Assembly: GCF_013167455.1 (NCBI RefSeq)
Contig: NZ_CP038328.1
Direction: 5' to 3' (one strand)
Source of the DNA: Escherichia coli O157:H7
Lineage (GTDB): Bacteria > Pseudomonadota > Gammaproteobacteria > Enterobacterales > Enterobacteriaceae
DNA length: 64,000 nucleotides
The notes below the pieces were generated by a model. That model saw only the letters and a program-made list of their open reading frames with translations, was not told where the DNA came from and did not search any database. This document shows, piece by piece, positions 1 to 64,000 of the stretch (positions within the stretch are counted from its first letter, which is position 1; the number at the start of each line of letters is the position of its first letter). The position numbers and the translations under genes were made by a program.

Positions 1-1697
1 CAGAACTGGTGGGGCATCTGGCTTCACTGCTAATGCAGCTAAACATCTGGCGTCGCGGGCTGGCACAGGAGCGTCCGCTGGAAGAGTGGTTGCCGGTTTG
101 TCGCGATATGCTCAACGCCCTCTTCCTGCCGGATGCGGAAACCGAAGCGGCGATGACGCTGATCGAACAACAATGGCAGGCGATTATCGCCGAAGGTTTA
201 GGTGCGCAGTATGGCGATGCGGTGCCGCTGTCACTATTGCGTGATGAACTGGCACAGCGCCTGGATCAAGAACGTATCAGCCAGCGTTTTCTCGCCGGGC
301 CGGTTAACATTTGTACTCTGATGCCAATGCGTTCAATTCCGTTCAAAGTGGTTTGCCTGCTGGGAATGAACGACGGCGTTTATCCACGTCAGCTTGCGCC
401 ATTGGGCTTTGACCTGATGAGCCAGAAACCGAAGCGTGGCGACCGTAGCCGTCGCGATGACGACCGCTACCTGTTCCTGGAAGCGTTAATTTCCGCGCAG
501 CAAAAACTCTATATCAGCTATATCGGGCGTTCCATTCAGGATAACAGTGAACGTTTCCCGTCGGTACTGGTGCAGGAACTGATCGACTACATCGGGCAAA
601 GTCATTATCTACCGGGCGATGAAGCGCTCAACTGTGATGAAAGCGAGGCAAGGGTAAAAGCGCATCTTACTTGCCTCCATACCCGGATGCCGTTTGATCC
701 GCAAAACTACCAGCCAGGCGAACGACAAAGCTATGCTCGTGAATGGCTACCTGCGGCCAGCCAGGCTGGTAAAGCACATTCTGAATTTGTTCAGCCGCTG
801 CCGTTTACCTTACCGGAAACCGTGCCGCTGGAAACGCTACAACGATTCTGGGCACATCCGGTGCGGGCGTTCTTCCAGATGCGTTTGCAGGTGAACTTCC
901 GTACTGAAGACAGCGAAATCCCCGACACCGAGCCATTTATTCTGGAAGGACTTAGCCGTTATCAAATCAATCAGCAGTTATTGAATGCACTGGTTGAGCA
1001 GGATGATGCCGAACGCTTGTTCCGCCGCTTCCGGGCGGCAGGGGATTTACCGTATGGCGCTTTTGGTGAAATTTTCTGGGAAACACAGTGCCAGGAGATG
1101 CAGCAGCTTGCCGACAGAGTCATTGCCTGTCGCCAGCCGGGGCAGAGTATGGAAATTGATCTCGCTTGCAACGGTGTGCAGATAACTGGCTGGTTGCCGC
1201 AGGTGCAGCCGGATGGCTTGTTGCGCTGGCGTCCCTCTTTATTAAGTGTGGCGCAGGGAATGCAACTTTGGCTGGAACACCTTGTCTACTGTGCCAGCGG
1301 TGGTAATGGTGAAAGTCGCCTTTTTCTACGCAAAGACGGCGAGTGGCGTTTTCCGCCGCTTGCAGCCGAACAGGCTTTGCATTACCTCTCACAACTGATT
1401 GAGGGGTATCGTGAAGGGATGTCCGCGCCATTGCTGGTGTTACCTGAAAGTGGCGGCGCGTGGCTAAAAACCTGTTATGACGCGCAAAACGATGCCATGC
1501 TGGATGACGATTCCACGTTGCAAAAAGCCCGTACGAAATTCCTTCAGGCTTACGAAGGCAACATGATGGTGAGTGGCGAAGGTGATGATATCTGGTATCA
1601 AAGGCTCTGGCGGCAATTAACACCAGAGACAATGGAGGCAATCGTTGAACAGTCGCAACGTTTCCTGTTACCGCTGTTTCGCTTTAATCAGTCATGA
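1..1697 (+). CDS. recC: RecBCD subunit RecC, C-terminal part (5' end of gene lies upstream of the window)
   Basis: Open frame from window edge to stop at 1695-1697; translation ending ..RFLLPLFRFNQS recognised as RecC C-terminus; followed by ptrA-recB-recD in canonical order. Confidence 0.93.
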   Translation, partial: ELVGHLASLLMQLNIWRRGLAQERPLEEWLPVCRDMLNALFLPDAETEAAMTLIEQQWQAIIAEGLGAQYGDAVPLSLLRDELAQRLDQERISQRFLAGPVNICTLMPMRSIPFKVVCLLGMNDGVYPRQLAPLGFDLMSQKPKRGDRSRRDDDRYLFLEALISAQQKLYISYIGRSIQDNSERFPSVLVQELIDYIGQSHYLPGDEALNCDESEARVKAHLTCLHTRMPFDPQNYQPGERQSYAREWLPAASQAGKAHSEFVQPLPFTLPETVPLETLQRFWAHPVRAFFQMRLQVNFRTEDSEIPDTEPFILEGLSRYQINQQLLNALVEQDDAERLFRRFRAAGDLPYGAFGEIFWETQCQEMQQLADRVIACRQPGQSMEIDLACNGVQITGWLPQVQPDGLLRWRPSLLSVAQGMQLWLEHLVYCASGGNGESRLFLRKDGEWRFPPLAAEQALHYLSQLIEGYREGMSAPLLVLPESGGAWLKTCYDAQNDAMLDDDSTLQKARTKFLQAYEGNMMVSGEGDDIWYQRLWRQLTPETMEAIVEQSQRFLLPLFRFNQS

Positions 1698-1872
1698 GCG
1701 CTGTATAAAAATTGCGCAATCTATCCGCTTACTTTATGATGCGCACCAGTCACGGACTGATGGTTATATAAACATAGGCTGACTCGTGCAGCACAAGATT
1801 AAATTCTGGCAGATGATTTGCGTTAACCTGTTGAATCTGGCCAGAAAATAAAGTTGATTATGAGGTCCGTGA

Positions 1873-4761
1873 ATGCCCCGCAGCACCTGGTTCAAAGCAT
1901 TATTGTTGTTAGTTGCCCTTTGGGCACCCTTAAGTCAGGCAGAAACGGGATGGCAGCCGATTCAGGAAACCATCCGTAAAAGTGATAAAGATAACCGCCA
2001 GTATCAGGCTATACGTCTGGATAACGGTATGGTGGTCTTGCTGGTTTCTGATCCGCAGGCAGTTAAATCGCTATCGGCGCTGGTGGTGCCCGTTGGGTCG
2101 CTGGAAGATCCCGAGGCGTACCAGGGGCTGGCACATTACCTTGAACATATGAGTCTGATGGGGTCGAAAAAGTACCCGCAGGCTGACAGTCTGGCCGAAT
2201 ATCTCAAAATGCACGGCGGTAGTCACAATGCCAGCACTGCGCCGTATCGCACGGCTTTCTATCTGGAAGTTGAGAACGACGCCTTGCCCGGTGCGGTAGA
2301 CCGCCTGGCCGATGCTATTGCAGAACCCTTGCTCGACAAGAAATACGCCGAACGTGAGCGTAATGCAGTGAACGCTGAATTAACCATGGCGCGTACACGT
2401 GACGGGATGCGCATGGCACAGGTCAGCGCAGAAACCATTAACCCGGCACACCCCGGTTCAAAGTTTTCTGGTGGTAACCTCGAAACTTTAAGCGACAAAC
2501 CTGGTAATCCGGTGCAGCAGGCGCTGAAAGATTTCCACGAGAAGTACTATTCCGCCAATTTGATGAAGGCGGTTATTTACAGTAATAAACCGCTGCCGGA
2601 GTTGGCAAAAATGGCGGCGGACACTTTTGGTCGCGTGCCGAACAAAGAGAGCAAAAAACCGGAAATCACCGTGCCGGTAGTCACCGACGCGCAAAAGGGC
2701 ATTATCATTCATTACGTCCCAGCGCTGCCGCGTAAAGTTCTGCGCGTTGAGTTTCGCATCGATAACAACTCAGCGAAGTTCCGCAGTAAAACGGATGAAT
2801 TGATTACCTATCTGATTGGTAATCGCAGCCCAGGTACACTGTCTGACTGGCTGCAAAAGCAGGGGTTAGTTGAGGGCATTAGCGCCAACTCCGATCCTAT
2901 CGTCAACGGCAACAGCGGCGTATTAGCGATCTCTGCGTCTTTAACCGATAAAGGTCTGGCGAATCGCGATCAGGTTGTGGCGGCTATTTTTAGCTACCTC
3001 AATTTGTTACGTGAAAAAGGGATCGATAAACAATACTTCGATGAACTGGCGAATGTGCTGGATATCGACTTCCGTTATCCGTCAATCACCCGTGATATGG
3101 ATTACGTCGAATGGCTGGCAGATACCATGATTCGCGTTCCTGTTGAGCATACGCTGGATGCAGTCAATATTGCCGATCGGTACGATGCTAAAGCAGTAAA
3201 AGAACGTCTGGCGATGATGACGCCGCAGAATGCGCGTATCTGGTATATCAGCCCGAAAGAGCCGCACAATAAAACGGCTTATTTTGTCGATGCGCCGTAT
3301 CAGGTCGATAAAATCAGCGAACAAACTTTCGCTGACTGGCAGCAAAAAGCTGCCAATATTGCGCTCTCCTTACCGGAGCTTAACCCCTATATTCCTGACG
3401 ATTTCTCGCTGATTAAGTCAGAGAAGAAATATGACCATCCAGAGCTGATTGTTGATGAGTCGAATCTGCGCGTGGTGTATGCGCCAAGCCGTTATTTTTC
3501 CAGCGAACCCAAAGCTGATGTCAGCCTGATTTTGCGTAATCCGAAAGCCATGGACAGCGCCCGCAATCAGGTGATGTTTGCGCTCAATGATTATCTCGCA
3601 GGGCTGGCGCTTGATCAGTTAAGCAACCAGGCGTCGGTTGGTGGCATAAGTTTTTCCACCAACGCTAACAACGGCCTTATGGTTAATGCTAATGGTTACA
3701 CCCAGCGTCTGCCGCAGCTGTTCCAGGCATTGCTCGAGGGATACTTTAGCTATACCGCTACGGAAGATCAGCTTGAGCAGGCGAAGTCCTGGTATAACCA
3801 GATGATGGATTCCGCAGAAAAGGGTAAAGCGTTTGAGCAGGCGATTATGCCCGCGCAGATGCTCTCGCAAGTGCCGTACTTCTCGCGAGATGAACGGCGT
3901 AAAATTTTGCCCTCCATTACGTTGAAAGAGGTGCTGGCTTATCGTGACGCCTTAAAATCAGGGGCTCGACCAGAGTTTATGGTTATCGGCAACATGACCG
4001 AGGCCCAGGCAACAACGCTGGCACGCGATGTGCAAAAACAGTTGGGCGCTGATGGTTCAGAGTGGTGTCGAAACAAAGATGTAGTGGTCGATAAAAAACA
4101 ATCCGTCATCTTTGAAAAAGCCGGTAACAGCACCGACTCCGCACTGGCAGCGGTATTTGTACCGACTGGCTACGATGAATACACAAGCTCAGCCTATAGC
4201 TCTCTGTTGGGGCAGATCGTACAGCCGTGGTTCTACAATCAGTTGCGTACCGAAGAACAATTGGGCTATGCCGTGTTTGCGTTTCCAATGAGCGTGGGGC
4301 GTCAGTGGGGCATGGGCTTCCTTTTGCAAAGCAATGATAAACAGCCTTCATTCTTGTGGGAGCGTTACAAGGCGTTTTTCCCAACCGCAGAGGCAAAATT
4401 GCGAGCGATGAAGCCAGATGAGTTTGCGCAAATCCAGCAGGCGGTAATTACCCAGATGCTGCAGGCACCGCAAACGCTCGGCGAAGAAGCATTGAAGTTA
4501 AGTAAAGATTTCGATCGCGGCAATATGCGCTTCGATTCGCGTGATAAAATCGTGGCCCAGATAAAACTGCTGACGCCGCAAAAACTTGCTGATTTCTTCC
4601 ATCAGGCGGTGGTCGAGCCGCAAGGCATGGCTATTCTGTCGCAGATTTCCGGCAGCCAGAACGGGAAAGCCGAATATGTGCATCCTGAAGGCTGGAAAGT
4701 GTGGGAGAACGTCAGCGCGTTGCAGCAAACAATGCCCCTGATGAGTGAAAAGAATGAGTGA
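1873..4761 (+). CDS. ptrA: Protease III (pitrilysin), periplasmic M16 zinc metalloprotease
   Basis: 962-aa ORF; N-terminal signal peptide MPRSTWFKALLLLVALWAPLSQA; inverted zinc motif HYLEH (HxxEH) typical of M16 family. Confidence 0.95.
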   Translation: MPRSTWFKALLLLVALWAPLSQAETGWQPIQETIRKSDKDNRQYQAIRLDNGMVVLLVSDPQAVKSLSALVVPVGSLEDPEAYQGLAHYLEHMSLMGSKKYPQADSLAEYLKMHGGSHNASTAPYRTAFYLEVENDALPGAVDRLADAIAEPLLDKKYAERERNAVNAELTMARTRDGMRMAQVSAETINPAHPGSKFSGGNLETLSDKPGNPVQQALKDFHEKYYSANLMKAVIYSNKPLPELAKMAADTFGRVPNKESKKPEITVPVVTDAQKGIIIHYVPALPRKVLRVEFRIDNNSAKFRSKTDELITYLIGNRSPGTLSDWLQKQGLVEGISANSDPIVNGNSGVLAISASLTDKGLANRDQVVAAIFSYLNLLREKGIDKQYFDELANVLDIDFRYPSITRDMDYVEWLADTMIRVPVEHTLDAVNIADRYDAKAVKERLAMMTPQNARIWYISPKEPHNKTAYFVDAPYQVDKISEQTFADWQQKAANIALSLPELNPYIPDDFSLIKSEKKYDHPELIVDESNLRVVYAPSRYFSSEPKADVSLILRNPKAMDSARNQVMFALNDYLAGLALDQLSNQASVGGISFSTNANNGLMVNANGYTQRLPQLFQALLEGYFSYTATEDQLEQAKSWYNQMMDSAEKGKAFEQAIMPAQMLSQVPYFSRDERRKILPSITLKEVLAYRDALKSGARPEFMVIGNMTEAQATTLARDVQKQLGADGSEWCRNKDVVVDKKQSVIFEKAGNSTDSALAAVFVPTGYDEYTSSAYSSLLGQIVQPWFYNQLRTEEQLGYAVFAFPMSVGRQWGMGFLLQSNDKQPSFLWERYKAFFPTAEAKLRAMKPDEFAQIQQAVITQMLQAPQTLGEEALKLSKDFDRGNMRFDSRDKIVAQIKLLTPQKLADFFHQAVVEPQGMAILSQISGSQNGKAEYVHPEGWKVWENVSALQQTMPLMSEKNE

Positions 4762-7700
4762 TGTCGCCGAGACACTAGATCCTTTGCGCTTGCCCTTTCA
4801 GGGCGAGCGCCTGATTGAAGCCTCTGCCGGCACAGGCAAAACCTTTACGATTGCGGCGCTCTATTTGCGCCTGTTACTTGGACTAGGCGGTTCCGCCGCC
4901 TTTCCCCGCCCGCTGACCGTTGAAGAACTGCTGGTGGTCACCTTTACCGAGGCTGCCACGGCAGAATTGCGTGGTCGTATCCGTAGCAATATCCATGAGT
5001 TGCGCATCGCCTGTCTGCGTGAAACCACCGACAATCCACTGTACGAACGTCTGCTGGAAGAGATCGACGATAAAGCGCAAGCCGCGAAGTGGTTGTTGTT
5101 AGCCGAACGGCAGATGGATGAAGCGGCAGTCTTTACTATTCACGGTTTTTGCCAGCGCATGCTCAACCTGAATGCCTTTGAATCCGGCATGCTGTTTGAG
5201 CAGCAGCTGATTGAAGATGAGTCTCTGCTACGTTACCAGGCCTGCGCCGATTTCTGGCGTCGCCACTGCTACCCGCTGCCGCGTGAAATAGCCCAGGTCG
5301 TCTTTGAAACCTGGAAAGGGCCGCAGGCGTTGCTGCGCGATATTAATCGTTATCTGCAAGGTGAAGCGCCGGTTATCAAAGCACCGCCGCCCGATGATGA
5401 AACGCTGGCTTCCCGTCACGCGCAAATTGTGGCGCGTATTGATACGGTAAAACAGCAGTGGCGCGACGCAGTGGGTGAACTGGATGCGCTGATCGAATCT
5501 TCTGGTATTGATCGACGCAAGTTTAACCGTAGCAATCAGGCTAAATGGATCGACAAGATCAGCGCCTGGGCAGAAGAAGAGAGAAACAGTTATCAGTTGC
5601 CGGAGTCGCTGGAAAAATTCTCCCAGCGTTTCTTAGAAGATCGCACGAAGGCCGGGGGGGAAACCCCGCGACATCCACTGTTTGAGGCGATCGATCAACT
5701 GCTTGCAGAACCATTGTCGATCCGCGATCTGGTGATCACCCGCGCATTGGCTGAGATCCGCGAAACAGTAGCGCGTGAAAAACGCCGCCGTGGCGAATTG
5801 GGTTTTGATGACATGTTAAGTCGGCTCGATTCCGCGCTGCGTAGCGAAAGCGGTGAGGTGTTGGCAGCGGCGATCCGTACGCGATTCCCGGTGGCAATGA
5901 TCGATGAATTTCAGGATACCGACCCCCAGCAGTACCGAATTTTTCGCCGTATCTGGCACCATCAGCCGGAAACCGCATTGTTGCTGATTGGCGACCCGAA
6001 GCAGGCCATATATGCATTCCGGGGTGCGGATATCTTCACTTATATGAAGGCGCGTAGTGAAGTTCACGCCCACTACACTTTAGACACCAACTGGCGCTCC
6101 GCACCTGGAATGGTGAACAGTGTGAACAAGCTTTTCAGCCAGACTGATGACGCGTTCATGTTTCGCGAAATACCGTTTATTCCAGTGAAATCAGCCGGGA
6201 AAAATCAGGCGTTACGTTTTGTCTTTAAAGGTGAAACGCAGCCTGCGATGAAAATGTGGCTGATGGAAGGCGAAAGTTGCGGCGTTGGCGACTATCAAAG
6301 TACCATGGCGCAGGTAAGTGCTGCGCAAATTCGCGACTGGCTACAAGCCGGACAGCGGGGCGAAGCGTTGCTGATGAACGGCGACGACGCGCGTCCGGTG
6401 CGTGCTTCGGACATCAGTGTGCTGGTGCGCAGCCGCCAGGAGGCCGCCCAGGTGCGCGATGCCTTAACGTTGCTGGAAATCCCTTCCGTTTACCTTTCGA
6501 ACCGCGACAGTGTTTTTGAAACTCTGGAAGCGCAGGAAATGCTTTGGTTGTTGCAGGCGGTGATGACGCCCGAACGTGAGAACACCCTGCGTAGTGCGCT
6601 GGCAACGTCAATGATGGGGCTGAACGCGCTGGATATCGAAACGCTGAATAATGACGAACATGCGTGGGACGCGGTGGTCGAAGAGTTCGATGGTTATCGG
6701 CAAATCTGGCGCAAACGTGGCGTTATGCCGATGATGCGGGCGCTGATGTCGGCGCGTAACATTGCAGAAAACTTGCTGGCAACGGCAGGCGGTGAGCGGC
6801 GTCTTACCGATATCTTGCATATCAGCGAACTGCTACAAGAAGCCGGAACGCAGCTGGAAAGTGAACATGCGCTGGTACGCTGGTTATCGCAACATATCCT
6901 CGAGCCAGACAGTAATGCCTCCAGCCAACAAATGCGCCTCGAAAGTGATAAACATCTGGTACAGATTGTCACGATCCATAAATCAAAAGGGCTGGAATAT
7001 CCGCTGGTCTGGTTGCCATTTATTACCAATTTCCGCGTCCAGGATCAGGCGTTTTATCACGATCGCCACTCGTTTGAGGCTGTTCTGGATCTTAACGCTG
7101 CGCCAGAAAGCGTCGATCTTGCGGAGGTCGAACGTCTGGCGGAAGATCTGCGTTTGCTTTACGTGGCGCTGACGCGTTCGGTTTGGCATTGCAGTCTCGG
7201 CGTTGCACCGCTGGTGCGCCGTCGTGGCGATAAAAAAGGTGACACCGACGTCCACCAAAGTGCCCTCGGGCGTTTGCTGCAAAAAGGGGAACCGCAAGAT
7301 GCGGCAGGGCTTCGCACCTGTATTGAAGCGTTATGCGATGATGATATTGCCTGGCAAACGGCACAAACTGGTGATAACCAGCCCTGGCAGGTTAATGATG
7401 CTTTAACTGCAGAACTGAATGCGAGGACGCTACAACGATTGCCCGGCGATAACTGGCGTGTCACCAGCTACTCCGGCTTGCAGCAGCGTGGTCACGGTAT
7501 CGCTCAGGATCTGATGCCACGGCTGGATGTTGATGCCGCAGGCGTGGTCAGCGTCGTTGAAGAACCGACGTTAACACCGCATCAGTTCCCGCGCGGTGCG
7601 TCACCGGGGACATTCTTGCACAGTTTGTTTGAAGACCTCAATTTTACCCAGCCGGTTGACCCGAACTGGGTACAGGAAAAACTGGAACTCGGCGGCTTTG

Positions 7701-8296
7701 AATCGCAGTGGGAACCGGTGTTGACCGAGTGGATCACGGCTGTCCTCCAGGCACCTCTCAATGAAACGGGTGTTAGCCTGAGTCAGCTTTCCGACCGCGA
7801 TAAACAGGTGGAGATGGAGTTTTACCTGCCGATTAGCGAACCGCTCATCGCCAGCCAGCTTGATGCACTAATTCGCCAGTTTGACCCGCTATCCGCTGGC
7901 TGCCCGCCGCTGGAGTTCATGCAGGCACGTGGCATGTTAAAAGGCTTTATCGACCTGGTGTTCCGCCACGAAGGGCGTTATTACCTGCTCGACTATAAAT
8001 CCAACTGGTTGGGTGAAGATAGTTCGGCTTACACCCAACAGGCTATGGCAGCGGCAATGCAGGCACACCGCTATGATCTGCAATATCAGCTTTATACCCT
8101 GGCGCTGCACCGTTATCTGCGCCATCGCATTGCTGATTACGACTATGAGCGCCACTTTGGCGGCGTTATTTATCTGTTCCTGCGTGGTGTTGATAAAGAA
8201 CATCCGCAACAAGGGATTTACACAACCCGCCCCAACGCCGGGTTGATTGACCTGATGGATGAGATGTTTGCCGGTATGACTCTGGAGGAGGCGTAA
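4754..8296 (+). CDS. recB: RecBCD helicase/nuclease subunit RecB
   Basis: 1180 codons from ATG 4754 ([13 protein letters not shown]..); Walker A GTGKT near N-terminus; start overlaps ptrA stop by 8 nt; ORF-track start 4745 is a 3-codon over-extension. Confidence 0.95.
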
Positions 8297-10122
8297 TGAA
8301 ATTGCAAAAGCAATTACTGGAAGCTGTGGAGCACAAACAGCTACGCCCGCTGGACGTGCAGTTTGCCCTGACCGTGGCGGGAGATGAACATCCTGCCGTC
8401 ACCCTCGCGGCGGCACTGTTAAGTCATGATGCCGGAGAGGGGCACGTTTGTTTGCCGCTTTCACGACTGGAAAATAATGAGGAGTCGCATCCGCTGTTGG
8501 CGACCTGTGTCAGTGAAATCGGTGAGCTACAAAATTGGGAAGAATGCTTGCTGGCTTCACAAGCGGTCAGCCGGGGAGATGAACCCACGCCGATGATCCT
8601 CTGTGGCGATCGTCTTTATTTGAATCGCATGTGGTGTAACGAGCGGACGGTAGCGCGCTTCTTCAATGAGGTGAATCATGCCATCGAGGTGGATGAAGCC
8701 TTGTTGGCGCAAACCCTGGATAAACTCTTTCCGACTGGTGATGAAATTAACTGGCAAAAAGTGGCGGCAGCAGTGGCGCTGACGCGGCGGATCTCGGTGA
8801 TTTCCGGCGGCCCTGGCACCGGTAAAACGACCACCGTAGCGAAGTTGCTGGCAGCGTTAATTCAAATGGCCGACGGCGAACGCTGCCGTATCCGTCTGGC
8901 TGCACCAACGGGTAAAGCTGCCGCGCGCTTAACCGAATCTCTCGGCAAGGCTTTGCGACAGTTACCGCTGACCGATGAACAAAAGAAACGTATTCCGGAA
9001 GATGCCAGTACTTTGCACCGATTGCTGGGTGCGCAGCCGGGTAGCCAGCGTTTACGTCATCATGCCGGTAACCCGCTGCATCTTGATGTGCTGGTGGTAG
9101 ATGAAGCGTCAATGATCGATCTGCCTATGATGTCGAGACTGATCGACGCCTTGCCCGATCATGCGCGAGTGATCTTTCTCGGCGATCGTGATCAACTGGC
9201 CTCGGTTGAGGCTGGGGCTGTGCTGGGCGATATCTGCGCTTATGCCAATGCCGGCTTTACCGCCGAGCGTGCCGGGCAGCTAAGCCGCCTGACGGGAACT
9301 CACGTTCCGGCAGGAACTGGCACAGAAGCGGCATCTTTGCGCGACAGTCTCTGCCTGCTGCAAAAAAGCTATCGTTTCGGCAGCGATTCTGGCATTGGTC
9401 AGTTAGCTGCGGCGATCAACCGTGGTGATAAAACGGCAGTGAAAACCGTTTTTCAGCAGGATTTTACTGATATTGAAAAACGGCTTTTACAGAGCGGCGA
9501 AGATTATATTGCGATGCTTGAGGAAGCTCTTGCGGGTTATGGACGTTATCTGGATCTGCTGCAAGCGCGTGCCGAGCCGGATTTAATCATTCAGGCGTTC
9601 AATGAGTACCAACTTTTGTGCGCCCTGCGGGAAGGGCCATTTGGCGTGGCTGGACTGAATGAGCGAATTGAGCAGTTTATGCAACAGAAGCGCAAAATTC
9701 ATCGTAATCCGCACTCTCGTTGGTACGAAGGCCGACCGGTGATGATTGCCCGTAATGACAGCGCGCTTGGGTTGTTTAATGGCGATATCGGTATTGCGCT
9801 GGATCGCGGGCAGGGGACGCGCGTCTGGTTTGCGATGCCGGACGGCAATATTAAGTCTGTGCAACCGAGTCGCTTGCCAGAGCACGAAACTACGTGGGCG
9901 ATGACGGTACATAAATCGCAGGGATCGGAGTTCGACCATGCGGCGTTGATTTTACCGAGCCAACGCACGCCGGTAGTAACGCGAGAGCTGGTTTATACCG
10001 CGGTGACCCGCGCGCGTCGCCGTCTGTCGCTGTATGCCGATGAGCGCATATTAAGTGCGGCAATCGCCACTCGTACTGAGCGGCGCAGTGGTCTGGCGGC
10101 GTTGTTTAGTTCACGGGAATAA
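8296..10122 (+). CDS. recD: RecBCD helicase subunit RecD
   Basis: 608-aa ORF; Walker [13 protein letters not shown] overlaps recB stop (TAATG), consistent with translational coupling. Confidence 0.95.
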
Positions 10123-10132
10123 ACGTAATTGC

Positions 10133-10169
10133 CGGATGCGACGTACGAGTGTTACGCATGTCGCATCCG
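10133..10169. repeat. REP-like inverted repeat between convergent recD and argA (probable bidirectional terminator element)
   Basis: CGGATGCGAC...GTCGCATCCG 10-bp perfect inverted repeat with 17-nt spacer; GCCGGATGCG motif resembles REP consensus. Confidence 0.45.
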
Positions 10170-10183
10170 ACGATTTTCATCGC

Positions 10184-11515
10184 TTACCCTAAATCCGCCA
10201 TCAACACTTTGGATTTACGCTGGTAGTTGTACAACTGCTTTTTGCTTTCGGGCAATAAATCAATATCCACCGGGGTAAATCCACGTTCCTGGAACCAGTG
10301 AATACTGCGCGTGGTCAGCACAAACAATTTGCTTAAGCCGCTCTGCTTCGCCTGAGCGGCAATGCGTTCCAGCAGAACCTCGCCCCGTGATGAGCTGCGG
10401 TAATCCGGGTGAACTGCCACACAGGCCATTTCCCCAATCTTCTCTTCCGGGAACGGATAGAGCGCGGCGCAGGCAATAGTCGTGTTATCGCGCTGAATAA
10501 TGGTGAATTTGTCGATTTCCATCTCCAGCTGCTCGCGAGAACGGCGTACCAGAATACCTTGCTGCTCCAGCGGGCGAATCAACTCCAGAATACCGCCGAT
10601 ATCGTTGATTGTTGCGCGACGAATCTGCTCGGCGCTTTCCATCACAATCTGCGTACCGATACCGTCGCGTGAGAACAACTCTTGCAACAGCGCGCCATCT
10701 TCCTGATAACTGATTAAATGACAGCGACGCACGCCGCTGCGGCAGGCTTTCACTGCGCCACGCAAAAAGCGCACCGTACCGGAGTTGTAATCGCCTTTCT
10801 CTTCCTGGGCTTCTACCCGCGCTTGCGCTTCGTTAGGGAAAAGTTCGGAGACAATATCACCGTCGTCATTAGTGACGCCCTGGGAAGAGCAAAAACCAAT
10901 CATCTTCTCAGCTTTCAGTTTGATGGCCAGTTGAGTGGCAATCTCTTCCGAGGTCAGATTAAAGCTCTCGCCAGTGACTGAAACAGCGACCGGCCCCATT
11001 AGCACTATTGCACCGCTGTCCAGTTGACGATGGATCGCGTCTTCATCAATCCGCCGGATACGCCCGCTATGGCAGTAATCCACGCCGTCATCGACGCCCA
11101 GCGGCTGGGCAATAATAAAATTGCCACTGACGACGTTGATATGCGCGCCCTGTAGCGGCGTGTTATTGAGACTCATCGACAGGCGAGCAGTAATATCCAG
11201 TTGCAATGTTCCCGCAGCCTGCTTCACCAGTTCCAGTGTTTTGGCGTCGGTCACACGTATATTCTTGTGATACAGCGGTTCGTGGTGATGCGCAGCCAGA
11301 TTTGCGTCGATCTGCGGACGTGCGCCATAGACCACCACCAGACGGATGCCGAGGCTGTGCAACAACCCGATATCATTAACGATACTGGAGAAATTCTCAT
11401 GCTCAATGGCTTCACCGCCGAGCATGATGACAAACGTTTTTCCCCGGTGGGTATTGATATAGGGAACCGAATGGCGGAATCCCTCGACCAGCTCGGTTTT
11501 ACGTTCCTTTACCAC
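10184..11515 (-). CDS. argA: N-acetylglutamate synthase
   Basis: 443-aa protein recognised as ArgA beginning (M)[36 protein letters not shown] start at 11513-11515; the ORF-track 465-aa version carries a 22-codon upstream extension. Confidence 0.9.
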
Positions 11516-11520
11516 GGCAC

Positions 11521-11556
11521 ACCTCTTTGCATTATTATTCGAATTTATTGTATTTT
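11521..11556 (-). promoter_or_regulatory. Putative tandem ARG boxes (ArgR operator) in argA promoter region
   Basis: Minus-strand AGAATAAAAATACAAT and AAATTCGAATAATAAT resemble the 18-bp ARG box consensus wnTGAATwwwwATTCAnw, adjacent and just upstream of argA start. Confidence 0.35.
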
Positions 11557-11746
11557 TATTCTGTTTTTTCGCAGGGTGCAAGTGTAAATTTTATGCGAGA
11601 GCGACTTTTTTATCAGTAATGGCGTGAATATAAAAAGAATGTTTACCGTTTATTAGATGACAGATTATGCGTCTTTCGCTAAAGTTTCCGGTCAAATTAG
11701 TCGTTTACTTGTTACACAGCTTAGATTTCTTTTGCTCGGGAGAGGC

Positions 11747-13000
11747 ATGTCAGGATCCAACACTGCAATCAGCCGTCGTCGTTTACTGCAAGGCGCGGGT
11801 GCCATGTGGCTATTGAGCGTAAGTCAGGTCAGTCTGGCTGCGGTCAGCCAGGTCGTGGCGGTGCGCGTCTGGCCTGCGTCCAGCTACACCCGCGTGACGG
11901 TAGAATCAAATCGTCAGCTGAAATATAAGCAGTTCGCGTTGAGTAACCCGGAACGCGTGGTGGTGGATATCGAAGATGTAAACCTGAACTCGGTACTCAA
12001 GGGGATGGCGGCACAAATTCGTGCAGACGACCCGTTCATCAAGTCGGCGCGCGTCGGGCAATTTGACCCGCAAACCGTACGGATGGTTTTTGAATTAAAG
12101 CAAAACGTAAAACCGCAGCTGTTTGCCCTTGCGCCGGTCGCCGGGTTTAAAGAGCGTCTGGTGATGGACCTCTATCCGGCCAATGCACAGGATATGCAGG
12201 ACCCGCTGCTGGCGCTGCTGGAGGATTACAACAAAGGCGACCTCGAAAAGCAGGTGCCGCCAGCGCAAAGTGGTCCACAACCAGGTAAAGCAGGGCGCGA
12301 TCGTCCGATTGTCATTATGCTTGACCCTGGCCACGGTGGCGAAGACTCCGGTGCGGTGGGGAAATACAAAACGCGCGAAAAAGATGTGGTATTGCAAATA
12401 GCTCGCCGTTTGCGCTCTCTGATCGAGAAAGAGGGCAATATGAAGGTGTACATGACGCGCAATGAAGACATCTTCATTCCGTTGCAAGTGCGCGTAGCAA
12501 AAGCTCAGAAACAGCGTGCTGACCTGTTTGTCTCTATCCATGCCGACGCCTTTACCAGTCGCCAGCCGAGCGGTTCCTCGGTGTTTGCGCTCTCAACCAA
12601 AGGTGCAACCAGTACTGCGGCAAAATATCTGGCACAAACCCAGAACGCCTCCGACTTGATTGGTGGCGTGAGCAAAAGCGGTGACCGCTATGTCGACCAC
12701 ACCATGTTCGATATGGTGCAGTCGCTGACCATTGCTGACAGCCTTAAGTTTGGTAAAGCGGTGCTGAATAAGCTCGGTAAAATCAACAAGCTGCATAAAA
12801 ATCAAGTTGAACAGGCCGGGTTTGCCGTACTAAAGGCACCAGATATTCCCTCCATTCTGGTCGAAACGGCGTTTATCAGTAACGTTGAGGAAGAGCGTAA
12901 ACTGAAAACGGCGACCTTCCAGCAGGAAGTTGCGGAGTCTATTCTTGCGGGAATTAAAGCGTATTTTGCCGATGGGGCGACCCTGGCGAGAAGGGGATGA
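11747..13000 (+). CDS. amiC: N-acetylmuramoyl-L-alanine amidase AmiC (Tat-exported)
   Basis: 417-aa protein from ATG 11747 ([23 protein letters not shown].., twin-arginine signal); ORF-track start 11657 is a 30-codon over-extension. Confidence 0.9.
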
Positions 13001-13001
13001 T

Positions 13002-13032
13002 AAAAAGGCGCTGAATGGCGCTTTTTTATAGG
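13002..13032. terminator. Bidirectional intrinsic terminator between amiC (+) and the tRNA-fMet cluster (-)
   Basis: AAAAAGGCGC-TGAATG-GCGCTTTTTT: GC stem flanked by A-run on one side and T-run on the other. Confidence 0.5.
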
Positions 13033-13073
13033 AGACCAGAAACAAAAAAACACCCGTTAGGGTGTTCAATAAT

Positions 13074-13150
<77 letters not shown>

Positions 13151-13183
13151 TCACCGTACTGCTTTTACTTCATCAAATTTGAT

Positions 13184-13260
<77 letters not shown>

Positions 13261-13293
13261 TCACCGTACTGCTTTACTTCATCAAATTTTAAT

Positions 13294-13370
<77 letters not shown>

Positions 13371-13376
13371 TCCGTG

Positions 13377-13411
13377 GATGCGCACTATACTCCGCTCGCG
13401 TTTTCATGCAA
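13377..13411 (-). promoter_or_regulatory. Putative sigma70 promoter of the tRNA-fMet operon
   Basis: Minus strand TTGCAT (13406-13411), 16-nt spacer, TATAGT (13384-13389), then GC-rich discriminator GCGCATCC before the tRNA 5' end. Confidence 0.5.
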
Positions 13412-13578
13412 CCTTTTTTTTACCCCGATCACGGATCTGGCATGATTTTGAACAAAAACAAATCACTAAAGCCTATTTTTTGTGCAAAATTTGCGTCAGG
13501 GAGAGGCTGCTCATTTCATTAAACGCGGTGGTTTGTTATCTTCGTTGCGCCTTATTTTTTAACCTGAAGAAGAGAACA

Positions 13579-14676
13579 ATGAAAGGACGTTGGGTAAAGT
13601 ACCTTCTTATGGGCACGGTTGTGGCAATGCTTGCCGCCTGCTCTTCCAAACCAACCGATCGCGGACAGCAATATAAAGACGGGAAATTTACCCAGCCTTT
13701 CTCTCTGGTGAACCAGCCAGATGCCGTTGGCGCGCCGATTAACGCCGGTGATTTTGCCGAGCAAATTAACCATATCCGTAATTCGTCACCGCGTCTGTAT
13801 GGCAACCAGAGTAATGTTTATAACGCGGTGCAAGAGTGGCTGCGCGCAGGCGGTGATACCCGCAATATGCGCCAGTTCGGCATTGATGCCTGGCAGATGG
13901 AAGGTGCCGACAACTATGGTAACGTGCAGTTTACAGGCTATTACACGCCGGTAATTCAGGCGCGCCATACCCGCCAGGGCGAGTTCCAGTATCCTATTTA
14001 CCGTATGCCGCCAAAACGTGGTCGTCTGCCGTCTCGTGCGGAGATCTACGCGGGTGCATTGAGCGATAAGTACATCCTCGCTTACAGCAACTCTCTGATG
14101 GATAATTTCATTATGGATGTGCAGGGTAGTGGGTATATCGACTTTGGTGATGGCAGTCCGCTTAACTTTTTCAGCTATGCAGGGAAAAACGGTCATGCCT
14201 ATCGCAGCATTGGTAAGGTGCTGATCGACCGTGGCGAAGTGAAAAAAGAAGATATGTCGATGCAGGCGATTCGTCATTGGGGCGAAACACACAGTGAAGC
14301 CGAGGTTCGCGAGCTGCTGGAACAGAACCCGTCTTTCGTTTTCTTTAAACCGCAATCTTTTGCACCGGTGAAAGGGGCAAGTGCGGTGCCGCTGGTTGGC
14401 CGTGCTTCTGTTGCCTCTGATCGTTCCATTATCCCACCAGGTACAACCTTGCTGGCAGAAGTGCCGCTGCTGGATAATAACGGCAAATTTAACGGTCAGT
14501 ACGAATTGCGTCTGATGGTGGCGTTGGATGTCGGTGGCGCAATCAAAGGCCAACACTTCGATATTTATCAAGGGATCGGGCCGGAAGCCGGACACCGCGC
14601 AGGTTGGTACAACCACTATGGACGTGTCTGGGTGCTGAAAACCGCCCCGGGCGCAGGTAACGTCTTTAGCGGCTGA
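13579..14676 (+). CDS. mltA: Membrane-bound lytic murein transglycosylase A (lipoprotein)
   Basis: 365-aa protein from ATG 13579 (MKGRWVKYLLMGTVVAMLAACSS.. lipobox); ORF-track start 13297 runs through the tRNA gene and is an over-extension. Confidence 0.93.
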   Translation: MKGRWVKYLLMGTVVAMLAACSSKPTDRGQQYKDGKFTQPFSLVNQPDAVGAPINAGDFAEQINHIRNSSPRLYGNQSNVYNAVQEWLRAGGDTRNMRQFGIDAWQMEGADNYGNVQFTGYYTPVIQARHTRQGEFQYPIYRMPPKRGRLPSRAEIYAGALSDKYILAYSNSLMDNFIMDVQGSGYIDFGDGSPLNFFSYAGKNGHAYRSIGKVLIDRGEVKKEDMSMQAIRHWGETHSEAEVRELLEQNPSFVFFKPQSFAPVKGASAVPLVGRASVASDRSIIPPGTTLLAEVPLLDNNGKFNGQYELRLMVALDVGGAIKGQHFDIYQGIGPEAGHRAGWYNHYGRVWVLKTAPGAGNVFSG

Positions 14677-14763
14677 TGTGATATTCTGTATGCCGTTTTT
14701 ACGGATATGACAGGGTGAGGGGTAACCTCACATCCTGATTATTGACTAAGTGCGCGTTGTTCA

Positions 14764-14861
14764 TGCCGGATGCGGCGTGAACGCCTTATCCGGCCTACAA
14801 ATCATGCAAATCCAAAATATTGCAGGAGTTATGTAGGCCTGATAAGCGTAGCGCATCAGGC
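14764..14861. repeat. Pair of REP elements (BIME-like) in mltA-tcdA spacer
   Basis: GCCGGATGCGGCGTGAACGCCTTATCCGGCCTAC and inverted GTAGGCCTGATAAGCGTAGCGCATCAGGC match REP consensus. Confidence 0.6.
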
Positions 14862-14874
14862 ATTTATGCGTTTA

Positions 14875-14900
14875 GGGTGAGGGATAACCTCGCCCTTTTT
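14875..14900 (+). terminator. Intrinsic-terminator-like hairpin just upstream of tcdA
   Basis: GGGTGAGG-GATAA-CCTCGCCC stem (one G.U pair on plus-strand RNA) followed by TTTTT. Confidence 0.45.
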
Positions 14901-14914
14901 AATTCTGAGGTGCT

Positions 14915-15721
14915 ATGTCTGTGGTAATTAGTGATGCATGGCGTCAGCGTTTTGGTGGCACAGCGCGTCTGTATGGTGAAAAAGCGTTGCAACTGTTTGC
15001 TGACGCGCATATTTGTGTGGTCGGTATTGGCGGTGTCGGTTCCTGGGCGGCGGAAGCGCTGGCGCGCACGGGGATTGGCGCAATCACGCTTATCGATATG
15101 GATGATGTGTGCGTCACCAATACCAATCGGCAAATTCATGCCCTGCGCGATAACGTTGGGCTGGCAAAAGCGGAAGTCATGGCGGAACGTATTCGCCAGA
15201 TTAACTCGGAGTGCTGTGTAACGGTGGTGGATGATTTCGTGACGCCGGATAACGTAGCGCAGCATATGAGCGTGGGTTATTCGTACGTGATTGATGCCAT
15301 TGATAGTGTACGGCCCAAAGCGGCGCTGATTGCTTATTGTCGGCGCAATAAAATCCCGCTGGTCACGACCGGTGGCGCGGGTGGGCAGATTGACCCAACG
15401 CAGATTCAGGTTACCGATCTGGCGAAAACGATTCAGGACCCGCTGGCGGCGAAGTTGCGTGAGCGCCTGAAAAGCGATTTTGGCGTAGTGAAAAACAGTA
15501 AAGGTAAGCTCGGTGTGGATTGCGTGTTCTCTACCGAAGCATTGGTGTATCCGCAGTCAGACGGTACGGTGTGTGCGATGAAAGCCACGGCGGAAGGACC
15601 AAAGCGGATGGATTGTGCATCTGGATTTGGCGCGGCAACGATGGTGACCGCCACCTTTGGTTTTGTTGCGGTTTCTCATGCGCTGAAGAAGATGATGGCG
15701 AAAGCGGCGCGTCAGGGGTAA
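14915..15721 (+). CDS. tcdA: tRNA threonylcarbamoyladenosine dehydratase (E1-like, ThiF/MoeB fold)
   Basis: 268-aa ORF; nucleotide-binding motif VVGIGGVGSWAAEALARTG; convergent with csdE. Confidence 0.88.
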   Translation: MSVVISDAWRQRFGGTARLYGEKALQLFADAHICVVGIGGVGSWAAEALARTGIGAITLIDMDDVCVTNTNRQIHALRDNVGLAKAEVMAERIRQINSECCVTVVDDFVTPDNVAQHMSVGYSYVIDAIDSVRPKAALIAYCRRNKIPLVTTGGAGGQIDPTQIQVTDLAKTIQDPLAAKLRERLKSDFGVVKNSKGKLGVDCVFSTEALVYPQSDGTVCAMKATAEGPKRMDCASGFGAATMVTATFGFVAVSHALKKMMAKAARQG

Positions 15722-15771
15722 ACAATCAGGTCGGATGCGACGCAAACGTCTTATCCGACCCGGTTCTGTGC

Positions 15772-16215
15772 TTAAACCTGCTTCGTCGCAGCGATAATCG
15801 CCTCGCTTAACGCATTTAACCCCTGGCTGCGTGAGGCGCTAAGTTGCGCACGCAATCCCAGCTCATCAAACAATGCCAGCGGCGACTGTGCCTGCAATTC
15901 GGCGGCGGTTTTCCCCTCAACGGCAGTCAACAGCACCGCCAGGAGGCCGCGCACTATACGTCCTTCGCTGTCGCCAAAGAAGTGCATTTTACCGTTTTCA
16001 GCCACGGTATATCCCAGCCAGACGCGGTTTTCGCATCCGGCAATCTCTTTAGCCTGCGCTTTTAACTCGTCTGGCAAAGCCGGAAGCTGTTTCCCCAGCA
16101 TGATCAACTGGCGATATTTATCTTCCCATTGCGTCAACGGTGCGAAGGTATTGCGTAACGTTTCTGCGGTTACGGTTGTGCCGAACGGATGTCCGGCGAA
16201 TTGCGGGTTCGTCAT
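15772..16215 (-). CDS. csdE: Sulfur acceptor protein CsdE (SufE-like)
   Basis: 147-aa ORF recognised as CsdE; start overlaps csdA stop. Confidence 0.88.
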
Positions 16216-17420
16216 TAATCCACCAATAATTCCAGCGCGCGGTCAACGGCATTCACCAGCGCATCCACATCACTCTTTGTATTATATGGCGCAAAAGAGG
16301 CGCGCAGTGTGCCGGTCACGCCTAATTCTGCCAGTAGCGGCTGAGCGCAATGTTGCCCGGCCCGCAAGGCAATACCGTACTCCGCCAGCAGCGTCACCAT
16401 ATCGCTGTGATGAACGCCAGCAAAATCAAAGGCCAGCAGGCTGGAATCCTGGCAGCGGAATGAACGAAAGCCTGGACGTTTCGCCAGCGCATCTTCCGCC
16501 AGCGTTGCTAAGCTACGGCTCCAGTTTTCGGCCTGGTTGATATCGTAATCTGCCAGCCATTCCAGCGCCGCGCTTAATCCTATGACACCAGCCACATTTG
16601 GCGTTCCTGCTTCCAGTTTCCACGGCGCAGATTGAGTCGTGAAGCCGTCAAAACTCACTTCGTGAACCATTTTGCCGCCGCCCAGCCAGGGCGACATCGC
16701 TTCCAGCAGTTCTGATTTGCCATACAGCACGCCGATACCCGTCGGGCCATACAGTTTGTGACCAGAGAAAGCATAGAAATCGATATCCAGTTGCTGAACA
16801 TCCGCGGGGAAATGCACCGCCCCCTGAGCACCATCAACTATCACCACTATCCCGGCTGAATGAGCAAAGGTAATCGCTCGCGCCAGATCCGGGCAACCGC
16901 CAGTTACGTTCGACATCTGACCCAACGCCAGAATCCGACTACGGGGAGTAATCAGTTCCGGCAGCAAATCGACATCTGGCAGTCGCTGCGCATTAAGCGG
17001 CAATTTGACCACTTTGGCTCCAGTTTGTTGGGCGACCATCAGCCAGGGGACGAGGTTGGCGTGGTGTTCTGCCACGCTGACAATAATCTCATCGCCCGGT
17101 TGTAGACGCGGACGCGCATAGCATTGTGCCACCATGTTGATGGATTCAGTGGTGCCGCGCGTCCAGACGATAGTTTTATCATCCGGTGCATTCAGTAATT
17201 GCGCCACTTTCTCTCGTGCAGCTTCATAACGCGCGGTCAGGCGTTGGGCTTCGGCAAACTGGCTGCGATGGACGTTTCCGGCGCTCAGACTGTAAAACTG
17301 TCGGGTGGCTTCAACCACGGCTTCAGGTTTAAGCGCGGTCGCGGCGCTGTCGAGATAGACGCCCGCATCCTGTAGAGCGGGAAACTGGGCGCGAAACTGC
17401 GCGGGATTAAAAACGTTCAT
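16215..17420 (-). CDS. csdA: Cysteine sulfinate desulfinase / cysteine desulfurase CsdA
   Basis: 401-aa protein from ATG 17418-17420 ([16 protein letters not shown]..) preceded by GAGGAG; PLP-enzyme motif [13 protein letters not shown]-track start is 12 codons upstream. Confidence 0.9.
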
Positions 17421-17611
17421 GGTACTCCTCGGCTTGATGCACCGATCGTGACGCAAAATTCACTTTGATACAAGGAGAGTGCTAACCATCAGAATTATCT
17501 GGATATCCTGGCGAAGCCGCGTCAGTAACATATGCTGAATAGTGTTAGGCGTTAATTTTAGCCTGTTAATCAATACTATTAAGATTTATTAATCGCTTTA
17601 AGGAGAAGATG

Positions 17612-17839
17612 ATGAAAAAGACTGCCGCAATTATTTCTGCCTGTATGCTGACTTTTGCCCTGAGCGCCTGTTCCGGTTCGAACTATGTGATGCACACCAA
17701 TGACGGACGTACCATCGTCTCTGACGGCAAACCACAGACTGATAACGATACCGGTATGATTTCGTATAAAGACGCTAATGGCAACAAACAGCAGATCAAC
17801 CGTACCGACGTGAAAGAGATGGTCGAACTGGATCAGTAA
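17612..17839 (+). CDS. ygdI: Small lipoprotein YgdI (DUF903)
   Basis: 75-aa ORF with lipobox LSACSG; AGGAG 6 nt upstream of the second ATG. Confidence 0.85.
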
Positions 17840-17855
17840 TTCGCGATCGCAAGGT

Positions 17856-18061
17856 AAAAAAAAGCACCGCAATTAGGCGGTGCTACATTAATCACTATGG
17901 ACAGACAGGGTAAATGTACAGGAAGTGAAAAAAGGTAGCTTTGCTACCATGGTCTGAATCGCAGACCAATTGCAAACACAACAACACAACATCACAACCG
18001 TAAGCCAAAAGTTCACCAGAACACGCATTCCGATAAAACTTTTCGTTCCGGCTCAGGAAGT
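17856..18061 (-). ncRNA. gcvB: GcvB small regulatory RNA
   Basis: Reverse complement reads ACTTCCTGAGCCGGAACG...GUUGUGAUGUUGUGUUGUUGUGUUUG (GU-rich seed)...GCACCGCCTAATTGCGGTGCTTTTTTTT terminator; divergent from gcvA. Confidence 0.9.
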
Positions 18062-18189
18062 GCCGCCACTATAGGTATTTGCTGGTAGAAGCTCAACGGA
18101 CAATTTATAATGGCTCAGATTAAAAAAACTAATAGGTTACACAGTGTGATCTAATTGTTAAATTCATTTAACATCAAAGTTTAAAAGCC

Positions 18190-19107
18190 ATGTCTAAACG
18201 ATTACCACCGCTAAATGCCTTACGAGTTTTTGATGCCGCAGCACGCCATTTAAGTTTCACTCGCGCAGCAGAAGAGCTTTTTGTGACCCAGGCCGCAGTA
18301 AGTCATCAAATCAAGTCTCTTGAGGATTTTTTGGGGCTAAAACTGTTCCGCCGCCGTAATCGTTCACTCCTGCTGACCGAGGAAGGGCAAAGCTATTTCC
18401 TCGATATCAAAGAGATATTTTCGCAATTAACCGAAGCGACGCGTAAACTCCAGGCCCGTAGCGCCAAGGGGGCGTTGACGGTCAGTTTACTCCCCAGTTT
18501 CGCCATTCATTGGTTGGTTCCGCGACTTTCCAGCTTTAATTCAGCTTATCCGGGAATTGACGTTCGAATCCAGGCGGTTGATCGTCAGGAAGATAAGCTG
18601 GCGGATGATGTTGATGTGGCGATATTTTATGGTCGGGGCAACTGGCCGGGGCTACGGGTGGAAAAACTGTACGCCGAATATTTATTGCCGGTGTGTTCGC
18701 CGCTACTGCTGACTGGCGAAAAACCCTTGAAGACCCCGGAAGATCTGGCTAAACATACGTTATTACATGATGCGTCACGCCGTGACTGGCAGACATATAC
18801 TCGTCAATTGGGGTTAAATCATATCAACGTTCAGCAAGGGCCAATTTTTAGCCATAGCGCCATGGTGCTGCAAGCGGCTATTCACGGGCAGGGAGTGGCG
18901 CTGGCAAATAACGTGATGGCGCAATCTGAAATTGAAGCCGGACGTCTTGTTTGCCCGTTTAATGATGTTCTGGTCAGTAAAAACGCTTTTTATCTGGTTT
19001 GTCATGACAGCCAGGCAGAACTGGGTAAAATAGCCGCCTTTCGCCAATGGATCCTGGCGAAAGCCGCTGCTGAACAAGAAAAATTCCGCTTTCGTTATGA
19101 ACAATAA
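18190..19107 (+). CDS. gcvA: LysR-type transcriptional regulator of the glycine cleavage system
   Basis: 305-aa ORF; N-terminal HTH LNALRVFDAAARHLSFTRAAEELFVTQAAVSHQIK. Confidence 0.95.
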   Translation: MSKRLPPLNALRVFDAAARHLSFTRAAEELFVTQAAVSHQIKSLEDFLGLKLFRRRNRSLLLTEEGQSYFLDIKEIFSQLTEATRKLQARSAKGALTVSLLPSFAIHWLVPRLSSFNSAYPGIDVRIQAVDRQEDKLADDVDVAIFYGRGNWPGLRVEKLYAEYLLPVCSPLLLTGEKPLKTPEDLAKHTLLHDASRRDWQTYTRQLGLNHINVQQGPIFSHSAMVLQAAIHGQGVALANNVMAQSEIEAGRLVCPFNDVLVSKNAFYLVCHDSQAELGKIAAFRQWILAKAAAEQEKFRFRYEQ

Positions 19108-19125
19108 TTTACGTAGGGTACGACC

Positions 19126-19521
19126 ATGACCAGCCGTTTTATGCTGATTTTCGCCGCCATTAGCGGCTTCATTTTTGTGGCACTGGGCGCTTTTGGCGCG
19201 CATGTGTTAAGTAAAACCATGGGGGCCGTTGAGATGGGCTGGATCCAGACCGGCCTCGAATACCAGGCGTTTCATACGCTGGCGATCTTAGGTCTGGCGG
19301 TGGCAATGCAGCGTCGCATCAGTATCTGGTTTTACTGGAGTAGCGTTTTCCTCGCGTTAGGCACGGTGCTGTTCAGCGGCAGCCTTTATTGCCTGGCACT
19401 GTCCCATCTGCGTTTGTGGGCGTTTGTCACTCCGGTTGGCGGCGTGAGCTTCCTTGCGGGCTGGGCGTTAATGTTAGTTGGTGCTATCCGTTTAAAGCGC
19501 AAGGGCGTAAGTCATGAATAA
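19126..19521 (+). CDS. ygdD: Inner-membrane protein YgdD (DUF423)
   Basis: 131-aa hydrophobic ORF; 8-nt overlap with rlmM start. Confidence 0.85.
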
Positions 19522-20614
19522 GGTTGTATTGCTGTGCCGTCCGGGCTTTGAAAAAGAGTGCGCCGCAGAAATTACCGATAAAGCCGGCCAGCGGGAGATT
19601 TTCGGTTTTGCCCGCGTGAAAGAGAATGCGGGTTATGTCATTTATGAATGTTATCAACCTGATGATGGCGATAAGTTAATCCGTGAGCTGCCGTTCAGTT
19701 CATTAATTTTTGCCCGCCAGTGGTTTGTGGTGGGGGAACTCTTGCAGCATTTGCCGCCAGAAGATCGTATTACCCCCATTGTCGGCATGTTGCAGGGCGT
19801 AGTAGAGAAGGGCGGTGAACTGCGTGTTGAAGTTGCCGATACCAACGAAAGCAAAGAGTTGCTGAAATTCTGCCGTAAATTCACCGTGCCGCTACGCGCT
19901 GCCTTGCGCGATGCCGGGGTGCTGGCGAACTATGAAACGCCGAAGCGTCCGGTTGTGCATGTATTCTTTATTGCACCAGGCTGCTGCTATACCGGTTACT
20001 CATACAGCAACAATAATTCGCCGTTCTATATGGGCATTCCGCGCCTGAAATTTCCGGCAGATGCGCCGAGTCGTTCCACGCTCAAACTGGAAGAGGCATT
20101 TCATGTGTTTATTCCTGCGGATGAGTGGGATGAACGCCTGGCGAACGGGATGTGGGCGGTGGATTTAGGCGCTTGCCCTGGCGGCTGGACCTACCAACTG
20201 GTGAAGCGCAACATGTGGGTTTATTCCGTCGACAACGGCCCGATGGCGCAAAGTCTGATGGATACCGGACAGGTGACGTGGCTGCGGGAAGACGGTTTCA
20301 AATTCCGTCCGACGCGCAGCAATATCTCCTGGATGGTATGCGATATGGTTGAAAAACCGGCGAAAGTTGCGGCATTGATGGCGCAGTGGCTGGTTAATGG
20401 CTGGTGTCGTGAAACCATTTTCAACCTCAAACTGCCGATGAAAAAACGCTACGAAGAAGTGTCACACAATCTGGCGTATATTCAGGCACAGCTTGATGAA
20501 CATGGCATAAATGCTCAGATTCAGGCGCGGCAGTTGTATCACGATCGCGAAGAAGTGACGGTGCACGTCCGCCGTATCTGGGCTGCGGTGGGTGGTCGTC
20601 GCGACGAGCGATAA
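19514..20614 (+). CDS. rlmM: 23S rRNA 2'-O-ribose C2498 methyltransferase
   Basis: 366-aa ORF recognised as RlmM (YgdE). Confidence 0.88.
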
Positions 20615-20657
20615 CAGGCAAGGCCGGGGCGTCGTCTCCGGCCTGCTACCCTTTCCG

Positions 20658-21389
20658 TCAGCCTGTTACCAAAGAAGTTGCAACCTGGCGTTCATCAGAA
20701 ATAATGTGCGTTACCTCATCCAGATGCCCGATGCGGGCTTCCCCTGAACGATTAAATTTACTTTTATCAATCAATAACAACGATTGCGCGGCGCGTTTTA
20801 ATAGCATTGATTTGTAATCAGCGTTGATAGCATTGGAGTCCCACAGTGCGCCGCTGCTATCGATCCCTTCACAAGAAAAAATAAACAGATCGATTTCCAG
20901 CGATTTAAGTTGGGAAATCAGCGAGGGATTGACGTAACAGCCATATTTGCGCTCAAGTGTGCCGCCGGAACTGATCAGTTGAATGCGTTCGCGTTTACCG
21001 AGTTCATGGCAAATCGGATGGCTATTGGTGAAGACCTGAATGTTGATGTCAGGCAACTGGCGTGCCAGATACCAGCAAGTTGAACTGGCGTCTAAGGCTA
21101 TCACCATCCCTTCTTCAATCCACGCGAGCGCCTCGCGCGCGATATCTGCTTTATGCGCATAATGGCTTTTCAGCCTGATGTGAAAGGGATCGCCACTGTC
21201 TTGATTTTGACGGTGGATATATTTAGCGCGTCCATGATTGCGCAGAATTTTACCCTGCGTCTGTAATTCATTGAGATCGCGACGAATGGTTTCTTTACTG
21301 ACCTTTAGCTGTTCAGAGAGAGCTTCCGTGGTCAGGCTGGTATGGTTCAGCAGCAGGTCGACTATCGCTTGCTGGCGTGCCGCTTTCAT
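20658..21389 (-). CDS. fucR: DeoR-family activator of the L-fucose regulon
   Basis: 243-aa protein from MKAARQQAIVDLL..; N-terminal HTH; located downstream of fucU. Confidence 0.9.
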   Translation of the reverse strand: MKAARQQAIVDLLLNHTSLTTEALSEQLKVSKETIRRDLNELQTQGKILRNHGRAKYIHRQNQDSGDPFHIRLKSHYAHKADIAREALAWIEEGMVIALDASSTCWYLARQLPDINIQVFTNSHPICHELGKRERIQLISSGGTLERKYGCYVNPSLISQLKSLEIDLFIFSCEGIDSSGALWDSNAINADYKSMLLKRAAQSLLLIDKSKFNRSGEARIGHLDEVTHIISDERQVATSLVTG

Positions 21390-21446
21390 ATTTTTCACCC
21401 CATCATTCGATAACCGCCCGCGTCATGCGGGCGTACCGGTATGAGA

Positions 21447-21869
21447 TTACGGTGTTACCCCTTTTTTTAAAAGAATATTCCCGTACTTCGCTCGTTCGCC
21501 TGTGATAACGATCGCAAAGGCTTTTTGCGCCCGTTCATAAAACGCAAAACGATTGATGCGGATGATGTCAGGACACGGGGCTTGTAGTGAAAGCGCATTA
21601 CGGTAACGTCGTTCTACTTCAGGATCGAGAGTGTCACCTTCTACCGCTGCCATCATCACCAGCGGCGGTGCATAACTGTCCAGCTCAAATAACGGGATAA
21701 TCGCCTGGAGCAAGTCGCTCACCAACAGGCCATCAGCGCGGATCACCTGCGGTCCCATCGAATGGGCGGGAAAGTGAGCATCGGAAAAAATAATTTCATC
21801 TCCATGTCCCATCTCTGCCAGCACTTTCAATAGTTCGGGAGAAATTAACGGCGAAATTGTTTTCAGCAT
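21447..21869 (-). CDS. fucU: L-fucose mutarotase
   Basis: 140-aa ORF recognised as FucU (RbsD/FucU family). Confidence 0.9.
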
Positions 21870-21870
21870 T

Positions 21871-23289
21871 TCACACTTCCTCTATAAATTCAGGTTCAGT
21901 TTGCGGGTAGAAATAACGGAACTGATAATGAATCTGTGCACGGGCTTCTTCCGGGCTGTTAAATTCCCCTACGCCATACCAACCGAACAGCGCAGCTCCT
22001 GCGACGGTCGTTTCGGCGTCGTCGAGAACTTTTAACGGAATATCAAGCATATTGGCTTTAATCTGATTCCACAATGTGTTGCGACTTCCTCCACCGACTA
22101 ACAATAATTCAGAGGCCTTAAAGTGCCCGATTTTTTCCAGCATCTGTAGATTGCGCTGTAATTGCGCAGTTAACCCTTCCAGCGCCGCGCGATAGAAATG
22201 CCCCCGCGTGGTATTAAGCGTCACTCCTTGCCAGCCAGCGTTCTGACACGACAATAAATCACACTGCATTTTCACGCCATCCGCGCCAGGCGCGATCAGA
22301 CGAGCCTCTTCAATCAACATTTGCCAGGGTGTTTCAGCCGTCCAGAACAGTTTTCTCACCCATTCCAGCACACCGGATGCCAGCCATTGCATACCTGGGT
22401 TATACAACCCTGCCTGGCTATCCAGTTCGCAGGTGGAACCGGCGTACTGACTTAACAGCGAAGTATCAACCTGGGCGCTGCGAACCATTAAAATTTCCCA
22501 TGTACCGGAAGAGAGCACGGGTTCATTTTGTTCAGCACCAGCGCCAAAAAGGGCGAACTGGGTATCGTGACCTGCGGAAATCACCGGTATGCCAACGGGT
22601 AAGCCGAGCATTGCTGCGGCGCTGTTCTGTAGCGTACCAATCTGTTCACCCGCTTCCACCAGACGAGGGAAGAGTCGGCGTGGAATACCGGTGGCTTGTA
22701 AAATTTGCGGACTGAAATCGCGTTGCTGGATATCCAGCATCTGGCTGGTTCCGGCCATCGTGATATCAGTAGTGAATTCGCCGGTTAAACGGTGGTTAAT
22801 CAGCGACGAAATAAAGAGCCAGGCGTGCGCGCGTTCCAGCAGTTGTGGATGATTTTCTTTCAACCACACCAACTTATATAACGTATTGAAACTAAAGGCT
22901 CCGACGCCAGAAATAGCCTGCAACCGCTGTGCGGAGATTAACCGTTCAATATTGTCCATAACCGCTGCTGTTCGCGGACATTTCCAGCTAATGATCGGAT
23001 AGAGCAGATTGCCTTGCTTATCTACCAGAGCGCCATCCACACCAAAGGTGGTGACGGCGATACCGCGGATGTGGCATTCAGTCAGTTCACTATTGATTTG
23101 CCGACAGCAATCAGCAAAGCGTTGCAAAATGGCGTCTAAAGACCACTGGTGCCAGGTGTTGTTTTCCATCGCGATATCGCTGGCATTAGGCGTTGAGGCG
23201 CGGGCAACAATTTTTCCCTGCCGATTAACCGCGATGGCCCTGACATTGGTCGCGCCACAGTCGAGTACCAGGATCACTTCTTGTTTCAT
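21871..23289 (-). CDS. fucK: L-fuculokinase (FGGY kinase)
   Basis: Start chosen at ATG 23287-23289 ([18 protein letters not shown]..) with AGGAG 6 nt upstream; alternative upstream ATG at 23319 gives the 482-aa ORF-track version. Confidence 0.88.
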
Positions 23290-23397
23290 GATCGCTCCTG
23301 CAATATAGCCGGATAACATTGCTTATCCGGCTAACCACTCTTGCTTGTTCAGGCCCGGCAGCCGGAGCGACCGGGCATCACATCAGGGAGTAATGTA

Positions 23398-25173
23398 TTA
23401 ACGCTTGTACAACGGACCGTAGTTCTGGCAAGCGCGGTAATCCTGGCCTTCAATATCCATGCCGTGCGCAGCCCAGGCAGAAGGACGATACACTTTGGTC
23501 TCTTCAACGTTGTGCATACATACCGGGATACGCAGCATGGAGGCGAGAGTGATAAAGTCTGCGCCAACGTGGCCGATGGTCAGAACCCCATGGTTAGCGC
23601 CCCAGTTCGCCATTACCGAGTACACATCCGTAAACGGCCCTTTACCGGTGAGGCGCGGTGCAAACCAGGTGGTTGGCCAGGTTGAGTTGGTGCGTTTGTT
23701 GAGGATGTCATGCACATCCTTCGGCAATTCCACGCTCCAGCCTTCCGCGATTTGCAGTACCGGTCCCAGGCCTTTGATGATGTTGACACGAGTCATGGTG
23801 AACGGGACGCCGCCTTCGGTAAGGAAGCGGGAAGAGTAACCGCCGCCACGGAAGTATTCGTGGATCGCCGGGCACCATTCGGTAGCGGCGAGGCAAGCGT
23901 CAGCCTCTTGCTGAGAGATTTCCCAGTGCGGCTTCATCGTCGGGTTACCTTCGCTGTCGCGTTGTTTACAGGAACCGTCCAGCGCAGCAGAACCGGAGTT
24001 GATCAAATGGATGATGCCGTGTTCTGCCAGTCCATCCAGTTTATGCCCCGTTACACGCTCAATTGCTTCTGGTGACCAGTAGGTACGCACATCGGCAAAT
24101 ACCTGAGCGGTGCCGGTGAGCTGGTGACCCATTAGCATTGCCACGCCGTTAAGACTGTCGTTTTCGGTCGCCACGACAAAGGGTTCGCGCACGCCATTCC
24201 AGTCAAATGAACTGTTGAGGATCGCTTCGGCGGTGTCACCATTGGGATATTGATCGGTCCAGTGACGTTGCCCCTGGAAGCCCGCAGCGATGGCGTTGTA
24301 GCCAAGTGATTCTTCCACGCGACCAATATCGGCCAGTTTGCTGTTGCCTTGCATCATGTCGCGGATACACATCGCCATCAGTAAACTTTCGCGCAGAACT
24401 GCGCGGCTTTGCTCGGCATTGCGTTGATACTGTTTGTTATTTTCATCTTCGCCATAGCGGAAGTTTTTATCAGCCCAGGCCAGTGCCATTTCCAGTTCGG
24501 CTTCGTCGTAAATCTTCTGATCGATACGGCGACGCAGTTCGGTCATATCCACCGCCTGGACTTTCATTCCCAGCCAGGATTCAAAGAAGTTGTGATCAAC
24601 AATAGAACCGGCGATACCCATCGAAACGCCGCCCAGCGACAGATAGCTTTTACCTTTCATGCTGGCGACGGCCAAACCGGCGCGGGCAAAGCGCAGCAGT
24701 TTTTCTTCAACATCGGCAGGAATCGATGTGTCATCGGCATCCTGAACGTCATGACCGTAAATGGAGAATGCCGGGATGCCTTTCTGGCTGTGAGCTGCCA
24801 GAGCCGCTGCCAGGTAAACAGCGCCGGGACGTTCAGTGCCGTTAAAGCCCCAAATGGCTTTCGGGCGGGTTGGATCCATGTCGATGGTTTCACTGCCATA
24901 GCACCAGCAAGGCGTTACCGTAATGGTGAGGCCTACATTCTGGCTGCTGAATTTTTCTTCGCAAGCAGCGGCTTCAGCCATACCCGCGATACAGGTATCG
25001 GAAATGACACACTCGACGGCAGCTCCGCAGGCATGGCGCAGTTTCTCGGTCAGCAGTGCGGCCGTAGCTTTCGCCATATTCATTGTTTGTTCTTCAAGCG
25101 ACTCACGAACACCCATGCGACGACCGTCAATAACCGGGCGGATACCAATTTTCGGTAAGCTGATTTTGTTCAT
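23398..25173 (-). CDS. fucI: L-fucose isomerase
   Basis: 591-aa ORF recognised as FucI. Confidence 0.95.
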
Positions 25174-25205
25174 TACAGATTCCTCACTTTATTCGGAAAA
25201 TATGT

Positions 25206-26522
25206 TCAGTTAGTTGCCGTTTGAGAACGGAAACGGGCAAAGATAAAGATGACCGCGAAGCAGAGTGCGGGGATCAGTTCAGCAGTGGGGATGTTGCCCG
25301 CCGCGTCACTGACAAAACCCATGACCGGAGTGACAATACCGCCGCCAATGATGGTCATAACGATGAAGGACGAACCGTATTTGGTGTCCTGGCCGAGATT
25401 CTTAATGCCCAGCGAGAAGATTGTTGGGTACTGAATCGACATAAAGGCGCTGCATAAAGTCAGGGCTATTAAGCCCACATGACTGCCAGCGAAGGCTGAG
25501 ATCAGGCACAGTGCCATAGCGATTAATGCGTAGGCGGCCAGGACTTTGTGTGGTGCGAAGCGACTGATGAGCCAGGTACCGGTGAAACGACCAATAAAGA
25601 AGCACACCATGGTTCCGGTTAAATAGTTAGCGGCAAAGCCTGCAGTCATGCCTGGAATTTCTTCTACAGCGTAGCGAATCAAATAGCTCCAGCAGGCCGT
25701 TTGTGCGCCAACGTAGCAGAATTGCGCTAATACTGCCCAGCGCCAGTGGCGAATACGCGCCAGGCGAGAAAGCGATGCGGAGAACGATCCTTGTTTGGCG
25801 TCACTGTGATTATCACTCTGCAATGCCGGGAATTTCGTCAGCATGATCAGCAGGGCGACCAGTAACACGATAGCCACGATGATCATATAAGGTGTCTGTA
25901 CCGATAATACCAGGCTGTGTTTATACGCACTCAATTGCTCTGGAGACATTTTATCGAGAACGTCTTGCGATTGATGTGGCACGTTAGACAAAATAAGACT
26001 TTGCCCAAAGACAACCGCGATAATTGCGCCAAATGAGTTAAATGTTTGCGCAAGATTTAAGCGGAAGTGACCACTGCTTTCCGGCCCTAATACCGTAACA
26101 AAAGGGTTTGCGGCAGTTTCCAGACAACCTAATCCGGCTGCAATAATAAATAGGCCAACTAAAAATAAGGTGTAGTTCATTATTTCTGCGGCGGGCCAGA
26201 ATAATGCAGCACCCAAGGCATATAAAAATAATCCGGTAATAATTCCTGCTTTATAACTGAGTTTTTTCATCAATATCCCAGCAGGAATTGGGATAATGAA
26301 ATAACCAAAGTAAAAGGCCGATTGGATCAGGCCAGCCTGGAAATTTGTCAGTGTAAAAGCCTGCTGGAATTGAGGTAATAAAATGTCGTTAAGGTTATTG
26401 GCTACCGCCCAAAGAAAAAACAGTGAGCACAGCAGCGCGAATGGAATAATGTAACTTCTGCTTTGCCCTGCATCTTTATCTACCGCACGGTAACTCTGCG
26501 TTTGTATTGATGTGTTTCCCAT
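25206..26522 (-). CDS. fucP: L-fucose:H+ symporter (MFS)
   Basis: 438-aa polytopic membrane ORF recognised as FucP. Confidence 0.95.
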   Translation of the reverse strand: MGNTSIQTQSYRAVDKDAGQSRSYIIPFALLCSLFFLWAVANNLNDILLPQFQQAFTLTNFQAGLIQSAFYFGYFIIPIPAGILMKKLSYKAGIITGLFLYALGAALFWPAAEIMNYTLFLVGLFIIAAGLGCLETAANPFVTVLGPESSGHFRLNLAQTFNSFGAIIAVVFGQSLILSNVPHQSQDVLDKMSPEQLSAYKHSLVLSVQTPYMIIVAIVLLVALLIMLTKFPALQSDNHSDAKQGSFSASLSRLARIRHWRWAVLAQFCYVGAQTACWSYLIRYAVEEIPGMTAGFAANYLTGTMVCFFIGRFTGTWLISRFAPHKVLAAYALIAMALCLISAFAGSHVGLIALTLCSAFMSIQYPTIFSLGIKNLGQDTKYGSSFIVMTIIGGGIVTPVMGFVSDAAGNIPTAELIPALCFAVIFIFARFRSQTATN

Positions 26523-26707
26523 AGCATCCTCTTAGGTTCAGAAGCTTAAGCACGTAATCGGTTATGTTTTCAAAAGTGCAAAACTAGCGAGTTCGGGCTT
26601 CATATCAGTGAATATTTGCCTGTCTGAAATGAACTCATGGATTCATTTTCAAATAAAAAACGCTCTGTAATATGACGGCGGTCACACTTATTAGCTGGAA
26701 GGTGACT

Positions 26708-26729
26708 TTATGTGACTACCATCACTTTA
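26708..26729. promoter_or_regulatory. Candidate CRP site in the divergent fucPIK / fucAO control region
   Basis: TGTGA-CTACCA-TCACT (26711-26726) matches the TGTGA-N6-TCACA core with one mismatch. Confidence 0.45.
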
Positions 26730-27068
26730 ATAATCGAAATTTCATGCCCGTTTCAGAAAATAAATCATAAAAAACACAAACCAGATGACCGTATTAATTG
26801 TTTATGCCGAAAACGGGCATTCCTGGCTTGGGTGAATAGAAAAATGACCGTTTTGATAAATATTTTTAAGAGCGGTCATTTTTAATGGGGTTATAAAAAG
26901 AGAACTTGCAGTTATTTACTGTGATTAGTTGAACTAGGTCACAAAATATAAGCTTGTGAATTTCTTTCTTGTTAATCAGGAAGAAGATGGTGGGTAATTA
27001 AACGGCTAATTCAATAGTGTGAAAGGAACAACATTATTGCCCTGTTTTGAATCAGAGAGAGGTAGCTA

Positions 27069-27716
27069 ATGGAACGAAATAAACTTGCTCGTCAGATTAT
27101 TGACACTTGCCTGGAAATGACCCGCCTGGGACTGAACCAGGGGACAGCGGGGAACGTCAGTGTACGTTATCAGGATGGGATGCTGATTACGCCTACAGGC
27201 ATTCCATATGAAAAACTGACGGAGTCGCATATTGTCTTTATTGATGGCAACGGTAAACATGAGGAAGGAAAGCTCCCCTCAAGCGAGTGGCGTTTCCATA
27301 TGGCGGCCTATCAAAGCAGACCGGATGCCAACGCGGTTGTTCACAATCATGCCGTTCATTGCACAGCAGTTTCCATTCTTAACCGACCGATCCCCGCTAT
27401 TCACTACATGATTGCGGCGGCTGGCGGTAATTCTATTCCTTGCGCGCCTTATGCGACCTTTGGAACACGCGAACTTTCTGAACATGTTGCGCTGGCTCTC
27501 AAAAATCGTAAGGCAACTTTGTTACAACATCATGGGCTTATCGCTTGTGAGGTGAATCTGGAAAAAGCGTTATGGCTGGCGCATGAAGTTGAAGTGCTGG
27601 CGCAACTTTACCTGACGACCCTGGCGATTACGGACCCGGTGCCAGTGCTGAGCGATGAAGAGATTGCCGTAGTGCTGGAGAAATTCAAAACCTATGGGTT
27701 ACGGATTGAAGAGTAA
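27069..27716 (+). CDS. fucA: L-fuculose-1-phosphate aldolase
   Basis: 215-aa ORF recognised as FucA (class II aldolase). Confidence 0.95.
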   Translation: MERNKLARQIIDTCLEMTRLGLNQGTAGNVSVRYQDGMLITPTGIPYEKLTESHIVFIDGNGKHEEGKLPSSEWRFHMAAYQSRPDANAVVHNHAVHCTAVSILNRPIPAIHYMIAAAGGNSIPCAPYATFGTRELSEHVALALKNRKATLLQHHGLIACEVNLEKALWLAHEVEVLAQLYLTTLAITDPVPVLSDEEIAVVLEKFKTYGLRIEE

Positions 27717-27743
27717 TTTCGTAAAGCAACAAGGAGAAGGATG

Positions 27744-28892
27744 ATGGCTAACAGAATGATTCTGAACGAAACGGCATGGTTTGGTCGGGGTGCTGTTGGG
27801 GCTTTAACCGATGAGGTGAAACGCCGTGGTTATCAGAAGGCGCTGATCGTCACCGATAAAACGCTGGTGCAATGCGGCGTGGTGGCGAAAGTGACCGATA
27901 AGATGGATGCTGCAGGGCTGGCATGGGCGATTTACGACGGCGTAGTGCCCAACCCAACAATTACTGTCGTCAAAGAAGGGCTCGGTGTATTCCAGAATAG
28001 CGGCGCGGATTACCTGATCGCTATTGGTGGTGGTTCTCCACAGGATACTTGTAAAGCGATTGGCATTATCAGCAACAACCCGGAGTTTGCCGATGTGCGT
28101 AGCCTGGAAGGACTTTCCCCGACCAATAAACCCAGTGTACCGATTCTGGCAATCCCCACCACAGCAGGCACTGCGGCAGAAGTGACCATTAACTACGTGA
28201 TCACTGACGAAGAAAAACGGCGCAAGTTTGTTTGCGTTGATCCGCATGATATCCCGCAGGTGGCGTTTATTGACGCTGACATGATGGATGGTATGCCTCC
28301 AGCGCTGAAAGCTGCGACGGGTGTCGATGCGCTCACTCATGCTATTGAGGGGTATATTACCCGTGGCGCGTGGGCGCTAACCGATGCACTGCACATTAAA
28401 GCGATTGAAATCATTGCTGGGGCGCTGCGAGGATCGGTTGCTGGTGATAAGGATGCCGGAGAAGAAATGGCGCTCGGGCAGTATGTTGCGGGTATGGGCT
28501 TCTCGAATGTGGGGTTAGGGTTGGTGCATGGTATGGCGCATCCACTGGGCGCGTTTTATAACACTCCACACGGTGTTGCAAACGCCATCCTGTTACCGCA
28601 TGTCATGCGTTATAACGCTGACTTTACCGGTGAGAAGTACCGCGATATCGCGCGCGTTATGGGCGTGAAAGTGGAAGGTATGAGCCTGGAAGAGGCGCGT
28701 AATGCCGCTGTTGAAGCGGTGTTTGCTCTCAACCGTGATGTCGGTATTCCGCCACATTTGCGTGATGTTGGTGTACGCAAGGAAGACATTCCGGCACTGG
28801 CGCAGGCGGCACTGGATGATGTTTGTACCGGTGGCAACCCGCGTGAAGCAACGCTTGAGGATATTGTAGAGCTTTACCATACCGCCTGGTAA
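27744..28892 (+). CDS. fucO: Lactaldehyde reductase (L-1,2-propanediol oxidoreductase, Fe-ADH family)
   Basis: 382-aa protein from second ATG (MANRMILNE..) with AAGGAG upstream; NAD motif GGGSPQD. Confidence 0.95.
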   Translation: MANRMILNETAWFGRGAVGALTDEVKRRGYQKALIVTDKTLVQCGVVAKVTDKMDAAGLAWAIYDGVVPNPTITVVKEGLGVFQNSGADYLIAIGGGSPQDTCKAIGIISNNPEFADVRSLEGLSPTNKPSVPILAIPTTAGTAAEVTINYVITDEEKRRKFVCVDPHDIPQVAFIDADMMDGMPPALKAATGVDALTHAIEGYITRGAWALTDALHIKAIEIIAGALRGSVAGDKDAGEEMALGQYVAGMGFSNVGLGLVHGMAHPLGAFYNTPHGVANAILLPHVMRYNADFTGEKYRDIARVMGVKVEGMSLEEARNAAVEAVFALNRDVGIPPHLRDVGVRKEDIPALAQAALDDVCTGGNPREATLEDIVELYHTAW

Positions 28893-28910
28893 ATGCGCTG
28901 ATGTGATAAT

Positions 28911-28940
28911 GCCGGATGCGACGTTTGCGGCGTATCCGGC
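28911..28940. repeat. REP element between convergent fucO and xni
   Basis: GCCGGATGCGACGTTTGCGGCGTATCCGGC, imperfect inverted repeat matching REP consensus. Confidence 0.5.
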
Positions 28941-28946
28941 ACGCCG

Positions 28947-29813
<867 letters not shown>

Positions 29814-31181
29814 TTAATCGCAGGCAACGATCTTCATTGCCAGGCCGCCGCGAGAGGTTTCGCGGTACTTGGCGTTCATATCTTTACCTGTTTCGTACAT
29901 GGTTTCGATAACTTTATCGAGGCAGACGCGCGGCTCGCTGGTACGGCGCAGCGCCATACGTGCGGCGTTCACCGCTTTTACTGCCGCAATGGCGTTACGC
30001 TCGATGCATGGCACCTGTACCTGTCCGGCGACCGGGTCACACGTCAGACCGAGGTTGTGCTCCATGGCGATTTCCGCCGCGATGCACACCTGCGCCGGGC
30101 TTGCACCTAACAGTTCTGCCAGACCAGCCGCCGCCATTGAGCACGCCACACCAACTTCACCCTGGCAACCCACTTCGGCACCAGAAATCGACGCGTTCAT
30201 CTTATAAAGAGAACCAATGGCGCTGGCTACCAGCAGGTAACGAGCCAGTGAGTTAGCGTTCACTTCGCGGATAAACTTATCGTAGTACGCCAGCACTGCC
30301 GGGATAATCCCGCACGCACCGTTAGTCGGCGCAGTCACCACGCGACCGCCAGCAGCGTTCTCTTCGTTCACTGCCAGTGCAAACATGTTGATCCAGTCAA
30401 CAACCGCCATCGGGTCAGTGGTGGTTTTATCCTGGCTGACCAGCATCCGGCGTAGTGCCGCAGCACGGCGTGGAACACGCAGTTTGCCAGGTAACACACC
30501 TTCGGTGGAAATACCGCGCTCAATACCGCCACACATCACTTCCCAGACGTTCGCCAGGTGCTGTTCCAGCTCTTCTTTGCTGTGCAGCGCCAGCTCGTTT
30601 TTCATCATCAGGCCAGAGAGTGACAGCCCGGTTTCCTGACAATGTTTTTGCAGATCGGCTGCTGAACTGTACGGATAAGGAACTTCAACCGGTGCGCTAT
30701 CCTGCTGGCCAAAATGCTCTTCATCAACGATAAAGCCACCGCCAATAGAGTAGTAAGTCTGACTGTAAACGACTTTATCACCCGCCAGCGCGGTAATGCG
30801 CATACCGTTTTCATGCAGAGAAAGGTTGTCGGCATGGAAGTTCATGCACTGATCAACCGGGAACTCCACTTCATGCTGACCGTTTGCCAGCATCAGGCGA
30901 CCATGAGTATTCACATCCTGAATAAAACCAGGGATGGAATCGATATCCACGGTATCCGGCAGGTTACCCGCCAGGCCCATAATAATGGCGATATCAGTGT
31001 GGTGGCCTTTACCAGTCAGAGAGAGCGAGCCGTACACGTCAACCACCACGCGGGTCACGTCTTTAAGCAGGTTACGGGCAATCAGATCGTCGGTAAATTG
31101 TTTACCCGCTTTCATTGGTCCAACGGTATGAGAACTGGAAGGGCCAATGCCGATTTTGAAAATATCGAATACGCTAATCAT
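29814..31181 (-). CDS. sdaB: L-serine dehydratase 2 (Fe-S)
   Basis: 455-aa ORF recognised as SdaB. Confidence 0.95.
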   Translation of the reverse strand: MISVFDIFKIGIGPSSSHTVGPMKAGKQFTDDLIARNLLKDVTRVVVDVYGSLSLTGKGHHTDIAIIMGLAGNLPDTVDIDSIPGFIQDVNTHGRLMLANGQHEVEFPVDQCMNFHADNLSLHENGMRITALAGDKVVYSQTYYSIGGGFIVDEEHFGQQDSAPVEVPYPYSSAADLQKHCQETGLSLSGLMMKNELALHSKEELEQHLANVWEVMCGGIERGISTEGVLPGKLRVPRRAAALRRMLVSQDKTTTDPMAVVDWINMFALAVNEENAAGGRVVTAPTNGACGIIPAVLAYYDKFIREVNANSLARYLLVASAIGSLYKMNASISGAEVGCQGEVGVACSMAAAGLAELLGASPAQVCIAAEIAMEHNLGLTCDPVAGQVQVPCIERNAIAAVKAVNAARMALRRTSEPRVCLDKVIETMYETGKDMNAKYRETSRGGLAMKIVACD

Positions 31182-31238
31182 AGGAAATACATCGCGTTAA
31201 AACGGAGGAAGCGCCGCCCGAAAGCGGCGCGAAAGGAC

Positions 31239-32528
31239 TTAGCTGAACAGAGAGTAGAAGATTGCGGAGATTGCAATCAGACCCATCACGACAACGAATA
31301 CGTTGCTGATGTGACCGCTGTACTTACGCATTGCCGGTACTTTCTGAATTGCGTACATCGGCATCAGGAACAGGATCATCGCGATGATTGGGCCGCCCAG
31401 GGTTTCAATCATACCCAGGATGCTCGGGTTCAGGGTGGCAACAATCCAGGTCGTTACCAGCATGAACAGCGCAGTGATACGGTTCAGCTTGTTGATTTCG
31501 ATAGACTTACCTTTACCACGCAGAGATTTAATCACCATACCGTTGAAGCCTTCACGTGCGCCCAGGTAGTGGCCGAGGAAGGATTTGGTGATAGCGATAA
31601 TCGCGATAATCGGAGCCATCCACGCGATAACCGGTGCGTTAAAGTGGTTAGCCAGGTAAGACAGAATCGAGATGTTCTGCTCTTTAGCCGCAGCCAGGTC
31701 TGCCGGAGTCAGGCTCAGTACGCAGCTGAAGACGAAGAACATTACGGTCAGCACCATCATGATGTGTGCGAATGCCAGGATCTTCGAGCATTTCTGTTCT
31801 GCCATATCGCCGTACTCTTCACGCTTCGCAACGGCGAAAGAAGAGATGATCGGAGAGTGGTTGAACGAGAACACCATTACCGGAATTGCCAGCCACAGGG
31901 TCATCCACAGACCGTTTCCGGTTGCAGATGCAGTGTCCAGAGACAGCGTTTCCAGTGCTGCGCCGTTCCACTGCGGGATCAGGTACAGAGCCAGCAGCAT
32001 CAGTACGCCAACAAACGGGAATACCAGAATACTCATCGCTTTAACGATCATCTGTTCACCAAAGCGAACGATGGTCATCATACCCACGATCAGGATCAGC
32101 GACAGAATCGCACGCGGCGGTGGTGTCATACCCAGCTGGTGAGACATGAAGCTTTCAACTGTATTGGTGATTGCCACGCTATAAACCAGCAGGATCGGGT
32201 AGATAGCGAAGAAGTAGAGCAGGGTAATCAGTTTACCTGCGCCAATACCAAAGTGTTCTTCTACAACCTCGGTAATGTCTTCGCCCGGGTTTTTACCAGA
32301 CAGTACGAAGCGAGTCAGGCCGCGGTGAGCAAAAAACGTCATCGGGAACGCAAGGATAGCCATGATGATCAGCGGGATCATACCGCCAACACCGGCGTTG
32401 ATTGGCAGGAACAGCACGCCCGCGCCGATTGCCGTGCCGTAAAGGCCCAGCATCCACATGGTGTCTGTCTTGCGCCAGGCACTACGAGAGTCTTTCGACG
32501 CAATCGTGCTGGTTTGAGTCGTTTCCAT
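31239..32528 (-). CDS. sdaC: Serine:H+ symporter
   Basis: 429-aa polytopic membrane ORF recognised as SdaC. Confidence 0.95.
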
Positions 32529-33039
32529 CTATTTCTCCTGGAGGAATGCAAATAATTCAGCTTTTAGCCAGTTCAGCCCGGGAAGGTGCCTGACCGTAAA
32601 AATGAAATCTGTCTATCGGCGATGGCTTAATCATTTACCGCCGTAATAATTTGAGGGCGGAAAGATACACACAAGTTATGTATCTATCAGTGATCTTGAT
32701 CCCAAATACAATAATCTACTTGGAAGATAGATTATCCCAACGCTTTACTCTGTAAATCAAAAGTAAAAGAGAATTTAAGGGCAATATTTGCCCATTAAAC
32801 GACATCTGACTTCTTCCGGGGCGCGCAATATATGTAGGTTGAACTGAAAAAATCAATACTTTTAGTTAATCATGGCGATAATTTCTTTTTCATAGCGATA
32901 AAATACGGTTTATGAAAATAGGGAAACGTTTGCGTTGCAATATAAATTGTATGACATATTAACTGTGATGATATTTGTCGCGTGAGGGTGGTAAGAAACA
33001 TTCATATAACAAATGAAATGAGTTGATGAGTAAGTGACC

Positions 33040-33074
33040 AAAAACGAGAAAACCCGGCAACAAACGTCACCGGG
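33040..33074 (-). terminator. Probable intrinsic terminator of ppnN
   Basis: Minus strand CCCGGTGACGTTTGTTGCCGGG hairpin followed by TTTTCTCGTTTTT. Confidence 0.45.
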
Positions 33075-33084
33075 GGAGGGGAGA

Positions 33085-34449
33085 TTACGTGCAGATTTCG
33101 TAGCAAGGGATGTAGGCTGAGCCTGGCAACTTCATACGATGCTGGGCAACAAAACCCTGTAGCAGGTCGTCCATACGACGCATAATCTCTTTATCGCCGT
33201 TGATTTTGTAAGGACCAAACTCTTCAATGGCGCGAATACCGACTTCTTTTACGTTACCCGCCACAATACCGGAGAACGCACGGCGCAGATCGGCAGCCAG
33301 CACTTCAACAGGTTGATCCGGGTAAAGCTTCAGATTAGCCATATTCTCGTGAGACGGCTCAAATGGCATTTGCAAATCTGGCGCAATGCGCATTGACCAG
33401 TTAAAGCTGTAGGCATCGCCTGTATCACGGCGATTTTCTTTCACCAGCGGCATCGATTTTTTCATCTGACGGGCGACTTCAGCGGCGTCATCAATGATTA
33501 TGCGGTAATGGCGGCGCGCGTTTTCGCCCAGCGTATGTACGACAAACTCGTCCAGTACGCGGAAGTAGTCGGCGCTCTCTTTCGGGCCGGTGAGGATCAA
33601 TGGTAAAACCTGATCTTTGTTGGCCGGGTTCATTAAAATTCCCAGCAAATACAGCAACTCTTCTGCCGTACCCACACCGCCAGGGAAGATAATGATGCCG
33701 TGAGCGATACGGACAAACGCTTCCAGACGTTTTTCGATATCCGGCATGATGATCAATTCGTTGACCAGCGGGTTAGGCGGTTCAGCGGCGATAATCGACG
33801 GCTCTGTCATACCAATAAAACGACTGTCTTTGTAACGCTGCTGCGCGTGTCCGACCGCAGCACCTTTCATCGGCGCTTCCATCGCTCCCGGACCACAGCC
33901 GGTGCAGATATTCAGCTCACGCAGGCCCAGCTGGTTTCCGACGCGACGGGCATACAAATACTCATTTTCGTTAATTGAGTGACCGCCCCAGCAGACCACC
34001 ATATTTGGCGCTTCACCCACATGCAGCGCGCGAGCGTTACGCAAGATGGAAAAGACCAGGTTAGTGATGTGGACGGAGTTGTCGAGATTCAGGTTGGGAA
34101 AACGAACGGTATTATGGATTTGCCCGTAAACGAAGAGAATGTCTCGCAGAACCGCGAACAAGTTGGCCTGCAAAGCGCGAATAATTCGCCCATCGACAAA
34201 AGCCTCTTCCGGGGGATTAATCAGTTCCAGCTTTACGCCGCGTTCACGGCGCAAGACGTTAATATCGAAATTTTCAAAACGAGACAGCAATTCTTTGCTG
34301 TTATCGGTCAAACTACCGGAGTTCAGTACGGCAAGTGAACAGTTGCGAAACAGTTGATAGAGGTCGCTGCTGGCGGTGCGTTTAAGCATATCCACTTCCA
34401 GCTGCGACAACATATCCATGGAGCCAAGCGGGCTAATATGTGTAATCAA
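33085..34449 (-). CDS. ppnN: Nucleotide 5'-monophosphate nucleosidase (LOG family), YgdH/PpnN
   Basis: 454-aa ORF recognised as YgdH/PpnN; LOG-family motif [10 protein letters not shown]. Confidence 0.88.
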
Positions 34450-34560
34450 GAAAAACTCCTTATGGGACGAATATCGTCATTCCCTTTGATTACAATAGCC
34501 CTGCCTGATGACCTTTCACAACCTTCTGCGTGAATCCAGCACGCAAAATTGAGAAAAAAT

Positions 34561-35409
34561 TTATTGCCGAACCAGTCTTGTGGTCGATGGGACAAAATCG
34601 CTATTACTGCGCCACGGGTTAATGTCCAGACCGCCACGACGGGTATAACGTGCGTAAACGCTCAATTTCTCTGGCTGGCAGAAGCGTAACAGGTCATTAA
34701 AGATGCGTTCCACGCACTGTTCGTGGAACTCGTTGTGATGACGGAATGAGACCAGGTAACGCAGCAGTTTTTCTCTGTCAATTTGGCGTCCACGATACTG
34801 AATTTGGATCGAACCCCAATCTGGTTGATGGGTGATCAGGCAGTTTGATTTCAGCAGGTGGCTGACGAGCGTCTCTTCCACTACTTTTTCACCACTGGTG
34901 GCATTCTCCAGATAGTCAGTAGTGAATTCATAGTTATCGATAGTGATATCCTGGTCATCAATGCAAGTGCCATTGAAATGACCTATCGGCTGGCCTTCCA
35001 GTTCATCAAGACGATATAACGCCACGCTAACCTCACCCTGAGCGCAAGTGCTTAAGTCGCGCTCCAGCGTCTGGCGCACCTCATCCCAGTTATTAAAACG
35101 CGTCTGGTTAAAACTGTTGAGATAGAGCTTAAAACTCTTCGACTCAATCAGATTTACGCTGGTGTAATCAAGTTCAACATGACCGACAGCGACCTGCGGC
35201 AAACCTTTCGCATTCAGCCAGGAAAGTTCATACAGCGTCCAGATATCCGTACCTTGAAAAGGCAGGTTATCCGCTTTCAGACCCAGCGGGTCGCGATTCA
35301 GGCTGCGTGGAACGCCTTGCAGTAGGCTGGCGTCATAGGTATCCCGGTAATCGGTTGATTTTCCAAGAGTCAGGCCCGCAAGTGCCTGATGGTTTGCATA
35401 AGAAGACAT
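34561..35409 (-). CDS. queF: NADPH-dependent 7-cyano-7-deazaguanine (preQ0) reductase
   Basis: 282-aa ORF recognised as QueF (YqcD). Confidence 0.93.
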
Positions 35410-35476
35410 GTTTCACCGTCATAAACCAGATAAACTAAACGACAAGTGTATCTGGTTTAAGTGAAGAGAGAAATTA

Positions 35477-36022
35477 GTGGACGATTTGACCGCACAAGCC
35501 CTGAAAGATTTTACTGCACGCTACTGCGATGCGTGGCATGAAGAGCATAAAAGCTGGCCGTTAAGTGAGGAACTGTACGGCGTTCCTTCACCGTGCATTA
35601 TTTCAACTACTGAAGATGCCGTATACTGGCAACCCCAGCCGTTTACCGGGGAACAAAATGTAAACGCGGTTGAACGCGCTTTTGATATTGTGATACAACC
35701 CACAATTCATACCTTTTATACGACTCAGTTTGCCGGGGATATGCACGCGCAGTTTGGCGATATCAAACTGACATTGCTGCAAACCTGGAGTGAAGACGAC
35801 TTCCGTCGGGTGCAGGAAAATCTGATTGGTCATCTGGTGACTCAGAAAAGGCTAAAACTGCCACCCACGCTATTTATCGCGACGCTGGAAGAAGAGTTAG
35901 AGGTCATCTCGGTGTGTAATCTCTCCGGTGAAGTGTGTAAAGAGACGCTGGGAACACGTAAACGGACGCATTTAGCCCCAAATCTTGCGGAATTCCTTAA
36001 TCAACTTAAGCCTCTTCTGTAA
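35477..36022 (+). CDS. syd: SecY-interacting protein Syd
   Basis: 181-aa ORF recognised as Syd. Confidence 0.9.
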
Positions 36023-36231
36023 TCCAAATACCCCATCTGGTTGTGAGAGATCTCTTACAGACTCTGTAGGAGATCGCCAGGAAATAAGCGAATACTTAAA
36101 AAGATAAGAATCGTTATTTTCATTTAAAAACAACATGTTGCTTGTTAATTCCTAACTTTCATATGAAATTTTCCTTAAGGCATTGTCTGTAAGCGCCTTG
36201 TAAGAGTTCGCGAAAAAGACGATTCTATCTT

Positions 36232-36600
36232 CGTCGACAGGGAGTCAGACAACGAAGTGAACATCAGGATGATGACACTTCTGAAGGACACACCAGGATG
36301 GTGTTTCAGGGAAAGGCTTCTGGATGAAGCGAAGAGGATGACGCAGGACGCGTTAAAGGACACCTCCAGGATGGAGAATGAGAACCGGTCAGGATGATTC
36401 GGTGGGTCAGGAAGGCCTGGGACACTTCAGGATGAAGTATCACATCGGGGTGGTGTGAGCAGGAAGCAATAGTTCAGGATGAACGATTGGCCGCATGGCC
36501 AGAGGAAAAGTTGTCAAGGATGAGCAGGGAGCAACAAAAGTAGCTGGAATGCTGCGAAACGAACCGGGAGCACTGTGAATACAGTGCTCCCTTTTTTTAT
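36232..36600 (+). ncRNA. csrB: CsrB regulatory RNA (CsrA-sequestering)
   Basis: About 370 nt with roughly 20 AGGA/GGA motifs, mostly as CAGGATG; ends in GGAGCACTGTGAATACAGTGCTCC hairpin plus TTTTTTT; located between syd and yqcC; 5' end approximate. Confidence 0.9.
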
Positions 36601-36643
36601 TCCTGCTATCCTTCGCGGCAGTTTTTCTTATTGAGGTTGCTTT

Positions 36644-36973
36644 ATGACCACTCATGACCGCGTTCGTCTCCAGTTGCAGGCGCTTGAAGCGTTACTGCGT
36701 GAACATCAGCACTGGCGAAACGATGAACCCCAGCCGCATCAATTTAATAGTACCCAACCGTTCTTTATGGACACCATGGAACCACTGGAGTGGTTGCAGT
36801 GGGTGCTGATCCCGCGAATGCACGATTTGTTAAATAACAACCAGCCGTTACCGGGCGCTTTTGCCGTTGCACCCTATTATGAAATGGCGCTGGCGACGGA
36901 CCATCCGCAACGCGCGCTTATTCTGGCTGAGTTGGAAAAACTGGATGCTCTTTTTGCGGATGATGCGAGCTAA
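36644..36973 (+). CDS. yqcC: DUF446 protein YqcC
   Basis: 109-aa ORF; stop overlaps truC start. Confidence 0.85.
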   Translation: MTTHDRVRLQLQALEALLREHQHWRNDEPQPHQFNSTQPFFMDTMEPLEWLQWVLIPRMHDLLNNNQPLPGAFAVAPYYEMALATDHPQRALILAELEKLDALFADDAS

Positions 36974-37755
36974 TGCTGGAAATACTCTATCAGGATGAAT
37001 GGCTGGTTGCGGTAAATAAACCCTCCGGCTGGCTGGTTCACCGTAGCTGGCTGGATCGCGACGAGAAAGTAGTGGTCATGCAAACCGTGCGTGACCAGAT
37101 AGGCCAGCATGTTTTTACTGCTCATCGTCTGGACCGACCCACTTCTGGTGTGTTGTTGATGGGATTATCCAGCGAGGCCGGACGGCTGCTGGCACAACAG
37201 TTTGAACAGCACCAAATCCAGAAACGTTACCATGCGATTGTGCGCGGCTGGTTGATGGAAGAAGCGGTGCTGGATTATCCACTGGTGGAAGAACTGGACA
37301 AAATCGCTGATAAATTTGCCCGCGAAGATAAAGGCCCGCAGCCAGCAGTGACGCATTATCGCGGTCTGGCGACCGTAGAAATGCCGGTAGCGACCGGACG
37401 TTACCCGACCACGCGCTACGGCCTGGTGGAACTGGAGCCGAAAACCGGACGCAAACATCAGCTTCGCCGACATCTTGCCCATTTGCGTCATCCGATTATT
37501 GGCGATAGCAAACATGGCGATTTACGCCAGAATCGCAGCGGTGCTGAGCATTTTGGTCTTCAGCGGTTAATGCTGCATGCCAGTCAGTTGTCATTGACGC
37601 ATCCTTTTACTGGTGAGCCGCTGACTATTCACGCGGGCCTGGACGACACCTGGATGCAGGCGTTATCACAATTTGGCTGGCGCGGTCTGCTTCCTGAAAA
37701 TGAAAGGGTTGAGTTCAGTGCGCCATCGGGTCAGGATGGAGAGAGAAGTTCCTAA
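36973..37755 (+). CDS. truC: tRNA pseudouridine(65) synthase
   Basis: 260-aa ORF; RluA-family catalytic motif [12 protein letters not shown]. Confidence 0.9.
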
Positions 37756-37772
37756 TCCAGGGAGAAAACGGT

Positions 37773-62692: not shown

Positions 62693-62740
62693 GAGAAAGG
62701 TAACTTCCCTCTCGCGGGGGAAGTTACCTTTCTTTTTTTT
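62693..62740 (+). terminator. Strong intrinsic-terminator-like hairpin about 25 nt upstream of ygcW start
   Basis: GAAAGGTAACTTCCC-TCTCGCGG-GGGAAGTTACCTTTC (15-bp perfect stem) followed by T10. Confidence 0.6.
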
Positions 62741-62765
62741 TGCCTTACGGAAATTGGAGCTAACT

Positions 62766-63551
62766 ATGTCAATCGAATCTCTCAATGCGTTCTCAATGGA
62801 TTTTTTCTCCCTGAAAGGTAAAACCGCAATTGTTACCGGCGGGAATAGCGGTTTAGGCCAGGCATTTGCCATGGCGTTGGCCAAAGCAGGCGCAAATGTC
62901 TTTATTCCAAGTTTTGTCAAAGATAACGGCGAAACAAAGGAAATGATTGAAAATCAGGGTGTTGAGGTGGACTTCATGCAGGTGGATATCACCGCAGAAG
63001 GCGCGCCGCAGAAGATTATCGCTGCCTGCTGTGAGCGTTTCGGTACAGTTGATATTCTGGTTAACAATGCCGGTATTTGTAAGCTGAATAAGGTGCTGGA
63101 CTTCGGTCGTGCCGACTGGGACCCGATGATTGATGTGAACCTGACCGCCGCATTCGAGTTAAGCTACGAAGCGGCAAAAATTATGATCCCGCAGAAAAGC
63201 GGTAAAATCATTAATATCTGTTCATTGTTCTCTTACTTAGGTGGACAATGGTCACCTGCATATTCTGCTACTAAACATGCTCTTGCCGGATTCACCAAAG
63301 CTTATTGTGATGAACTAGGTCAATATAATATTCAGGTAAATGGTATCGCCCCTGGCTATTATGCAACAGACATTACGCTGGCGACACGCAGTAATCCAGA
63401 AACCAATCAGCGCGTTCTTGATCATATTCCGGCAAACCGTTGGGGCGATACTCAGGATTTAATGGGCGCAGCCGTGTTTCTCGCAAGTCAGGCATCGAAT
63501 TATGTCAACGGGCATTTATTAGTGGTCGATGGCGGTTATTTAGTGCGCTAA
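62766..63551 (+). CDS. ygcW: Short-chain dehydrogenase/reductase (KduD-like)
   Basis: 261-aa protein from ATG 62766 (MSIESLNAF..) with GGAG upstream; SDR motif TGGNSGLG; ORF-track start 62691 reads through the terminator hairpin. Confidence 0.88.
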   Translation: MSIESLNAFSMDFFSLKGKTAIVTGGNSGLGQAFAMALAKAGANVFIPSFVKDNGETKEMIENQGVEVDFMQVDITAEGAPQKIIAACCERFGTVDILVNNAGICKLNKVLDFGRADWDPMIDVNLTAAFELSYEAAKIMIPQKSGKIINICSLFSYLGGQWSPAYSATKHALAGFTKAYCDELGQYNIQVNGIAPGYYATDITLATRSNPETNQRVLDHIPANRWGDTQDLMGAAVFLASQASNYVNGHLLVVDGGYLVR

Positions 63552-63620
63552 CCCATAACGGTGGTTTCTGTTTTCTCTTATTAATGATTATTCCATTTTT
63601 ATTATCAGGAAGGAATTACT

Positions 63621-64000
63621 ATGTCTTTATCTCGCGCAGCGATTGTCGACCAGCTAAAGGAAATTGTTGGTGCAGATCGCGTAATTACCGATGAAACAGT
63701 ATTAAAGAAGAACAGTATTGACCGTTTTCGTAAATTTCCGGATATTCATGGCATTTATACTTTGCCGATTCCGGCAGCGGTCGTAAAACTCGGTTCCACA
63801 GAGCAAGTATCCCGTGTGCTGAATTTTATGAATGCGCACAAAATTAACGGTGTGCCGCGTACCGGTGCTTCCGCCACCGAAGGTGGGCTGGAAACTGTTG
63901 TAGAAAACTCGGTGGTGCTCGACGGTTCCGCCATGAATCAAATCATTAATATTGATATTGAGAATATGCAGGCGACGGCGCAATGTGGTGTTCCGCTGGA
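63621..64000 (+). CDS. ygcU: Putative FAD-linked oxidoreductase, N-terminal part (3' end beyond window)
   Basis: ATG 63621, open to window end; my own translation MSLSRAAIVDQLKEIVGADRVITDETVLKKNSIDRF..; absent from ORF track because it has no stop in the window. Confidence 0.75.
   Translation, partial: MSLSRAAIVDQLKEIVGADRVITDETVLKKNSIDRFRKFPDIHGIYTLPIPAAVVKLGSTEQVSRVLNFMNAHKINGVPRTGASATEGGLETVVENSVVLDGSAMNQIINIDIENMQATAQCGVPL

What the first reader, a model, noticed from the sequence alone, without database searches (positions are those of the whole stretch)
14713..14900. Related GGGTGAGG..CCTC hairpins flanking a REP pair, the second one terminator-like just before tcdA
GGGTGAGGGGTAACCTCAC (14713-14731) and GGGTGAGGGATAACCTCGCCC (14875-14895) are directly repeated hairpin motifs bracketing the two REP elements. 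The second is followed by TTTTT and sits 15 nt before the tcdA start codon, so tcdA transcription must either read through it or start inside it. The pair could also be a footprint of REP insertion.
Basis: seen in the sequence. Interest (0 to 1): 0.3.

Follow-up and report, generated by a model that had tools for sequence, protein, structure and literature searches.

The report
Terminator hairpin duplicated by BIME-1 insertion
The two look-alike hairpins between mltA and tcdA are two copies of the mltA transcription terminator, duplicated when a small mobile repeat (BIME-1) inserted there. The same signature recurs at many other E. coli terminators and links BIME-1 to the YPAL mobile elements of Yersinia.

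Summary
AGGGTGAGGGGTAACCTCAC (14712-14731) and AGGGTGAGGGATAACCTCGC (14874-14893) are an 18/20 direct repeat, 162 bp apart, bracketing a BIME-1 (REP-Y, L linker, REP-Z1).

The right copy plus T5 is the ancestral intrinsic terminator. It occurs singly, just before the tcdA ribosome-binding site, in about 10 enterobacterial genera. Published K-12 Term-seq puts a Rho-independent RNA 3' end at the equivalent of window 14902.

The left copy lacks a U-tract. About half of 5,426 complete E. coli genomes carry an allele exactly 162 bp shorter, with one hairpin.

The pattern is general:
- 12 of 44 distinct BIME-1 loci have the local hairpin repeated against both element ends (0.4 expected).
- Filled/empty pairs at pitA-uspB, tsx-yajD and mscK-rsmS show a single hairpin in the empty allele, though at mscK-rsmS the two alleles are diverged rather than a clean indel.
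- A sister family shows perfect 17-nt whole-stem-loop duplications.

The roughly 150-bp BIME-1 unit has terminal inverted repeats (TCAGATTGCTGACAAAG / TTTGTCATCAGTCTCA) that closely match the ends of Yersinia YPAL/RU-2. YPAL is already known to make variable duplications at dyad symmetries.

So this is an old insertion footprint of a YPAL-type element. The cutting mechanism, the enzyme, and gain versus loss within E. coli remain unresolved.

The parts
13579..14676 (+). mltA coding sequence (stop codon at 14674-14676).
   Evidence: The ORF ends at 14676. RefSeq annotation of identical or near-identical records names it mltA, 1098 nt.
14679..14687 (+). TGATATTCT, an extended -10-like motif (TGnTAnnnT) 3 nt after the mltA stop. 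It is a candidate promoter reading through both hairpins into tcdA. This is a hypothesis.
   Evidence: The motif sits at the same offset in 29 of 79 enterobacterial species, against 1.8 expected from shuffles. The two-hexamer promoter scan found nothing. No transcription start data were available.
14712..14736 (+). Left hairpin copy (the target duplication on the 5' side of the element): A-GGGTGAGG-GGTAA-CCTCAC-(AT)-CCT. It has no U-tract. Positions 14712-14731 are unambiguous; 14732-14736 are read as a 2-nt bulge plus the rest of the stem.
   Evidence: It is absent as a second copy in the 162-bp-shorter alleles. The E. albertii orthologue AGAGTGAGAAATAATCTCGCTCT is a complete 23-nt hairpin.
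14735..14763 (+). 5' terminal inverted repeat and flank of the BIME-1 unit: CTGATTATTGACTAAGTGCGCGTTGTTCA. It matches the unit consensus TCAGATTGCTGACAAAG at 12/17. The boundary with the left hairpin is ambiguous by a few bases.
   Evidence: The same flank occurs at mscK-rsmS and gltD-gltF and in the consensus of 44 loci.
14764..14798 (+). REP-Y (palindromic unit, ending in CTAC).
   Evidence: Inverted repeats I2-I4 and the BIME-1 pattern match.
14799..14832 (+). L linker of BIME-1. The IHF-site position reads ATCCAAAATATTG, 2 mismatches from WATCAANNNNTTR.
   Evidence: Rfam ES036 hit at 14798-14840, 46.5 bits against a gathering score of 37.6. The IHF consensus scan found no match with 1 mismatch or fewer here.
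14833..14862 (+). REP-Z1 (starts with GTAG).
14863..14873 (+). TTTATGCGTTT, a remnant of the 3' flank. The last ~13 nt of the unit (GTCATCAGTCTCA, the 3' terminal inverted repeat) are missing.
   Evidence: Alignment to the consensus of 44 loci (row c32). The same truncated junction occurs in every long allele examined, including E. albertii.
14874..14895 (+). Right hairpin copy, the stem-loop of the ancestral intrinsic terminator: A-GGGTGAGG-GATAA-CCTCGCCC (8 bp with one G-U).
   Evidence: It is conserved as the single hairpin in about 10 genera.
14896..14902 (+). U-tract (T5 at 14896-14900) and the mapped RNA 3' end (14902).
   Evidence: Term-seq 3' end at K-12 2945855(-), which equals window 14902: intrinsic-terminator score 12.2, not Rho-dependent.
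14907..15721 (+). tcdA ribosome-binding site (GAGG, 14907-14910) and coding sequence (ATG at 14915; ends at 15721).
   Evidence: ORF 14915-15721 and RefSeq annotation as tcdA.
14707..14708 (-). RNA 3' ends on the opposite strand, just past the left hairpin read in antisense.
   Evidence: Term-seq 3' ends at K-12 2946050(+) in LB OD 2.0 and 2946049(+) in M63. Coordinates mapped.

Best explanation
SHOWN. The right hairpin (14874-14895) plus T5 is the ancestral Rho-independent terminator at the end of the mltA transcript. It lies immediately before the tcdA ribosome-binding site. A BIME-1 unit sits just upstream of it, and a second copy of the stem-loop, without the U-tract, sits on the far side of that unit. 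This BIME-1 unit is a roughly 150-bp non-coding element with terminal inverted repeats like those of Yersinia YPAL. Alleles lacking the element have exactly one hairpin.

INFERRED. The element integrated at the terminator stem-loop. The two DNA strands were cut at the two feet of the extruded hairpin or cruciform, so the stagger equalled the length of the stem-loop (17-27 nt, depending on the locus). Repair then duplicated the whole stem-loop but not the flanking T or A run.

CONSEQUENCES (inferred).
- The left copy cannot terminate. mltA transcripts, and any transcript from the candidate promoter at 14679-14687, run through the left hairpin and the structured BIME-1 RNA and end partly at the right copy. 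The remainder reads into tcdA.
- The 20-23-bp direct repeat allows precise loss by unequal recombination or slippage. Together with homologous recombination between strains, this keeps both alleles at about 50% in E. coli.

The insertion itself is old: the copies have diverged, it is shared with E. albertii, and its 3' end is truncated.
For: Locus.
- 2754 of 5426 E. coli genomes carry the long allele; the sampled alleles among the rest are 162 or 163 bp shorter.
- The alignment shows one hairpin plus T5 in short alleles.
- A single GGGTGAG..CTCACCC+T5 hairpin lies before CTGAGGT-ATG in Citrobacter, Salmonella, Phytobacter, Enterobacter, Leclercia, Lelliottia and others. The spacer is 76 bp in a 'Citrobacter amalonaticus' strain (S646) and Phytobacter massiliensis, as in the E. 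coli short allele, and 75-77 bp in several Enterobacter; it is longer in the other genera.
- All long alleles, including E. albertii, share the junction ..ATGCGTTT|AGGGTG.

Function.
- Term-seq 3' end at window-equivalent 14902, intrinsic-terminator score 12.2, Rho score 0.55, coverage 107 falling to 65.

Generality.
- 12 of 44 distinct BIME-1 loci have flank-to-flank repeats above the 99th percentile of a cross-locus null (0.44 expected). The repeats abut the element ends.
- Filled and empty alleles occur at pitA-uspB (173 bp = 146 + 27), tsx-yajD and mscK-rsmS, with a single hairpin in the empty allele; at mscK-rsmS the alleles are diverged rather than a clean indel.
- Sister-family elements have perfect duplications that are exactly the stem-loop: GCCACCTGAAGGTGGCT and ACCGCCCGAAGGCGGTT.
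- Elements with the same inverted repeats and a duplicated local hairpin lie at the same mltA terminator in Phytobacter-like and Cedecea-like species.

Family.
- The unit's inverted repeats match each other 12/16.
- They match the YPAL ends 15/17 and 12/16.
- YPAL is reported to make 3-26-bp duplications at or next to dyad symmetries.
Against: - At this locus the 3' inverted repeat is missing, so the right junction is not a canonical end-to-duplication junction.
- The left junction is ambiguous by about 5 nt.
- The two positions that differ between the copies are also polymorphic among short alleles, and flanking SNP haplotypes are mosaic. History inside E. coli (gain, loss, conversion) therefore cannot be read from the SNPs.
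- Only 12 of 44 BIME-1 loci show a significant flank repeat. My crude test for hairpin enrichment next to the element ends was not significant (p = 0.08-0.12).
- No transposase or parent element with these inverted repeats was found in the DNA held.
- The cutting mechanism is inference only.
- The primary BIME papers from 1991-1999 and the YPAL paper could not be read, so prior description cannot be excluded.
Confidence: 0.75

Rival explanations
1. The history is the same (the element arrived and the hairpin was duplicated), but no dedicated transposase was involved. Instead a replication template switch (copy choice) or illegitimate recombination between hairpin-forming sequences (REP or BIME palindrome and terminator palindrome) copied a BIME-1 from another locus and re-copied the hairpin.
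For: - Both partners are strong palindromes.
- No transposase was identified.
- E. coli copies all have imperfect duplications, so there is no sign of recent activity.
- Truncated ends are frequent.
Against: - The element ends are sharply defined and conserved as inverted repeats across genera and across unrelated cargo.
- The duplication is exactly the stem-loop in the perfect cases.
- Copy choice would be expected to give ragged, microhomology-dependent junctions.
Confidence: 0.15
2. The REP-associated tyrosine transposase (RAYT / TnpA-REP) inserted the REP pair as single-stranded DNA next to a hairpin, and the hairpin duplication arose secondarily.
For: - BIME-1 contains Y and Z1 REPs, which TnpA-REP binds and cleaves in vitro (Ton-Hoang 2012, PMC3333891).
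- A terminator hairpin resembles a REP hairpin.
Against: - IS200/IS605-type enzymes do not generate larger target duplications (Nunvar 2010).
- The same inverted repeats and the same hairpin duplication occur in elements whose cargo has no E. coli-type REP.
- The conserved ends lie outside the REPs.
Confidence: 0.07
3. The two hairpins are a functional pair that predates the REPs, such as a tandem terminator or a regulatory pair for tcdA. BIME-1 merely landed between them, or the long form is ancestral and every other genus lost it.
For: - The stem sequence GGGTGAG/CTCACCC is unusually conserved for a terminator.
- The E. albertii left copy keeps its stem through two compensatory changes.
- RNA 3' ends map next to both hairpins, one on each strand.
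Against: - No genome examined has two hairpins without an element between them.
- Half of E. coli does without the left copy.
- About 10 genera have one hairpin at a conserved position just before the tcdA ribosome-binding site.
- The same bracketing occurs with unrelated hairpins at 12 or more other loci.
Confidence: 0.03

Closest known systems
YPAL / RU-2 miniature insertion sequences of Yersinia (De Gregorio et al. 2006; known here through Delihas 2007/2008, PMC2759123 and PMC2229807)
   Same: - The terminal sequences nearly coincide with the E. coli BIME-1 unit consensus: TCAGACTGCTGACAAAC vs TCAGATTGCTGACAAAG (15/17), and TTTGTCAATAACCTCA vs TTTGTCATCAGTCTCA (12/16).
- Both are non-coding, about 150-170 bp, intergenic and palindromic.
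- YPAL makes target duplications of variable length (3-26 bp) at or next to dyad symmetries, and shows filled/empty polymorphism.
   Different: - The interior is unrelated. Here it is REP-Y, the L linker and REP-Z1 of E. coli.
- The copy at mltA-tcdA has a degenerate 5' end (10/17 to YPAL) and has lost its 3' end.
- E. coli copies look old (no perfect duplication seen), whereas YPAL is described as recently mobile.
BIME-1 (also called RIP, RIB; 'RU-3' of Delihas 2007)
   Same: It has Y and Z1 palindromic units in inverted orientation separated by the long L linker, occurs as a single copy per locus, and is extragenic at the 3' end of a gene. This locus is an ordinary member.
   Different: - The standard description available to me (Ton-Hoang 2012) defines BIME-1 as z1 + y + L, and a review states that REPs lack MITE signatures.
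- Here the unit extends about 28 nt and 24 nt beyond the REPs, ends in inverted repeats, and is bracketed by duplicated target hairpins.
- From memory, the external motifs 'A' and 'B' of Gilson et al. 1991 may correspond to these flanks. I could not read that paper.
Intrinsic (Rho-independent) terminators, including leader and intercistronic attenuators
   Same: The right copy has a GC-rich 8-9-bp stem, a 5-nt loop, a U5 tract, a mapped RNA 3' end in the tract, and insensitivity to Rho inhibition.
   Different: - It ends 14 nt before the next start codon.
- Its stem sequence is invariant across genera.
- Only part of the transcription appears to stop there (coverage 107 falling to 65).
- The left copy has the stem-loop but no U-tract, so it is not a terminator.
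REPINs mobilised by RAYT transposases (Bertels and Rainey 2011; Nunvar 2010; Ton-Hoang 2012)
   Same: Two REPs in inverted orientation form one larger hairpin-forming unit that behaves as the unit of presence or absence.
   Different: - The IS200/IS605-type Y1 transposases that RAYTs belong to are described as making no larger target duplications.
- The unit here has conserved inverted repeats outside the REPs and long target duplications.
- Relatives with the same ends carry no E. coli REP.

Membership tests
Intrinsic terminator (right hairpin, 14874-14902) | GC-rich stem-loop immediately followed by a U-tract. | tested here: met
   9 pairs (6 GC), loop of 5, then TTTTT. Folding energy -17.2 kcal/mol, z -3.9.
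Intrinsic terminator (right hairpin, 14874-14902) | RNA 3' end in vivo at the U-tract, independent of Rho. | tested here: met
   This rests on published data, not my own experiment. The K-12 Term-seq 3' end at 2945855(-) equals window 14902. Rho score 0.55 ('No'); intrinsic-terminator score 12.2, above the 3.0 threshold. The K-12 spacer is identical to the window.
Intrinsic terminator (left hairpin, 14712-14736) | U-tract after the stem. | tested here: not met
   The stem is followed by GATTATTGAC and was not reported by the terminator scan. No + strand 3' end is listed there in Adams 2021.
BIME-1 / RIP / RIB | One Y and one Z1 palindromic unit in inverted orientation separated by the ~34-nt L linker, as a single extragenic copy. 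| tested here: met
   Matches the pattern TTATCCGGCCTAC-N34-GTAGGCCTGATAAG. The L linker hits Rfam ES036. It lies between mltA and tcdA.
BIME-1 / RIP / RIB | IHF binding site in L. | tested here: inconclusive
   By consensus only. This copy reads ATCCAAAATATTG, 2 mismatches from WATCAANNNNTTR, and was not found at 1 mismatch or fewer. The barA-gudD copy in the same window has 1 mismatch. Binding itself was not tested.
YPAL-type MITE (inverted-repeat-bounded, hairpin-targeting) | Terminal inverted repeats related to the YPAL ends. | tested here: inconclusive
   Met for the E. coli BIME-1 consensus (15/17 and 12/16 to YPAL; 12/16 between its own ends). For this particular copy the 5' end is degenerate (12/17 to the consensus, 10/17 to YPAL) and the 3' end is deleted.
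YPAL-type MITE (inverted-repeat-bounded, hairpin-targeting) | Variable-length target duplication spanning a dyad symmetry or terminator, with filled and empty sites. | tested here: met
   An 18/20 (probably 23-nt) duplication of the terminator stem-loop. The empty allele with one hairpin is present in about 49% of E. coli. The same holds at 12 of 44 loci and, perfectly, in the sister family.
YPAL-type MITE (inverted-repeat-bounded, hairpin-targeting) | YPAL interior sequence (the ~168-bp consensus). | tested here: not met
   Global alignment shows similarity only at the ends. It therefore shares the ends and the behaviour but is not YPAL in the strict sense.
YPAL-type MITE (inverted-repeat-bounded, hairpin-targeting) | Mobilisation by a cognate transposase. 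| not testable with these tools
   No parent element with these inverted repeats was found in the 1.3 Mb held. As far as I could find, none is named for YPAL either.
REPIN / RAYT-mobilised REP doublet | Insertion without a target duplication (IS200/IS605-like single-strand mechanism). | tested here: not met
   Long duplications flank the unit. [quoted passage not shown]

The most novel reading that the evidence does not exclude
E. coli BIME-1 (RIP/RIB), Yersinia YPAL, a Cedecea-type element and a Phytobacter-type element are one family defined by shared terminal inverted repeats (TCAGAYTGCTGACAAAS ... TTTGTCA..CTCA). Each carries different, host-specific palindromic cargo. Members integrate specifically at intrinsic-terminator stem-loops and duplicate exactly the stem-loop. 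This implies a still-unidentified, structure-directed enzyme, distinct from RAYT, that cuts at the two feet of an extruded hairpin. On this reading, part of the spread of REP sequences in enterobacteria happened by this route, and BIME-1 presence/absence polymorphisms are its reversible footprints.
Probability: 0.4. Interest if true: 0.75.

Novelty: new member of a known kind. Interest (0 to 1): 0.55.

Why it matters
How REP and BIME repeats spread has been an open question since the 1980s. The current model (RAYT, single-strand transposition) predicts no target duplication.

This locus and its relatives show that the BIME-1 class carries a classical insertion signature: defined inverted-repeat ends and a target duplication. 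They also show an unusual rule, in which the duplication is the whole terminator stem-loop, and ends shared with Yersinia YPAL.

That makes the question testable:
- Look for the enzyme that recognises these ends.
- Use the sister family with perfect duplications as an active model.

It also matters practically:
- Each insertion moves a gene's terminator about 160 bp downstream and adds a structured, possibly IHF-binding, 3' UTR.
- It leaves a terminator-less decoy hairpin.
- It creates a direct repeat that allows clean reversal, so about half of E. coli strains differ from the other half in the mltA 3' UTR and tcdA leader.

For annotation, the Rfam family ES036 and Delihas's 'RU-3' are both pieces of this repeat.

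Tried and rejected
- Chance similarity of the two hairpins: rejected.
- The hairpins as part of the repeat family itself: rejected. The hairpin is locus-specific, differs at every BIME-1 locus, and is present singly in empty alleles and outgroups.
- Extension of the duplication beyond about 23 nt, upstream or downstream: not supported (extension scores no better than shuffles).
- Two-hexamer sigma-70 promoter scan across 14500-15100: nothing found.
- Reading the polarity of the indel inside E. coli from the two variable hairpin positions and upstream SNPs: inconclusive. Haplotypes are mosaic, and both 'recurrent deletion' and 'recombination with short alleles' fit.
- Enrichment of strong hairpins next to BIME-1 ends versus distant flanks, using fixed windows: not significant (p = 0.08 and 0.12). 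The windows clipped several hairpins, so this is not used as evidence.
- Search for a parent insertion sequence with the same inverted repeats 250-4000 bp apart in all DNA held: one spurious pair only.
- Literature that could not be read: Bachellier 1997, De Gregorio 2006, Gilson 1991, Thomason 2015 transcription start data. The Dar and Sorek 2018 supplements are not held.
- Searches for prior statements that BIME-1 has target duplications found none, but the searchable library lacks the key older papers.
- A viral-contig scan for the inverted-repeat pair gave 5 hits, of which 3 were chance matches inside genes.

Full report
**Observation**

The window is E. coli O157:H7 (100% identical to strain PV15-279). 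The finding lies in the 238-bp spacer between mltA (stop at 14674-14676) and tcdA (ATG at 14915).

As a direct repeat they run from 14712 to 14731 and from 14874 to 14893 (18/20 identical, 162 bp apart). No other match to the 17-mer exists in 64 kb, even with 3 mismatches, and no shuffle gave two matches.

Both fold as hairpins. Only the right one is followed by a T-tract. It is one of two terminator-like sites the scan reports on that strand in 14500-15100, and the only one in the spacer; the other (14932-14946) lies inside tcdA. Between the hairpins are REP-Y, the L linker (Rfam ES036) and REP-Z1, which together form a BIME-1.

**The empty site**

Of 5,426 complete E. coli genomes, 2,754 carry the full-length spacer. 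The sampled alleles among the rest are 162 bp shorter, matching the repeat period (three of the 19 listed are 163 bp shorter).

In the short alleles one hairpin is followed directly by TTTTTAATTCTGAGGTGCTATG. The short spacer is 76 bp. That is the same length and architecture as in a 'Citrobacter amalonaticus' strain (S646) and Phytobacter massiliensis, and several Enterobacter have it at 75-77 bp. The same single hairpin, GGGTGAG-loop-CTCACCC + T5 before CTGAGGT..ATG, is also present in Salmonella diarizonae, Leclercia, Lelliottia, Huaxiibacter and others, where the spacer is longer.

Other genera have a different hairpin plus T-run at the same place, and a few have a 10-19-nt spacer with no hairpin. 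So the single terminator just before the tcdA ribosome-binding site is ancestral, and the two-hairpin form is derived.

**The right hairpin works as a terminator**

K-12 has the same spacer sequence as the window. Using NC_000913.3 coordinates (window x = 2960757 - K-12 position), the Term-seq tables of Adams et al. 2021 give the following:

| Item | Value |
|---|---|
| RNA 3' end (LB, OD 0.4) | 2945855(-) = window 14902 |
| Distance to tcdA ATG | 13 nt |
| Rho score | 0.55 (not in a Rho region) |
| Intrinsic-terminator score | 12.2 (threshold 3) |
| Direct RNA-seq coverage, upstream / downstream | 107 / 65 |

The coverage suggests partial termination.

The same tables list 3' ends on the other strand at 2946050 and 2946049(+), which equal window 14707 and 14708. 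These lie just beyond the left hairpin read in antisense.

**What was inserted**

The non-REP flank on the left of the insert (ATTATTGACTAAGTGCGCGTTGTTCA) recurs at two other E. coli loci, mscK-rsmS and gltD-gltF.

At mscK-rsmS the BIME-1 is again bracketed by two copies of a hairpin, and it is a different, local hairpin (GGGGCGACATTTAGTTGCCCC / GGGGACATTTAGCGGCCCC). Only the second copy keeps the T-rich tail. Strains without the element, including O157:H7, have one homologous bidirectional terminator, although there the flanks and the rsmS 3' end also differ between alleles, so it is not a clean indel.

A metagenome scan with a BIME-1 pattern gave 108 instances at 44 distinct loci. Their alignment defines a unit of about 152 bp whose conserved sequence extends about 28 nt beyond REP-Y and about 24 nt beyond REP-Z1. 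It ends in inverted repeats: CAGATTGCTGACAAAG against the reverse complement GAGACTGATGACAAAC (12/16).

The mltA-tcdA copy has a degenerate 5' end and lacks the last ~13 nt at the 3' end. All long alleles, including E. albertii, share that truncated junction, which indicates one origin.

**The duplication is a general signature**

Left and right flanks were compared within each locus and across loci. In 12 of 44 loci the score exceeded the 99th percentile of the cross-locus null (0.44 expected). In each case the repeat abuts the ends of the unit.

Two more filled/empty pairs were verified in E. coli genomes:
- **pitA-uspB**: long allele in 1,940 genomes. The 173-bp difference is 146 bp of element plus a 27-nt hairpin.
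- **tsx-yajD**: the empty allele has a single bidirectional terminator. One E. coli allele has secondarily lost the right copy along with the element's 3' end.

At the mltA terminator itself, a Phytobacter-like species (L026) and Cedecea-like species (L047, L048, L063) carry other inserts, and the local hairpin is duplicated around them. L026 and L047 have the same inverted repeats; L048 and L063 have more divergent ends. In the Cedecea-like species the local hairpin is a different sequence.

A scan of viral contigs for the inverted-repeat pair found two elements of this sister family with perfect duplications that are exactly the stem-loop. The T-run or A-run stays unduplicated outside:
- [GCCACCTGAAGGTGGCT]CAGATTGCTGAC...CACTCTCA[GCCACCTGAAGGTGGCT]TTTTTTT
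- [ACCGCCCGAAGGCGGTT]GAGGTTGCTGAC...CAGTCTGA[ACCGCCCGAAGGCGGTT]

These are the cleanest evidence that the duplication is made by the insertion.

**Relation to known families**

Reviews available to me describe BIME-1 as z1 + y + L and state that REPs lack MITE signatures.

YPAL/RU-2 of Yersinia, however, is described as a 168-bp palindromic element that makes 3-26-bp target duplications at or next to dyad symmetries. The YPAL sequence printed by Delihas 2007 has these ends:
- TTCAGACTGCTGACAAAC at the start
- CTTTGTCAATAACCTCA at the finish

These match the BIME-1 unit ends 15/17 and 12/16, while the interiors do not align. The 'RU-3' element in the same table is the BIME-1 core.

So the E. 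coli element shares ends and insertion behaviour with YPAL but carries E. coli REPs as cargo. I file it as a new member of that kind, not as YPAL in the strict sense. I could not read the primary YPAL and early BIME papers, so I cannot exclude that parts of this were noted before.

**Mechanism (inferred)**

Three observations bear on the mechanism:
- The duplicated segment is the stem-loop from foot to foot.
- Its length varies with the hairpin (17-27 nt).
- The flanking T/A runs are excluded.

The simplest model is that the strands are cut at the two feet of an extruded hairpin or cruciform. Those positions are adjacent in space but a hairpin-length apart in sequence. Gap repair then duplicates the stem-loop.

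The rivals are copy-choice between palindromes and RAYT-mediated single-strand insertion. The sharply conserved ends shared across unrelated cargo argue against both. IS200/IS605-type enzymes make no such duplication. No enzyme was identified.

**Consequences at this locus**

The left copy has no U-tract and no + strand 3' end is reported there. Transcripts therefore traverse a highly structured 3' UTR or leader (-95.9 kcal/mol, z -6.7) before reaching the real terminator.

A motif fitting an extended -10 promoter (TGnTAnnnT, window 14679-14687) lies 3 nt after the mltA stop in 29 of 79 species, against 1.8 expected. If it is active, tcdA has a promoter upstream of both hairpins, and the terminator acts as a leader attenuator. 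This is untested.

The direct repeat allows precise loss. Within E. coli the hairpin variants are:

| Allele | Variants (loop base, stem base) |
|---|---|
| Long, left copy | G,A or A,A |
| Long, right copy | A,G or A,A |
| Short | G,A; A,A; A,G |

Flanking haplotypes are mosaic. Identical MltA and TcdA proteins flank both forms. The allele frequency of about 51/49 therefore reflects old polymorphism with recombination. Whether loss or re-acquisition dominates is unresolved.

**Verdict**

The locus is an old, 3'-truncated insertion of a BIME-1 unit into the mltA terminator, with duplication of the stem-loop. It is ordinary as a BIME-1. It is informative because it exposes an insertion signature and a YPAL link that the accessible literature does not attribute to BIME-1.

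Noticed in passing
window 14679-14687 (+): TGATATTCT fits an extended -10 promoter (TGnTAnnnT). It lies at a fixed offset (+3) after the mltA stop codon in 29 of 79 enterobacterial species (1.8 expected from shuffles), whatever hairpin follows. It may be a tcdA promoter upstream of the terminator, which would make the terminator a leader attenuator.
   Followed up: partly
window 14707-14708 (-): Published Term-seq (Adams 2021) lists RNA 3' ends on the strand opposite to mltA/tcdA, just past the left hairpin read in antisense (K-12 2946050/2946049 +, in LB OD 2.0 and M63). The source of this antisense transcript is unknown.
   Followed up: partly
window 42750-42899 (- orientation), with hairpin at about 42724-42749: A second, full-length BIME-1 unit lies between barA and gudD, with both inverted repeats (CAGATTGGTGACAAAG ... 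GGCATCAGTCTCA). A terminator hairpin AAACCGGCTCCAGATAGAGCCGGTTT + T-run abuts its 3' end. The 5' side has only a decayed possible copy (AATCGGCTTTTTATGACGCTGTTTT), which was not significant in my test.
   Followed up: partly
window 14875-14911 and alignment A3: The terminator stem GGGTGAG/CTCACCC, the T5 and the CTGAGGT ribosome-binding region are invariant across about 10 genera, while the loop and upstream sequence vary. E. coli stem polymorphisms are all wobble-compatible. The 3' arm CCUCA could alternatively pair with the Shine-Dalgarno UGAGG. This is more conservation than a plain terminator needs.
   Followed up: no
L008 (E. albertii) 1277-1334 of the locus, upstream of tcdA: The left hairpin copy in E. 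albertii (AGAGTGAGAAATAATCTCGCTCT) differs from the right copy at 5 or more positions but keeps a 9-bp stem through two compensatory changes (G-C to A-T, twice). Either the left copy is under selection, or the palindrome was symmetrised by templated mutation.
   Followed up: no
window 14798-14840; Rfam RF02751 (ES036/CssrF) and RF02564 (naRNA4): The Rfam 'sRNA' family ES036 matches the L linker of BIME-1. It is therefore a model of a dispersed DNA repeat rather than of one sRNA gene. Likewise, 'RU-3' of Delihas 2007 is the BIME-1 core.
   Followed up: partly
L035 (MAG UBA5654), the 639-bp mltA-tcdA spacer: The spacer is a tandem array (4 or more units) in which each unit contains a copy of the last ~25 nt of mltA (GGGTAACGTGTTTAGCGGCTGA) plus a GC-rich palindrome (CCCTCTCCCTAAGGGAGAGGG). 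It looks like repeated duplication of the gene end together with a repeat element.
   Followed up: no
L087 (E. coli 2015C-3101) 700-1228: At mscK-rsmS the BIME-1 is interrupted right after the GTAG of REP-Z1 by an IS110-family fragment and an IS3-family element. This is an example of insertion sequences targeting REPs.
   Followed up: no
window 13077-13370 (-), 17856-18061 (-), 36242-36601 (+): Three identical initiator tRNA-Met genes (metZWV), GcvB and CsrB are present as expected for this region of the E. coli chromosome. These are ordinary features.
   Followed up: no

What the first reader, a model, noticed from the sequence alone, without database searches (positions are those of the whole stretch)
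17856..18061. GcvB sRNA divergent from gcvA
The minus strand carries the full GcvB sequence including the GU-rich seed and Rho-independent terminator. It is invisible to ORF-based annotation; the ORF track shows nothing here.
Basis: partly seen in the sequence, partly recalled or inferred. Interest (0 to 1): 0.3.

Follow-up and report, generated by a model that had tools for sequence, protein, structure and literature searches.

The report
Known GcvB small RNA gene

Summary
Confirmed and already known. Rfam's GcvB model (RF00022) hits window 18061→17856 on the minus strand. The match is full length (model 1-204/204), 199 bits against a gathering score of 42, E = 1.1e-46. The 206 nt are identical to the curated E. 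coli K-12 gcvB gene (b4443). They occur in 5425 of 5426 complete E. coli genomes.

All expected parts are present:
- a promoter-like site (-35 TTGAGC, -10 TATAGT) ending 6 nt before the 5' end;
- five stem-loops;
- a tract with 26 of 27 G/U (R1 seed), unique in the 64-kb window;
- the invariant R2/R3 block;
- an internal terminator (t1) and a final rho-independent terminator (t2).

gcvA (NF008352, 512.8 bits) starts 128 nt away on the other strand.

Across other genera, 100 of 103 loci with enough upstream DNA keep a divergent gcvA. The three without it are probably chance matches. The stems show compensatory changes in a 37-sequence alignment. The 46-codon ORF inside the RNA is not conserved.

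The mechanism comes from published work on this identical sequence. GcvA activates transcription in response to glycine. The RNA, with Hfq, pairs with C/A-rich sites in amino-acid and peptide transporter mRNAs and represses them.

Interest is low. The only practical point is that the PGAP-annotated RefSeq E. coli records listed show no feature here.

The parts
17856..18061 (-). gcvB, the full-length 206-nt GcvB sRNA (5' end at 18061, 3' end at 17856)
   Evidence: Rfam RF00022 at 199 bits, E 1.1e-46, model 1-204/204. 206/206 identical to K-12 b4443. Predicted fold -62.1 kcal/mol, z = -3.63 against shuffles.
18091..18096 (-). gcvB promoter -35-like hexamer TTGAGC
   Evidence: Consensus scan: TTGAGC, 17-nt spacer, TATAGT, 9 of 12 matches. 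The TTGA core is kept in nearly all of 22 aligned sequences.
18068..18073 (-). gcvB promoter -10-like hexamer TATAGT, ending 6 nt before the RNA 5' end
   Evidence: The hexamer is kept in 21 of 22 aligned sequences.
18097..18133 (.). Conserved upstream block (about -36 to -72 relative to gcvB +1), ATTAGTTTTTTTAATCTGAGCCATTATAAATTGTCCG. It is the likely shared GcvA-binding region of the divergent gcvB and gcvA promoters. It contains one CTAAT motif (18129-18133, +) and a TATAAT on the gcvA strand (18106-18111, +).
   Evidence: The block is strongly conserved from Escherichia to Plesiomonas, while sequence further upstream is not. CTAAT positions are and TATAAT. Its identity as the GcvA site is inferred from PMC1557403 (Fig. 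1 legend: a GcvA binding region lies between the two promoters) and from my recollection of Wilson et al. 1995 and Urbanowski et al. 2000. It was not tested here.
18003..18053 (-). Stem-loop 1 (GcvB nt 9-59)
   Evidence: Rfam consensus structure mapped on the sequence. All 20 pairs form here. Helices 2 and 3 of the count have 10 pairs with changes on both sides across genera.
17969..18002 (-). Linker holding the G/U-rich R1 seed (GcvB nt 60-93). It is unpaired in the Rfam consensus. The core tract at 17973-17999 has 26 of 27 G/U.
   Evidence: Unpaired in the Rfam consensus and largely open in the centroid fold. Unique in the window. UUGUGUUUGC is invariant, but that stretch was part of the search pattern. 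Predicted duplex with the K-12 dppA leader is -29.9 kcal/mol, reached by 1 of 500 shuffles.
17950..17968 (-). Stem-loop 2 (GcvB nt 94-112)
   Evidence: Only 64% of cells pair in the MAFFT alignment. I attribute this to a one-column register shift in the Yersinia/Serratia group (my reading of the alignment; counts).
17928..17948 (-). Stem-loop 3 plus U6, the internal terminator t1 (GcvB nt 114-134), which can yield the ~130-nt short form
   Evidence: Terminator-like site GGTAGCAAAGCTACC + TTTTTT. 3 of 6 pairs show changes on both sides and 90% of cells pair. Two terminators and RNAs of ~130 and ~206 nt are described in PMC1557403.
17918..17927 (-). R2 conserved sequence CACUUCCUGU (GcvB nt 135-144)
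   Evidence: Invariant in all 37 aligned sequences. This stretch was part of the search pattern, so the invariance is by construction there. The flanking invariant bases are independent of the pattern. R2 as a seed: PMC9299463.
17885..17917 (-). Stem-loop 4 (GcvB nt 145-177). Its large conserved loop carries the R3 seed (about nt 150-165, window 17897-17912).
   Evidence: Rfam structure. The loop ACCCUGUCUGUCCAUAGUGA is nearly invariant and was not part of the search pattern. R3 mutations at G156, G160 and C162 are described in PMC9299463.
17856..17884 (-). Stem-loop 5 plus U-tail, the rho-independent terminator t2 (GcvB nt 178-206). By general knowledge of Hfq-dependent sRNAs it is also the likely Hfq-binding 3' end.
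   Evidence: 8-bp stem with 6 G-C pairs, then TTTTTTT. 97% of cells pair across genera. Hfq binding is inferred, not tested.
18190..19107 (+). gcvA, a LysR-type regulator divergently transcribed from gcvB; it activates gcvB
   Evidence: 305-aa ORF. NF008352 GcvA at 512.8 bits against a cut-off of 288, covering 1-304 of 305. Annotated gcvA in K-12 and O157:H7 records.

Best explanation
Window 17856-18061 (minus strand) is gcvB, the gene for the Hfq-dependent trans-acting small RNA GcvB. The host is an E. coli whose gcvA-gcvB locus is identical to O157:H7 strains.

Shown here:
- A sigma-70-type promoter-like site ends 6 nt upstream of the RNA 5' end at 18061.
- The 72 bp upstream of the 5' end are strongly conserved across Enterobacterales.
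- The gene for the LysR-type regulator GcvA starts 128 nt away on the other strand. This divergent pairing is kept in every genuine GcvB locus examined.
- The RNA has five stem-loops supported by compensatory changes.
- Transcription can end at an internal terminator (t1, ~130 nt) or at the final terminator (t2, 206 nt).

Taken from published experiments on this same sequence:
- GcvA activates gcvB when glycine is abundant. The GcvA-GcvR complex represses it when glycine is scarce.
- GcvB uses its G/U-rich R1 seed, and to a lesser extent R2 and R3, to pair with C/A-rich sites at or upstream of ribosome-binding sites. Its many targets are mRNAs for amino-acid and peptide uptake and biosynthesis, such as dppA, oppA, gltI, cycA and sstT.
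- Pairing blocks translation initiation and often promotes mRNA decay.
- GcvB is itself removed by the SroC sponge RNA through RNase E.

The net effect is to lower amino-acid and peptide import and synthesis when nutrients are rich.
For: Family and identity:
- Full-length Rfam GcvB hit, 199 bits against a gathering score of 42.
- 100% identity over 206 nt to curated K-12 gcvB b4443.
- Present in 5425 of 5426 complete E. coli genomes, at 99% identity or more in 5389.

Anatomy:
- Promoter-like site and two terminator-like hairpins in the expected places.
- gcvA neighbour at 512.8 bits to NF008352.
- G/U tract unique in the window.

Comparative evidence:
- 100 of 103 related loci with 400 nt or more of upstream DNA carry a divergent gcvA homologue starting 110-369 nt from the pattern match. 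This includes Pasteurellaceae, where GcvA is only ~47% identical. The three exceptions are matches that aligned at no more than 40% identity to the window's GcvB.
- Rfam calls GcvB in 16 of 16 Enterobacterales and Pasteurellaceae loci tested, and in neither of two chance-match controls.
- In the 37-sequence alignment, 84% of cells are paired, against 34-51% when the partners are slid. 17 pairs have changes on both sides. 0 of 500 shuffles reach the covariation score.
- The promoter and upstream block are conserved.

Pairing:
- R1 is predicted to pair with the K-12 dppA leader at -44..-10 with -29.9 kcal/mol, reached by 1 of 500 shuffles.

Literature:
- GcvA/GcvR/glycine control, two terminators, the 206-nt form required for dppA/oppA repression, and the RNA not being translated: PMC1557403.
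- R1/R2/R3 seeds, Hfq, SroC/RNase E, and divergent transcription from gcvA: PMC9299463.
- C/A-rich target sites and inhibition of translation initiation: PMC4474525.
Against: Nothing found argues against it. The limits are these:
- No expression data exist for this window. Transcription, the 5' and 3' ends, Hfq binding and target repression are inferred from sequence identity with the experimentally studied K-12 gene.
- The predicted R1-oppA duplex (-23.1 kcal/mol) was matched by 73 of 500 composition-preserving shuffles. That computation alone does not support pairing.
- Stem-loops 2 and 4 pair in only 64-78% of cells in the sequence-based alignment. For stem-loop 2, I attribute this to a register shift.
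- The comparative loci were recruited with a pattern containing part of R1 and R2. Conservation of those 21 bases is therefore by construction.
Confidence: 0.98

Rival explanations
1. The locus is, or is also, a small protein gene. The 46-codon ORF at 18028→17888 (minus strand; MRVLVNFWLTVVMLCCCVCNWSAIQTMVAKLPFFTSCTFTLSVHSD) would be translated, making GcvB a dual-function RNA.
For: The ORF exists. It stays open with the same start in several close Enterobacteriaceae genera, including E. albertii, Citrobacter, Pseudocitrobacter, Kluyvera and Pluralibacter.
Against: - Its AUG (GcvB nt 34-36) lies inside stem-loop 1.
- There is no spaced Shine-Dalgarno sequence. The sequence reads UAUCGGAAUG.
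- Outside the closest genera the start codon is absent. This holds for Kosakonia, Yersinia, Serratia, Hafnia, Proteus, Photorhabdus, Edwardsiella and Plesiomonas.
- Elsewhere the ORF is cut short (Enterobacter Ag1, the L055 MAG, Rahnella), or the frame changes so that the C-terminal half switches between ...FFTSCTFTLSVHSD and ...FHFLYIYPVCP or has no stop in the RNA.
- The retained stretch coincides with the RNA-level conserved R1, R2 and R3 blocks. That alone explains why the ORF persists in close relatives.
Confidence: 0.02
2. There is no independent RNA gene. The region would only be the gcvA upstream regulatory DNA plus a terminator for the convergent ygdI gene, and the Rfam hit would reflect conserved DNA-level signals.
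For: - The t2 hairpin lies 24 nt after the ygdI stop codon (17839), and the two genes converge.
- No separate plus-strand terminator-like site for ygdI was found.
Against: - The compensatory base-pair changes in stem-loops 1 and 3 are RNA-level constraints.
- A promoter-like site is correctly placed for the minus strand, and both T-runs follow their hairpins on the minus strand only.
- Northern blots and lacZ fusions show gcvB transcripts in E. coli and Yersinia (PMC1557403).
Confidence: 0.005
3. It is a decayed or silenced copy: GcvB-like sequence that is no longer expressed or functional in this strain.
For: Two base differences from K-12 lie in the gcvA-gcvB intergenic region, at window 18142 and 18185.
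Against: - The RNA is 206/206 identical to the functional K-12 gene.
- Both differences lie outside the conserved -72..+1 block, in sequence that varies freely between genera.
- The whole 1.8-kb locus is 100% identical to many O157:H7 genomes.
- gcvA is intact and full length.
Confidence: 0.005

Closest known systems
E. coli K-12 GcvB (gcvB, b4443; Urbanowski et al. 2000, as cited in PMC9299463 and PMC1557403)
   Same: - Identical 206-nt sequence.
- Same neighbours in the same order: csdA, ygdI, gcvB, gcvA, ygdD, rlmM.
- Same 128-nt spacing to gcvA.
   Different: Only two single-base differences in the gcvA-gcvB intergenic region, at window 18142 and 18185. Both lie outside the conserved promoter/operator block. 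The flanking 9 kb is 98.5% identical.
Salmonella enterica GcvB (Sharma et al. 2007, 2011, as cited in PMC9299463 and PMC4474525)
   Same: Same family. Same R1/R2/R3 seeds, Hfq dependence, target classes and SroC sponge (PMC9299463; PMC4474525).
   Different: Reported to differ from E. coli GcvB by 10 nt (PMC9299463). Salmonella was not aligned here.
Yersinia pestis GcvB (PMC1557403)
   Same: Divergent from gcvA. Activated by GcvA and repressed by GcvR. Two terminators giving ~130-nt and ~206-nt RNAs. Represses dppA.
   Different: - About 77% identical to the E. coli RNA (PMC1557403). The Yersinia species aligned here were 77-79% identical.
- The linker before R1 is 7 nt shorter in the alignment here.
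- Its t1 terminator has 2 extra bases before the T-run and is weaker (PMC1557403).
Pasteurellaceae GcvB (e.g. Pasteurella multocida, PMC5900567)
   Same: Rfam GcvB hits of 85-104 bits in Haemophilus, Otariodibacter and Pasteurella loci. All have a divergent gcvA homologue.
   Different: Only about 42-51% identical to the window's RNA, and shorter at 174-203 nt. Their GcvA is only ~47-54% identical.

Membership tests
GcvB RNA (Rfam RF00022) | Scores above the family's curated gathering threshold over the full model | tested here: met
   199.0 bits against 42, E 1.1e-46, model 1-204/204, not truncated.
GcvB RNA (Rfam RF00022) | Transcribed divergently from the adjacent gcvA gene | tested here: met
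   gcvA (NF008352, 512.8 bits) lies at 18190-19107 (+), 128 nt from the GcvB 5' end. The same arrangement is found in 100 of 103 related loci with enough upstream DNA.
GcvB RNA (Rfam RF00022) | G/U-rich R1 seed between stem-loops 1 and 2, unpaired in the consensus structure | tested here: met
   26 of 27 G/U at nt 63-89, unique in the window. Unpaired in the Rfam consensus and largely open in the centroid fold. The minimum-energy fold adds a weak 5-bp hairpin there.
GcvB RNA (Rfam RF00022) | Conserved R2 (CACUUCCUGU) and R3 (stem-loop 4 loop) sequences | tested here: met
   Both are present. The R3 loop and the bases flanking R2 are invariant or nearly so in 37 sequences from different genera and were not part of the search pattern.
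GcvB RNA (Rfam RF00022) | Conserved secondary structure (stem-loops 1-5) supported by covariation | tested here: met
   46 of the 47 consensus pairs are standard pairs in this sequence; the exception is C101-U105 at the top of stem-loop 2. Across genera, 84% of cells pair, 17 pairs change on both sides, and 0 of 500 shuffles reach the covariation score. Slid controls give 34-51%. Stem-loops 2 and 4 are weaker at 64-78%.
GcvB RNA (Rfam RF00022) | Rho-independent terminator with a U-tail, plus the internal terminator t1 | tested here: met
   Both terminator-like sites were found on the minus strand. They correspond to the two terminators described in PMC1557403.
GcvB RNA (Rfam RF00022) | Non-coding: no conserved ORF | tested here: met
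   The 46-codon ORF loses its start codon, is cut short or changes frame in more than half of the 37 aligned sequences. PMC1557403 reports that the E. coli RNAs are not translated.
GcvB regulatory system | Transcription activated by GcvA with glycine and repressed by GcvA-GcvR | not testable with these tools
   Only indirect support. The -72..+1 block, including a CTAAT motif, is conserved across Enterobacterales, and it is identical to K-12 across this block. The experiments are in PMC1557403 and the papers it cites.
GcvB regulatory system | R1 pairs with C/A-rich sites near the ribosome-binding sites of dppA and oppA | tested here: inconclusive
   dppA leader: -29.9 kcal/mol at -44..-10, reached by 1 of 500 shuffles. 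oppA: -23.1 kcal/mol at -10..+14, reached by 73 of 500 shuffles. The energies are consistent with pairing, but only dppA stands out from composition alone. The published experiments were done on this same RNA sequence.
GcvB regulatory system | Hfq binding, and decay through the SroC sponge and RNase E | not testable with these tools
   Known from PMC9299463 and PMC4474525. Here only the terminator hairpin and U-tail are visible.

The most novel reading that the evidence does not exclude
The 46-codon ORF inside GcvB (18028→17888, minus strand) stays open in Escherichia, Citrobacter, Kluyvera and a few other close genera. It might be translated at a low level into a small hydrophobic, cysteine-rich peptide. 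That would make GcvB a dual-function RNA in that clade.

The evidence here does not strictly exclude this, but it points the other way:
- the start codon is buried in stem-loop 1;
- there is no Shine-Dalgarno sequence;
- the reading frame switches between genera;
- the literature states that the RNA is untranslated.
Probability: 0.02. Interest if true: 0.5.

Novelty: already known. Interest (0 to 1): 0.04.

Why it matters
It matters little as a discovery. GcvB has been studied since 2000 and is one of the best-characterised global sRNAs. [quoted passage not shown]

The practical points are about annotation. The gene is correctly placed at 17856-18061 (-). It should be annotated as gcvB. The 46-codon and 97-codon ORFs overlapping it should not be called as genes. 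In addition, the PGAP-annotated RefSeq E. coli records listed show no feature at this position. A covariance-model scan is therefore needed to see it.

One piece of context may be relevant. The locus is identical to O157:H7 strains. PMC4474525, which cites Tree et al. [quoted passage not shown] Whether AgvB occurs in this strain was not examined.

Tried and rejected
1. Small-protein reading. I checked the 46-codon ORF in 37 aligned sequences. It is not conserved, so I rejected this reading.

2. Chance matches of the search pattern. Borreliella (L058), Paenibacillus (L061), Flavobacteriales (L079) and L102 matched the 21-base gapped pattern. They aligned at no more than 40% identity to the window's GcvB and none has a gcvA hit. 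L085 was not aligned because the match lies at the locus end; it also has no gcvA hit. The two that were scanned, L058 and L061, gave no Rfam GcvB hit. I set all five aside as probable chance matches.

3. CTAAT as evidence for GcvA binding. The pentamer occurs 58 times in the window against about 99 expected by chance. Its mere presence means nothing. Only its position in the conserved block carries weight.

4. R1-oppA duplex energy. It is not distinguishable from composition-matched shuffles, so I did not use it as support.

5. The t2 hairpin as a bidirectional terminator for ygdI. No T-run follows it on the plus strand and the scan reports no plus-strand site. I left this open.

6. Failed calls that carry no information:
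- three paper look-ups with disallowed search terms;
- one Rfam scan over the size limit;
- one script that looked for a file that did not exist.

Full report
**1. Observation**

The finding claims that window 17856-18061, on the minus strand, carries the full GcvB small RNA, divergent from gcvA.

- A scan of the whole window against all 4227 Rfam 15 families reports RF00022 (GcvB) at 18061→17856 on the minus strand. The hit scores 199.0 bits against a gathering score of 42, with E = 1.1e-46. It covers model positions 1-204 of 204 and is not truncated.
- The sequence read directly shows the G/U-rich tract and the terminal hairpin followed by eight T.
- The tract GGUUGUGAUGUUGUGUUGUUGUGUUUG (GcvB nt 63-89, window 17973-17999) has 26 of 27 G/U. 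It is the only 27-mer of that composition on either strand of the 64-kb window.
- As a single RNA strand the region folds to -62.1 kcal/mol. Shuffles average -47.1 ± 4.1 (z = -3.6), and none of 200 shuffles folds as well.

**2. Identity**

- The 206 nt are 206/206 identical to the curated ncRNA gcvB (b4443, 'small regulatory RNA GcvB') of E. coli K-12 MG1655, NC_000913.3 2942696-2942901.
- The surrounding 9 kb aligns colinearly, in reverse orientation, to K-12 at 98.5% identity. The gene order is fucR, rlmM, ygdD, gcvA, gcvB, ygdI, csdA, csdE, tcdA, mltA.
- The sequence is found in 5425 of 5426 complete E. coli genomes, at 99% identity or more in 5389.
- A 1.8-kb piece spanning ygdI, gcvB and gcvA is 100% identical to several O157:H7 genomes. 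The window therefore comes from E. coli, probably the O157:H7 lineage or a close relative.
- The PGAP-annotated RefSeq records listed show no feature under the GcvB match. They show only gcvA, ygdI, ygdD and csdA for the larger piece. The curated K-12 record does annotate it.
- The statement that 'the ORF track shows nothing' is not quite exact. A mechanical ORF list has a 46-codon ORF inside the RNA (17888-18028, -) and a 97-codon ORF overlapping its 3' end (17579-17872, -).

**3. Anatomy**

GcvB nucleotide n corresponds to window position 18062 - n. I mapped the Rfam consensus structure onto the sequence.

| Element | GcvB nt | Window |
|---|---|---|
| Stem-loop 1 | 9-59 | 18003-18053 |
| Linker with R1 (unpaired in the consensus) | 60-93 | 17969-18002 |
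| Stem-loop 2 | 94-112 | 17950-17968 |
| Stem-loop 3 plus U6 (internal terminator t1) | 114-134 | 17928-17948 |
| R2, CACUUCCUGU | 135-144 | 17918-17927 |
| Stem-loop 4, with the R3 loop | 145-177 | 17885-17917 |
| Terminator hairpin plus U-tail (t2) | 178-206 | 17856-17884 |

- The consensus scan found both terminator-like sites on the minus strand. It also found one promoter-like site, TTGAGC, 17 nt, TATAGT (18096..18068, -). Its -10 hexamer ends 6 nt before the RNA 5' end.
- gcvA is the 305-codon ORF at 18190-19107 (+). It matches NF008352 'transcriptional regulator GcvA' at 512.8 bits against a cut-off of 288, over its full length. The two genes are divergent, with 128 nt between the GcvB 5' end and the gcvA ATG.
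- On the other side, the lipoprotein gene ygdI (17609-17839, +; NF033216, 113 bits) converges on gcvB. The gap between them is 16 nt.

**4. Related sequences**

I scanned one genome per species (100,044 species) for the gapped pattern TTGTGTTTGCA-N30-60-CACTTCCTGT.

- *Synteny.* Of 103 loci with at least 400 nt of DNA upstream of the match, 100 encode a gcvA homologue on the opposite strand, starting 110-369 nt from the match. These include Pasteurellaceae, where GcvA is only 47-54% identical. The three exceptions are Paenibacillus (L061), a Flavobacteriales MAG (L079) and L102. They aligned at no more than 40% identity to the window's GcvB and are probably chance matches.
- *Family membership.* Rfam independently calls GcvB, at 85-198 bits and full model length, in all 16 Enterobacterales and Pasteurellaceae loci I submitted. 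It calls it in neither of two chance-match controls, Borreliella and Paenibacillus.
- *Conservation.* In a MAFFT alignment of 37 sequences, mostly one per genus, from Escherichia to Plesiomonas (A1), the R1 core, R2, the R3 loop and the terminator are invariant or nearly so. Stem-loops 1-3 vary.
- *Covariation.* I counted the Rfam structure on this alignment. 84% of cells form standard pairs, against 34-51% when partners are slid by 1-3 columns. 17 of 47 pairs show changes on both sides. 0 of 500 column shuffles reach the observed covariation score. Support is strongest for stem-loop 1 (10 pairs with double changes), stem-loop 3 and the terminator. Stem-loops 2 and 4 pair in only 64-78% of cells. 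For stem-loop 2, I attribute this to a one-column register shift in the Yersinia/Serratia group of this sequence-based alignment.
- *Caveat.* The 21 bases of the search pattern are conserved by construction.
- *Upstream region.* I aligned the 100 nt upstream of the 5' end in 22 sequences (the window, K-12 and 20 other genera). A block from about -72 to +1 is strongly conserved: ATTAGTTTTTTTAATCTGAGCCATTATAAATTGTCCGTTGAG...CCAGCAAATACCTATAGTGGCGGC. The DNA beyond it is not.
- This block holds the -35 and -10 hexamers of gcvB. On the other strand it holds a perfect TATAAT (18106-18111, +) and a CTAAT (18129-18133, +).
- The legend of Fig. 1 of PMC1557403 places the gcvA and gcvB promoters and a GcvA-binding region in this intergenic stretch. 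I recall that CTAAT is the proposed GcvA recognition motif and that the gcvA start site lies 72 nt before its ATG (Wilson et al. 1994/1995). These are recollections, not tests. The pentamer alone is uninformative: it occurs 58 times in the window against about 99 expected by chance.
- The two differences from K-12 in the intergenic region (18142 and 18185) lie outside the conserved block.

**5. Mechanism**

*Shown here.* The gene, its promoter-like and terminator-like signals, its structure with covariation, the seeds, and the conserved pairing with gcvA.

*Taken from experiments on the identical K-12 sequence and close relatives.*

- GcvA activates gcvB when glycine is abundant. GcvR, in complex with GcvA, represses it.
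- Two terminators give RNAs of ~130 and ~206 nt. In E. coli about 90% of transcripts stop at t1, yet the 206-nt form is needed to repress oppA and dppA. The RNAs are not translated (PMC1557403).
- GcvB acts with Hfq and uses seeds R1, R2 and R3. R1 serves most targets.
- GcvB is degraded by RNase E after pairing with the SroC sponge at stem-loops 1 and 4 (PMC9299463).
- Targets carry C/A-rich sites, and binding blocks translation initiation (PMC4474525).

*A direct computational check.* I used K-12 leaders fetched here. R1 is predicted to pair with dppA at -44..-10 with -29.9 kcal/mol, which 1 of 500 shuffled targets reach. It pairs with oppA at -10..+14 with -23.1 kcal/mol, which 73 of 500 reach. 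The dppA result supports pairing. The oppA result is not distinguishable from base composition.

**6. Rivals**

- *Small protein or dual-function RNA.* The 46-codon ORF stays open in several close genera. However, its AUG is inside stem-loop 1 and has no spaced Shine-Dalgarno sequence. The start codon is missing in Kosakonia and in the aligned genera outside the Enterobacteriaceae, apart from Rahnella. Elsewhere the ORF is cut short, or the frame changes so that the C-terminal half differs or runs off the RNA. The retained part coincides with the RNA-level conserved blocks. I put this at about 2%.
- *Merely regulatory DNA or a ygdI terminator.* The RNA-level compensatory changes and the strand-specific T-runs contradict this.
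- *A decayed copy.* The complete identity with the functional K-12 gene and promoter block contradicts this.

**7. Comparison and novelty**

This is not a relative of GcvB. It is GcvB itself. Every sequence-level defining feature I could test was met. GcvA/GcvR/glycine control and Hfq/SroC dependence cannot be tested with these tools, and the seed-target duplex check was clear for dppA only. All of these are documented for this exact sequence.

Verdict: already known. Interest is very low (0.04). Confidence in the identification is 0.98.

Noticed in passing
window 36242-36601 (+): Full-length CsrB sRNA. Rfam RF00018, 382.6 bits against a gathering score of 71, model 1-356/356, with the usual array of GGA hairpins and a terminator. 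An Edwardsiella locus also has CsrB about 7 kb from GcvB (L031).
   Followed up: no
window 13074-13370 (-): Three tandem tRNA-Met (CAT) genes at a 110-nt period with identical Rfam scores. By position relative to mltA and tcdA they look like the metZ-metW-metV initiator tRNA cluster. That name is from memory and was not checked.
   Followed up: partly
window 14798-14840 (+), within 14743-14873; second copy at 42763-42891: The Rfam hit to ES036 (CssrF), 46.5 bits against 37.6, lies inside a ~130-bp palindromic intergenic repeat. The repeat carries REP-like units (GCCGGATGCGGCG..., GCCTGATGCGCTACGCTTATCAGGCCTACA). A second copy, 82.6% identical, sits elsewhere in the window. The hit is probably to a repeat element rather than to a specific sRNA gene.
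   Followed up: partly
window 17856-18061 compared with RefSeq E. coli records: The PGAP-annotated RefSeq E. coli records listed show no feature under the GcvB match. The curated K-12 record annotates it as b4443.
   Followed up: yes
window 18142 and 18185: Two single-base differences from K-12 in the gcvA-gcvB intergenic region. Position 18142 lies between the two CTAAT motifs, and 18185 lies just before the gcvA ATG. Both are outside the block conserved across genera.
   Followed up: partly
E. coli genome collection (not the window): - One record, NZ_AP042483.1, has GcvB matched over only 61% of its length, in two places. This suggests an interruption.
- One genome of 5426 has no match.
- One copy lies on a plasmid.
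- Two records match at only 80-90% identity.
   Followed up: no
window 17839-17884: ygdI (+) ends 16 nt before the GcvB 3' end. The scan reports no plus-strand terminator-like site after ygdI. The GcvB t2 hairpin might also stop ygdI transcription, although no T-run follows it on the plus strand.
   Followed up: partly
loci L058, L061, L079, L085, L102: The 21-base gapped GcvB pattern also matched a few unrelated genomes: Borreliella, Paenibacillus, a Flavobacteriales MAG and two others. The four that were aligned are at most 40% identical to the window's GcvB. None has a gcvA hit. The two that were scanned gave no Rfam GcvB hit. They are probably chance matches.
   Followed up: yes

What the first reader, a model, noticed from the sequence alone, without database searches (positions are those of the whole stretch)
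26523..27068. 546-bp divergent fuc control region with CRP-like site and a 24-bp imperfect palindrome
Besides the TGTGA-N6-TCACT site at 26711-26726, there is an imperfect palindrome TGTGATTAGTTGAACTAGGTCACA at 26920-26943 with TGTGA/TCACA ends 14 bp apart (not CRP spacing), and recurrent GACCGT/GGTCAT motifs. These are candidate FucR or CRP operators.
Basis: inference. Interest (0 to 1): 0.25.

Follow-up and report, generated by a model that had tools for sequence, protein, structure and literature searches.

The report
Known E. coli fucose-regulon control region

Summary
Window 26523-27068 is the 546-bp fucP/fucA divergent intergenic region of E. coli, the same length as in K-12 with 9 SNPs.

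- **CRP sites.** TGTGA-N6-TCACT at 26711-26726 is the published site OCrp1. The "24-bp palindrome" is not a unit: only its right part, gTTGA-N6-TCACA inside 26925-46, is the validated site OCrp2. Its left TGTGA arm is not conserved, and only 6 of 12 positions pair.
- **FucR sites.** The GACCGT/GGTCAT repeats are copies of the FucR core CGG(T/G)CAT. GGTCAT at 26874 lies in the validated operator OFucR3.
- **Chance.** The IGR holds four CRP-like sites against 0.26 in shuffles, and five FucR heptamers against 0.05.
- **Conservation.** In 46 orthologous intergenic regions, from Escherichia to Yersinia and Photorhabdus, OCrp0, OCrp1, OCrp2 and five FucR cores are kept. OCrp3 is found only in Escherichia.

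The modest addition is the layout. The five FucR cores alternate in orientation and fall into two spacing-rigid modules joined by a variable linker. Three of them (26744, 26785, 26844) are not given as sequences in the papers I could read.

Verdict: already known, low interest.

The parts
20658..21398 (-). fucR, the DeoR-family regulator that reads the CGGKCAT cores
   Evidence: Pfam HTH_DeoR and DeoRC domains. It lies downstream of fucK and fucU in the same operon.
25206..26522 (-). fucP (L-fucose:H+ symporter), first gene of the leftward operon
   Evidence: NCBIfam equivalog NF007524, 975 bits.
26577..26587 (-). SrsR (YgfI) box reported for K-12 (gCtGgTTTTGC); here it reads GCTAGTTTTGC because of the SNP at 26585
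   Evidence: Table 1 of PMC9181523 and the alignment to K-12. PMC11011485 found that SrsR does not regulate fucAO.
26643..26660 (-). Conserved block taken to be the fucPIKUR core promoter (-10 region). The inferred TSS is near 26637.
   Evidence: Mean identity 0.82, 99.8th percentile of the IGR. The TSS position is an inference. It assumes OCrp0 sits at -41.5, it lands on a T on the fucP strand as PMC11894529 states, and it leaves the SrsR box in the 5'UTR.
26668..26689 (.). OCrp0, TAATATGACGGCGGTCACACTT, a CRP site of the fucPIKUR promoter
   Evidence: Sequence given in PMC11894529. One mismatch to TGTGA-N6-TCACA. Core identity 0.99 across species.
26695..26698 (.). Position of the K-12 IS5 insertion hotspot CTAG; it reads CTGG in this strain
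   Evidence: The window allele of the surrounding 61 bp is in 2479 of 5014 E. coli genomes.
26708..26729 (.).
   Evidence: It lies downstream of the IS5 site, as OCrp1 is described. It sits 39-40 bp from OCrp0 in 44 of 47 species. Its mean identity is at the 99.2nd percentile.
26744..26753 (-). FucR-like core 'a' (reads AAACGGGCAT on the minus strand, facing fucP)
   Evidence: Mean identity 0.89. At a fixed offset of +33/34 from OCrp1 in 40 of 44 species. No sequence is given for it in the papers read; probably one of the 'putative OR0/OR1'.
26785..26794 (-).
   Evidence: Mean identity 0.80. It lies 40-42 bp from 'a' and 29-30 bp from 'c'. Dispensable for PfucAO, since the V5 truncation keeps full activity.
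26806..26820 (+). OFucR2 (core 'c'), CCGAAAACGGGCATT; K-12 has CGGTCAT
   Evidence: Mutation gave about 30% loss of induced PfucAO activity. The SNP at 26817 is seen. Core identity 0.87.
26844..26853 (-). It forms the left arm of a 44-bp palindrome (26840-26883) with OFucR3.
   Evidence: Inverted repeat I1, 25-nt arms, 84% complementary. The most conserved core, 0.92, 99.6th percentile. It lies 29-30 bp from 'e' in all 34 species where both were found. Not tested on its own in the literature read.
26866..26880 (+).
   Evidence: Mutation lowered induced PfucAO more than 50-fold. It lies 54-55 bp upstream of OCrp2 in all 34 species scored.
26925..26946 (.). OCrp2, TTAGTTGAACTAGGTCACAAAA, the essential CRP site of PfucAO (centre -70.5).
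   Evidence: Mutation gave 14-fold loss without inducer and 350-fold loss with fucose. TTGA and TCACA are conserved. Present in 46 of 47 species. The spacer SNP C>T is at 26935.
26996..27006 (+). PfucAO -10 element AATTAA (26996-27001) and the 5'RACE TSS, C at 27006 (-63 from the ATG)
   Evidence: PMC11011485 section 2.4, mapped onto the window. K-12 is identical here.
27015..27036 (.). OCrp3, TAGTGTGAAAGGAACAACATTA, a minor CRP site in the fucA 5'UTR
   Evidence: Mutation gave about 30% loss. Found only in Escherichia, 4 of 47. Mean identity 0.34, 2.5th percentile.
27069..27716 (+). fucA (L-fuculose-phosphate aldolase), first gene of the rightward fucAO operon
   Evidence: NCBIfam TIGR01086, 444 bits.

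Best explanation
The region is the E. coli fuc regulon control region. It holds two activator-dependent promoters that fire in opposite directions, and both need cAMP-CRP and the DeoR-family activator FucR charged with fuculose-1-phosphate.

Leftward promoter (PfucPIKUR). I infer that it also uses FucR cores a and b, which face fucP.

Rightward promoter (PfucAO, TSS 27006). It uses OCrp2 (26925-46, centre -70.5), the weak and Escherichia-only OCrp3 in the 5'UTR, and the FucR operators OFucR3 (26866-80, essential for induction) and OFucR2 (26806-20, auxiliary).

The GACCGT/GGTCAT repeats are the FucR core CGG(T/G)CAT on either strand.

Shown by published experiments: the roles of OCrp0, OCrp2, OCrp3, OFucR2 and OFucR3, and the fucA TSS. 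Shown here: identity of the locus, statistical excess of the motifs, deep conservation, and fixed spacing. Inferred: the fucP TSS near 26637 with OCrp0 at -41.5, and FucR binding at cores a, b and d.
For: - Locus identity. The flanking genes are fucP, fucI and fucK on one side and fucA and fucO on the other. The 801-bp query is 100% identical to E. coli 2017C-4109 and is present in 5041 of 5426 complete E. coli genomes. The IGR is colinear with K-12, with 9 SNPs and no indel.
- Published site sequences match the window: OCrp0, OCrp2 and OCrp3, OFucR2 and OFucR3 with the FucR consensus, the TSS and -10 element, and the truncation end points.
- Excess over chance is shown. Four of the 19 window hits to AAACGGKCAT (at most 1 mismatch) lie within 110 bp.
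- Conservation in 46 orthologous IGRs was shown by alignment and without alignment.
- The cognate regulator FucR is encoded in the window.
Against: - None of the binding events was measured here. The FucR sites in the literature rest on a DAP-seq motif plus reporter mutagenesis, not on footprints.
- The papers that define OCrp0 and OCrp1 at the fucP promoter and the fucP TSS (Podolny 1999, Chen 1989, Zhang 2010) were not available. The OCrp1 assignment therefore rests on its described position relative to OCrp0 and the IS5 site.
- The published -35 string 'TTGtgA at -96 to -91' does not match the sequence at those coordinates. The sequence there is TAATCA, and TTGTGA lies at -115 to -110 (26954-59). 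The core promoter anatomy is thus not fully settled.
- A simple sigma-70 scan finds no promoter in the region. This fits activator dependence but offers no independent support.
Confidence: 0.92

Rival explanations
1. The 24-bp string TGTGA-N14-TCACA (26920-43) is a genuine operator in its own right, for a dimeric factor with widely spaced half-sites or for a second CRP register.
For: The string exists, and it is the only TGTGA-N14-TCACA in 64 kb. A TGTGA within 30 bp upstream of a TCACA arises in only 2% of IGR shuffles.
Against: Only 6 of 12 positions are complementary. The left TGTGA has a mean identity of 0.46 across 47 species, while the right TCACA has 1.00. The conserved partner of TCACA is TTGA at N6 spacing, and mutating exactly those two motifs abolished the promoter. 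TGTGA at 26920 has no TCACA-like partner at N6.
Confidence: 0.03
2. The motifs are chance matches in AT-rich intergenic DNA with no regulatory meaning.
For: The IGR is 35.5% GC against 50.5% for the window. The CRP pattern is at chance level window-wide.
Against: Composition-matched shuffles of the IGR give 0.26 against 4 observed and 0.05 against 5 observed. The sites are the most conserved blocks across genera, with fixed spacing. Published mutagenesis supports them.
Confidence: 0.01
3. The conserved blocks reflect a small RNA or small protein encoded in the IGR rather than protein-binding sites.
For: Short ORFs of 20-57 aa exist. A weak Rfam match (tsr25, 20 bits, E = 0.09) overlaps 26809-26917.
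Against: The Rfam hit is far below its gathering score of 63 bits and belongs to a Staphylococcus family. Conservation comes in 6-12-bp islands separated by unconserved DNA. Orthologous IGR lengths range from 419 to 665 bp, with a linker that varies between 24 and 52 bp. That pattern is not the signature of a coding region or a structured RNA.
Confidence: 0.02
4. Sub-hypothesis on FucR. The five cores are not independent sites. They work as convergent pairs (ATGACCG-N22/23-CGGKCAT: b/c and d/e), each bound by a FucR dimer or tetramer, and together they form a higher-order complex that links the two promoters.
For: The start-to-start spacings b->c and d->e are 29-30 bp in 40 of 40 and 34 of 34 species, while c->d varies from 24 to 52 bp. 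The d/e pair forms a 44-bp palindrome. Photorhabdus has a third pair, 34> and 63<, also 29 bp apart. DeoR-family regulators are oligomers that bind multiple operators (general knowledge).
Against: Truncation V6 starts at -206 (26863). It removes c and d but keeps e, and it loses only about 30% of induced activity. That is the same loss as the point mutation of c alone. So e works without its supposed partner d in that assay. Core a has no partner in most species.
Confidence: 0.4

Closest known systems
E. coli K-12 fucPIKUR/fucAO intergenic regulatory region (Zhang et al. 2024, PMC11011485; Zhang et al. 2025, PMC11894529)
   Same: Same locus, same 546-bp length, same order of OCrp0, OCrp1, OFucR2, OFucR3, OCrp2, -10 element, TSS and OCrp3. 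Identical at 537 of 546 positions.
   Different: Nine SNPs. Three fall in named elements. CTAG becomes CTGG at the IS5 hotspot (26697). CGGTCAT becomes CGGGCAT in OFucR2 (26817), a change the published consensus allows. C becomes T in the OCrp2 spacer (26935); the 61 bp around it match the window exactly in only 321 of 5020 genomes, including O157:H7. The SrsR box also loses one match (26585).
CRP-dependent promoters with tandem or upstream CRP sites (Class I, II and III in the Busby & Ebright scheme)
   Same: Sites of the 22-bp TGTGA-N6-TCACA type. OCrp2 is centred at -70.5 (Class I-like). OCrp0 and OCrp1 are 40 bp apart, and OCrp0 is inferred at -41.5 (Class II-like). The promoters are co-dependent on a second activator.
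   Different: OCrp2 has a degenerate left half (gTTGA). OCrp3 sits downstream of the TSS (+20.5) and is not conserved outside Escherichia.
DeoR-family multi-operator systems (E. coli DeoR, GlpR and others)
   Same: The regulator has HTH_DeoR and DeoRC domains, senses a sugar phosphate, and has several repeated operator cores spread over more than 100 bp.
   Different: FucR acts as an activator, not a repressor. Its cores are single 7-10-bp units that alternate in orientation at about 29-30-bp steps, rather than adjacent palindromes or tandem 20-bp operators. This comparison comes from general knowledge and was not tested here.

Membership tests
E. coli fuc regulon control region (orthologous locus) | Lies between divergent fucP(IKUR) and fucA(O) genes | tested here: met
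   NCBIfam equivalog hits for FucP, FucI, FucK, FucA and FucO. FucU and FucR domains are present. RefSeq annotation of identical DNA agrees.
E. coli fuc regulon control region (orthologous locus) | Colinear near-identity with the K-12 reference IGR | tested here: met
   546 bp against 546 bp, 9 SNPs, no indel.
cAMP-CRP binding site | Match to TGTGA-N6-TCACA with 6-bp spacing | tested here: met
26671 (1 mismatch), 26711 (1), 26928 (2) and 27018 (2).
cAMP-CRP binding site | Conserved in orthologous promoters | tested here: met
   OCrp0 and OCrp1 occur as a pair in 44 of 47 species, and OCrp2 in 46 of 47. This is not met for OCrp3 (4 of 47) or for the TGTGA at 26920.
cAMP-CRP binding site | Sensible position relative to a mapped TSS | tested here: inconclusive
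   OCrp2 is at -70.5 from the published fucA TSS. The positions of OCrp0 and OCrp1 relative to the fucP TSS are only inferred, because the primary papers were not available.
cAMP-CRP binding site | Physical binding by CRP or loss of function on mutation | not testable with these tools
   Published reporter mutagenesis exists for OCrp0, OCrp2 and OCrp3. For OCrp1 the cited work was not readable here.
FucR operator | Match to the DAP-seq consensus ..AAAACGG(T/G)CAT(T), with CGG and CA the most conserved positions | tested here: met
   Five cores match: a, c and d with no mismatch to AAACGGKCAT, b with 1, and e with 2 (sequence). The consensus is quoted.
FucR operator | Conservation where FucR-type fuc loci occur | tested here: met
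   The cross-species consensus is AAACGGtCAt at all five positions. Fixed offsets are shown.
FucR operator | FucR-dependent function or binding | not testable with these tools
   Published for OFucR2 and OFucR3 only. Cores a, b and d are untested. a and b are dispensable for PfucAO (V5), and d appears dispensable too (V6).

The most novel reading that the evidence does not exclude
The FucR cores form a five-member array that alternates in orientation and is built from two spacing-rigid modules. The fucP-side module is OCrp0 -40- OCrp1 -33- a -41- b -29- c. The fucA-side module is d -29/30- e -54/55- OCrp2. A linker between them varies from 24 to 52 bp. The binding unit would then be a convergent half-site pair about 29-30 bp apart. 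The published OFucR2 would belong structurally to the fucP module. Core d, the best-conserved core and the best match to the consensus, would be a so far untested operator.
Probability: 0.4. Interest if true: 0.3.

Novelty: already known. Interest (0 to 1): 0.1.

Why it matters
For the genome scan this closes the item. The motifs are the documented CRP and FucR operators of a textbook sugar regulon, and nothing here suggests a new kind of element.

The comparative footprint adds three small points for specialists:
- Three deeply conserved FucR-type cores have no published functional test that I could find.
- The sites fall into two rigid modules.
- OCrp3 and the IS5 hotspot are recent features of Escherichia or K-12, not ancestral parts of the switch.

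The IS5 point bears on how general the IS5-mediated propanediol-growth adaptation is among E. coli strains.

Tried and rejected
- A simple sigma-70 promoter and terminator scan of 26450-27150 found nothing. This is uninformative for activator-dependent promoters.
- An Rfam scan found only a sub-threshold Staphylococcus sRNA match. Rejected.
- Small ORFs in the IGR were rejected because conservation is in islands and the region carries many indels.
- A PDB sequence search with FucR gave no hit, so there is no structural guide to operator geometry.
- The primary papers on the fucP promoter (Podolny 1999 PMC94201, Chen 1989 PMC210477, Zhang 2010 PMC2838058) are not held. The fucP TSS and the OCrp1 evidence could not be read first-hand.
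- The fucose biosensor paper has no operator information.
- I did not build a full CRP weight matrix. Mismatch counts with shuffles and cross-species conservation were used instead.
- I considered treating d/e as an obligatory palindromic operator, and downgraded the idea because of the published V6 truncation result.

Full report
**1. What is there**

The interval 26523-27068 is a 546-bp, AT-rich spacer (35.5% GC against 50.5% for the window). It lies between two ORFs. On the minus strand is a 438-aa ORF that scores 975 bits on the L-fucose:H+ symporter equivalog. On the plus strand is a 215-aa ORF that scores 444 bits on the FucA equivalog. FucI and FucK follow the first, and FucO follows the second. 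FucU and a DeoR-family protein (HTH_DeoR plus DeoRC), which is FucR, complete the leftward operon.

The DNA is 100% identical to E. coli strain 2017C-4109. A match occurs in 5041 of 5426 complete E. coli genomes, always annotated fucA/fucP. Against K-12 MG1655 the spacer has the same length, nine SNPs and no indel.

**2. The observation**

- The CRP-like pattern TGTGA-N6-TCACA (at most 2 mismatches) is at chance level across the 64-kb window, 25 observed against 26 expected.
- Four of those 25 matches lie in this 546-bp spacer. Composition-matched shuffles of the spacer give 0.26, and only 1 of 2000 shuffles reaches 4.
- The heptamer ATG[AC]CCG, counted on both strands, occurs five times against 0.05 expected, and 0 of 5000 shuffles reach that.
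- The "24-bp imperfect palindrome" is poor as a palindrome: 6 of 12 positions pair, which is the two end pentamers plus one.

**3. Mapping to published work**

Two recent papers from the Saier laboratory dissect exactly this spacer.

- OCrp0 is given as taaTaTGAcggcggTCACActt (PMC11894529). This is window 26668-26689.
- The IS5 hotspot CTAG lies between OCrp0 and OCrp1. This is 26695-98.
- The next CRP-type site, 26708-29, is therefore OCrp1.
- OCrp2 is ttagtTGAaccaggTCACAaaa, and its mutation reduced PfucAO 14-fold without inducer and 350-fold with fucose. This is 26925-46, with one spacer SNP.
- OCrp3, tagTGTGAaaggaacaACAtta, gave about 30% loss when mutated. This is 27015-36.
- The FucR DAP-seq consensus has the core CGG(T/G)CA(T).
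- OFucR2 is CCGAAAACGGTCATT, and its mutation gave about 30% loss. This is 26806-20, and here the core reads CGGGCAT.
- OFucR3 is TTAAGAGCGGTCATT, and its mutation gave more than 50-fold loss. This is 26866-80.
- The 5'RACE TSS of fucA is a C at -63, which is 27006. OCrp2 is then centred at -70.5 and OCrp3 at +20.5.

The two GACCGT strings are the same core on the other strand.

One inconsistency is worth recording. The paper places a -35 element "TTGtgA" at -96 to -91. The sequence at those coordinates is TAATCA in both K-12 and this window. TTGTGA occurs at -115 to -110 (26954-59).

**4.

A scan of one genome per species with FucA returned 80 loci. Forty-six of them have a divergent fucP upstream with a spacer of 419-665 bp. 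They include Escherichia, Salmonella, Citrobacter, Klebsiella, Raoultella, Kluyvera, Yokenella, Kosakonia, Hafnia, Buttiauxella, Rahnella, Yersinia and Photorhabdus.

In a MAFFT alignment the mean per-column identity to the window is 0.56. The table gives the identity of each element and its rank among all IGR stretches of the same length.

| Element | Mean identity | Percentile in the IGR |
|---|---|---|
| OCrp0 cores | 0.99 | 100 |
| OCrp1 | 0.78 | 99.2 |
| TCACA arm of OCrp2 | 1.00 | 99.4 |
| Block 26643-60 (fucP core promoter) | 0.82 | 99.8 |
| FucR core a | 0.89 | 98.7 |
| FucR core b | 0.80 | 92.9 |
| FucR core c | 0.87 | 98.3 |
| FucR core d | 0.92 | 99.6 |
| FucR core e | 0.74 | 85.7 |
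| OCrp3 | 0.34 | 2.5 |
| IS5 target | 0.25 | 3.9 |

The top ten rows are the conserved islands. The last three rows are not conserved.

Alignment-free scans agree. The OCrp0/OCrp1 pair, 39-40 bp apart, is present in 44 of 47 sequences. OCrp2 is present in 46 of 47. OCrp3 is present only in the four Escherichia sequences.

**5. What the comparison adds**

Read in the orientation CGGKCAT, all five cores share the cross-species consensus AAACGGtCAt.

Anchored on OCrp1, their offsets are nearly invariant:
- OCrp1 to a: 33-34 bp
- a to b: 40-42 bp
- b to c: 29-30 bp
- d to e: 29-30 bp
- e to OCrp2: 54-55 bp
- c to d: 24-52 bp, the only variable step

The spacer is thus two rigid modules joined by a flexible linker. 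Cores a, b and d face fucP, and cores c and e face fucA. The pairs b/c and d/e are convergent, of the form ATGACCG-N22/23-CGGKCAT. The d/e pair was found independently as a 44-bp palindrome.

[quoted passage not shown] These are probably a and b. I found no description or test of d.

The published truncations limit what can be claimed:
- V5 starts at -270 (26799). It lacks a and b and keeps full PfucAO activity.
- V6 starts at -206 (26863). It lacks c and d and loses only about 30%, the same as the point mutant of c.

So d is not needed for fucAO induction in that assay. If d is functional, its role would lie at fucPIKUR, or in cooperative occupancy at native FucR levels.

**6. Mechanism**

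- **Shown in the literature:** cAMP-CRP at OCrp2 is essential for PfucAO. FucR with fuculose-1-phosphate bound at OFucR3 provides induction and is proposed to help CRP bind. OFucR2 and OCrp3 are auxiliary. OCrp0 activates the IS5 fusion promoter, and OCrp0 and OCrp1 serve fucPIKUR.
- **Inferred here:** if OCrp0 sits at the Class II position -41.5, the fucP TSS is at 26637. That base is a T on the fucP strand, as the 2025 paper states, and it leaves the SrsR box (26577-87) in the 5'UTR, as the 2024 paper states. Cores a and b would then sit roughly 110 and 150 bp upstream of it.

**7. Verdict**

The feature is real, and the general interpretation is correct and already published. The specific 24-bp palindrome is a coincidental pairing. 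Novelty: already known. Interest: low. The modular FucR array is a small, testable refinement.

Noticed in passing
window 26695-26698: The K-12 IS5 insertion hotspot CTAG, the site of all IS5-activated propanediol-positive mutants, reads CTGG in this strain. The surrounding 61 bp are identical to the window in 2479 of 5014 E. coli genomes, so the window's version of this segment is common. Whether the other genomes all carry CTAG was not checked. A TTAG (CTAA on the other strand) lies just upstream at 26691-94.
   Followed up: partly
window 26935 (OCrp2 spacer) and 26817 (OFucR2 core): There are strain SNPs inside validated operators. C>T lies at the centre of OCrp2; only 321 of 5020 genomes match the window exactly over the surrounding 61 bp, and these include O157:H7. 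T>G turns the OFucR2 core from CGGTCAT into CGGGCAT, which the published consensus allows. Effects on regulation are unknown.
   Followed up: partly
window 62626-62641 and 62569-62584: A perfect consensus CRP core, TGTGATTACGATCACA, and a 1-mismatch site 57 bp away lie in the divergent ygcW/yqcE intergenic region.
   Followed up: partly
window 26954-26978: The published PfucAO -35 element 'TTGtgA at -96 to -91' (PMC11011485) does not match the sequence at those coordinates, which is TAATCA (26973-78). TTGTGA lies at 26954-59 (-115 to -110), 36 bp from the proposed -10 element. The core promoter assignment therefore looks unsettled. Neither hexamer is well conserved (identity 0.44 and 0.59).
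   Followed up: partly
window 26577-26587: The SrsR (YgfI) box reported for K-12 (GCTGGTTTTGC, 8 of 11 matches) is GCTAGTTTTGC here, 7 of 11, because of the SNP at 26585.
   Followed up: no
loci L025, L032-L039, L043-L045 and others: About 30 of the 80 FucA-bearing loci have no divergent fucP upstream. They include several Citrobacter, Atlantibacter, Buttiauxella and Enterobacter hormaechei. These are probably FucA paralogues or differently organised fuc clusters. Edwardsiella has only a 44-46%-identical FucP-like gene about 1 kb away.
   Followed up: no
E. coli genome collection: 385 of 5426 complete E. coli genomes gave no megablast match to the 801-bp fucP-fucA junction. At least one (PEC240, H15) matches only the fucA end, which suggests deletions or insertions at this locus in some lineages.
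   Followed up: no
window 26590-26598 (GAGTTCGGG) and 26523-26545: Two further conserved islands lie in the presumed fucP 5'UTR. The second is the RBS-proximal leader. The first has no assigned function.
   Followed up: no

What the first reader, a model, noticed from the sequence alone, without database searches (positions are those of the whole stretch)
36232..36600. CsrB RNA with about 20 GGA motifs
A dense array of CAGGATG-type motifs ending in a strong terminator between syd and yqcC. This is the CsrA-titrating sRNA whose expression depends on BarA/UvrY; barA itself is about 6 kb downstream in this window.
Basis: partly seen in the sequence, partly recalled or inferred. Interest (0 to 1): 0.3.

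Follow-up and report, generated by a model that had tools for sequence, protein, structure and literature searches.

The report
csrB, the CsrA-sponging small RNA
This is the well-known E. coli csrB gene, which makes a small non-coding RNA carrying 22 GGA sites that soak up the global regulator protein CsrA; it is correctly identified and entirely ordinary.

Summary
The finding is correct and already known. Window 36233-36601 (+) is csrB. It is a full-length match to Rfam RF00018 (382.6 bits against a gathering score of 71). It is 98.9% identical (4 SNPs) to the annotated K-12 ncRNA csrB (b4408) and 100% identical to E. coli O157:H7 chromosomes. The 369-nt RNA has 22 GGA triplets on the + strand and 2 on the - strand. 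The window average is 4.6 per 360 nt, and the highest count elsewhere is 14. In the consensus fold of 13 enterobacterial genera, 11 of the 21 GGA inside the Rfam match sit in hairpin loops. Seven more lie in single-stranded linkers and 3 are paired, one of them in the terminator. The stems are supported by covariation: 16 pairs have compensatory changes, against 0-6 in slid controls. A perfect 11-bp terminator followed by a T7 run ends the gene. The experimentally mapped UvrY-binding palindrome TGTGAGAGATCTCTTACA sits at exactly the published position (-183/-182), and an intact barA lies 6.3 kb downstream on the opposite strand. Two small corrections apply. The coordinates are shifted by one base. 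Only 6 sites are exact CAGGATG, and about half of the GGA, not all, are in loops. Nothing here is novel.

The parts
36233..36601 (+). csrB gene (369-nt CsrB sRNA), from the K-12-annotated 5' end to the end of the terminator T-run
   Evidence: Rfam RF00018 at 382.6 bits over 36242-36601. The alignment to K-12 ncRNA csrB b4408 maps it to 36233-36601 with 4 SNPs. It is 100% identical to O157:H7 chromosomes.
36241..36569 (+). Array of 22 GGA triplets (candidate CsrA-binding sites 1-22), median spacing 14 nt. First bases: 36241, 36267, 36286, 36296, 36310, 36322, 36336, 36346, 36358, 36369, 36373, 36392, 36410, 36420, 36430, 36462, 36477, 36504, 36518, 36528, 36546, 36567
   Evidence: One search lists the sites. 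The count of 22, with site 22 in the terminator, matches the numbering of Vakulskas et al. 2016 (PMC5027483). Seventeen of the 21 sites inside the Rfam span are kept as GGA in at least 10 of 13 genera.
36254..36551 (+). Series of about 12 short hairpins (2-7 bp stems; the first is a composite of 11 pairs) that present GGA in their loops
   Evidence: RNAalifold consensus on 13 genera. 96.1% of cells are paired and 16 pairs have compensatory changes, against 0-6 in slid controls; 0 of 500 shuffles reach the observed values.
36528..36548 (+). GGA sites 20 (36528) and 21 (36546), the two sites reported to shield CsrB from RNase E when CsrA is bound
   Evidence: The positions are identical to K-12. 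Their function is taken from PMC5027483. Both are GGA in 13 of 13 genera.
36553..36565 (+). Unstructured segment GCGAAACGAACCG holding the RNase E 'necessary cleavage site' (A327 and A331 of CsrB = window 36559 and 36563)
   Evidence: Coordinates were transferred from PMC5027483 through the K-12 alignment. The segment is unpaired in the MFE and consensus folds and nearly invariant across genera.
36566..36601 (+). Rho-independent terminator: 11-bp stem, 4-nt loop, then TTTTTTTATT
   Evidence: The window has A-U at 36572 where K-12 has a G.U wobble.
36042..36059 (.). UvrY-P binding palindrome TGTGAGAGATCTCTTACA, centred at -183/-182 relative to the start site at 36233
   Evidence: Exact match, with 0.02 expected by chance. 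The sequence and position are as published for the DNase I footprint and ChIP-exo (Zere et al. 2015, PMC4682653). It is conserved at the same distance upstream of csrB in 17 of the 17 genera that have enough upstream sequence, with 0-4 mismatches.
36065..36073 (+). Partial extra half-site TGTAGGAGA, 5 bp downstream of the palindrome
   Evidence: Read directly from the sequence. It is described in PMC4682653 and forms an inverted repeat with the right arm of the palindrome (I1).
36198..36232 (+). Core promoter region. The candidate -35 is TTGTAA (36198-36203), followed by a 17-nt spacer and a candidate -10 GATTCT (36221-36226). It is a weak sigma-70 match
   Evidence: I read these hexamers from the sequence, so they are an inference. 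The consensus scan finds no promoter at its threshold, which fits an activator-dependent promoter. The published downstream UvrY crosslinking zone spans -56 to +25.
42945..45701 (-). barA, the sensor kinase that phosphorylates UvrY. It is a functional partner of csrB, not part of the gene
   Evidence: Intact 918-aa ORF, annotated as BarA in the O157:H7 record, which differs from the window at 4 of 20651 bases.

Best explanation
This is csrB of Escherichia coli (O157:H7-type allele). It is transcribed on the + strand from a weak promoter that needs phosphorylated UvrY bound to a palindrome about 183 bp upstream. IHF is thought to bend the DNA in between. The 369-nt untranslated RNA folds into a string of short hairpins and single-stranded linkers that display 22 GGA triplets. 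About 18-19 of these are accessible. Each CsrA dimer has two RNA-binding faces and can bridge neighbouring sites, so one CsrB molecule sequesters many CsrA dimers and relieves CsrA control of its mRNA targets. Turnover starts with RNase E cleavage in the unstructured stretch just before the terminator. CsrA bound at GGA sites 20 and 21 blocks that cut, and CsrD overrides the block when a preferred carbon source is present. Shown here: identity, anatomy, motif enrichment and accessibility, stem covariation, synteny, and the presence of the UvrY box. Taken from the literature and not tested here: CsrA binding, UvrY/IHF dependence, and RNase E/CsrD decay.
For: Full-length Rfam CsrB hit at 382.6 bits, with no competing family at E<=1. 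Four SNPs against the annotated K-12 csrB. Present in 5425 of 5426 complete E. coli genomes at 98.4-100% identity. 22 GGA on the + strand against 2 on the - strand, with a window mean of 4.6. GGA unpaired probability 0.79 against 0.43 overall; MFE z-score -4.8. Consensus hairpins across 13 genera with 16 covarying pairs, and loop GGA kept in 10-13 of 13 genera. The order syd-csrB-yqcC is conserved from Escherichia to Edwardsiella, Pantoea and Erwinia. The UvrY palindrome is exact and at the published position. The numbering of 22 sites and the necessary cleavage site (NCS) residues A327/A331 map onto A residues at 36559 and 36563. barA is intact nearby.
Against: Nothing substantive. No sigma-70 consensus promoter passes the scan threshold, which is expected for an activator-dependent promoter. 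Part of the GGA excess reflects composition: a mononucleotide shuffle gives 11.8 +/- 2.7. Three GGA (36373, 36528 in part, 36567) are base-paired in the consensus fold and are unlikely to bind as drawn. RefSeq/PGAP records for O157:H7 do not annotate the gene. That is an annotation gap, not evidence of absence.
Confidence: 0.98

Rival explanations
1. It is the paralogous sponge CsrC, or another member of the Csr/Rsm clan, rather than CsrB.
For: CsrC belongs to the same Rfam clan (CL00106) and also carries GGA repeats and an upstream UvrY site.
Against: cmscan keeps the best clan member, and that is CsrB with all 356 model positions matched. The sequence is 98.9% identical to the K-12 gene annotated csrB, at the same syd/yqcC locus. 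The upstream palindrome is the csrB version (TGTGAGAGATCTCTTACA), not the csrC version (TGTGAGACATTGCCGATA).
Confidence: 0.005
2. The region encodes a small protein, and the GGA periodicity is a by-product of codon or peptide repeats.
For: Mechanical ORFs of 26-71 aa overlap the region on both strands.
Against: None of these ORFs spans the gene. The cross-genus alignment is full of 1-, 2-, 4- and 5-nt indels that would break any reading frame, while the hairpins are kept by compensatory changes. The conserved features are GGA in loops and a terminator, not a frame.
Confidence: 0.005
3. It is mainly a long structured 5' leader or attenuator of the downstream yqcC-truC-yqcA operon rather than a free-standing sRNA.
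For: yqcC starts only 43 nt after the terminator T-run, on the same strand, so some read-through transcription is conceivable.
Against: A perfect 11-bp G+C-rich stem with a T7 run is a strong intrinsic terminator and is invariant across genera. The published RNA is a discrete 369-nt species that co-purifies with CsrA (PMC7652899 and PMC5027483).
Confidence: 0.01

Closest known systems
E. coli K-12 CsrB (b4408; Rfam RF00018 CsrB/RsmB family)
   Same: Same locus (syd-csrB-yqcC), same length (369 nt), the same 22 GGA sites, and the same terminator, necessary cleavage site (NCS) and UvrY box. 365 of 369 nt are identical.
   Different: There are four SNPs. At 36284 the window has A where K-12 has C, so the site-3 flank is AAGGA rather than CAGGA; this matches E. 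albertii and the Rfam consensus. At 36418 the window has T where K-12 has A, in the flank of site 14. At 36496 the window has T where K-12 has A, in the loop of the GGCC/GGCC hairpin. At 36572 the window has A where K-12 has G, giving an A-U pair instead of a G.U wobble in the terminator, as in all 12 other genera. There are five more SNPs in the 210 bp upstream, none of them in the UvrY box. No GGA is gained or lost.
CsrC (E. coli; RF00084) and the RsmX/Y/Z sponges of Pseudomonas (same Rfam clan as CsrB)
   Same: The same working principle: multiple GGA motifs in loops titrate CsrA/RsmA, and transcription is driven by BarA-UvrY or GacS-GacA through an upstream palindrome.
   Different: They are shorter, have fewer sites and lie at other loci. 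The csrC palindrome is less symmetric and does not depend on IHF.

Membership tests
CsrB/RsmB RNA family (Rfam RF00018) | Scores above the curated gathering threshold of the family covariance model over its full length | tested here: met
   382.6 bits against a gathering score of 71, model positions 1-356 of 356, E=2.6e-111.
CsrB/RsmB RNA family (Rfam RF00018) | Many repeated GGA (A(N)GGA) motifs on the transcribed strand, far above background | tested here: met
   22 on the + strand against 2 on the - strand. The window mean is 4.6 per 360 nt, and the highest + strand count elsewhere is 14.
CsrB/RsmB RNA family (Rfam RF00018) | GGA motifs displayed in hairpin loops or single-stranded linkers, with the stems conserved | tested here: met
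   In the 13-genus consensus, 11 of 21 are in hairpin loops, 7 in linkers and 3 paired. 16 pairs have compensatory changes and 96.1% of cells are paired, against 34-54% in slid controls. GGA unpaired probability is 0.79.
CsrB/RsmB RNA family (Rfam RF00018) | Non-coding RNA ending in a Rho-independent terminator | tested here: met
   Terminator at 36566-36591 followed by T7. No conserved ORF, and the cross-genus alignment has frame-breaking indels.
CsrB/RsmB RNA family (Rfam RF00018) | Binds and sequesters CsrA protein | not testable with these tools
   Known for the K-12 RNA, which differs at 4 of 369 nt with no GGA changed. Inferred by identity.
BarA-UvrY regulon (direct UvrY-P target) | 18-nt UvrY-binding inverted repeat far upstream of the promoter | tested here: met
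   TGTGAGAGATCTCTTACA at 36042-36059, centred at -183/-182 as published. It is conserved at the same distance in 17 other genera.
BarA-UvrY regulon (direct UvrY-P target) | Transcription depends on barA and uvrY | not testable with these tools
   Literature for K-12. barA is intact in the window. uvrY is not in the window.
Orthologue of E. coli csrB (positional) | Located between syd and yqcC, on the same strand as both | tested here: met
   The same order is seen in 17 of 19 loci from other Enterobacterales genera; the other two loci were too short upstream to show syd.

The most novel reading that the evidence does not exclude
The most novel reading still open is that the O157:H7-type allele changes CsrA loading or CsrB expression measurably relative to K-12. 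The allele has 4 SNPs in the RNA, including a strengthened terminator stem and altered flanks of GGA sites 3 and 14, plus 5 SNPs in the region between the UvrY box and the promoter. If it had such an effect, it would contribute to lineage-specific Csr set-points. Nothing found here suggests more than neutral polymorphism: no GGA is gained or lost, and two of the four RNA variants are the state shared with other genera.
Probability: 0.05. Interest if true: 0.25.

Novelty: already known. Interest (0 to 1): 0.05.

Why it matters
CsrB is the founding example of a protein-sponging regulatory RNA and a central node of carbon-storage, biofilm, motility and virulence control in enterobacteria. Finding it here only confirms that the first-stage reader can recognise it from raw sequence. 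The practical value is small. RefSeq/PGAP annotation of the matching O157:H7 chromosomes leaves the gene unannotated, so the exact coordinates and the parts list could be transferred to those records.

Tried and rejected
1. A sigma-70 consensus scan of 35950-36700 found no promoter at its threshold. I therefore give only a hand-read weak -35/-10 and mark it as inference.
2. A permissive Rfam search (E<=1) of the kilobase around the locus looked for competing or antisense families. It returned only sub-threshold noise: an antisense terminator echo at 22.6 bits, P31 at 21.1 bits and CncR1 at 15.3 bits.
3. Small ORFs overlapping the locus were rejected as genes because of frame-breaking indels in the cross-genus alignment.
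4. The long-range pair predicted by RNAalifold (columns 77-78 with 347-348) and the MFE's long-range closing helix were left out of the covariation test. They never vary and are not part of the Rfam consensus.
5. Helix 11 (columns 292-297 with 309-314) is invariant in all 13 sequences, so it is neither supported nor refuted. It would pair part of GGA site 20, which in-line probing reports as a CsrA site, so I do not rely on it.
6. The genome-contig scan with a 20-mer returned 5 chance hits in unrelated phyla and one probable contaminant contig. These were excluded.
7. One repeat finder failed on a strand argument. It was replaced by a pattern search.

Full report
**Observation**

- There are 22 GGA in that span and 22 in the gene as mapped from K-12 (36233-36601). 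There are 21 in the Rfam-matched span 36242-36601, against only 2 on the reverse strand.
- Over the whole 64-kb window, a 360-nt sliding count averages 4.6 (sd 2.4). The best + strand count outside this locus is 14.
- A mononucleotide shuffle of the locus itself gives 11.8 +/- 2.7, so the purine-rich composition explains part of the excess but not all of it.
- "CAGGATG-type" is a loose description. Six sites are exact CAGGATG, nine are CAGGA[ATC]G and fourteen are AGGA.
- The array ends in a perfect 11-bp, 7-G-C hairpin at 36566-36591, followed by TTTTTTT.
- The flanking ORFs are syd (35477-36022, +) and yqcC (36644-36973, +). barA is an intact 918-codon ORF at 42945-45701 on the minus strand, 6344 bp beyond the csrB 3' end.

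The coordinates are one base to the left of the K-12 annotation.

**Identity**

- A gathering-threshold Rfam scan of the whole window gives RF00018 (CsrB/RsmB) at 36242-36601 (+). The score is 382.6 bits against a gathering score of 71, E=2.6e-111, with all 356 model positions matched.
- A permissive scan of the surrounding kilobase finds nothing that competes.
- The interval 36000-36650 is 100% identical to many E. coli O157:H7 chromosomes. A 20.6-kb stretch around it differs from strain PV15-279 at 4 positions.
- In K-12 MG1655 the orthologous position carries the annotated ncRNA csrB (b4408, 369 nt) between yqcC and syd. Alignment puts that gene at window 36233-36601, with 4 substitutions inside the RNA and 5 in the 210 bp upstream.
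- The gene is found in 5425 of 5426 complete E. coli genomes at 98.4-100% identity.
- RefSeq/PGAP does not annotate it in the O157:H7 records.

**Structure and motif display**

- The single-sequence MFE is -121.6 kcal/mol for 36232-36600, with a z-score of -4.8 against dinucleotide shuffles.
- In the MFE of 36233-36601, 10 GGA lie in hairpin loops and 6 more are fully unpaired. Mean unpaired probability of GGA nucleotides is 0.79, against 0.43 for the whole RNA.
- For an independent test I collected csrB loci from other genera. An exact-pattern scan with a conserved 20-mer returned 59 stretches, of which 53 have csrB similarity, one of these being a probable contaminant contig. Rfam confirmed full-length CsrB in all 19 loci that I submitted.
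- I aligned the window to 12 genera. RNAalifold predicts a string of short local hairpins plus the terminator.
- On that structure, restricted to local helices, 96.1% of cells are standard pairs, against 34-54% when partners are slid by 1-3 columns. Sixteen pairs show compensatory double changes, against 0-6 in slid controls. None of 500 column shuffles reaches any observed measure.
- Mapped to the consensus, 11 of the window's 21 GGA inside the Rfam span are in hairpin loops and 7 are in linkers. Three are paired or partly paired (36373; 36528 in part; 36567 in the terminator). Seventeen of the 21 are kept as GGA in at least 10 of 13 genera.
- So the stems drift by compensation while the loop GGA stays fixed. 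That is the expected signature of an RNA whose function is to present GGA.

**Regulation**

- The 18-nt palindrome TGTGAGAGATCTCTTACA occurs once in the window, at 36042-36059, with 0.02 expected by chance. With the start site at 36233 its centre is at -183/-182.
- Zere et al. 2015 (PMC4682653) report exactly this sequence, centred at -183/-182, as the E. coli csrB site of UvrY-P binding by ChIP-exo and DNase I footprinting. They also describe a partial repeat TGTAGGAGA 5 bp downstream, which is present here at 36065-36073. They report a putative IHF site between the palindrome and the promoter, and loss of in vivo binding in a barA mutant.
- In 17 of the 17 other genera with enough upstream sequence, a copy of this box with 0-4 mismatches lies at the same distance from csrB: 191-212 nt before the Rfam model start, against 200 in the window. 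In the same loci, syd and yqcC flank the gene.
- No consensus sigma-70 promoter passes the scan. By eye the best candidate is TTGTAA, 17 nt, then GATTCT, ending 7 nt before the start site. This is a weak promoter that fits activator dependence, and it is my inference.
- barA is intact in the window. uvrY, csrA and csrD are not in the window.

**Turnover elements**

Vakulskas et al. 2016 (PMC5027483) number 22 GGA sites in the 369-nt RNA, with site 22 inside the terminator. They map RNase E cuts at A327 and A331, in an unstructured "necessary cleavage site" just before the terminator. They also show that CsrA bound at sites 20 and 21 protects against that cut unless CsrD intervenes. Through the K-12 alignment these map to window 36559 and 36563 (both A), and to GGA at 36528 and 36546. 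All are identical to K-12 and invariant in the 13-genus alignment.

**Mechanism (shown and inferred)**

- Shown here: the gene's identity, boundaries, motif array, accessibility, conserved hairpins, terminator, UvrY box and synteny.
- Taken from the literature by near-identity: CsrB sequesters CsrA dimers at its multiple high-affinity GGA sites and so relieves CsrA control of mRNAs. Transcription is activated by BarA-phosphorylated UvrY, with IHF, in response to short-chain carboxylates. Decay proceeds by RNase E under CsrD/EIIA-Glc control.
- The median spacing of 14 nt between GGA sites lies within the 10-63 nt range reported for bridging by one CsrA dimer.

**Differences from K-12**

- 36284 is A where K-12 has C. 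The site-3 flank becomes AAGGA, as in E. albertii and the Rfam consensus.
- 36418 is T where K-12 has A. This lies in the flank of site 14; most other genera have A.
- 36496 is T where K-12 has A, in a hairpin loop.
- 36572 is A where K-12 has G. This gives an A-U pair instead of a G.U wobble in the terminator stem. All 12 other genera have A, so K-12 is the odd one.

No GGA is created or destroyed. These look like ordinary lineage polymorphisms.

**Rivals**

- CsrC or another clan member is excluded by the full-length CsrB hit, the locus and the csrB-type palindrome.
- A small protein is excluded by the absence of any spanning ORF and by frame-breaking indels across genera.
- A leader of yqcC is unlikely, given the strong and invariant terminator.

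**Verdict**

This is a textbook gene in a textbook organism. Novelty: already known. Interest: very low.

Noticed in passing
L046:7700-9499 (Enterobacillus tribolii DSM 103736, NZ_QRAP01000005.1): There are three tandem full-length csrB copies (Rfam 232-239 bits each, about 611-nt period) between syd and yqcC. Each has its own UvrY-box-like palindrome TGTAAGACATnTCTCACA roughly 180-200 nt upstream, so the whole promoter-plus-gene unit is triplicated.
   Followed up: partly
L062:1815-3278 (E. coli MARGA_3, NZ_CM170101.1): An IS3-family transposase is inserted in the 5' part of csrB. Only nt 92-369 of the gene remain contiguous next to yqcC. This is a natural csrB disruption in a human isolate.
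   Followed up: partly
E. coli genome collection: One of 5426 complete E. coli genomes has no csrB match at all, and one csrB match lies on a plasmid record. Neither was examined.
   Followed up: no
window 36233-36601, compared with RefSeq O157:H7 records: PGAP/RefSeq annotation lists no feature under csrB in the O157:H7 and most other E. coli records ('none'). The K-12 MG1655 record does annotate ncRNA csrB.
   Followed up: yes
window 17856-18061 (-): Full-length GcvB sRNA (Rfam RF00022, 199 bits).
   Followed up: no
window 13074-13370 (-): Three tandem tRNA-Met (anticodon CAT) genes at 110-nt spacing. All three have identical Rfam scores.
   Followed up: no
window 14798-14840 (+): Short Rfam hit to ES036 (CssrF) sRNA at 46.5 bits against a gathering score of 37.6. 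Not examined.
   Followed up: no
window 40011-41351 (+): gudX carries an in-frame stop at codon 74. It is annotated as a pseudogene ('internal stop') in the matching O157:H7 record.
   Followed up: partly
L043 (NZ_PVBT01000018.1, 797-nt contig labelled Phyllobacterium myrsinacearum): The contig carries E. coli-like csrB (local alignment score 313 of a possible 369), which suggests contamination of that assembly. Five other hits of the 20-mer in unrelated phyla show no csrB similarity and are chance matches.
   Followed up: partly
window 36486-36502, compared with A2 columns 270-283: The GGCC-GCAT-GGCC hairpin has no GGA in its loop in E. coli, E. albertii and Citrobacter. The aligned hairpin in Kosakonia, Yokenella, Trabulsiella, Buttiauxella, Shimwellia and others reads GGTC-AGGA-GACC, so this looks like a lineage-specific loss of one loop GGA site.
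   Followed up: no
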